Part shown: piece after piece, positions 1 through 64,000 of the stretch | How the letters are laid out: the number at the start of each line of letters is the position of its first letter | Numbering within the stretch: the stretch's first letter is position 1 | Assembly: GCA_044892505.1 (NCBI GenBank) | Contig: CM097883.1 | Span: forward strand, 262,818,001 to 262,882,000 | Source: Schmidtea nova | Taxonomy: Eukaryota | Direction of reading: 5' to 3' | Length of the DNA stretch: 64,000 bases | The notes under the pieces: generated by a model | Database searches by the model: none | What the model was told of the DNA's origin: nothing | Seen by the model: the letters and a program-made list of their open reading frames with translations, nothing else | Program-made: the position numbers and the translations under genes

Positions 1-1989
1 GATATATTCAAAATTATATCAGTTTCACCATTAATTGAGAATAATATTTTCAATTTCTTTTTCTTCAAGTGGCAATTGATCAATAAATTTTTGTTTAGCT
101 TTACAGTATGGTAGTTATATAGATAAATTCATAAAAAAATGGAAACGTACAATTGTCTCAGTGAAAAATATTAATAAAAAGATTGATATCGTTCACATAA
201 TTGGGATGAATTAAAATTATCATTTCTACTAATTTCTATGAAAAATATATTAGAATAGTTCAACGCTAACTAAACTGAATCGAATGAAAATAGAGACCTA
301 AATAACACGGCTTAGGTATGAAATGATTATTCATATGAAATCTATTTGTTATTGACTGTGCCAAATAGAGCTAGATTGAATTATAATCTGAACGCGTTTC
401 TTGCAAATATTATATACAATACTAACTTGACAAGCTCAATTCAGTTTACAAGTAATATGATGACGACAGACTACTTACTAACTGGATTGTGTTTTGTTCA
501 CATAGTCTTTTTAAATTGAAAATTTAACAAACAACAATGTCAATATGACAAAATTTTGGTATTAAAAATATTGCTAATTATTAATAGCATTGTTACCTGA
601 TTTCGTTTGGGATTTTATTTCATATGTACACACAGTAATTTCATATACACTTATATTTTCAAAAGAAAAAGCAAAACAAATTAATTATTTATTGTGTAAT
701 TATTTCAACACTTGTCCGCACACATCATTTTGGGTTTCAGTGCTTCCATATCGGCGATGACATTCGATTCACAGACAAATCCATTTCTAGCAATGATGAT
801 GGTGACTTCATTGACTATCGGTGCATTCAAGACACGTGCATGCATTGTACTGGTTAGAAAAAAGAATATGACGTCTAATGGAATAAATATTTCAAAGTTC
901 TCTAACTAGTGGTTATAATAATATTGCAAGCTGCAATAACTATCAATGTGGCAAATCTACATGAAATCAACCACTCATATATTACGGGACCTGATCGATT
1001 AGTATGATTTAATTACTTTTCCATAGAAATTTTGTCCTTTATAAAATCAATTTAATTTAATACTATAATCATAATTAATCTGTTACTACTCAAAGACCTA
1101 TATTTCATGATAATTGATGAAATAAACAATTTTTAATTATTTAATTTGCATTATTTGATAGATATTTTTCAATAGACAGCTGTTTTAGTCCCTCAACCTC
1201 CAAAATATTTTTATTTAATCTCAATTCAATTAATTAACTTTTAATTAATGTACATAAATCTAGTAAAATTATTGGTCAATAAAAAATTAATCATCTAAAA
1301 TTCGATGATGCTATCATTTAAAATAATAAATATTGATAGAAAGTGTTAATTAACTTTAAACAAATTTCACAATTGATGAAAGTTTTAATCTTTTCGTTTC
1401 TATGACAACATGTAAACTACTAACTTTTAAAAACAAAACTGATACAATTAATTAAAAATTTTAAATTAATTCATAATAAAAATAAATGATCGATCTCTGT
1501 AAAAGAGGAATGGAAATGGAATCCCTGCGTACGTTCAAATATAACTCATTTTCGTTTTGCTAATATAGATTTTTATTTCAGATATCTCAAATTTTTGGCG
1601 AAAAAAATCGGTTGCAAGGTATGGTTAAGAAAATACGATAAGTATTTGACATCTAGGTCAAAGATTGGCAAATGAATTTCAGCTTTTTTACTCTAATTTG
1701 TCAACGGATTGGAATTTTTAGATTTTCTTTAACGTTTTAAAAAAGATTTTAATTAGATCTTTATTTTAATACCGAATATCAATAGGTTATTGATAAAGTA
1801 AAAGAAAATAGTACATTACTGTTTTTAATATGAATATGAATACAAATTTTTACGATTAATACTTCATTGAAAAAAATTTTATTCTTGAAGTTTTCAAAAT
1901 TTTTAGAAATTAAAAAACATGAAATTTACTTTTTTTGTTTTAAAAATTATTGTTTGATTTTAATATAATGGATTCGTCAGTTTTTTACA

Positions 1990-2247
1990 TACAAAGAGCT
2001 TCTTCTTTTGTATGTAAGAAATCTGGTATCAAGAAAATGAGTATTTTTATATGTGCAGGTTGCGAAGTTGGATTGTGTGTACCAAAACTATTTCTAAGTG
2101 TTTTATACCAAAACTTACATCAAATTAATAAAATATAATCAAAAGTTAAAACTTTTCGAACTTTTATTGTTCTTAAAATAAAACCCGCCCGAAAAGATTA
2201 CGAAATCATTGACAATATTTTAAATGTGTAACAGTTGAAAGTTTAAC
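1990..2247 (+). mobile_element. piggyBac-like relic (C-terminal Cys-rich domain and right end)
   Basis: Translation FVCKKSGIKKMSIFICAGCEVGLCVPK resembles the CxxC..CxxC..C cysteine-rich domain of piggyBac transposases. It is followed by ...AACAGTTGAAAGT|TTAA, a piggyBac-like terminus. No left end was identified. Confidence 0.55.
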
Positions 2248-2358
2248 TTAACATTTCAAAAGGTTTAGAATGAATAATGTTTTCTATTTTAATTTTCTTA
2301 TAATTAAATTTTATTTTGCATTTTTGAAGAATATTAATAAAATATATGATAAATATAC

Positions 2359-5236
2359 CTGATATAACTGATTGATTATTTCCAGATTTTGACATTCGCT
2401 CAAGATTCTTTTGGTTAATTATTGAACCCAGTCTACTGGTTCCGACAGGGTTTAATTGACTTCCTTCTTTATGCGTATTTACTGATGTGTGAAGATGTTT
2501 TTTCTCTAAATCGTCTAGTTTACGCGATACCATGATTGTCTCAATATACCTAAGGAAATTAATCAAATTTCCATAGAATTTATTCCTGTATACCTGCCTA
2601 CAGTAGGTATTCCCAAAAGTGAAAGTGCTATTCTTAAACAAACCCAAGCCTGTTTATTTTCTTCTTCCATTCTTCGACGATAACCTGGTGTTGATCGTTT
2701 CCATCTTCTCCAGTAAATAATTCCATTTGCTATTCCAGGAACTTTAAAAAAATGCATTTAATTTATATATTAATTTGTTAAAAAATTTTTCTAGTTTGGC
2801 TGGAAACCGCAAATCAGTTCTATAAAAGAATAATTTGACTTATAATAAATATAGAATTTCATTTATCTTTATTTCTTTTAGACTTTAGATAAATAATTTG
2901 TTTTCTATTTTACACGAATTTTCGAGTCGGCTTTTTTACAAACACTTGACAAAAAAGACTGCAGAAAATTCACGTTAATTAGATACCAAAACATTGATTT
3001 ATAGTCCAAAATAAATTAAAATAAATGACATCATAAATGAAAGCAAATTAAAGGTAAAGAAGATAAAAGATTTTAATAATATACTATATATATATATTTT
3101 ATTAAACATATTAACGAGTTATAAGTTATACGTATATCACTAGCACATTTATAATTTATTTGAAGTTAATTTCTTTGGTTTCGGAAAGTAAATACGTACT
3201 ATTTAATAATTAACAGCATAAATTTTGTCAAAAACTAATATTACTGAGTTTGACTTCATAGACGTCTAAAATGAACTTATAAGTGGTGCAACCGAATTAG
3301 TTCTAATGGAATGCAATAAAAAGAACTCAATGGGAAAATATTGGATAATGAGATTTCTCATTCATAATTAATAATTCTAAATAAATCATAAAAATATAGG
3401 AATTAACACATTCGATACGGATGACGCCAATTACCATCATCTTGGTTTTACTCGGGTATTTCATTCTATTTTTTAACACTTTGTTGATCTTAAGGAAAAA
3501 AAAATGTCTTCAGTTTGTCAGAATATCCAAAACATAATTCTACATTTTTTTCATTTCAAATTTTAGTAGTAATATAAGAAGTGACTTTGTGTGTTTAATT
3601 CGGTATTCTTTGATCTCTTAAATTTTATTATGTCTCTTTATATCATTTTTAGATCCTGTATAATTAATTATCTCTTATTTTCACCTCTGAACTCTTCGTT
3701 TATATTTAAGAAATTTTCATATTTTTTTTTAAAACCACAGATCAAATTTTTTTAATTTTTACGAATTTTCAACAGCCTTTTTTAAGTGTGTAGGAAATAC
3801 ACATTTGAAAAAGGCTGTTGAAAATTCGTTTAGCTTTACAAAGTTTTGGATCTATAGTCTTTAACACTAATCGTAACACTTATTTTTAAAACAAAGGTAA
3901 ATACATTTATTATTATTTTACAAAAAAGTCATCACAGAGGATGAGGAAAGAACCTTTCTGTGTGATCACATATGTGAAATTCAACAAAGTTTTCTTAATG
4001 TTATCTATTCCTACATAATCTAAACAAATAAAAAAATCATAAACTTTTATTAAAAAATTATTAAAATATTCTCGTTAAAAGCTCAAATGTGACTCCAGGT
4101 CACATCTTGGTATGATATTGGTTAAATAAAAATATGAAAACTTTTATAATTAGATTTATTATTAAAGATATTAATATATTAGAAGAATTTTTGTTTGTTT
4201 TAGGAACCTCAAGATGTGTGTGTTGCATTTATATTCATTTTTATTGCGTTGAAGCAGTTCGTCAAATAGCGTAAAAATAAAATTTTAAAATAAAGTTAAA
4301 AAGTTTGCCTTAATTTTCCAAAACACTTGGCTAGCCGGAGAGAATGTGTTAAATAAAGTGTAATAAATTACATGATATTATTTATCATTCAATTATATAA
4401 TATATATAATAGATCTATTTTAAATTAAAATCTTTACTCGTGTTCACTTTACTCTTGGTCTTTTTTTTTCAATTTCAGATCTTTTCATTTTTAAGACTAT
4501 TCATCAATATTGTTATTGATTCAAGAATTTTCGTCATTGCCTTTTCAAGTATGAAATAATACGGGAGTGCAGACACATTCATTGTTTCTTCTAGAACTAA
4601 CATAAATTTCGAAAAAGTCGTTTGTTTATTCAGAACATCGACATTTATAACCTTTGTTTAAAACGAATTTAAAAAGTAAAACAGATATTATTACAGAAAT
4701 GCCAAAATTTTTTACAATTATATTTGAAATTATAGATATACAAAACTTGCAAAAAAACCATTTCCGATTACAAATCACGTATAAATATCATTATAATAAG
4801 CTTCGTCAAATAAAATTGCAGAACATTAAAACAATTAATATAGAATTAAACAATTATTTAATTTAAATAATATAATTACATATTAATGAAAAAGAATTAA
4901 CCAATACCCAATATAAGCTTGATCATATATATTATTCAGTTTATTTTGTTTAATTACATTCTTAATTGTTAAAGTTTAAAACAAGTTAAATATATTTTGA
5001 TAAACTGACAAATATTTACCAATATAATTCCCAACAATCAGAAATGCCCCCGACACACCCACCTCCATGGGAGTCCACTCCTGAATACTTGTGAAAAAGA
5101 AACAAACAGCAATCCAACTGGTAATTATTTGAAAACAATTCAAAACAATCATACATATTTTCAATGGGATGCTTCGGTCTGAAACCAAATCTTCAACAAC
5201 AGTTGCAACACTGCTTTGAGACACTGCTGATGCCAT
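2359..5236 (-). CDS. Multi-exon multi-pass membrane protein, XK-related/CED-8 scramblase-like (5' part only)
   Basis: Exons 5236-5020, 2741-2594 and 2549-2359 join in frame through GT-AG introns (one is 44 nt). The product reads MASAVSQSS...IVLNCFQIITSWIAVCFFF...GAFLIVGNYIVPGIANGIIYWRRWKR...LRIALSLLGIPTVGRYIETIM. Three hydrophobic segments and the 'LxLLGxxxxxRY' pattern resemble XK-family N-termini. Downstream exons were not identified. Confidence 0.5.
3640..3860. repeat. Degenerate palindromic foldback MITE copy
   Basis: Hairpin CGAATTTTCAACAGCCTTTTTT...GAAAAAGGCTGTTGAAAATTCG with AGATCAAA/GATCTATAGTC flanks like those of the younger copies. Confidence 0.6.
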
Positions 5237-6438
5237 GTAAATGAAATAACTACTATATAAAATTACAAACAGGACATTAATATTATGTACAGTATTCAAA
5301 TGACATTAGAGTTCTTAATTTACAATTTTATTCAGTATAACAAAGCTTTTTAGATAAATAAATATTTTCATTTAAATTGTAAATTAAATTTTATAAATGA
5401 TTAACTTTTACAAATTTAATTTTAAATTTAATTATAATTTAAATTAAATTTTAAGAGTCTGTGGAGTTTTGACGGATTTCTTATTATAAATGTATAATAA
5501 TTAATTTTTATTTCACATTTTAAAAACTTTGCAAAAATCTTAAACAGTTAGCAAGAATATTGTTTTCGTTCAGTTCTCCATACTTATGTGTTGTTCTGGC
5601 TAGAATAGACGGTGAAATTTTTAAAATATTATAATAAACAATGATCTTATGAATTCATAGCCACTTACTTTATGTTAGTGTCTTGTAGATGATTTATTAA
5701 TTTAACTATATATTTCTTTTAAAACACACTTTATTACTTACAAGCAACATTAAAACTAATTTATTTCTCTTGGAATTCATTGCTGTGCAAAATTGGAACT
5801 GCAACAAACGGTTGAACATGCCTGCAAAAGGTGAGCGACGTCTCCACCAATGTTAATTTCCAGACTATTCATTTTTGTTCAGGTACCACCGATAGAAGAT
5901 ATCAGCACTTTTATCTGTCTAAGTCACGTCTTATTGATATTTAGACTTCGATCCTCACTTTTATTTCAATTCAACCAAATAAACATGTTATATATTTTTA
6001 ATTAGAAATAAATAAATTAGAATTAAATAAGTAAATTAAATCTCTTTCCAAACGACTATATGCGTTTCTCTCAATTATCTGGCCAAGAGCTCATTAATAA
6101 CGGTCAATGTTCAATTTTATTCTTTAAATATACTAATATTAAAATGAAATAAACAATTCCTAAAAACATTATATGCACTCAATATTACCAACTCATCCTA
6201 TACGTTAATTCAAGAAACATTATGTGATATATATCCATTATATCGTAAATTTGCAAATAAGTAAGTCAAATTTTAGTGTACTTGCGCAAAGCTTGTTGTT
6301 TTTCTGTGATAAATAGACTGAATCTCTATTTTGGCATTGATCTTAATAATCCTGAAATGCATTCACTTTTTAACCCTTCTTAAAAACTATCATTTTTTCC
6401 AAAATAAGCAAAAATACATTAAAATATCGTAGTTAGAT

Positions 6439-6900
6439 TACCGTATATACTTGTGTATAAGTCGATTAGAGTATAAGTCGAATTGAAATTTTAAAGTCAC
6501 TTTTTGGTCCAAAATTTGAAACCCTTGTATAGGTCGATGTAAAAAAATTAGGTCAAAAAATATTGAAAAAATTTATTATACAAATATTGATAAAAACATT
6601 GACATAAAGTTATTGACTAAAAATATTTTTTTGCAAATAAAAGTTTTTGAATTGGTTAATCATCAAACAGTTCATTGTAGATTTCCTCTGAAACATCTCC
6701 AACATGGTCATCTGAGTGATCATTATCTTCAGAGTAAATTTCAATTATCTGCCAGAATGCTGTTAATTTTATAAAAGATTGCATATATATTGGTTAAAAT
6801 TAAAAGTAGGTTCAAACAATTGGTAATAAATACCACAGAAGATTCTGCAAAATGTAATTGGTGCTGCCAATGCTTGCACCGTTTTTTGTTTATACAAATA
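6439..6900 (-). mobile_element. Tc2/pogo-type DNA transposon relic (one TIR and an acidic C-terminal remnant)
   Basis: TACCGTATATACTTGTGTATAAGTCGA matches the Tc2-type TIR pattern. The minus strand encodes ...EIYSEDNDHSDDHVGDVSEEIYNELFDD*, like acidic pogo-family C-termini. The second TIR was not found. Confidence 0.5.
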
Positions 6901-7610
6901 GGGAAAGCAAGAGTTAGATTTTTCTGCTACCCTGTTGAATACAAGAAGCGAAACAGTTGATTCGTAATTATTTTAAGAAAAGTAATTTAGGATATTAAAT
7001 ATGCAAAACAACTAATTTCACTAACCGATTCACTAAGCAAATGAAATCAACTTATCCAATGGTTCAAAAAAGCAAATGATACACAATTCAAAAATTTTGG
7101 AATATCTTCTCTTCTGAATAAATCTTTCTTCTAATGACAACTGTTGCTTAAATTCAACGTTTCTATTTTCTAGGTTTTTCTTCTAAGTTTTGGTTCTGAA
7201 CAAATAAATTATCTTTGACCAAATCACTACTACTACTGAACTTATATAAGTTTTGTATACTGTTTTAGGCCGTACTAATGCTACGCACTTTTAAATTTCT
7301 GCTCAACTGTCCAAGACTACCTAATTTATATTGATATTCGTAACTTTAAAATATTTTTAGTAATTTATAATTTCTATTATTTCACTTAATTTATTATTTG
7401 TAATTTATAAATAATATGTTTAGTAATTAAATTTATTATTTGTTATTTATAGTAGTTTTTGAATACAAATTTTAGTCGATTGTGTTATTTTTAGTAAAAC
7501 ATTTATTTTTATTTATTACACATAATTTGGACATAAGGTCCATCCCTAATACTTTATTCATGTTTAATTTGTAATTGAAGGTAAATTCTTTTTAAAGTTA
7601 ATATCCTCAA

Positions 7611-8019
7611 CAGCGGCGGAACTACTGGACGCAGGACCCTGCGTTGCGGGGGGCCTACCAGCTATAGGGGGCCCTCATATAAAAAAAATATACTCTCAAT
7701 AAAATTATTTACGAAATACCATTGGTAAAGAATGTTTAAGCGACCTTGCAATACTTTCTATTGAGGCAAAAGCGGCTGGAAAAATGGAAATGAAAAACAT
7801 CATTACCGATTTTGCCAATATGAAATCAAGGAGGAAAGATTTCACTATTTAAGTTCGGTTAAGTTTTAGTTTCGTTTTTAAGTTATCTTTATCTTTATTT
7901 AATTTTTTGTTTTTAAATATGATATATGAAATAAATATCTATTTAATATGTGAAGCTTTATTTTTTTAAAAAAAAACATTCTTTTGCGGGGGGGCCCAAA
8001 TTTTGAAGTTCCGCCACTG
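7611..8019 (+). mobile_element. Non-autonomous hAT (Tip100-like) element, 409 bp
   Basis: TIRs CAGCGGCGGAACT / AGTTCCGCCACTG with a perfect 8-bp TSD ATCCTCAA (7603-7610, 8020-8027). The interior holds a remnant of the hAT dimerization domain: LRNTIGKECLSDLAILSIEAK...IITDFANMKSRRK. Confidence 0.9.
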
Positions 8020-8601
8020 ATCCTCAATCTTCATATACGGGTGAATTTGCACTAATTTATAACTTTCAATTTCTTTTTAACAAAAACTTGAACTTGTTTA
8101 TTTTTAATTAAATCTATAACTAATTCATTGGATGGTTAAATTATTTTTTTTTTCATTATTTATCAGTAAAATAAGGCTTAATTTATTAAAAAACTGACAA
8201 ATTTATTGTTAAAAAATATCAAAAATTAGAATTTAAGTTAAAATCAAAGAAAAATTTTTGCAAATGCATTAGATTGTATGAAGTTTGTCAGAATATGACT
8301 AAATAAGATTTTTAAACTAATATTTTTTATTCGTCATCTTTGATTTATTATTAGTAATTTTGGTTTTTGCTATTCTCTACAAATTGACACATTGTCGACA
8401 CTGTCTTTTCCAAGTGTTACTTCATTTATAACACTTTGAAAAGGTAGTCCAAAAACTTGTGTTCAAATTGCAAGCATTGACATATTATTTCGATAGTCTG
8501 CAAAATGCAAATTTACAATTAAGGTTTTAAACATTAAATATGAAATGCAGAAAAATATTTCAAATTTAAGCTGGACTGCAAAACGTTTTATTGACAATAA
8601 A

Positions 8602-10064
8602 TTATTTTTTGAATTTCAAAGAACGAGCATCGTAATCTGAAGGACAATACTTGAACAAGTTCAGCATTGTACAGCTCTTGCAGCAGCACTCTTCAACTAG
8701 GGATTTCTTATATGCATTACAGTTAATGCTTTCCGGAGAATAATATCTACCAATTCTCGCTATGGACACTAATTCTGGCTTAATCACGTATTTGTAAATC
8801 GCTAAAAATAAAACCATNNNNNNNNNNNNNNNNNNNNNNNNNNNNNNNNNNNNNNNNNNNNNNNNNNNNNNNNNNNNNNNNNNNNNNNNNNNNNNNNNNN
8901 NNNNNNNNNNNNNNNNNNNNNNNNNNNNNNNNNNNNNNNNNNNNNNNNNNNNNNNNNNNNNNNNNNNNNNNNNNNNNNNNNNNNNNNNNNNNNNNNNNNN
9001 NNNNNNNNNNNNNNNNNNNNNNNNNNNNNNNNNNNNNNNNNNNNNNNNNNNNNNNNNNNNNNNNNNNNNNNNNNNNNNNNNNNNNNNNNNNNNNNNNNNN
9101 NNNNNNNNNNNNNNNNNNNNNNNNNNNNNNNNNNNNNNNNNNNNNNNNNNNNNNNNNNNNNNNNNNNNNNNNNNNNNNNNNNNNNNNNNNNNNNNNNNNN
9201 NNNNNNNNNNNNNNNNNNNNNNNNNNNNNNNNNNNNNNNNNNNNNNNNNNNNNNNNNNNNNNNNNNNNNNNNNNNNNNNNNNNNNNNNNNNNNNNNNNNN
9301 NNNNNNNNNNNNNNNNNNNNNNNNNNNNNNNNNNNNNNNNNNNNNNNNNNNNNNNNNNNNNNNNTTTGATCTTTTTTTATTATTATTATCAATAATTCTC
9401 ATAATGACTATAGATCAAATTTTTTTTTATAAACAATAACACAATATTTCGGCACAGCCTTTATCAAGTGTGTATTTCTAGAAATATTTCAAGAAATATT
9501 TCAAGAAATACACACTTGATAAAGGCTGTGCCGAAATATTGTGTTATTGTTTATAAAAAAAAATTTGATCTATAGTNNNNNNNNNNNNNNNNNNNNNNNN
9601 NNNNNNNNNNNNNNNNNNNNNNNNNNNNNNNNNNNNNNNNNNNNNNNNNNNNNNNNNNNNNNNNNNNNNNNNNNNNNNNNNNNNNNNNNNNNNNNNNNNN
9701 NNNNNNNNNNNNNNNNNNNNNNNNNNNNNNNNNNNNNNNNNNNNNNNNNNNNNNNNNNNNNNNNNNNNNNNNNNNNNNNNNNNNNNNNNNNNNNNNNNNN
9801 NNNNNNNNNNNNNNNNNNNNNNNNNNNNNNNNNNNNNNNNNNTATGTTTGTTCGGTTTGCAAAAAAATGTCTAAGGTAATTAATGTTGCCATTATTACAA
9901 AGAGTAGTAATAGCCTTCAGAAGTCTATGTTGACAAAATCGAACTTCGAGATTTCTTTCCAAGTCAGCTTCAGATTGACTGTAGAGCTCGTATTTGAATA
10001 TTTCTCCGGAATATAACTGTACACACAAAACAAATAAATAAAAAACAAAATTTATTTTAAACAT
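8602..10064 (-). CDS. Insulin/relaxin-superfamily peptide precursor (at least 2 exons, intron partly in gaps)
   Basis: Exon 1 (10064 to the gap at 9843) gives a signal peptide MFKINFVFYLFVLCVQLYSG and B chain FCQHRLLKAITTLC (C-x11-C). Exon 2 (acceptor TTTTAG|8801, stop at 8602) gives dibasic KK then A chain SLVEECCCKSCTMLNLFKYC (CC-x3-C-x8-C). Confidence 0.9.
9365..9576. repeat. Palindromic foldback MITE, young copy, in the insulin intron
   Basis: About 70-bp perfect inverted arms ACTATAGATCAAA...GCACAGCCTTTATCAAGTGTGTATTTCT and their reverse complement, around a short spacer. Both sides run into N gaps. Confidence 0.85.
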
Positions 10065-10606
10065 TTTTTTCCAATCTGATAAGGTTGCATAAAAATATTC
10101 TTTTTATAAAGAAATAAATTACCTGTAACGGAAATACACAAGTATTTGAAATTCAATCTCTCGTGATTATTTTTCGGAGGTTTTATTTTGGAATTTTTTT
10201 TTAAAAATTATAATTATTATTTTTACACGAAATCTATATTTAATTGTATTTTTAATTGAATAACATTAAATAACGATCGATAATTGAATCACAACATAAT
10301 TTAATTCAAATTAATCTAAAACAATTTATAGAGAAAATATTAAATAGATTTATATTAATTATTATGAAAATAAATTTCAATTTTTTCAAAGTAGAAAAAT
10401 ACTGGATATGCCGTTCTAGTCAACTGATTACAAGCGGTTCTGCTGCGGGTCATTCAACGTGTGATAGGTTGCACCACAGATCATATTGATGCTACACCTG
10501 GTGTCATGCATTAAAAGTTTCTATAATATAAATTAAAAATAACCAATAGCTAATTAAAGCTTACGTAGGTGTTACATTTTGATATTTCGTGGTTTAAAAG
10601 TTTTAA

Positions 10607-12794
10607 TACACCGGTTTTCATCGTTTAAAAGTAACTATGATACAAGTAGGTGTGTACATCTACTTTTTACTCATAGTTACTTTGTTAATTTTTGTGTTAC
10701 ATTTTTATTTAGCCCTTTATTTTTCATTTAGCCATTTTTTTAAAATGGATTTCAGGTAATTTTATTTATCTAGATGTCTTTTAAGGCTTCTATTTTGATA
10801 TTACAATGATATAAGATCACTATAGAAGCTTTGAAAGTTTATCTATATTCTTCAATATTATTTTGATTTTATATTTATTAGCTTTTTTAGAAAAATATGA
10901 TTTTCAATAAAATTTTTTGGAAGTATTTTACATTAAACGTAAGTAAAAATAGTTTTTTTAACAATAGTTTATTAATGAAATTCCATTTTATTTGTTCTTC
11001 ACTTATTTTTATTTAATTTTCAAATTCTTTCTAGGAAATAATGAATTTTTAACATTTTTTTGGGAATTATTTTCATATAATGCAAGATAAAAAATCATTT
11101 TATATTAATAATTATTTCTATTTTGAAATAGTTTTTTGGATATTCCAAGAAATAATTTAATTAAGCTTAATTTTTTATTTCAAGAATTTCCAAATTTTAT
11201 TGTCCTGTATTATATGAGACTTCAAAATGATCCAAATTGCAGTGTAAATATATTTAATTGTCTATAATTTGAAAATAATTCGACGGAATTATTTTTTGGC
11301 TACTGAAAGTAGGAAAATTTTGCCAAATAACTTTTGGAAATATATGAATTTTTATATTATAATAAAACTTACGATGTTATTTATCCATTTCCTAGATAAC
11401 TCCCCTAGAAAATATTCCAAATATTTACCTAAATATCATATTTTAAAAATAAATAAATTTATTATAGGACTTTTAAACGCGTAAAAATGTGCCCTTAAAA
11501 GTTTGCATGCAATTTTCATTATGTGTTGTGTTTGTGTGTATATTTTATTTATTTCTTACAGATTGTCTACCACATACTAAAACTTTTTAACTACGTCAAA
11601 TCAACTGTTAACATCAACGTAAGTTATCCTTTTTTATTGGTTATTTATTTTTTATATTATAGATACTTTTATCGAACGAAAACAGGTGTATGTGATAGAC
11701 ATTCTTTGAGAAAAAATAAATTATACACACAAACACAACACACAAAGAAAATTGCATACAAACTTTTAAAGGTAAATTCGCGATTAAAAGTAGCATAAAA
11801 ATTTTTTTTTGGTAAAACATCATGACAAGTCAAAATTTTGAATGCTACTCAAATGAATCGACTGTTAGTTGTCGAGAAAGAGATAATACATCGTAATATT
11901 TTTTATAATTTATATTTAATTCAATGTTTCATAGGATTTCCGAAATTTCTACAGAAACTCTTACATTTCGTGAATGTGAAGAGATTATATAATAAGAACT
12001 TCGTAATTTATGATTAATTTAACATTTTTCATAGAATTTTCGATAATTCTGAAGTTCCTGAAACTTCATGTTGGCAATTAAATACAACAAAGAAAACCAG
12101 AAAATCGTAAATTATTATTGATTTATATTAAAAATATATTATTGTTAGGATTTCTGAAAAAGATAAAATTAGAATAATTAATGTCATGGAGAATGTCAGA
12201 GATTATTACCAATTTGGAAATTTATTTGGGATCCCAAAAAAATCAATAGAGACAATTATTTATACTTATAAAAAATTGGCCGATTGGCAAGCAAAAGATA
12301 GATTTTTCTTGATCAAAGAAGCCTTTGATAACGAGCTGGATAAGGACGACTACAAAAATTTAAAGAATTATTATGATCATATTCGCAGGTTCTTCCCCAA
12401 ATGTGGCAAGAAATTTGAAAATTTTGGACACTGATTGATTTTATTAATAAACTGTTGTTAAAAAATTATTTTTACTTTCGTTTAATGAAATATTTCCAAA
12501 AAACTTCATAATTTTCTAAAATGCTAATAAACATAAAATCAAATTAATAATGAAGAATAAAGATAAACTTTCAAAGCTTCTATAGTCATTTTATATCATT
12601 GTAGGATCAAAATAGAAACATTAAAAGAAATCTAGATAAATAAAATTACCTGATAGCCATTTTTAAAAAATGGCTAAATGAAAAATAAATGGAAATGTAA
12701 ATGAATTAAAAATAAACAAAGTAACTATGAGTAACAAGTAGGTGTGCACACCTACTTGTATCATAGTTACTTTTAATTTTTGAGACCAGGTGTA
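10607..12794 (+). mobile_element. Long-TIR Tc1/mariner-like non-autonomous element, copy 1
   Basis: Ends are TACACCGG... and ...CCAGGTGTA (TA-flanked). About 250-300 bp of imperfect inverted repeat (10607-10870 vs 12530-12794). Extensive similarity to 17916-20111. Confidence 0.8.
11822..12434 (+). pseudogene. Spliced Tc1-type HTH gene inside TIR element copy 1 (exon 2 disrupted)
   Basis: Exons 11822-11892, 11935-12002, 12035-12106 and 12149-12434 are separated by 32-42 nt GT-AG introns. The last exon reads ISEKDKIRIINVMENVRDYYQFGNLFGIPKKSIETIIYTYKK (paired-like HTH). Exon 2 contains TAA and is not a multiple of 3. Confidence 0.65.
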
Positions 12795-13439
12795 GAAAGA
12801 CTCAAATTTTTGTTTTAAAAATACCATGGGTTTGAAGTGCAATCAATTCTATTTTAAAAAAAAATTGGGAAAATTGTAATTTTTATTAAGTTTATTAATT
12901 TATATAGATAGGATTTGACTTTGCACGTGCCTTTGATCAAAATATTTTACAACCCAACAAATAACAATGTTTATTTCTTTGTAGCAAAATTAAATACACA
13001 ACTGACACTAACACGTTCCAAAATCAATAATATTAAATTAACAATATTTAAAGTGGTTGATGCCTTGGGAAAGTAACAACTATTTTTAATACAATTTTCA
13101 AATTCGTTCGATTTTTACGATTTATACTTTACTCTTATGTCATAAAATGATTTCTAATCCCTCTATGATTGTTGTTCCTTCTTTTATACCGTTTGGTATG
13201 GAACCCAATTACTGATTAAATCACAATAAATAGACTGGATCTCCGCAACGATAGTTGTTTTAATGCCGATTCATTAGAGTTGTTTCATTTTGCATTTGTT
13301 TATCTAAATTAGACTCTCATTTTTTCCCAAAAGCAGTTTTCATAATCTATAAAAATCTAAATATTCACTATCAAATTTCAATCTGACAAGTTGCTACTAG
13401 GTCGGCTAAATTCGGTAATTATTGTTTTACTAATGGGAT

Positions 13440-13960
13440 TGTTGGGTTATATTTAGTAAGTCGGTTATTCTATGACTCCTTGTGTTTATTCTTTATAAAT
13501 TAATAACCAAAACCCAACACAGGACAATTTATTTATCTTCTCAAAACAATAAGTCACAATTTTTACAAGATTTACACTCTTCGTCGGTAAAAAATTTAAA
13601 TTTCCTTTTATATTGTTTTTCTGATGTCTTTATGCTGTCCTCTTGTTGTTCAACAGCTCCGCTTTTTTTTGTCAAAACATAATAATCGCTCTTTGACAAT
13701 TATTCCCGTAGTTCCGGAGCGATTTGCCAGGCCTGCCTTTGGGATTGTTTCCTATTAATGATATTAATCATTTATTTACTACCCGGGCTTTTTATTCTGC
13801 TTGGCTTCCTTCACATCCCATGTTTCCCAGTGGCTCGGGTTTCCCAATAATTAACTTATTTTGTCTTTATTACCTTCCTCAGGGACCCATCACTAATTTT
13901 TTATTTTATATTTAGGTTCGTTTCTCGATTCCTCGTTCACCCATACATATTTCCTCCGGA
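13440..13960 (-). repeat. Solo-LTR-like repeat (TGTTGGG...CCCAACA family), partial
   Basis: The minus strand ends ...GTGTTGGG...AACACAAGGAGTCA...TAACCCAACA, matching the copies at 29371-30292 and 33145-33973. Confidence 0.55.
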
Positions 13961-14015
13961 AAAAATGTTATTTTTTGATTTTTCTAATATTTTAATTAAT
14001 TTTTATACTTTAAAT

Positions 14016-14186
14016 CAAGGGTCTCAGACACGCGGCCCGAAATGAAGCGAAACTTTTAGTTTTTCTTTCTTTACTACTAGATTTATGTATTTTAATCATT
14101 GTATAAAGATTTTAAGAAGTGCGGCCCCTGGGGTTATGCTTTTAGTCACACACGACCTGGGTTAGACTTTGAGTTTGAGACCCCTG
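14016..14186. mobile_element. hAT-Charlie-type MITE, 171 bp
   Basis: TIRs CAAGGGTCTCAGAC / GTTTGAGACCCCTG with a perfect 8-bp TSD CTTTAAAT. Confidence 0.9.
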
Positions 14187-14699
14187 CTTTAAATGTTTTG
14201 ATGTTTTTTTAACAATATTTTCCTCATTTTTATCAAGCTCAACAGGATTATCAACAAATTTTAGAATTATTAATTAAAAAGTTTGTATAAGTTTGTTTTT
14301 TGTAATACCGTCATCCAAGACACTTTATCAATATTTAATTATTATATTTGTCTTTAACTTTTTATTTACTATCCGCTATACTTTTCTCCCTTAAAATATT
14401 GATTTTCGATTTTAATTAATTTTTAATTAGTTTTGCTTTTGTTTTCAATTTTCAATTTTTTATATACTTTATGTACTTTAAATTTTATTTGTAAATATAT
14501 TTACGTATTCCTAACTTTGTGTTAAAGAATAACAAGAGTCAGGTATTATTCAACTGATTTCAATTTACCAAAAACGATCTTTCTAAAGTTTTAACACTGA
14601 CAGAAATAAGCAATACAATACTTCATTTCTGTAAAAAATGTCAATATATATGATAAAAATTAAATAACATAATTATCTTTTGGTATCACATTTGATCTA

Positions 14700-15500
14700 T
14701 TTTTATTTATATAAATAATTTTCATAGTTGTTTGACTATAGATCAAAATTTATTTTTGGGTTTTTTGGTTGTTAAGTGAACACTTTCGAAATACACATTT
14801 GATACTGGTTGTGCCAAAATATTTTGTACTTAACAACCAAAATATTTTGATCTATAGTCGTACAATTATGAAAATTATTGATAAGAAAATTAAATATATA
14901 TGAATCTGGATTGGTAGTTTTTCAAACATAAATTAGTCAAGAATGTATTATTTTATGAGTTTATTTTTTTTCAGAATTTTTTTTCGGATTATGAACAAAA
15001 AATACAAACTATAAACATTAATTACGAATTCATATCCCGTCGCTTTCTTTTAGATGAAATACAATAACAAACAACAATATGGTTCTTTGTACAAAAAATT
15101 ACATCCGTTAATAATTTTTTAGATACTTATCAACACTATAATCAAAAAATTTACATTTTTAGAAAATTATTTTATGAAAATGATACTTCAGCAATATTGT
15201 AATGTTAATGTCAAAAAGATTTTTTAATTTTTTAATATATTACATTTTATTAATATTATTTTAATTAAAATATTGACAAAATTATTATATAATCATAATT
15301 ATCTTTTAATTTACCTTTGATCTCTTTTTTAAATTAAATAATTTTCATATTAACTTTTGTAAGACTATAAATCTAAATTTTTTTTAGTTGTTAGGTACAC
15401 TATATTTCGGGACAGTCTTTATCAAGTGTATAATGGCTATACCGAAATATCGTTTAACTAACAACCAAAAAAAATTTTGATCTTACAAAAATTAATATGA
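14700..15500. repeat. Two degenerate palindromic foldback MITE copies (~14700-14885 and ~15290-15500)
   Basis: GACTATAGATCAAAA...TTTTGATCTATAGTC inverted arms and internal GGTTGTGCCAAAAT / TTTCGGGACAGTCTTTATCAAGTG motifs shared with the young copies. Confidence 0.65.
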
Positions 15501-15752
15501 AAATTTTTGAATTCAAAAAACATTTTATAATAATTAAAATATTAACCTTTCAACAGATGCAACTAATCTAATAGATTCTTCGTGGACCATTTTCGTAATT
15601 ACTGCTACATTTGTAACTAAACNNNNNNNNNNNNNNNNNNNNNNNNNNNNNNNNNNNNNNNNNNNNNNNNNNNNNNNNNNNNNNNNNNNNNNNNNNNNNN
15701 NNNNNNNNNNNNNNNNNNNNNNNNNNNNNNNNNNNNNNNNNNNNNNNNNNNN

Positions 15753-16585
15753 CTCCAGACAGGCAGTTATTTACTTATTGCAGTTTATATTGAACGTCTG
15801 CAGTGCAAATATGAACAGCAATGGGAACAAAGGTCACCAACACCTTCAACATGCTGCATGCGCAAATGTAAGCACGCATTCACACACACACACGGAATAT
15901 GACTACTCACACTAGACACACAGAAGTAAGTCATCGTAATGAAGGATTGTCATTTTCTTAAAATATGGCTACTCGGAGAGAGCTTACAGACTTTCAGAAA
16001 GGCATTATTTACGGATGTTATCTTTGTGGAAAAAGTCAGAGTGAAACTGCTGCATTGACTGGTTACCCCCAAAGGAACTATTAACTACTTCATAAGGAAG
16101 TACCGACAGGAGCAGACATATGTCATTCTGGAAAATTAGCTTGTTCCCTTTCTCCCAGAAATTGAGGGGCTCATTTTCTATCAGAATAATGCACCAATAT
16201 ATACTTCGCATATTATGAAGCAATTCTTTCTGCAACACAGCATCAACGTTTTGGATTAGTTTCCACAAAGCCCTGATCTGAATCCTATTGAGTTTCTGTA
16301 GGACGTCCTTGGTAGACTAGTTTGCAAAAGGATTCTAATTGCCTGTAGCGTCTCCGAACTGGAAACGCATCTGCACGAGGAATGGTCACATATCTCACCT
16401 GATTTACTGGCAAAAGTGGTCGATACAATGCCTAAACGAGTGCGCTTTGTTATCCAGATGAAAGGTAATATAATATAATACTACAGACATTCAGTATTTG
16501 TGTGTATTTGTGACATTTGTTCCCATTGCTGTTCATTATAAGCTGTTCATTATAAAATGTAATATGCAAATAACTGCCGACTGGA
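15753..16585 (+). mobile_element. Internally deleted Tc1 transposon with pseudogenised transposase (15965-16478)
   Basis: About 80-bp TIRs (TCCAG..GCAGTTATTT...AACAGCAATGGGAACAAA.GTCAC and its reverse complement). The N-terminal HTH MATRRELTDFQKGII... is fused to a catalytic C-terminal part FYQNNAPIYTS...*FPQSPDLNPIEFL*, with stops and a frameshift. Confidence 0.9.
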
Positions 16586-16859
16586 NNNNNNNNNNNNNNN
16601 NNNNNNNNNNNNNNNNNNNNNNNNNNNNNNNNNNNNNNNNNNNNNNNNNNNNNNNNNNNNNNNNNNNNNNNNNNNNNNNNNNNNNNNNNNNNNNNNNNNN
16701 NNNNNNNNNNNNNNNNNNTAAGAATTAATATCAGTTAAGTTACTTTATTAACTTTTTTCTTTCATTTTCAATTCTAGTGGATTCCTTATTTGGTAGATGA
16801 TTGTGCCCGAGTTAAAATTTCGATACTTTAAAACGTATAATAAAATGATTAACATATTA

Positions 16860-17705
16860 ACTTTAATATTTGCAGGGGTTCCCTTAGTTTTTGGAAACAT
16901 TTCCTTTGTAATAATATTTTTTCCATATTTGGTGACTGAATATTATATTGCGGCGAGATAACTTGGTACGAATTTGGTGAAAATTTAATTTAAAAATCAG
17001 ATAAAATAGTATGATCGGGTGACAAATGGAAAGATAAGAACGAATATAATAATTGATGGAGGGGTGTTCCAAGGTGATGTTGTTAAAAAATACTAATAAA
17101 CTAATTAATTAATTACTTGGGATTTTGTTGATGATACGTGGTGCGGTTAAAATGTTTCCGGCCTACCCTACTTAACAAATTGATTTTTTAATGGAAATAG
17201 GTTTATTTTATTGGAAAACAAAATTCAAGAGATAGACTTCTAGTGGCCTAGTGATGATATTAAATTGAAATTAACCAGAGAAAATGTAATATTTTGAAAT
17301 TAAAAAAACATAGGATTGATTGGTGTGGATTGAACTCTATATAAGGAATGGATAACTTACACAAGGTGGCATTTTGATGGATGCAATATTTCAAGACAAA
17401 GGAGCGTCAGCAAATATTGTAAAGTCATTTATTATTTGAGAATGCCGACAGATTTAATAAGAGTGGAGGAGAAAAGTTTTATTTTTTGAGCCAGATCAGT
17501 TCCGCAAATTGTTAAAAGTGTTTCCTTTTTGGGTCACATGCTTGTATCGTTTCAAAATAATGATGATTGAGTTGAGATTGTAATTATTGTTCATTGAGAG
17601 ATTTGTCATTAGATTGATAATAAACCTTATTCTGTTTGGTTTTGTTGTTATTCGTATATAAAGAACACGTGGAGTCAGACTATTATAAATTTAGATCAAC
17701 AGCCC
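16860..17705 (+). repeat. Divergent solo-LTR-like repeat
   Basis: Ends with AAAGAACACGTGGAGTCAGAC...CAACA, the same 3' motif as the TGTTGGG/CCCAACA family. Boundaries are approximate. Confidence 0.4.
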
Positions 17706-17915
17706 ACCCTAAAGGACATAATATTAAAAGAAAAGCCCATGTTTAAAACAGTAAATGAAAATAAATAATTAAAATAAAAACAAATTAATTGTTTGTTTCA
17801 AAAGTAAATATAGTGTTTGTTTGTTGGTGAAATTGAATTTTACTAATTAATTCTCTGACTACAAGCGTGTTTATTTGATCAACAACAAAAAATTAATAAC
17901 CACAACCTTTATAGA

Positions 17916-20111
17916 TACACCGGGTTTCATCGATTAAAAGAAACTATGATACAAGTAGGTGTGCACACCTGATTGTTACTAATAGCTACTTGGTTCTATT
18001 TTGATCTTACAATGATATAAGATCACTATAGAAGCTTTAAAAGTTTATATATATTCTTCAATATTATTTTTATTTTATATTTATTAACTTTTTAGAAAAA
18101 TATGATTTTTTATGAAGTACTTTGGAAGTATTTTACATTAAACGTAAGTAAAAATATTTTTTATCAAAAGTTTTTAATGAAATTAATCAGTCTCTCAATA
18201 TTTCCATTTTATATGTTGTTCTACACTTATTTTTATTTAATTGTCATATACTTTCATTTAAAGTAAGTTAAAAAATCATTTTTAAGTAAGAATTATTATA
18301 ATTATTTCTATTTTTGAAATATTATTTTGGATATTCCCAGAAATAATTCAAGAATTGATACATTTTTGTTGTCCTGTATTATCTGAGGCTTTAAAATGAT
18401 CTAAATTTAAATGGAAATATGTTTAATTGTCTATAATTTGAAAATAATTAGACGGAATTATTTTTCTGCCTACTGAAAACGGAAAGATTTTGCAAATAAA
18501 TTTAGAAAATATATGAAATTTTATATTAAAATAAAACCCATGATGTTATTTATGCATCTTCTCGACAACTCCCCTAGAAAATGTTTTAAATATTTACCCA
18601 AAAATAATATTTTAAAAATAAATAAATTTATTATAGACTTTTAAAACGCGTAAAAAAAGCACCCTTAAGTTTGCAAGCAATTTTCATTATGTGTTGTGTT
18701 TGTGTGTATATTTTATTTATTTCTTACAGATTGTACACCAGGTTTCACTGGATATGACGACCTATAATAATCAAATAGCTTATACTATAGAAAAATACAC
18801 ACCTACCTGTACCTAATTCATTGCTGTTTTACTGAAAATGGCGATTTATTATGTCGTAGACAAAGAGTAAGAAAAAAAATAATTACACACAAACACAAAA
18901 CATAGAAAAAAACAGATGGTAACTTTCATGGGTGTGTTTTGTTTTATTCAATATGGCTACCATATATAATTTTTATCAGCAGAAAAATTGAAAATAAATA
19001 TGGAAAATAAAATTTCGATAATTGGATCTGATGAATCTACATTGAGTTTCCGCAAAAATGATGAAATATCATCGTAAGTGTTATAATTTAAGTATTGAAA
19101 AATATATATTTTCCCAGTTTTTCAGACAGTTCACTGGAAACAATACCATTTCGTGAAAAAGATGAAATATCATCGTAAGTAATGTAAATTAAGTCATAAA
19201 ATTTTTATACTTTCCCAGAATTTCAGAAAATTCACTGAAAACAATGGCATTTTGTGAAGATGAATTAGGAAAATGGTATCACCTTTTTATTTATTAAAAT
19301 ATTTATTATGGGCTTAGCCTTTCAGATATTCCAGGTACACCGTACAACTGCATTTCATTCGATATCCGAAAAAATGTTCGCAAATCGTAAGATGAAATAA
19401 TAAATATTTAAAAAGTTATTTGATTTTTATAGGATTTCAGATATCGACAAAGCCAGAATCATAAACGCAAAGGAAAATAAACAAGATTACTTCCATTTGG
19501 GAAGCTTACTTGGCCTATCAAAAAATTCTTTAAGAAAAATAATTTATAAATATGAAAAATATGGCCACCTAGCAAAATCAAATGCAGTTTAAGGAAGACA
19601 ATATCAAGATCAAATGGCTTCTCCACAATGTCTTTCCAAGACAGATTTTGTTTGGTGAAAACAGCTCTTGAAGACGAAGTAAATAAAGATAAATATAAAG
19701 ATTTGGAAAGCTTTTTCTTACATGTTCGCCGATTTTTTCTAAATGTTTTCGAAAAATTGAAATATTTGGAGATTAATGTGTTTATCAAATAAATATTAAT
19801 TAGAATTAAATTTTTACTTACCTTTGGTGTTAATAATTCCATAATATCATAAACATTTTCTACTAATTATTTAAAAATTAAATAAAAATAAAATTGATGA
19901 ATAAAGATAACCTTTTAAAGCTTTTATAGTGATCTCATATCATTATGAGATCAAAATAAAACACTTAAAAGTTATCCTAAATACAAAAATTACCTGAAAG
20001 CCATTTTAAAATGGCTAATTCCAACAAGATTTAAAAAATGAGTAATAATAACTCGTGATGTATATCACTCACCTGTATTATAGGTCGCCATATCCAATGA
20101 AACACGGTGTA
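17916..20111 (+). mobile_element. Long-TIR Tc1/mariner-like non-autonomous element, copy 2 (composite)
   Basis: Ends are TACACCGGGTTTCAT... and ...ATGAAACACGGTGTA. 17916-18733 is homologous to 10607-11566. An internal terminus at 18734 (TACACCAGGTTTCACTGGATATGACGACCTATAATA) is the inverted match of the right end. Confidence 0.8.
19000..19592 (+). CDS. Five-exon gene encoding acidic exon repeats plus a Tc1-type HTH (138 aa to the first stop)
   Basis: Exons 19000-19073, 19118-19174, 19219-19275, 19318-19386 and 19433-19592 splice in frame through 42-46 nt phase-2 GT-AG introns. The last exon reads ISDIDKARIINAKENKQDYFHLGSLLGLSKNSLRKIIYKYEKYG. No DDE domain is present. Confidence 0.75.
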
Positions 20112-20174
20112 TCTCCGTCTAACGATTCCTAGCTACTGATTTAGATTCGGCAATGGGTAACTGATTAATTGTTT

Positions 20175-20416
20175 TTTATCATAATTATCTTTTTTCACCT
20201 TTGATTTTTTTATTATTATTATCAATAATTCTCATAATTCTGACTATTGATCAAATTTTTTTTATAAACAATAACACAATATTTCGGCACAGCCTTTATC
20301 AAGTGTGTATTTAAAATACACTCTTGATAAAGGCTTTGCCGAAATATTGTGTTATTGTTTATAAAAAAAAACTTTGATCTATAGTCAGCATTATGAGAAT
20401 TATTGATAATAATAAT
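20175..20416. repeat. Palindromic foldback MITE, near-complete copy
   Basis: About 100-bp inverted arms centred on GTGTATTTAAAATACAC, with the left terminal motif ATCATAATTATCTTTTTTCACCTTTGAT. Confidence 0.85.
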
Positions 20417-22724
20417 TGTTTTTTTGCTTTTATTTTCTTGACTTTATATACTCTGACTCTTATTCAATTAATTTTTTTTATTCTCTAAATTCGCTACAAT
20501 CTTTTCAAATTTTCCTTTGATTGTCTACTGTTGTTTCCTTTTTTATAGCTCATCAAATTTGTGGTACTTGAGATAATTTTGTTTTACCATTTTTGCCTTT
20601 CATATTCTCCATAGCTCCTGTCTTATATCTGATAGCTGTCGAAATATTTCAAAACACCCCATTGTTTACCCAGTCCATTTCACCCAATCATTTTATTTAT
20701 TTGTGATGATATATAATTTAATAATTATGAATCCTCGAAAATAGTAATCCCTCCGTCTGCGCAGTTTCGCAATTGCACGCCGAAGTTTTTAATACAATAA
20801 ATCCCTCCGTCTGTCATATATCCGGAACCTGACCCCATAATTTCGGTTAGCTCACTGTTTTTGTAGAACGTATCAATTTCAACAATTAGTTTTTGACGAT
20901 TTAATTTGATGATGCGTGAAAAGGCAAACGTTTTTTTATTTTAGTAAACTTCCAAAAATTTACAATGAAAAATGTGTTTCAAAAAAAAAGATAAATTTGA
21001 AAAAATATCAACACTAAAAATAACAATGTGTTCAAATTACAAACCAACAGAAATTTCCTAAATCAAAAGCATGAAAATTTTTCAGAAATTTTCCGAAATT
21101 TTTTTACGATCGCAATTAATGTGCCTAACAAGATTTGAATTGGGTTCGAATTATGGACCTAGTTATGATGACATTAGTTGAGGAATTATTGTTGATTGAT
21201 TCATCATTTTTGCAATTTGATTTTTCTAATCGTTTGTTAGAGGCTCCGCACTTGATGATTGATACAACTTTCCTTCACCTCTCCCGGAATTTGACAGATA
21301 TCACAGTCCAAACGACCGCCGGGAGACTCTTGACAGCAGACATAGAGGCATCAATGACTTTTGCAGATTTATGCATACAACTTTTGTTGATATTCCTGCA
21401 TCGATACATATCGTATCTGACCAAGTCGCTTCTGGTTTTCTCACTTATTCCTCGAACTGGACAGCTGGGGTTTGACGTAGATTTGATTGATGCCACCAAA
21501 GTTTGTGTATGTTACCAGATGGAGCGGTCGATTTAAACAAAAGTTATCAAAAAGAAATTCCAAATTCTCTTCACTATGATCTAAAGGGCAATGAAGTGTA
21601 ATTAATTGCTGTAAATCGTTTTTTTCTGGGATTTTCTGTCTTCTATTCATAGCACCTTTAAAGTTACTGTTGCTACACTCACTCCGCTGCAGCTGCTTCG
21701 TTGATTTTTTCGCCTGCTGTTAAAAATAGTTAAAACACACCAAGAAAGTTTTTAATGTTCGAAATTATTTAATGTTATTAAATTTGTGATTTAAATTTAA
21801 TTAATCGATTAATTGATTAATTAAAAACCGTTTCTAAATTGCGCAAAGTATTTTAAAGTATTTTTCATTTGTTTCGCCTTTAAAGCTGCGCAATTTTTTG
21901 GCGAGGGTGGTTTTAATAAAATTAAATAAAAATTTCATTTCATTTTATTTATTTTTTTTATATGAAGAATAAATGAAAATTTCTGAAATAGAAAAGATTA
22001 TAGATAGAAATACAAATTGTTAATGATTGTTTAATTTATTTTTTTTGTTTAAATGTAAGCTACTTAAATTAATCAATAATTTATTTAGTCGAAAAAATAT
22101 TTTCAAATTTTTTAAATAATTATAATCCATTGAATAGCAAAATTAATCCAATTTCATCTTAATAAAAAAATTCTATTAAAAATTTTTTTAAAAAATTCGT
22201 TCTAATTTTTGATGATTGGAAACAAATCTGTGAATTCCTATTACTAGACTGATATAGAATTCTTGGGCGTGTGTGTGTCACGAGAAACGTGATGGATATT
22301 TTATGCCATAAAATTTTAATAATTTTTTCTACATTTCATTAGTTTCTTTTTATAAATACAAATTAAAAAATTATGGTTTTAAATAAATTTTTTAATTTCG
22401 TTGCCCACATTCTTTTTATTTCTCTTACCGTAGTGATTTCGTTTCAGCATGATTTTTAAGGAATTTATTGACATTTGAACTTTTTAATGAATCGTTTTTG
22501 CCAGAGTCGGGAATACTTTTATGGTTCTTACTGCTGAGACATGGTCTGTCTATACACTTATCAGTTTCGTTTATTTTCATTCTTTTAGATTGATTGATTG
22601 TGGACATCCTCTTTTTAAAGAAGATGTAGAGACAACTGATTGCTTTTCAAGTTCAAAATCAAGAGCGATGTATGATAGTTTTCTTTAATATCTCTGTTAA
22701 ATTAATTTTTGGCTTAAGTGATAA

Positions 22725-23170
22725 AACTGTGTACCCTCTCCGCCATAATTTTCATTAAAAAATCAGTTAAGTCTCTTCATGCTAAATCAATTGTAAATAG
22801 AGTATGAGGTAAAGCATATCCTTCGTAAATAGGAACTGTATGTAGTTACACCATCTCCAGTTGTTCTTAGAAAAGCAAAAAAACAGCACAGCTTGAAATG
22901 AGACAAAGATAGTTGAAGCATTGAAAGTTTCAAACATGAATGGAATCATCTTTTCTCTGTTGGCATAATGATTGATTAGAGCTCCAGTTAACAATAATTG
23001 ATGTTCTTCGGGAACTACTCTCAATCCATTGTAGAAAAAATGATGCCTGATCTTTTTCAAATCACCCCAATAAGTAACGATACCGTGTTCGATTGAATAT
23101 TTAAAAAAAAGAAATTTTCTTCTTATCCCATACCAACTTGATGTCGAGGTCGAACAACCATACCACAAAG
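22725..23170 (-). pseudogene. actin: Actin pseudogene fragment (N-terminal ~190 aa region)
   Basis: Across frames it reads [57 protein letters not shown] and [13 protein letters not shown]. Multiple frameshifts and stops. Confidence 0.9.
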
Positions 23171-24310
23171 AACCTTTTCACCATTAGCTAATGAAGTGGC
23201 ATTTTCGGCAGCAGTGAACTTAAAATGTACCAAAACATTTTTATCGCTGCTTTCACAGTAAAATTAAAATGTTGTGGAATATTCAGACGTCAATTGATGT
23301 TATCAGTTAATGTTGTTGAAGATTATCACATTGAGTGCCATAAAAGTCATAGCATGTCTCTCACATACTGTTGGCATTAGAGTCACGTGAGATGGAATTT
23401 GCTTCACGCTTCATTTTCTTTATTTAAGTGGCCTACAACAAACCTTGTTTCTCGATTACATGCAAGTTACATGGAACTTAAAAATAAATTTGGCCTTGAG
23501 GTCAACAACTTCTGTAGTATTGCTGCACAACATGTCAATATGATGTCCATTACTATAAACAGCAAAGTCTTTTTGAATAGTGTGTGTTTAAAAAGAGAAA
23601 ATGAAAAACCTCTGGCAAGTGTATTATTAGAGGCAGAGAGGAAAAATAAATTAAAAAAATTCAATTTGGTTTTCTTAAAAACTCATATTTTCATTTCCAT
23701 TGTTGATTAATAAACACTTAAAAGGGGCAGTGTAGGAAATTCCTATTGTATAGGAAAATATTTTGATCTATCGTTTTAAAAATAAAAATATATAATATTG
23801 ATAAAAATGATCCAATGTGACGAAAATACAAAATGTTATTGATTATTAGAAGTATCTCTCCAAGTTTGATAAAAGTTGTGAAGGGGTTAATGCGATCTCA
23901 TTCAACTGTTTAAGAAATAAAAACTTTGGCCCCTTATCATTAGAAGTACAATACACCGATGATGAATCTTTAAACGAAATCATCTTTTTGTCAAACTATC
24001 TCTAAAAGTACCAAACAAAATCTTTTTACACGATTTTTCGACACACCCTTTATTACTTGTTAAAAGCTGTGCCAAAATATAAAAAATCTTTTGATCTTAA
24101 GTCATACAATTATGAAAATTATTAATATAAATAAAAAGAAATCAAAGGTGAAACCAAAGGATAATTATGATAAAAATATATCCTTACATCATTTATGAAG
24201 CAATGAGGCTATCTTCCTTTTATTGATAACTCGGTGGTTAGCTTATTATGTTTGTCATCCTCACATCCCTTGTTTTAAATATTTTAAGACATTCTATATT
24301 TCGAGTAATT

Positions 24311-24780
24311 CAGAGGCGTACCTAGGGTATGGCAAGCATGACACGTGCCATGGGCGCCAACTGAAAGGGACGCGAAAAAGCGCCTAAAGTATAAATACGC
24401 AAATGAAAATAAAAAATATTTTTATAGATATAAATATGTGTATTAAAAAACTGCGTAGGAAAAAGCCCGCATTCGTTTTTCGTTTGTTTGTCCATGTTCT
24501 CTATGTCTCTAGCTCTCTTTCTCTCTACAAATGTGATTTTGTATTTGAAAAAAAGAAATGCAGAATAGTAGTGTGTGTTGTGTTCTGTGCTAAAGCCGTT
24601 GCGTCAGCTAAAACAAGAAAGATAAATTTGTAATAAAGTGTTAATAGATTTAACTTATGTGCTGTTTTTACCAAATTCTAAAGTAGTTTTTTAGAAAATA
24701 AAACGTATGTAACCTATCGTTGGGGAGGGGCGCAAGATCGGTGTTTGCCATGGGCGCCATTTACCCTAGGTACGTCATTG
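24311..24780. mobile_element. hAT-type MITE, 470 bp
   Basis: Imperfect TIRs CAGAGGCGTACCTAGGGTA / TACCCTAGGTACGTCATTG with a perfect 8-bp TSD GAGTAATT. Confidence 0.9.
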
Positions 24781-26353
24781 GAGTAATTTAATTACTGCTT
24801 ATATTCCTTAACACATGACTTCTATCATGATGCTTTCCAATAAATATCTATCGTCCTTCGTAACGTTTATACATCTTTCTGCGTTATTTCGGATGCCCAT
24901 TCTTATTTTCATGAAATAACCAAGTGTTAATAAAAAAATACACTTAAAAAAAGCTAGTCCCAGAAATTCGTGTTACAATGGAAATCTTTTGATCTATTGT
25001 CTTAAAAATTGAAAATATCTGAGACTATTGTCAATTCTCATGTCTGGATAATTTCTTATCCCAACAAGAAATCCAGTCAAAAAGATCCATCCTCGTTTTG
25101 ATTTTTAGTTCTTCTTGAATGGAATAAACAAAATCGGTAAAACCTTGGAAGCGAGAGTGGTAAATGTTTCATTGTTTTAATAATGTGGTTAAAAATTTAT
25201 CAAATATTTGACGAGACCTTCCCTCGAATTTGATATAAACTCAAAGATGAAATAATTTGAATATATTTACAAAGTAATCAGGGAGAAAGGTAAATTAAAA
25301 TGCATTAACCTTTGAAAAATTACCTGAGTCCAATTTTTTAAATTTTATGTAAATTACTCTTCAGTTTACACTCGTGCGTTAATTATATTTATCAAAATAG
25401 AATAAATAAATAATTAAAATAATTAATAATTTAATAGGTATTTCACTAATCAAAAAAAATTTTCCATTTAAAAACCAGACACGTTTTAATTTTAAATGGA
25501 TTTTAAAATTCAACTTTGTTCTGTAGTTAACAGAAAAAAACTAAGTAAAAATCAAAGATAGAAAAATATATTTTTTAATATAATTGAATGGATGGAAAAT
25601 TCATGGAACAAAATTCCAAAAATTTTTCATATCGGATTAAAAAAATATTTGAGAAATTATTTTCAAAATTTAAAAAGTGTTTCAATTTTTCATTTTATTT
25701 TATAATTTTAAAACAGAAAAATTCCTAAATTAATTTCAATAATTTTGTTTAAATGATAAAACCATATTTTCATTCATTTATTAAATAAAAGTTTTAATAA
25801 GACTAGAATCGAGGAAATTTTTTTAATATATGTTGGACCGAATGAATGGTTAACATCTCCGTGTGCTTTCTCCGGTGACGGACGAAGGGAACGAAAGGAA
25901 AAACGACAAGGAAAAAGAAAAGTAATGAATAAATAAGGTTACAAGGGAAATTAATGTGAATAAAAAGACACGAAATTGTGGAAATAATGGCGAAAGTAAA
26001 AATGAAAATAATAAAATCGAGAAGGTTGATGAGAGGAAATTCAAAAATATCAATGAAATGAACTTGCATAAAAGGGTAAACTGTAACAATCCACTGCAAA
26101 AATAAATGAGCAAATTCGAGTAAAATAAATTTTAAAGATAAGAAANNNNNNNNNNNNNNNNNNNNNNNNNNNNNNNNNNNNNNNNNNNNNNNNNNNNNNN
26201 NNNNNNNNNNNNNNNNNNNNNNNNNNNNNNNNNNNNNNNNNNNNNNNNNNNNNNNNNNNNNNNNNNNNNNNNNNNNNNNNNNNNNNNNNNNNNNNNNNNN
26301 NNNNNNNNNNNNNNNNNNNNNNNNNNNNNNNNNNNNNNNNNNNNNNNNNNNNN

Positions 26354-26508
26354 GCTGACTATAGATCAAAAAATTTTTTTGTAAACAATAACACAATATT
26401 TCGGCACAGCCTTTATCAAGTGTGTATTTCACATAAAATGTATTTTCATCATAAGAAAAGATTTTGATCTATAGTCAGCATTATGAGAATTATTGATGAT
26501 AATAATAA
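26354..26508. repeat. Palindromic foldback MITE with an internally deleted right arm
   Basis: The left arm is nearly identical to the 9365 and 20175 copies. The right arm is reduced to TTTTGATCTATAGTCAGCATTATGAG. Flanked by N gaps. Confidence 0.8.
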
Positions 26509-26972
26509 NNNNNNNNNNNNNNNNNNNNNNNNNNNNNNNNNNNNNNNNNNNNNNNNNNNNNNNNNNNNNNNNNNNNNNNNNNNNNNNNNNNNNNNNNNNN
26601 NNNNNNNNNNNNNNNNNNNNNNNNNNNNNNNNNNNNNNNNNNNNNNNNNNNNNNNNNNNNNNNNNNNNNNNTCACAAGCTTTTTTTGTTTAAAACAAATA
26701 AGTCATCTGACAAATGTTTTTTTCAAAAGATATTTCAAGAAATTGAAATAATGAAGCTAAGGCAGTCGGGTGCGCTTGCAAACAGTTTCTGTTGAACACT
26801 TTTAGTGCGCAGAGGTGAAAATGAAATTCATACGCCATGTTTGCAAGTTACAGATTATCTGTTGGACCTTGCATATTCAAGGGATGTTTTATCCAGTGTA
26901 CCAGGTATAGTATATAACAAAAATCTTTCGACTCTGTTTTATACTTACCTGGCGCGGAGAGAAATTTTCGCG

Positions 26973-27028
26973 TCTCCTGCATAGCACTGATGAGAGCCAA
27001 AAGCTCGAAACTAGTCTGCTATTGGGGA
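26973..27028 (+). ncRNA. Type I hammerhead ribozyme (minimal, palindromic stem III)
   Basis: Stem I ATAGCA/TGCTAT, extended by TCTCC/GGGGA. Core CTGATGA. Stem II GAGC-CAAAA-GCTC, then GAAA. Stem III AC-TA-GT. Cleavage triplet GTC, with the predicted cut after 27016. Confidence 0.9.
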
Positions 27029-27114
27029 TTTGCACTGGGTATCACAAAAAAAATCCCAAGCTTTTTATTATTATTAATATTATTATTATTATTATTATTG
27101 ATTCGAGCCAAAAC

Positions 27115-27674
27115 CATTTGGAAGACATTTTTATTTTCCTCAAACAATGTTTCTATCAAAAGGCTAATAGTTCCATAACACAACTGGAGATCGTGCAAAG
27201 AAGCACGGGATTGATCAAATGTGTAGGCATTTCCTTTGACATTAGCAAGAGTGTCGAAACGATCAATTTCAGCAAAGAAGTCTCGATGAACCAGTGGTTG
27301 ACAGGCAGGAAATTCAAATCGGTGACGCGAATAAAATGTCTGACATTCGTGAAATCCTAAATATTTGCCGAATTTCAATATCGGCTTAAAACCATTTAAT
27401 AGAAAGGTTATGCCGCAGGTTTCTGTAATTATTCTCTTTGGTAACAAGAAGAAACTGCTTTCACTCCACACATAAGGATCCATATGATCATAGGACGTTT
27501 GTGCCATAATCTGGCGATTGACTTCATCAAGCATTTTAACGACGGAGACTTTAGGAATGGATCGAAATCACTCTCATTGTCATCAGAATTTAACCACATT
27601 TCTAATAGCTTTACACTGCCTTCAAAGAAATATTCCTGTGAAATATGATTGACCTGATTTCCCAAATCTTTCAT
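27115..27674 (-). pseudogene. AMD1: S-adenosylmethionine decarboxylase pseudogene (intronless, 3'-truncated)
   Basis: Reads YFFEGSVKLLEMW, (L)RSIPK, YVWSESS (autocleavage site), ITETCGITFLL, FYSRHRF..P..Q...HRDF and TISLLIETL. A 1-nt deletion lies near 27565, and homology ends at an (AAT)n tract. Confidence 0.85.
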
Positions 27675-27699
27675 AGCTCGGAAATGAAATCCAAAAATT

Positions 27700-28546
27700 C
27701 CAAAGCAATAATGGATATTCAAAATGTTTCTTGCAACGAATGGTGAGTGAAACTGTTGATAAGTGTATTAATAAGTTGAATGTGATTGATGAAAAAATTT
27801 CTCCTGGTGTTGATCCGTTTAATACCTCTGATAGTGCTCCTTTGATTGAAACAGGTGATGTTGTTATGGGAATGAATAATAATGAAATAAATAAAAGTAA
27901 CTTGAATGATTGCATTGGTTCTGTTATAGTTTTACCGTTTTCTGAGGGATTTGTAAATTTTAAAAAATTTATTATAAAATATATTGGAAATACTAATGTT
28001 AAAATAATTTCTAAGTCTTGCAAAGTTCGGGACATGTTCAGTAATAAATCTGTGACGCCATTTGGTCTGTGTTCTGATCTCGTATATCGTTTTACTTGTA
28101 ATGGGTGTAATGCCACATACATTGGAGAGACTGCCCGTCATCTCTGTACACGAGTTCAAGAACATGCCAGAAAGAGTGGAAAGAGTAACATTATTGAGCA
28201 TAATAAGACTTGCAAGAAGAGCATTGATATTTCTAATTTCAAAATACTTTCAAGGGGTTTTAAAAATTATTATGAACGTATGAATTGTGAGGCTTTGATG
28301 ATAAAATCATATTAATCCTAAAATAAATATACAAAATGCAATATCTACATGCATTTTGAGAGTGTTTAATTAATTTTATTAGGGTAAATAAAAGTTTTAT
28401 TGGATTATGCACATGTAATTATGTAATCACTATTAAGCGTATAATTAAGATCAATTTTTATTTTATTGAGATTGTGGAAAGCCTGATGATGACAGCTAAG
28501 CTGTTGAAATATATTGCATTAATATATTTAAAAAAATGGTGTTCTC

Positions 28547-28625
<79 letters not shown>

Positions 28626-28630
28626 TATCA
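27700..28630 (+). mobile_element. 5'-truncated Penelope-like element: GIY-YIG endonuclease region, pLTR-like tail and (TAT)n
   Basis: ORF 27731-28315 contains LVYRFTCNGCNATYIGETARHLCTRVQEH...ERMNCEALMIK. A 1-nt insertion removes the NPKINIQ C-terminus. It is followed by a CTGATGA..GAAA motif and a (TAT)n tract. Confidence 0.85.
28550..28628. repeat. (TAT)n microsatellite
   Basis: About 25 consecutive TAT units. Confidence 0.95.
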
Positions 28631-29370
28631 ATATATTATCGGTTGCAGTGACCTTTATTATTTAACCATTCTTGGCGGATGTATTATGCAACAGTTACTG
28701 CAAAATCTACAGAACAACAAGAGTAAACAATATATACTCAATGTTCGAACAACACAACAAAAGTTTTTTATATTAATGATAAATAATACGATTGTTTTAA
28801 TATTAATATAAGTATAATATGACGTACGGAACATTATGTTTATATATGTTTTTAATTCTGGTAAAAAAATTCCAAATTTTGGAAAATTTGAAAAATAATT
28901 ATTTTTAAAAATCTATGAACATTTGCAGAAGATTAAAAAATATTTATTTGGGACTACCGTTAAAAAGGATCTAAAAATCAATTTTTTCGGAACTACTTTT
29001 AATGCCAAAATTAATGCCAAAAGTATTGATGACGATAAATTTTAATTTTTAGTTCAATAGTGTAGTTGAAAAATGCTTGAAAAATCTAGAAAAATTCAAA
29101 AAATTTCCATAATTATGTTAAACAAATAAATGAGGAAAAAATGGATATTGTAATGAGAAGAAAAATTATATCTTACAAATTGAAGAAAACAAATTGTCAA
29201 AGCATTTTTTAAAGCAAAGTCTATTCATGAAGCAGTTAAAGATGAAGACAATAATAATACGAAAATGTCTTTATTAAAATGGAGAAGACATAATTCGTAA
29301 TAGACATTAAACAACTCTAAACAAATTAATCTAAGCTAGTATAAGAATATAAAGAAAAATATAAATTTAT

Positions 29371-30292
29371 TGTTGGGAAATCAGCAGATTCTTAAAGGCA
29401 GAATGGACGAACTAAAAAATTCGATGCTTTGAATGCAAAAAGGCGTGTCACAAAAAAAGGTAATTGTCAATTTTGTTGGGGTTGGCTGAACAGGCTTGAA
29501 ATAAAAATTAAAAAGCACAAAAACTATGTGCAAATCGATAAAAATAAGAAAATTGGAAAAATAATAAGTAAAGTGCAAACATTAATTTAAAATTTATGAA
29601 ATTCAAAATTAAAGATTCAACGGTGGAAACTGGTATGGGAGAATGCCAAATGATGAGACGAATTTAAATATGGGTATATAAAATTAAAAAGGGACCCCAG
29701 AAAGATAAATTAAGAAAATACAAATTAATTTAAAATAACTAATCGTCTAATGGGTAACCCGAACGATGTGGGAAACCCGGGGCATCAACAAAATCATTTA
29801 ATTATCGAAATAAAGTGAATCAGCAAAGATGTCCCGTCAAGAGTCGAAAACCCATTATCAGCGAAACTCAATTAGGTGGCGGTCAAACAAATCTAATTAT
29901 TTTATTTTTCGACAGATCCAATTAGGCCGACAGGATGAAAACAAAATGTAGTATATAAGCTGAGAGCAAATTGCTAATATCGCCAGAGTGGTCGAAGATA
30001 AATTTTAAGAATAAAGAGAATTTTGCAATCTAGTAGAAGCTATTTGGAGGAAACGTTAAGAGAAACCAAAGGTAGAATTTGAATTTAATCTTCTTGCGTA
30101 CCAGAGAGGGAGATATCCCATTGGGTGTTCTACCCTCACGCGGAAGAGTGCAGAACATTCGTGACTTTCTGTGATAAAGTGTTGTTGTTCATTTGAAAAA
30201 TAAAAAGTTATTGTGTTGGGTTTAACTTATTGTCGTGTTTGAAAGAGAACACAGGAGTCAGATATTACCGACAACTCATTAATAACCCAACA
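29371..30292 (+). repeat. Solo-LTR-like repeat (TGTTGGG...CCCAACA)
   Basis: Inverted 7-bp termini TGTTGGG/CCCAACA. Shares blocks with 33145-33973 (GTGGGAAACCCGG, CTTCT.GCGTACCAGA.AGGGAGAT, AACAC.GGAGTCAGA). No clean TSD. Confidence 0.6.
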
Positions 30293-33144
30293 ATTTCAAA
30301 AAAGAAATATTCAATGCTGCCATTGTGACAAATCTTGCCATGTTCAAAGATCTTGTCCTAATAATTTAAATACTGTAAAACCTCTAATAATCCACAATTT
30401 TCTATTAATTCCCCACTAATTTGTTTTTTTTAATACATGAAAATTTAGAATAATACCCCACCTGATACAATTATGGAAAACATTAGATATTAGATTATAT
30501 CGCGCATTAAACCAATAAAGTTTTATAATTTATTTTACATTTCAGATTTTTCGATTCAATAAATCAAATATTTTCATAATTATCTTTTTGTTTCACCTTT
30601 GATCTCTTTTAGTATTAATATCAATATTAGTATGAATTTAATATCAAATCAAATAATAATCTGACTTCTTCATTTTTTGAAAAAAACCTCTAATAATTCT
30701 CCACTACTATTTTTTTCAAAAACAAATAATTTCCCAGGGGAATATTCAAAGGTTTTACAGTAATAAAAACAAATTATGGACATGGAAAATATACGATGAG
30801 CTCTGGAAGATATAAAAAACATAGAATTTGAAGAATTTAAAAAGAAATGCATCATCATAGTAGAGGTTAATTCAATGAAAAAGACAATGGTAAATAAAGA
30901 TTTTAAACCTTCATTAGTTGATAATTGTGTAGATTTTATTAAAAGTTTGGCAACGAAACTAAAACGTAAGATTTTTTAATGTGTTAGAGAGAATATTTCT
31001 CAGCGAAACATCGAAAAGTTTACTAAGAAGTCTATTATTAATAGTAAAGTGAAAGGAATTACAGTTAGCGGAACAGACATTAGCTTAGTAAGCGAAACGT
31101 TTTAAAAGAAAATTACTGAAACTCAACCAGGATTACCAGTTTTATGAAGCATCGTGAGAATGAGTTGTGACAATGAAACTAATATTCAAAGTGACGGTAA
31201 GATTTTGTTGAATGTGCAAATAGATGTGCAATTCTCAATCAAATTTTTGAAATAATTAATGATATATTCCAAATATTAACTTAGGATCGTATTTTTGATA
31301 ATCCTGTAAATGATTGTATAAAAATAACTATTGTCTCGAAAACGCCCATGTAAACTTTAAACTAAACCAAACCGCATTATGTTGGCCTAATGTGGAAACT
31401 TATTCTGAAACTGTCAGAAAACGCAACTTTCACGTTATTATGTCAGAGACGGTGAGACTCACAAATGCCACAGAGTATTTTCTGGGTAAAATTGTTGATG
31501 ATAGGCGTTTAAAGTGCCATGTAAATGTTTCTACTTGTTAATTTATTGTAAATCCACAAAATATGGCGAATAAAATGAGGAATCTGCCACACTTTTTTCA
31601 CATAGCAACGTTCACTAAAAAACACACCCTTCAATATATAATCCCCGAAGTAGCTGTTACTAAGGTAAGTACACCCACTATTGGGAAACCTCCGCGATAA
31701 CTGTTTGTAACGTTAAAACACACAAAACAATAATTATTGCCCATACCAAGTAACATAAACGATAACATGTTTTTTATTTTATTGAATAGCATTTTGTTTT
31801 AATTAAATGACTAACATTTCAAGTAGTTGTTTCACATATTTTTAACCAATAACATTCGATGTGTTATATCTGAAAAAAAGTGATTATGGTAATTCAAAAG
31901 CCAATCAAGACCAATAACTGCAATATAACGATATGCGTTACCACTTTCCGACAAAATCAAGTTAATTGGAGTAACCTGTATAACTTTAGATCTATGGATG
32001 ATATCGACTCAATGATGTTTAAAATTTTCAGGATTCGATAAAGCGTCAAGCAAAACATCAAAATCGACAACAACATGAACAAATTTATTGATAACAATAT
32101 TAAAACATGTCAAACAATATATAAATCAATAGAAAACAAAATTAATGATGAAAAGAAAAAAGAAAGTAAATGTAAGTGTCGATTTTAGAAATTTATTTAA
32201 TGAAATTTATTTATAATTAATTTAATTACCTTTGTAAATAAATAAATATTAAGTAAGCCTGTTTATTTAATAATTAGTTATCTTTATCAGTTTCGTAATT
32301 TAATCATTAATATTTATTTATTATTCAATAAGATTTGTAATATCCTATTTATTTGAATTTTTACTTTTAATTTATTAAATATAAATGACAACTTAAATTT
32401 TCACTATAATCAATTATTTTGTTGTATTATCTAAATTTTTAATTTTTTTACATTTAATTTTGTAGTGTTCACTAATTTTTGAAAATTATTTGCATTATTT
32501 GCATTTTTATTTTTAGCTTATAACTAATTATTAAAACAATTCTACTTTTAATTATAATTATTATAATTTTTAATAATACTTAATTATTTAACTTGAATAT
32601 AAGTTTTATTTTAATATTGAATAATATTACTTATTGTTTTATTTTAACTTTTTTAATAACTATTTTCTAGTAATCAAAGTATTGTAAATTAATTATAAAT
32701 AAACATACTTGAAATAAAATTTTTTCTATCATAGTAATTAATATTTCTATATGGAAATTATTGTATTAAAATATTATTTTTAAATTATTAATTTATTTGT
32801 AAATAATTTAAATTTTACATATTACATATTACACATTTGAAATTAATTAATATTATTTATCATAATATTTAAATTACTTAATTAACTTTTTATTGTTGTA
32901 ATTATTATTAATTATTTTATAATGAATTTTTGCCGATTATCGATTATCGATTAACGATAATAAATACATTCAATTAATGGTAAAATATTATAAACATTTG
33001 TATAAAAGAGTCACATTTTTATATGTTCCGTATGTAAGACAACCCAAAAGTCTACTTTTTTAAACTTTTATAAAAGCCATAAAGATCATTTAACAATAAT
33101 GAGATCTTCCACAAAATCCTTTTTAATTTAGCACTTATTAGTAA

Positions 33145-33973
33145 TGTTGGGGTATAGTAAAAATTAGTAAAATACAAAAATAAAAATCATAAAAATTTAG
33201 TAAAAATCAATAAAGTAAAAAATTTTCAAAATTAATTAAAATTTATGAAAAAATTGAAAACAGAAAATTAGCGGGGGAAATTGGTATGGGTGGATGCCGA
33301 ATATTGAAACAAATCCAAAAATAATAAAACAAAGTGAATGGGAAAGAAAATAATTAAAAAAGAAAATGAAGAAATAATTAAAATATTAAAATATTAATTA
33401 ATAATTAATTGGCTAATGGAAAGCCCGAGCTAATGGGAAACCCGAGACAATGGAGAACCCGAAGAGTGTGGGAAACCCGGACAAGCAATATGACAGGTAA
33501 TTATTCCTGAGAAAATTAACTTTAGAGGAGACCCGAAGAGTAACCGACAGATGGAAAATTAAAATGTCAAATCGGAAACTACCATTTGACAGCTGCAGCG
33601 GAGTAGGAAACCAATCATCAGAAGCAGTATAAAATAGAAAGATAAATATTAAAGTTTGCCAGAATGGTCGAAGCAAAAGTAAGTGAAGTCAGCAAGTGAG
33701 GAGTTAAGAGCGATAATTAAAAAGTTCAAAGCCAAATTTATTCTTCTAGCGTACCAGAAAGGGAGATCTTCCTTGGGGAGACTTATCCCTACTCGAAGTC
33801 GGAGAAGCAGTGATAAAATTTATTGTGAAATTTTAAAAAGAGACTTGGTGTGTCAGAAAAGTGTGATTGTTACAAATAAATTCTTCGGTGTTGGGTTATT
33901 TTATTGAATTAAATTTAAAGAACACTGAGGAGTCAGACTAACAGCACTGACTAAACATCACAAATACCCAACA
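33145..33973 (+). repeat. Solo-LTR-like repeat (TGTTGGG...CCCAACA)
   Basis: Same termini and shared internal blocks as 29371-30292. Confidence 0.6.
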
Positions 33974-34229
33974 GCAGTGATAATAATATTACTAATAATA
34001 AAATTAATATCCTTATCGATAATCCACACTTCTCAAAAATGAAATAATATAGTTGACGAGATAATTTCCGACACGAAAATTCTTTACGACTCTGACATGC
34101 GTTTTAATAATAATATTAACGCCATAGATGTTCCATCTAGTTGGTCTCTTCTTACTTACGTTAAATATGATTTGAGGAAATTGCACGCCAATTTAAAAAA
34201 TGTCTGTTTCTCACTTGGCTTCGAAAACT

Positions 34230-35465
34230 TTAATTTTACCTGAAAATTCAATTAATAAATTAAATAAAGCTATTAATGAGATAAGTTCAGTGAAAATACA
34301 ATTTTATATTGATGTAAAGTTTGAAAAATACTGAGAATTTCAATCTTTCATCATTTCAAATTCTGTGAGACTTTGGAATAATAATATTTTATTAACAAAG
34401 TTAATGGAATCTATTTCATAGTATCTAAATTTGCTCAAATTAGTCGATTGAATGGGTGTGGACACATTGAAATCTCTCAATCTTTACAATTATAGCATTG
34501 TACTGTAAACGTAAGAAATTCTGATGACTTTTGTTTCATTTAAAGCATTTTGACTATTTTGAAATATGATGAAGTAGCTGATCGTTATAATAGATATGGG
34601 ACTAGTCCCTTCTGGTTTACCAATGAAACTTTGCAACATTCCGAAATTCTAGGCTAAAAACCCCAGACTTGCTAATAAATGTTATTTTCTATGACGAGAA
34701 TGCTTAACTTGACAATTAATCAAAATCTGAGGTTTTTAAACCTCCTTGTGTCAATGTAATCCCTAGTTCTAAAGTTATGCTGGATACTCGAATGAACTTG
34801 ATTTTGTTTAAAAGGTTGTGATGCATATCATTATATTGCAGTCATTGATCTTGATTGGCTTTTGAATTATTACAATCACTTTTTTTCAGATACAAAGTAT
34901 ATTGTGTCATCGATGCTTGAACTGGTTTAGAAAACACAAAGCATTCGATTGTCAACAGTAGTTGTGTGTCAAAAATCAGTTGGGCTTAAATCTATATACT
35001 TTGTCTAGAAATAGGAATTTACAATTTTCTAATTGAGCTGAGACAATAACTCCACCTTTTGTAGTTTACATCGATTTTGAGGCTATCTTACCTACTGATG
35101 ATAAATATTTTCAAAAGCATATTCCCATCTCTGCAGGTATTTTACTTGTAAATAATTCTTTGGAAAGAGATTTTACAAGAGTTTTCAAGGATTTGATTTT
35201 GTTAGTAAGTTTCTTTCTGAAATTAGGGATATTTCTGAAACAATTGTTTATACCTTTTTCAAAAATAATTTCAAGAAAACTTTTTATGACTATGGCTCAT
35301 CAGCAGTCCTTTTATTCTGTAACAGATAGTAACAGATCTATTACTATCTGTTACTATCTCTCTAAGAAAACTTTAGTCAAACCTGTTAAGGACCGAGATC
35401 ACTTGTGAATTTTTGGGGTCTTCTTGTAGTTCTTGCAATTAATCTAGGCTGATACGTAAGGATAT
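34230..35465 (+). pseudogene. Decayed Polinton/adintovirus-type pPolB N-terminal fragment (second copy)
   Basis: TITPPFVVYIDFEAILPTDDKYFQKHIPISAGILLVNN is nearly identical to TITPPFVVYADFEAILPSDDKYFQRHVPISVGLLLVNN at 58.4 kb. CTVNVRNSDDFCF and PVKDRDH motifs are also present. Many stops and frameshifts. Confidence 0.85.
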
Positions 35466-36782
35466 CTTTCTTTATAATAAAACATCATTCAATTTGTTCA
35501 CATGGTTTATCATGGTCCAAGTTCACTAAACCATTACCATTATCATATTTACAAGCGCTAACATCTTTTTTAGCCAAATTCTTTAAGGTCAAAACACGTT
35601 AATATCCTATTTTTTCTTTTTCTTAATATAAAAATAATCAATCTTACTGACATTCAACAAATATTTTACATAATTATTATTGTTGAGTGAAATATTATTT
35701 CGTATTGTGTAACCTAGTCGTTAAGATGTTTGAGATATGTGTTGTGGATCTTTTATTGTAATTATTAACCACTTTTAGGAAATCTGTAGAGCCCAGCCAG
35801 GTCACCGGTAAAAAAAACTGTCTTGGGACAGTTGGGGAGCGTGTTATGTTTTTGTGTGCTTGCTTTATAAATTGCTGTATGTGTGCGTTCGTATAGTTAA
35901 CAAATAATTATTACAAAAAAACAATTTTTAAAATAACAACTTTTATTTAATTAAAGGTAAATAAAAAAACAACCAGTACTCAAAATTTTTTCACTTCTGT
36001 TTCAATAAATCTTCAATCAATCTTTATTTTTTTCTATTTAATCTGCCAATCAATTTCTCTATTGTCTCTTTTAGTTATTTTTTAATTTCAGTTTTCTATT
36101 AGCTTTTTAAATTGTTTTGTAGTTTTTTGTTATAATTTATTCGTTTTATTGTCACAATAATTCTAATTTTCATATGCTTTCTTATTGTCATTGGATATTG
36201 ATTTTTTTTGTTTTGAATTTTTGAATTTTTTGAATTATTATTTTAATTCTTATCACAAAATAAATAATAGAGGGAAGGGTCATCCTGGGTCCACAAGAAC
36301 GCCCGCAATAGCAGCGGTAACAANNNNNNNNNNNNNNNNNNNNNNNNNNNNNNNNNNNNNNNNNNNNNNNNNNNNNNNNNNNNNNNNNNNNNNNNNNNNN
36401 NNNNNNNNNNNNNNNNNNNNNNNNNNNNNNNNNNNNNNNNNNNNNNNNNNNNNNNNNNNNNNNNNNNNNNNNNNNNNNNNNNNNNNNNNNNNNNNNNNNN
36501 NNNNNNNNNNNNNNNNNNNNNNNNNNNNNNNNNNNNNNNNNNNNNNNNNNNNNNNNNNNNNNNNNNNNNNNNNNNNNNNNNNNNNNNNNNNNNNNNNNNN
36601 NNNNNCCGCCTTTAAAACCGGAGGTTACAATATTTACAAAAAAAGATATAATCTATACATGTTTCAATTTATGTGTTGCGTTGTATGTTTATGTATTAAG
36701 TTTTACAATTCGGGATAAAAATATAAAAATATACAACGCTGTTTGTTTGTATATGCTGTTTTTCTTTGCGTGTCTTTTGTGT

Positions 36783-38800
36783 TTAATCATTTGAAACAGT
36801 CCCTGTATTGTTATTATTGGGGGTGATTATAGCATTTTTGTCGAATTCTTTGACCATGTTTTTGATGTTGAAAGATATGTGTTTTTTCTTTGTTTGGGTT
36901 TCATTGTGTAAGGGGCTGCATAGGGCCTTTGAATTGTGGTAATATGGTTTTATCCTTCTTATTTTTATTTTGCTGTTGTTTTTTATTATGGTAGCCACAT
37001 TTTTGTTTACTTCTAGTAGTTTGAACGGGCTTTCATACTTAGCTTCAAAACCTTTTTATGAATATCTTTTTAATTAATATGTAGTCCGTAGTTAGTATTA
37101 TTTTTCCGTCTGTCTCGAATTTTTTACTCTTTTTTAAAATTCCTTTTGGTTTGTTTTCCATTGTTATGGTTATTTCAGTTTCTTTTCTATTTTGTAAATC
37201 AAATTTTAGTGATGGCAAATTTGTTGATTTTCCGAATACTTTGTATGCTTGGCTTTCGTTATCATTTGAATTAGGACAATTTCTTAAACCAATTAGTATT
37301 ATGGGCAATTGATTTAACCAATTCCGGTCGTTAGCTTTGGTTCTAATGCTTTCTTTTAGCGTTCAATGAAACCGTTCAATCTTTTCATTTGATTGCGGGT
37401 TTTAGGCTGTTGTTCCGTTTCCTTTAATATTGTATTTATTGCAAAGAACCTTGAACATTTCAGATTCGAATTGTTTGCCTTGGTCAGTTATAATTGTTTT
37501 TGGCTGGCCGTAGTGAGCTATCCAATTTAGTTCTATCATTTCGCAAATATTTTTAGCGGTGATTTCCTTTATTGGTATTACCTTGAACCAATTAGTTTTT
37601 CTATCTATAATTGTCAGTAAGTATTTGTTGTCCTCGTTTGGTGGCAGTGGTCTTATAATGTCAGTGTGAATTATCTCAAAAGCTTGGCTACTTGAAAAAT
37701 TCACCTTTTGAGTTTTTTTGAAGTTTTGTTTAGTAGACAATTTGGACAAGTTTTTACAAAATTCTTTATATCGGTTCTCATGTTGTGTCATACATAATTG
37801 TTATGTATTAATTCGTATGTTGTTTTGTTTCCCGGGTGATTTATTGTATGTATCTTTTCAAAGCATGTTTTTCGGAATTCCTCTGTTTGATACATATACC
37901 ATACTCCGTTATATTTCTGAAGTTTCAGGCTGTGTTTTGTAGGAATTTGTCTTATTGTTTCAGATTGTTTGGTTTTTATTTGTTCCATTTCTATAATTTC
38001 TTCGAATTCTAAGGAGTTTATGTCGCTTTCTATTCTAGATAGAGCATCTGCTGCGACTTTTGATTTTCCAGTTACATAATTTATGGTGCAATTGAATTAT
38101 GAAATAAAATTCAAATGTCGAATTTGTCTTGGAGACGGATTCTTCATCGCTATTGCATTTATTAGGGGCTTGTGGTCAGTATACATTTTAAAAGTTTTCC
38201 CTTCTAGCAAGTGTTGAAAATGTTTAATTGCATCATTTATTGCTAGGAGTTCTCTGTAAAAAGTTGAATATCTGATTTGATGTGACTTTAGTTTTTTTGA
38301 AAAGAACCCAATTGTTTGTTTTCTAAATTGATTGTCCTGATAAATTGTTGCGCCCATTGCGAAACCTGAACATCTGTTGTTAGTTGATATTCTAATTCTG
38401 AATCTGGAAATCCGAGTAATGTTGCTTGTGTTAGGCTTTCTCTAGCTTTTTCGAATACTTCGGTTGTCTGTTGTGTCCAATTTATTTTGACGTTTCGTTT
38501 TGTTTTAATTATGTCATTTAATGGTGCCAATAATTTGCTACAGTTGAAAATATAAAAGTGGTAAAATTTTACCATTCCCAAAATTCTTCTCAATTCCCTA
38601 GTGTTAATTGGCAATTTGTAATTTTTAATGTTGCTTATTTTTTTTCGATTGGTTGTGTTCCTTTTTCGTTTAGGGTATGTCCAAGGAAGTTTATTTCGGT
38701 TTTCATGAATTTTCATTTATGTGTGTTGATTTTTAGGTTTGCGTTTTATAATGTCTCGAACACGTTCTTTATGTCTTTTAAAAAAAATAATCAGTAAGTG
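36783..38800 (-). mobile_element. Decayed Ty3/gypsy pol (RT C-terminus, RNase H, integrase)
   Basis: Fragments TYRELLAI..IKHF..LLEGK.F.MYTDHKPL, HPGNKTT, IIHTDIIRPLP..KYLLTIIDRKTNWF and TDQGKQFES are homologous to the intact element at 47-53 kb. Frameshifted. Confidence 0.9.
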
Positions 38801-38929
38801 GTGTAAAAACTGATTTAAATAAAGTTCAATAAATTAACAAATGCACCTATTTTGAAGTTTCAAGATTTTTAAGCTCAATTAGTTACCAATTCTATATTTA
38901 AGTGTATTCACGCGGTTTTATTTCCAATT

Positions 38930-39104
38930 GACAATTATGGGTGGTTTTCGTGTGCACAATCAATCTTTTGGCATACGGAATCCCTTTTCTTTCAAACACA
39001 TTATTGACTAGGCTGCTCACAATTGATAAAGCTTTGCCACACATGCCCCTATCAAGATAGACTTGTTGCAGCACCTCGTAGATACAGGTACAGTAGCTTT
39101 CTTT
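38930..39104 (-). pseudogene. H2B: Histone H2B fragment
   Basis: KESYCTCIYEVLQQVYLDRGMCGKALSIVSSLVNNVFER aligns with H2B [39 protein letters not shown]. Confidence 0.75.
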
Positions 39105-39373
39105 AAGTTGGTGAATATCACTTCTACTGTAGCATTTGATCCAGATTCTGAAGTCTTTGACAGACGTTGACCTATGACCGTGAATTACTTTGCAATCAAC
39201 TATTTTATCGTTTCCTTTCTTCACTTTCTGCAATTAACTACTGAAATATCAATAACGACTTTTGGCAGTAAAAAAACAGATTCGAAGATTCTCATTTGAT
39301 AAGGAGTTGGATTTTGTAGCTTTTCAGTAAGCAATCTTCTGCTTACAAGATTAAACTCTCTCAAGATCCCGAT

Positions 39374-39610
39374 AGTCTCCACTAACGGTTCATCAAATCT
39401 CCAGTCGATCAATCTTTTAGAGTCAAAAACTGTACCATTTAAGTTCATTGCAACTTGGTTTTTTACATCCTCTCCAATCAATCGCTCTGTATCGGTAAAT
39501 GCTACATAACTTGGAGTTGTACGATTTCCTTATTCGTTGGCAATAATTTCTATTTCGCCATGTTGAAACACTCCAACGAATGAATTTGTGGTATCTAAAT
39601 TTATGCCAAG
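39374..39610 (-). pseudogene. HSP70: HSP70 N-terminal fragment
   Basis: [61 protein letters not shown], with an in-frame stop at 39530-39532. Confidence 0.92.
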
Positions 39611-39989
39611 ACATTGAATTAAATTTAAAATTTGTTAAAATCATAATTATTACCAAAATTGTTTAATAATTTGAAAGCCAATTCTATTCAAAAACAGTTG
39701 TTTTTAAATTTACAAAAATTCAATAACGCCAAAATTAATTAAAGTGATTCGACAAAACAATATATTCATTGTCAAACCATTTTTTAACAATTATTTAAAA
39801 ATCTTTGTAATTATATTTTTTTTCAAATTCACTTGTTTCTAAATGCCACATACTTTTCAAAACCCCATCAAAACTTTTACTTAAAAATTATTTTATTTTT
39901 ACGATGGACACAGCTAAGAGCAACCAATTTGAAAAAAAATGTTACTGTGTATGGATCACGTGCTGTCGAAATATGAAGTGGGTTAGTGT

Positions 39990-40245
39990 AAAACAAGGAA
40001 AGAACTTTTTGTAATCTATTATTCTATATGTCACTTTAAGCATTATTTGTGTGGGAAAAGTTCACACTCCGTACTGATCACAAAGCAATAAACTATCTGA
40101 ACAAAAAAAGCATTACTCCACAATTCCAGACGCAGATTAATTATTTAAGCAATTTAGAAATATTTTTCCGATATGAAGAAGGAGAAGACCATCAAAATGC
40201 AGACGCGTTATTAAGAAGAATGAGCTAAATGCCTTCAATGCCAGA
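39990..40245 (+). mobile_element. Ty3/gypsy RNase H relic
   Basis: TRKEL..HFKHYL..KFTLRTDHKAI...NADAL.R followed by CLQCQTIH. Confidence 0.75.
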
Positions 40246-42969
40246 CAATTCATAATGATCCAAAAACTAAAAAATATATAAACCAAGTTATTAGTAATAA
40301 TGACAGAAAGTAAATTACGGAAAATGTCTGTAGTGCCCTCTTCCGTCGATGCCCTAAGCACTTGCATATTTTGCTCAATAAAAATTCCCCATGCAATTAA
40401 TCTTAAAACATGGAAATTCGTCATTTACCAGAAAAGGTTTAAGTTTATTAATATGCTTATTCTTTTACTAGTAAATGTATAATATATAAAATGTTGTATA
40501 ATTTAGTATAAATCACGTTGTAATAATTAATACAATAAATCCTAAAAGTCTAATTTTATAAAATCTAAAACTATTATAATCTATAATTTTCAATGCCGGC
40601 TGTCAGTCTGAAATGAGCGTAAATACATTCCGCAGCAGCTGTTAAAAAATGATAAATTTTAATTTCAAAGGATCAGTTTTATTGACTAACTATAAAGAAA
40701 AAAACACTGTAGGTAATTGCATTTACACACAGAATTTCACAAAAGTTTTACACAAAAGATCCTTTGATTTCAAAGTCAAAATTTGAGTAAGTAAAATAAA
40801 ACTGACTGGCAGAAGGTTCAAAATGTATATTGTGAGAATAATTAAATAGAAATAGTATTTAACTTTCAGAATTAAATAGATTTAAATAGTAAAATAAAAT
40901 TAGATAATAAAATTATAAATTAGCATAATAAATTCAATATAAATGTTTAAGTTATTAATTGGCTTGATTGTAAATTTCATACTTAAGAATGATTGAAAGT
41001 TAAAATATAAAATATTTATTGAATGCTTTTGTATGAATATTCCATATCCAATTAATAACTCAAGCTTGCAAAAATATCCTCAAATCTAAAAAAGGGAATT
41101 GTTTGAATAATATTAGAAATTTGTGTTGTGTTTAAAAATATAGTTTTTTGAAATTATAGTTTTTCTTAATTTAAGAAACACAGCATGGTATTAGAGATTC
41201 GATTTCCAAACATTTTCGAACAATCACTCCCTTGATTTCTAAAACCTTTCTCCAACGCACTCCTTCCAATGTAATCAGGATAAATGATTTTATGACGCTG
41301 TCACGAATATAAAAATTATTAAAAAAATTAAATTGAATCAAACATCTATTTATCAAAGTACTAGTGTGATCTTTTAACTTCGATTAAATTTGAACTGATT
41401 GAAAAAACTACTGACTTATCATCAACTTTTTCATTTGTCGAAATTGACCTTATTTTCTCTTATGAATTTATGTGAAGTCAAGCTGAACTAAAGCATTAAC
41501 GATCGAGAAAATTTTCATGAGTTGCAACAAAAGTTCAAAAGAATACATTTAAATAATAGAATTGTTTCCACCAAACATTTGAGTTGGGTCTTAAATTGGC
41601 CGACCTCTAACGCCTCTTTGATTTAACCTAGAACTCTTAAAGGGGCAGTACGGCTTCTTTAGTAATCAATGTATTAGAGGCTATAACATTTAATACTTCA
41701 GTAATAAGTCAGCAGTTTCCAATAAATTTATTTCAGTAAAATAATTGGAAATATTTAATATCATTCAAATCACGATTACTAAAAGAAAGTTTTTGTTCTC
41801 ACAAGTGTCCTATATTAAGAGAAAGAGTTTGGACAAAAAGGATAAATAGGTTTAGAATACAACATTTTTAATGATGATACACTTTCGGGACCTAAGTGAG
41901 ATAAATTTTTAAAATATTTTTATTTATTTTCTCGCATACATTATAAGTCATACCGTATGACTCATACGTAACAGAATTCACAAAATTTTAGAATTGACTA
42001 CTCACATATAGAAAGGAATTGGTTTCTAGTCCATAAATATTAAATTAATTTTAATATTTTTATAATTTAATTTTGTAATATTTTCAATTTAATCGAGATA
42101 ACTCGATGTGTATCCATCACGCTGTCGCTTTAAATGTTATCGCGCATTAAAGTAGTTGATATAAACTATCAAAATACATTTATTGTTTGGCTGACTGAAG
42201 CAAGGTTTTTGATCTTGTTTGAATGCGTCGAAAAAATACAAAAGCCCCACAAGAAGTTTATTTAAAATCCATGATAATACATCAAATAAAACAAAGTAAG
42301 TACATAATATACGTGACTCATTAAACACAAATAAATAGATATTATAATGCAAGAAGATGCAAGTACCAACTTAATAGGAAGACACAAATTGCATTTCATA
42401 AGATTGTCAAAATGCGAAAATTATAGGTAAATTAAAGTACAAAAAATTAAATTAAAGGAATAATCTAATGATAATTATAGGAAAAATCCCCATAAAAATA
42501 TTGGTAAGATAATTTAAAAAATAAATTAAATTAAATCGTTGTTTAGATCAACTAATTTAATGCTCGATGACACAACACGACGTCATAATAAACAACCTCA
42601 CATTTTGTTGTCTCGATTGAATGAAAAAATTTTCGTGAAAATAAATGAATAGAACTTAAAATAAATCGAATATTTCTCGAAAAAAATAAATTCATGTGTG
42701 GGTGTCTCTGCTAATTATCAAATTCTGTGAAATTTTCTGTATATGACTCTTAATGTATGTGAGAGAAATTGCGCACACCTTTCATGAATCCCAATAGCAT
42801 AATGAGTTGTATTGTTTGATTGACCAGTAGTTGATTTGTAACTAGTTATGAATTTATAAAAAATTATTTATTCACTAGGTAATTGTAAGGCGCCCGTTGA
42901 CAAATCATAAAAGTTTATATTGCAAAATAAAAATTAAAAATTAATCAAGAGTTGCAAGTCAAGTGAAGG

Positions 42970-45464
42970 TAGGCTTGTCAACAGGTCTCTTTTAAAAAGA
43001 ACATGTTCTCTTTTTTAGCACATTTTATTTGTCCTCTATCTTTTTCTATAAATATTCAAATTGTTCTCTTTTTTCAATTTCGCTGATTTTTAATTAATTT
43101 AAGTTGAAATTTAAAAAGAAACTCGGTATAAAAATTCAAAAATTTGAAAAAAAGCAGGCTATGCTATTGCTGTCCTGTCAATATTTATTGAATTTAAAAT
43201 TAAAGATGAAATAATTTGTGTGTATTAACGATTTTGATAAGAAATCATTATTATTATAATTTGTTGTGTTAAATAAATAAAATAAGCAAGTGAAAAGTAA
43301 TTATTAATATTATATTTTTTTGTGTTAAATAAACAAGTAAGTATGTAATTTATTATTGTTAATTAGAGTCTTATATTTTATATTCTTGGATTTTTCTATT
43401 TTAGCTCCAAATATGAGTAAACGAAAATGTTTATTTACTGAAGAACTGCAAGCTAAATTTGTATGTTTTAAATCAACACCAAATTCAAAATCCGAGGCAA
43501 TATGCACTGTTTGTAATACTACAGTTTCGGTTGCAAACAAAGGCAAATACGATTTGGAACAACATATTGCGTCAAAAAGCATACAAATACTATTCGTATA
43601 GGAGAGAGTTCCAATTCCATATGCAATTTTTTTACAAAAAAATTTTCATCTCTGTATCACAAAGTATCAGCTGTCGAAGGAGCTTTAGCATTCCACACTT
43701 TAAAGCACCATTATAGTTATAACTCCACCGTTTGTACAAACAAATTACTGTCAAACATGTTTGATGATTCGGAAGTAGCTAAGCGGATTTCATCTGGAAA
43801 GACAAAAACGAGATGTATCGCAAATAATGTCATCGCTCCATATTGCATTGAAAATATAATGCAATCATTGTCCAAAATACCATTTATATCAGTTTCAACA
43901 GATGGAAGTAATCATGGGGCAATTAAAATGTTCCCAGTTCTTATTCAATTTTTTGACAAAAATAATGGAATAATGACAAAAATGATTGATTTATATTCTT
44001 TGCCAAACGAAACAGCAGAGACAATAAGTGATAATTTGAACACTTGTTTAGAAAAATACAATATTGTCGGAAAATGTGTTGCTTTTTCTGCTGACAACTG
44101 TAACACTAATTTTGGAGGTTTGAAAAGATCAGGGAAAAACAATGTTTACAGCCTTTTAAAATTGAAATTTGGAAAAGATTTAATAGGTGTTGGTTGTCCT
44201 GCTCATATTGTTCACAATTCCGCACAGCATGGATTTGATTCGATGACAGTAGATTTAGAATCTATAATCTTAAAACTCTATAATTTTTTTTCAATTTATA
44301 CAATAAGGACAGAATCTTTGAAAAATTTTTGCGAATTTGTAGACATTCAGTATAAAGCGTTATTAAAACATTCAAAAACGCGCTGGTTATCACTTTATCC
44401 CGCTGTGAAAAGAGTCTTGGAAGTTTATCCTGCTTGTAAAAGCTTATTTTTTATCAATTGATAACTCTCCTCGTATTTTAAAATTATTTTTTGAAGATGC
44501 TTTTAGTAAAGCTTATTTAGAATTTGCTGAATCATTAATGCATATTTTTCATGAAAAAATATTAGAAATAGAATCTGAACAAAATTCTGTATTAGAAGTA
44601 ATGGCTACAACAAATTCATTAGCAAATACATTGCATCATAGATATGAGGAATCATTTTTTCCAATCAAAGTAAAGTCTATTTTGTCTGAAAATATAAAAA
44701 ATGGATTGGAAAATGAAATAGATAAATTCAATTTAAATTGCATGAATTGCTATAAGATGTCTTATGAATATTTAAAGTTATGGACTAGTCAACTATCCAA
44801 TTTTGAAAGCGTTACTTGGATGAAATTAGATAGAGTTCCAACATGGGAAGAAATTGAGAATACGATAGTATTGCTTGCATCTAAAAACATCGTTGTTGAT
44901 GATGTAAAATGTTTTGATCAATTTTATAATTTAAAGGTATTTGTAGAAAAAAACATTAATATAGAAAATTTTAGAAAATTGATTACCTGTCTCAAATGGA
45001 CAGAATATTTTAAAACAAATGCTGTTGAGTTTCATTCAGAACTCTTAAAAATATGTCAATTTTTTTTCGCAATACCTGGTCAAATTGCTAATGTTGAAAG
45101 AATATTTTCCATGATTAGCGGCCAGTGGACTAAAGAAAGAAATAAGCTAAAAATTTCCACTGTCCGAGGTATTTTGAGCGTAGTTTATAATTATAAAAAT
45201 ATTTCATGTTTGGAATTTTATAAAGAAATAAAAGAAAATGAAATTTTTTTGAACAAAGTTAGTAATGTAGATAAATACATTGAAAAAAGTGATCAAAATG
45301 ATGATGAAGATGATTAAATTAAATTAAATTAATATTTTTAAAGCACAAATTTGAATTATAAGTGCAATTTTATGTTCCTTAATATCTTTATGTATAAAAT
45401 TTGATTTTAATAATTTTTTTTTTAAAATGTTCTCTTTTTTTGTGTTGACCACTTGACAACCCTA
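42970..45464 (+). mobile_element. hAT transposon (Blackjack-like TAGGG termini), full length
   Basis: TIRs TAGGCTTGTCAA / TTGACAACCCTA with a perfect 8-bp TSD AGTGAAGG (42962-42969, 45465-45472). Confidence 0.95.
43413..45317 (+). pseudogene. hAT transposase (BED finger, catalytic domain, dimerization domain) broken by frameshifts
   Basis: Motifs include CTVC..H (BED), STDGSNH, SADNCNTN, GCPAHIVHN, TRWLSL and ANVERIFS. Split into ORFs at about 43601 and 44461. Confidence 0.92.
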
Positions 45465-45723
45465 AGTGAAGGTGCTTATTGAATCGAATCCACTGCAAGG
45501 AAATTTATTGAATGATCAAAGACAATTCACACGGAATGTAGTTTTTCAAGACGTTCTTCAATAAAAACAATTTTTTTGCCATTCCTTATATATATAACAG
45601 AAATAATTTTCAATTGCTTAAGAATAAAAGAAATTGAATTTTTAATAAAAATTTCGTACATCAAATTGTTCATTTATTTTATGATTTGTCAACGGGCGCC
45701 TTACAATTACCTTACAATTACTA

Positions 45724-45990
45724 TTATCCTAAACGTTGCCCTATAATCTTTCGCCTTTTATCCTAAATGTTTCTCTATAATCTTTCGCCTTTTATCCTAA
45801 ATGTTTCCATATAATCTTTCGCTTTTTATCCTAAATGTTTCCATATAATCTTTCGCCTTTTATCCTAAATGTTTCTCTATAATCTTTCCATATAATCTTT
45901 CGTCTTTTTTTCCTAAATGTCTCCCTATGTTTCTCTATAATCTTTCGCCTTTTATCCTAAATGTCTCCCTATAATCTTTCGCCTTTTATT
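45724..45990. repeat. 34-bp minisatellite (TATAATCTTTCGCCTTTTATCCTAAATGTTTCTC)n
   Basis: About 7-8 tandem, slightly variant units. Confidence 0.9.
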
Positions 45991-47109
45991 TTTTTATGAT
46001 AGTGTTAGAATCAACCAATCAGCGAGCGTTATAGAATCAGTCAGTGAATCAGTCAGTGAATCAGTGATGAGCGTAATTATATAATAGATTATCCAATGTA
46101 GATCTCTTTTAAATCAAACTTATTACTTTTGTTTTCTTATTTAGTGACTTATTTGAAGTTTTAATTATTTTTGCAAAATTTCAATGAATTTACTTGATTT
46201 TTCATTAAAAATGTATAATCAACAACTTATCAAATAACAAAGAATAAATACTACCAAAACAGCTAAGAAACTAACTAGATTCTTGATAAATTCAAGCATA
46301 TACTCTCGTAATTAATACAAACTGACACAAATTTCGATACTCTAAAACCATCACGTGAGAAATATTATTAACTGGGTATTACTATTTCTTCATGTATTAG
46401 ATGGCAAACACCGATCAAAGTTAAATTGATAGAAATTCTCATAAGAAAATAGATAATTCATTTCTTAAAGTGAAAATATGAATAATTTAGAAAAAAGCAA
46501 TGAATCAATTACTATTACACTCAAGCTAATTTTCAATATAATTGTTAGTTGAATAAAAGTTTTACAAAGATGTGCTCAATTAATCTTTAAATATATTATA
46601 ATTATTTCAAATATTTTAAATTAATTTATCAAATCTTAGATTAAAGTTAATAACTTAGATTAAAATGATAATTATTGATAATAATGATAACGAATTTTTA
46701 AATAAAATTTTAAACATTGGTCTAAATCAAAAGAATCAATGATAATATTGCTATCTCAATTTTTTTTGGTTGATTTTGATGAAAATAATATTATCGACAA
46801 TATCATCCTCATATAAGTAAATCAAAAATTAATTACTGATCCACTTATAAAATAACTAAGTACTAATTAAATAAATTAAATAATTGGTAAAATTATTACA
46901 AATTCTTATAAAAAAATAAGTCACTTTTTAAATCAATTCATCGGATTTAAACTAAATATATTAAGTTCTTAATAAAATTAAATGATCCTCGATTTAATAA
47001 GAATAAAAATTTAAAAATAAAAATTTAAAAGATAATGAAAACATAGATAATTTATTAATAAATGTGAAAAAATAGGGATAATTAGAAGAAAAAAAAGAAG
47101 ATGACGAAA

Positions 47110-47602
47110 CAAAAACAATTAATAAGACGAAAAAAAATACATTCAATAAAACAAATTGTTCTTTCTTAGCTGCAGATATATCATCAGCTTTCACCGTTGA
47201 ATTAATCTTCTTATGCTTCATGAAATAACTGTCTTTAATGCGCTCTGGAATATCAATGGTAGAAATATCTATCTTTGTGCTTGTAGTAATAACTGGGGTG
47301 ATTGATTGTCTCATTCGCCTCTTGTGCTCACTGAATTCTTTCGTACGATTGAGTTCTTTTTAATTGCAACATTCGATTGGTAACTTTGTGGTTTGCGTTG
47401 GGTTTTAATTTGTGCAGCTTCCATTTTTTGTAAATTGCTTCTTGCTTGTTGTTTTTTGAAAAAGGTGAAAAAAGTCCATTTTTTTTGTGATTAAAACAAA
47501 TCGATTTTTCTTTTTATAAATAATTAAATAAATGATTTTAATATATAAATATTGATATTTAATTAAATAATATAATAACATATAAATAACGGAGGCACTA
47601 CA
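47110..47602 (-). repeat. 3' LTR (last ~10 nt apparently missing)
   Basis: Direct repeat of 52927-53420. It diverges from the 5' LTR just before that LTR's ...GCAGCTACTA end. Confidence 0.9.
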
Positions 47603-47652
47603 ATAGCCCCCGCCGAAGTACGCGGAGCGTATGGGAAAGGCAAAAAACGAAT

Positions 47653-50600
47653 TCAAGGATCTGAGTGGAAATCGAGATGGTAGTCTGAGAGATACTGTGG
47701 AGGACGACGGATGCGATTGTGTGACAATGGGTTGCGAAATGTTTCGGTCTGCGGAATTGGAAAGGGTTGGTGAGCCTGTGGGTCTGGATCAAATGTGGGG
47801 TCTTCGGTTAGATCTTCATCTGACTGGTGGTGTAGTGGAAGTTCGTTGTCCTGATCCGCTAATATAAGAGCCGGTTTTAGGCGGTTCAGGTTTATGATGT
47901 GTGTTGTACCATCTATGTATAGTTCGGCCGTGTTTTTGTGTATTTTGATAATCGGGTAGGGTCCTTTATACCGGGGCTTCAAACTGGATGAGTCAATGCA
48001 TTTTAACCAGGCGTGTGAGGCTGAGGTAAGAGTATGCGGCATGTAGGGTTTGTAAGAGGTAGAGTATGTGAAGGACGGATTTGAGTCTAGAGCTAGGAAG
48101 TGGCTGCGGGCCTGGTTTATTTGTTGGAGAGACGATTCGGAGTCTGTTTCTATAAGTTCTGATGGCATGCGTGTGTTAGCGCCGAACAGTAATTGTGCCG
48201 GGGAGACTCCACTTGAGCGATTGGGTGTGTTGTGCCATCCAAGTAGAACGAACGGCAGAGACTTTGTCCATCCAGAGGAGGATGCGAGAATACGAAGTGA
48301 GGTCTTGATAGTGCGATGGGCACGTTCGACGAGATCGTTGGTCTGTGGGTGATAGGCAGAGGTGCGTATGTGTTTAATGCTTAGCGCGTTTGTCAGGTAA
48401 TTAAATAAGTCCGATTCGAATTGGCGCCCTTGGTCTGTAATGATTGTTGTAGGGATACCGTAACGGGAAAACCAGGTAGACACTAAGTAGTCTGCAACAG
48501 TGGGTGCTGTGATATTGGGTATGGGTACTGCTTCGAACCAGCGCGTCTTACGATCTATCATTGTAAGGATGAAGGAGAATCCGTTGTCCGCCGGAAGTGG
48601 TCCCACGAGATCAATGTGCAAAATATCGAAGCGGGAGCCTGTGGGGAAAGGGGTGAGCGGTGGTTTGACATGTTTGTGAACTTTATGCTGCTGGCACCCT
48701 TGACACTCACTTACCCATCGTTTGACGTCTTTGAATAGGGCGTACCAGGTGACTTTCTGGCGTAGTAGTGCGTATGTCGATTTGATGCCGGGATGGTGTA
48801 GGTTGTGAACTGCGAAAAACGCTTCTTTGCGAAGTGACTCGTGTAGAATGGGGCGTAGCGTATTGTTGAAAGATGTGTCGTAATGGACACCGTCGATGAG
48901 TTTGTGGGAGTCTTTGAACCTGGAAATATCTTTCTCAGAAGGAGGCGTGGATGAAAGGATATCTAACGAGAAGATAGGAGAAAAAGATATTGAGGTTATG
49001 ATCGCGCGCGAAAGGCAGTCTGCAATGACGTTGTCTCCACCTGCTATGTGTTTGATCACGAAATCAAACGATGATAGAAATGCTAGTTGACGAAATACCC
49101 TATTCGATGGATCTTTCATGGTGAGGCAGTGTAGGAGAGGTTTGTGGTCGGTGAATATTGTGAAATGTCTACCCTCTAGGAAGTATCGGAAATGTTTCAC
49201 GGCCAGCACGATGGCTAGTAGCTCTCTGTCGAAGGCACTGTACCTTGTTTCTGCTAATGAGAATTTACGGGAAAAGAATTCGATGGGACGGGAAACGTTG
49301 TCTTTAATCTGATGGAGAACAGCCCCAGCTGCTATGTCCGAGGCGTCAGTGGTTAGAGTGAATGGCAGGTCGTTATGTGGGTAATACAGCGTTGAGATAT
49401 TAGTCAATGCGTTTTTTACGTAGATGAAGGCCTGATCCGTTTCGTCGGACCATTTTATTATAGCCTTTTTGGGGCCGTGATTGAGTGCTGACAGTGGTGC
49501 GGTAATGCAGGACGAGTTTGGGATAAATCTGTGGCAGAAGTTTACAGTTCCGAGAAAGCTGCGAAGCTCTGTGACCGTGGACGGTTTGGGAAATGACCGG
49601 ATAATGTCTAGCCTTTCTGGGAATGGTTCACATCCGTCTGCGGACAGTATGTGTCCTAGAAAACGGACGCGCGACTTGAAGAATTGACATTTTTCAACGC
49701 TAATCTGAAGGTTATTTTTGTCGAGGACTTCAAAAACCTGTATTAAGTCTCTTGCGTGTGAGGATTCGTCAGTAGAAGCGACAATGATATCGTCTAGATA
49801 GACGAAGGTGTGGTTGAGATGTGTGAAAGTGATGTCCATGAAGCGTTGGAGTGTTTGTGCGGCATTCCTAAGGCCGAATGGCATGAACAAGTATTCGAAA
49901 TTGCCGAAAGAGGTAGTTACAGCTGTTTTTGGAACGTCATCTGGATTTACAGGGAACTGGTGAAATGCTTTGGCGAGGTCGATCGTTGAAAAGACTGTAT
50001 TCCCCGAAAAACGTGAAAATAGGTCCTTAATGAGAGGCATAGGGTAGGCGTCATGAATCGTTACGCTGTTCAACGCTCGAAAATCACCACAAGGGCGGAA
50101 GGAGCCATCTTTTTTCGTGACTACATGGATAGGGGAAGCCCATGGGGAGGACGTGCGTCGAATGATGCCTTTGTCTTCGAGTTCGGAAAATTCTAGTTCG
50201 ACGGCCTGTCGTCTATTGATAGCCAGAGGCCTGGAACGAGCGCTTTGTGGTGTGCACGGAACAGTGGTGATGAAATGGACGGATTCTTTGCTGGGTACGT
50301 GTGTGGTAGACTTGGTGAGGAGGTTCGGGAAATTTGTGGCGATGACTGATTCTACGTTGTCTGTTGTTAAAGTGATTGTTGTTTTTGGCGACACTATCGC
50401 GGAAACTGGATGAGGGAGTTGATACAGTTTTCTGTTTTTACAGTCGATGTTCACTTCTTCGGTTGTTAAGAAATCGAGACCTAGAATCGGGAATGTTGTG
50501 TCGGCAATGTAAAATGAGTGCGAGAAACGTTTAGAAAAGCCGGGAAGGCGAAATTCTATTGTTTTCGTACCGGAGAGCATTATGTGCGTACCGTTTGCGG

Positions 50601-51080
50601 CTATGGCGGAGGATGAGCAGGGTGTGTCTGCAGTGAAGGTAGTGGGTAGAATTGAATACGACGAACCTGTGTCTATAAGGACTGTTATTGTGCGTTGTTT
50701 GGGTTGTCCGTGTGCTTCTAACAGTTCGGCGGTGATGGTGAAATTTCCGGGAGTTCTGGTTAAAATTGATGTGGCCAGGGTTGCTTTGTTTATGGTGGAG
50801 GTGGTGGTCGGTGACGGTGGTGGTAGGATGCTCGTGTTGTCTGTGGGAATTTCGTAGTGAGGAGGGGTGAGTGGTGTTTGTGGCATTGATAGTGGCGCTT
50901 TTAGTGGTTTTATGCACGTTGATGTTGGTAATGATGCAGGCGGTTCTGAGAATGGTGTTTTTGTTGTAGGTGGCGTTTGTGTTTGTGTTGTGCGGGTTGT
51001 GCTGAGTGGTGTAGTGAGTTGAGCTGTGCGAAGAAGGGACGTGGTTTGCTGTGAGGAAGAGTGTTCCCTGGCAGGAAGTC
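47653..51080 (-). CDS. pol: Pol polyprotein (PR-RT-RNase H-IN, with GPY/F motif)
   Basis: Motifs in order: LIDTGS, YLDD, TTDAS, TDHKPL, HHPG...CQGC, DLVGP, TDQG, ERAHRT and YKGPY. The frame is open from about 51080, with the first Met at 50886 (1077 aa). Confidence 0.97.
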
Positions 51081-51112
51081 ATCGGAGCGTCCAGGAATAT
51101 CCGATGACTCAG

Positions 51113-64000: not shown

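What the first reader, a model, noticed from the sequence alone, without database searches (positions are those of the whole stretch)
26973..27028. Canonical type I hammerhead ribozyme with palindromic stem III, not adjacent to any autonomous ORF
Seen: every conserved core position is present (CUGAUGA, G10.1-C11.1, GAAA, GUC). Stem I is 6 bp plus an extension across an internal loop, and stem III is a 2-bp self-complementary ACUAGU. A (TAT)n tract follows about 40 nt later. Known: such minimal type I hammerheads occur in Penelope-like element pLTRs and metazoan retrozymes and often cleave as dimers. Inference: this may be a non-autonomous retrozyme/pLTR unit that landed in, and truncated, the AMD1 copy.
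Basis: partly seen in the sequence, partly recalled or inferred. Interest (0 to 1): 0.75.

Follow-up and report, generated by a model that had tools for sequence, protein, structure and literature searches.

The report
Hammerhead retrozyme copy, Penelope-style insertion
The self-cleaving hammerhead ribozyme motif is real, but it is one copy of a non-coding 382-base repeat present thousands of times in this genome and inserted the way Penelope-like retrotransposons insert, so it is an ordinary member of the published animal "retrozyme" class.

Summary
Window 26973-27028 (+) carries every conserved hammerhead core base, a 6+5 bp helix I, a 4 bp helix II and a palindromic ACUAGU helix III, with the predicted cut after C 27016. 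Rfam does not call it at curated thresholds; the best match is HH9 at 24.1 bits against a cut-off of 52.

It is not a lone element. It lies in a copy (26672-27066, running into a masked stretch on its 5' side) of a 382-bp non-coding repeat. The 30-nt core occurs 6,468 times in the genome at up to 3 mismatches, and 0 times in the reversed control. Copies are solo and 5'-truncated, in tandem arrays (at least 18 units) or in head-to-head pairs.

Copies end in two classes about 42 nt apart. In my sample, 24 of 30 ends abut (AT)n, (ATT)n or (AAT)n. A very abundant 2.7-kb Penelope-like element (PLE) of the same genome shows the same pattern, and a 5'-truncated copy lies 640 bp downstream.

Best reading: a non-LTR retrozyme mobilised by PLE machinery. 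Cleavage and circular RNA are inferred, because no RNA data were available.

The AMD1 inference fails. That fragment belongs to its own repeat family (at least 118 copies) and reaches the family's usual end.

The scan had already found this family on other DNA (s1-411042, s1-396006, s1-408929, s1-381105).

The parts
26672..27066 (+). Visible part of one copy of the 382-bp hammerhead repeat (non-LTR retrozyme). It covers unit positions 38-382 and then 1-50, counting 1 as the first base after the cut site. GC is 37%, there is no ORF, and it is about 98% identical to other copies. It is a 'short-end' (tail-less) copy.
   Evidence: blastn against other genomic copies; 3' end class; longest stop-free stretch 88 aa in a trimer of the unit
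26509..26671 (.). Masked stretch (N), which I did not fill. Homology to the repeat starts at the first unmasked base, so the 5' end of the copy lies somewhere in here. A second hammerhead, if present, would fall at about 26591-26646. Whether this locus has one or two ribozymes therefore cannot be told.
   Evidence: N map; unit arithmetic
26973..27028 (+). Type I hammerhead ribozyme motif: helix I of 6 bp plus a 5-bp extension, helix II of 4 bp with loop CAAAA, and a palindromic helix III, ACUAGU.
   Evidence: Sequence; full-length alignment to the Rfam HH9 model, below cut-off; pattern statistics; dimer energy
27016..27017 (+). Predicted self-cleavage site, 3' of C17. This is inferred and has not been assayed.
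   Evidence: Position relative to the conserved core
27067..27099 (.). (ATT)n microsatellite abutting the 3' end of the copy, which is the usual flank for this family.
   Evidence: 24 of 30 sampled family 3' ends are followed by at least 9 nt of (AT)n, (ATT)n or (AAT)n, against 1.4% of random 40-mers from the window
27100..27688 (-). Neighbour, not part of the element: a copy of a dispersed repeat that carries the N-terminal part of S-adenosylmethionine decarboxylase (AMD1). It is frameshifted and reaches the family's common end next to the microsatellite.
   Evidence: Pfam PF01536, E 1.5e-24; at least 118 genomic copies; about 83% identity to ten of them; shared end
27707..28554 (+). Neighbour and probable source of the machinery: a 5'-truncated copy (848 of 2,698 bp) of a very abundant Penelope-like element. 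It has a GIY-YIG reading frame at 27731-28315 and a short-class 3' end followed by (ATT)n at about 28550-28625.
   Evidence: 93-96% identity to full-length copies; GIY-YIG E 0.0029; RVT_1 E 5.9e-12 in a longer copy; family census; 3' ends
28482..28525 (+). Candidate Penelope-type minimal hammerhead in the element's 3' UTR. It reads CUGAUGA, one unpaired U, a 6-bp helix II (GACAGC/GCUGUU), GAAA, a palindromic AUAUAU, U17, and a 2-bp helix I. Confidence is low.
   Evidence: Read. It matches the traits described for PLE min-HHRs in PMC4209133, but no Rfam model matches it at E up to 10

Best explanation
The motif is the ribozyme of one copy of a 382-bp, non-coding, hammerhead-carrying retroelement (a non-LTR 'retrozyme').

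Shown here: the family is dispersed in thousands of copies. They have variable 5' truncation, partial or long tandem arrays and head-to-head twins. They have two alternative 3' ends about 42 nt apart, and they insert into AT-type microsatellites. This is the genomic signature of Penelope-like element (PLE) reverse transcription, and the genome's own very active 2.7-kb PLE shows it too.

Inferred mechanism: multimeric transcripts from tandem copies fold so that two neighbouring hammerheads pair through the palindromic ACUAGU into a double hammerhead. Each cuts after its GUC and releases a highly structured 382-nt RNA. A host RNA ligase may circularise it. A PLE reverse transcriptase/GIY-YIG endonuclease supplied in trans nicks ATT-rich DNA and starts cDNA synthesis at one of two internal sites 50 or about 92 nt past the cut site. 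That yields the tail-less and tailed copies.

The window's copy is a young, tail-less copy (about 98% identical to other copies) sitting in an (ATT)n tract. With only one visible ribozyme it could at most cut a read-through transcript once.
For: - Core and helices are intact, and the motif aligns end to end to Rfam HH9.
- Copy number: 4,442 exact and 6,468 near-exact (up to 3 mismatches) copies of the core, against 0 in the reversed control.
- Period of 382 bp by TRF. One array has 18 units in a row joined head to head to 5 more.
- In the first 29 Mb of contig 1 there are 52 loci: 36 solo, 9 tandem, 7 head-to-head and 0 tail-to-tail.
- 5' ends are scattered across the unit, while 3' ends cluster at unit positions 48-64 and 84-100. 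24 of 30 ends abut AT-type microsatellites, against 1.4% of random window 40-mers.
- The resident PLE has 19 short and 13 long 3' ends, with a tail of about 35 nt. 23 of 32 abut the same microsatellites. It also has tandem units of 2,698 bp, head-to-head pairs and open frames of 903 aa, and encodes RT followed by GIY-YIG.
- Published biochemistry: a PLE endonuclease prefers 5'-ATT-3', and its RT starts at two adjacent internal sites, which explains the 30-40 bp 'tail' (PMC11167929). PLE insertion features are described in PMC8557442.
- The retrozyme class is defined in PMC7229834. The canonical metazoan hammerhead (helix I 6 bp, helix II 4 bp, helix III 1-2 bp with a palindromic loop, active as a dimer) is described in PMC4209133.
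- The unit RNA folds to -121.5 kcal/mol, z = -6.56.
- The double hammerhead scores -34.2 kcal/mol. Two monomers score 2 x -14.4 with helices I and II only, or 2 x -8.7 with the single helix III pair.
Against: - There is no RNA evidence. The four runs that hold the sequence are of unknown kind and kept only as contigs, so transcription, cleavage and circles are all untested.
- Rfam's curated thresholds are not reached.
- No nucleotide similarity was found between the 382-bp unit and the resident PLE, including a locus that spans a whole PLE unit. The partnership therefore rests on shared insertion signatures only, and other PLE families were not examined.
- The predicted energy advantage of the dimer over two free monomer minimum-energy folds is small (-34.2 against -32.6 kcal/mol).
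- Long arrays could have grown by unequal crossing-over after insertion.
- Family copies were collected through their intact ribozyme core, so conservation of the core among them says nothing.
Confidence: 0.82

Rival explanations
1. A satellite DNA that carries a hammerhead, as first described in newts and cave crickets, and that spreads mainly by DNA-level processes (unequal crossing-over, segmental duplication). On this view retrotransposition plays no part and the ribozyme only trims its transcripts.
For: Long, very homogeneous arrays with an exact 382-bp period. No RNA or cDNA intermediate is shown.
Against: 36 of 52 sampled loci are solo copies scattered along the chromosome. 5' ends vary while 3' ends fall into two fixed classes. 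Inverted pairs are always head-to-head (7 against 0). 80% of ends abut AT-type microsatellites. These are marks of target-primed reverse transcription and are not expected from DNA-level array dynamics.
Confidence: 0.07
2. The unit is no separate element. It is a solo pseudo-LTR or terminal fragment of an autonomous PLE family whose coding part is usually lost by 5' truncation.
For: The hammerhead lies within 50-95 nt of the 3' end, where PLE terminal repeats carry theirs. A preprint finds animal retrozymes related to PLE terminal repeats (10.64898/2026.07.22.740005).
Against: Arrays repeat only the 382-bp unit, with no coding sequence between ribozymes. There is no ORF. There is no similarity to the abundant resident PLE across its whole 2,698-bp unit. 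That PLE's own 3' UTR has, at best, a different, minimal-type motif.
Confidence: 0.08
3. A host-domesticated regulatory hammerhead, like the conserved intronic HH9/HH10 ribozymes of amniotes, acting on a specific host transcript at this locus.
For: The best Rfam match is HH9.
Against: The score is far below the HH9 cut-off (24.1 against 52). The same sequence occurs thousands of times. The surrounding DNA is a patchwork of repeats (AMD1-fragment repeat, truncated PLE, microsatellites), and I saw no intact host gene around it.
Confidence: 0.02

Closest known systems
Metazoan non-LTR retrozymes (Cervera and de la Pena 2020, NAR, PMC7229834)
   Same: [quoted passage not shown] It is non-coding, has low GC (37%), ranges from dimers to large multimers, and lacks LTR, PBS and PPT. 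The unit is predicted to give a highly structured unit-length RNA.
   Different: The RNA (linear or circular) was not observed here. I found no paper describing this family, and its host looks like a planarian by an unchecked scan note. The window's own copy shows only one ribozyme.
Amphibian satellite-2 / axolotl HHR_Amex1 hammerheads and other canonical metazoan type I hammerheads that act as dimers (Forster 1988; PMC4209133; PMC7229834)
   Same: Helix I of 6 bp with an internal loop, helix II of 4 bp, and helix III reduced to one pair capped by a palindromic tetraloop. A stable helix III forms only between two copies.
   Different: The sequence differs, and cleavage as monomer or dimer was not measured here.
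Penelope-like elements and their insertion signature (Craig 2021, PMC8557442; Frangieh 2024, PMC11167929)
   Same: 5' truncation, partial tandems, an inverted 5'-truncated twin, an optional tail of about 35-45 nt at the 3' end, and ATT-rich or microsatellite targets. All of these are seen both in the 382-bp family and in the resident 2.7-kb PLE.
   Different: The 382-bp unit encodes nothing and shares no detectable sequence with that PLE. Its ribozyme is the canonical type with loop-bearing helices, and not the minimal PLE type.
Rfam RF02275 Hammerhead_HH9 (amniote intronic hammerhead)
   Same: Same overall architecture and a similar A-rich loop 2. It is the only Rfam model to align end to end.
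   Different: The score of 24.1 bits is below the 52-bit cut-off. Helix III is 5 nt shorter. This is a multicopy repeat and not a conserved single-copy intronic element.

Membership tests
Hammerhead ribozyme, type I | Conserved core: C3 U4 G5 A6 N7 G8 A9, G12 A13 A14, the A15.1-U16.1 pair, and H17 at the cut site | tested here: met
   All are present at 26987-26993, 27007-27010 and 27015-27016. The pattern is expected 0.00 times in shuffles.
Hammerhead ribozyme, type I | Three helices around the core, with helix I open-ended and G10.1-C11.1 closing helix II | tested here: met
   Helix I has 6+5 bp and helix II has 4 bp starting with G-C. Helix III has 1 bp as a monomer and 6 bp as a dimer. The double-hammerhead energy is -34.2 kcal/mol.
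Hammerhead ribozyme, type I | Score at or above the curated Rfam threshold for a hammerhead-clan model | tested here: not met
   No match at gathering score. The best is HH9 at 24.1 bits against 52. The short helix III costs most of the score. A genome-wide search with RF00163 was uninformative, because only 73 of 106,045 candidates were scored.
Hammerhead ribozyme, type I | Site-specific self-cleavage | not testable with these tools
   This needs in vitro transcription of monomer and dimer constructs.
Non-LTR retrozyme | Type I hammerhead embedded in short (150-450 bp) tandem repeats, from dimers to multimers | tested here: met
   Period 382 bp. Arrays of 2 to at least 18 units. For the window's own copy only one unit is visible, because of the mask.
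Non-LTR retrozyme | Non-coding, low GC | tested here: met
   GC is 37%. The longest stop-free stretch is 88 aa in a trimer of the unit.
Non-LTR retrozyme | Lacks LTR, PBS and PPT | not tested
   No PBS or PPT search was run. I saw no LTR in the loci compared, but that was not a dedicated test.
Non-LTR retrozyme | Expressed as unit-length linear and circular RNA | not testable with these tools
   No run on record as RNA holds it. The four holders are contigs of unknown library kind.
Elements mobilised by Penelope-like machinery | Variable 5' truncation with fixed 3' ends, partial tandems, and an inverted 5'-truncated twin | tested here: met
   7 head-to-head loci and 0 tail-to-tail among 52 loci.
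Elements mobilised by Penelope-like machinery | Optional 30-40 bp tail (two reverse-transcription start sites) and AT-rich or ATT targets | tested here: met
   3' ends fall at unit 48-64 and 84-100, and 24 of 30 abut AT-type microsatellites. The resident PLE shows the same: 19 short and 13 long ends, and 23 of 32 abut microsatellites.
Elements mobilised by Penelope-like machinery | Sequence relationship to a PLE terminal repeat | tested here: not met
   blastn (word size 7, E 1e-3) of the unit against 30 PLE loci, one of which covers a whole 2,698-bp unit, found only retrozyme copies that happened to lie nearby. Other PLE families were not examined.

The most novel reading that the evidence does not exclude
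A canonical-hammerhead retrozyme with no sequence similarity to any part of the co-resident, highly active PLE nevertheless carries that PLE's exact insertion fingerprint: two 3' end classes 35-45 nt apart, ATT/AT microsatellite targets, and head-to-head twins only. If the same enzyme made both, PLE reverse transcriptase would pick its template and its two internal start sites by something other than shared 3' sequence, such as RNA structure or U-rich tracts. This genome would then offer a natural pair for testing how PLEs choose templates and what the hammerhead contributes.
Probability: 0.5. Interest if true: 0.5.

Novelty: new member of a known kind. Interest (0 to 1): 0.3.

Why it matters
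For this locus, little: it is one dead-on-arrival copy among thousands, and the scan had already met the family elsewhere. For the field, modestly more. That animal retrozymes are mobilised by Penelope-like elements has been proposed (2020) and argued from phylogeny in vertebrates (a 2026 preprint). Here an invertebrate genome shows the retrozyme and a young PLE sharing the biochemically defined two-start-site 'tail' and the ATT-type target, without sharing sequence. That makes the partnership directly testable.

Tried and rejected
- **Rfam at curated thresholds on the whole window:** no match.
- **RF00163 across the whole genome:** uninformative, because only 73 of 106,045 candidates were scored and the controls were silent.
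- **Whole-genome DNA search with the 121-bp region:** it returned only 5 places because common words are skipped, so pattern counts were used instead.
- **Expression:** the only holders are four runs of unknown kind kept as contigs. They show that the repeat and the PLE are very abundant and that tandem junctions exist, but nothing about RNA, ends or circles.
- **Conservation or covariation of the ribozyme among diverged copies:** rejected as evidence, because every copy was collected through an exact match to the core. One unrelated locus (L095) has a hammerhead with two changed but still paired helix II positions. It is a single copy.
- **Similarity between the retrozyme unit and the PLE:** none found.
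- **Fetching a full tandem PLE pair:** A 655-aa partial frame from L062 was used instead.
- **Rfam on the PLE 3' UTR motif:** no hammerhead match at E up to 10, so it is kept only as a low-confidence candidate.
- **Paper PMC5785218 (dimeric PLE hammerheads):** not held.
- **Masked stretch 26509-26671:** I did not try to infer its letters.

Full report
**Observation.** The stretch 26973-27028 on the + strand reads as a complete type I hammerhead.
- CUGAUGA lies at 26987-26993.
- Helix II is 4 bp, GAGC/GCUC, closed by G10.1-C11.1, with loop CAAAA.
- GAAA lies at 27007-27010.
- The palindrome ACUAGU lies at 27010-27015, and C17 is at 27016.
- Helix I is AUAGCA/UGCUAU (6 bp), extended by UCUCC/GGGGA across an internal loop.

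As a monomer, helix III can be only the A15.1-U16.1 pair closing a CUAG tetraloop; the full 6 bp need a second copy. The core pattern is expected 0.00 times in shuffles of the window.

Rfam's curated thresholds give nothing in the window. A relaxed scan gives one hammerhead-clan match, RF02275 HH9, at 24.1 bits against a 52-bit cut-off. It aligns over the full model, with a 5-nt deletion in helix III. So the call rests on the invariant bases, the helices and the context, and not on a database threshold.

**The motif belongs to a large repeat family.**
- The window lies on contig 2 of a 1.25-Gb assembly.
- The core with a free helix II occurs 4,442 times in the genome. The exact 30-mer with up to 3 mismatches occurs 6,468 times. 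The reversed control gives 0 in both searches.
- Neighbouring hits are typically 380-383 bp apart, and TRF gives a 382-bp period.
- Among the first 100 hits, which fall in 52 loci over 29 Mb of contig 1, 36 loci are solo, 9 are tandem and 7 hold both orientations. All 7 of those are head-to-head, and none is tail-to-tail.
- One array has 18 units joined head to head to 5 more.
- The unit has 37% GC in a 27.5% GC window and has no ORF.
- As RNA it is strongly structured: -121.5 kcal/mol, z = -6.56. The antisense strand gives z = -5.49.

**Anatomy of the copies.** I numbered the unit from the first base after the cut site, using a natural copy (L001:1927-2308, minus strand).
- The 5' ends of 28 sampled loci are scattered over the whole unit, while 3' ends cluster at 48-64 and 84-100.
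- An apparent third class at position 32 is only a subfamily difference that breaks the alignment.
- Of 30 true ends, 24 are followed within 40 nt by at least 9 nt of (AT)n, (ATT)n or (AAT)n. The figure is 1.4% for random 40-mers from the window.
- The ribozyme therefore always sits 50-95 nt from the 3' end. The shortest copies are little more than ribozyme plus tail.

**The window's copy.** It spans 26672-27066, is about 98% identical to other copies, ends at unit position 50 and abuts (ATT)n at 27067-27099. It is a typical short-end copy.

On its 5' side, homology starts at the first base after a masked stretch (26509-26671). The real 5' end is therefore unknown, and so is the presence of a second ribozyme, which would lie at about 26591-26646. 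I did not try to recover those letters.

**Who moves it.** On the same strand, 640 bp downstream, lies a 5'-truncated copy (27707-28554) of a Penelope-like element (PLE).
- Longer copies encode a reverse transcriptase (RVT_1, E 5.9e-12). It is followed by the GIY-YIG-type endonuclease frame also seen in the window (27731-28315, E 0.0029, below Pfam's cut-off).
- The family is very young and abundant. At least 150 copies have 97-100% amino-acid identity, out of 28,175 first-look candidates. Many have open frames of 903 aa. There are tandem units of 2,698 bp and many head-to-head pairs.
- Its 3' ends also fall into two classes: 19 short and 13 carrying a tail of about 35 nt. 23 of 32 abut the same AT-type microsatellites.

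These traits are published hallmarks of PLEs: 5' truncation, partial tandems, an inverted 5'-truncated twin, an optional 30-40 bp tail and microsatellite bias (PMC8557442). In vitro work on an Anolis PLE traced the tail to two adjacent internal start sites of reverse transcription, and found that the endonuclease prefers 5'-ATT-3' (PMC11167929).

The 382-bp family reproduces each of these traits. I therefore read it as a non-autonomous element copied by PLE machinery.

The link is by signature only. blastn finds no similarity between the unit and the PLE, including a locus that spans a whole PLE unit. I could not survey other PLE families.

**How the ribozyme would work (inferred).** The architecture is the one described for canonical metazoan hammerheads: helix I 6 bp, helix II 4 bp, helix III 1-2 bp capped by a small palindromic loop. 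Such motifs are poor as monomers and active when two copies pair (PMC4209133; amphibian examples in PMC7229834). The nearest-neighbour energies are:

| Structure | kcal/mol |
|---|---|
| Double hammerhead (helix I in trans, 6-bp ACUAGU/ACUAGU helix III) | -34.2 |
| Monomer, helices I and II only | -14.4 |
| Monomer with the single helix III pair | -8.7 |
| Monomer minimum-energy fold | -16.3 |

The dimer's advantage over two monomer minimum-energy folds is real but small (-34.2 against -32.6).

The expected cycle follows the retrozyme model of PMC7229834: multimeric transcript, double cleavage, a 382-nt RNA, ligation by a host ligase, and reverse transcription by a PLE enzyme. None of the RNA steps could be tested. 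The only public runs that hold the sequence are of unknown library kind and kept as contigs.

**The AMD1 inference.** The reading frame on the minus strand at 27019-27534 matches S-adenosylmethionine decarboxylase (PF01536, E 1.5e-24, profile positions 39-149), with a frameshift near 27530.

It is not a gene hit by the retrozyme. The genome holds at least 118 such N-terminal fragments, out of 633 candidates. Nearly all start at profile position 2-3 (a few as late as 43) and end at 99-238 of 343. The window's copy is about 83% identical to ten of them.

Aligned with four copies that have no retrozyme nearby, it runs to the same terminal motif (..TTGGCTCGAAT, about 27100-27110). Beyond that point all the sequences diverge. 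So the fragment is complete for its family on that side.

The locus is best read as a patchwork:
- the retrozyme copy;
- (ATT)n;
- the AMD1-fragment repeat on the minus strand, cut short on its other side;
- the 5'-truncated PLE;
- (ATT)n again.

**Comparison and novelty.** The element fits the published non-LTR retrozyme class on every feature I could test, and its ribozyme fits the canonical dimer-type metazoan hammerhead. It fails two tests: Rfam's curated score, and sequence relatedness to a PLE terminal repeat. The latter was reported for vertebrate retrozymes in a 2026 preprint (10.64898/2026.07.22.740005).

I found no paper describing this family or hammerhead retrozymes in planarians. 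That the host is a planarian comes only from an unchecked scan note.

Earlier follow-ups of this scan reached the same reading on other pieces of this genome (s1-411042, s1-381105, s1-396006, s1-408929). I re-derived the tandem, head-to-head and microsatellite points on my own samples.

**Verdict.** This is a real ribozyme motif and a new member of a known kind, and this particular copy is ordinary. The most interesting residue is the parallel between the retrozyme's and the PLE's two 3' end classes despite no shared sequence.

Noticed in passing
window 27100-27688 (-); loci L066-L075: AMD1 (S-adenosylmethionine decarboxylase) N-terminal fragments form a dispersed repeat family: at least 118 scored copies from 633 candidates. 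Nearly all start at the N-terminus, they are 84-95% identical to each other, and they share a 3' terminal motif (..TTGGCTCGATT). Several have GCGTCTGTGTGCGC-like motifs just upstream. Some sit in open frames of about 400 aa. In at least one copy (L068) the protein match is interrupted by about 200 bp that the window's copy lacks. The kind of mobile element is unknown.
   Followed up: partly
window 27707-28554 (+); loci L036-L065: A very young, very abundant Penelope-like element. The tandem unit is 2,698 bp. Many copies have open frames of 903 aa, which is longer than one unit, so the frame runs across the unit junction. At least 150 copies have 97-100% amino-acid identity, out of 28,175 first-look candidates. 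Head-to-head pairs are frequent. There are two 3' end classes with a tail of about 35 nt.
   Followed up: partly
window 28482-28525 (+): Candidate Penelope-type minimal hammerhead in the PLE 3' UTR: CUGAUGA, an unpaired U, a 6-bp helix II ending in a G-U pair, GAAA, a palindromic AUAUAU, U17, and a 2-bp helix I. It fits the published description of PLE min-HHR variants, but no Rfam model matches it.
   Followed up: partly
L095 about 1250-1320 (contig 1, 17,214,076): A hammerhead with the same core and the same ACUAGU helix III, but a different helix II (GAUU/GAUC, two positions changed yet still paired) and flanks unrelated to the 382-bp unit. It may belong to a second hammerhead-carrying family.
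   Followed up: no
window 26354-26479: A small foldback or MITE-like element with 18-nt terminal inverted repeats (GCTGACTATAGATCAAAA...). It is followed by a short (TAA)n run that leads into the masked stretch. A related sequence lies just beyond the (ATT)n flank of another retrozyme copy, in L033.
   Followed up: no
L063 about 230-640: A retrozyme copy (+) and a PLE copy (-) face each other 3' end to 3' end across a single microsatellite of about 24 nt, as if both had used the same tract.
   Followed up: no
window 22782-23168 (-): An actin fragment (PF00022, E 1.5e-14, profile positions 56-134 of 410). It is another piece of a housekeeping gene in this repeat-rich stretch.
   Followed up: no
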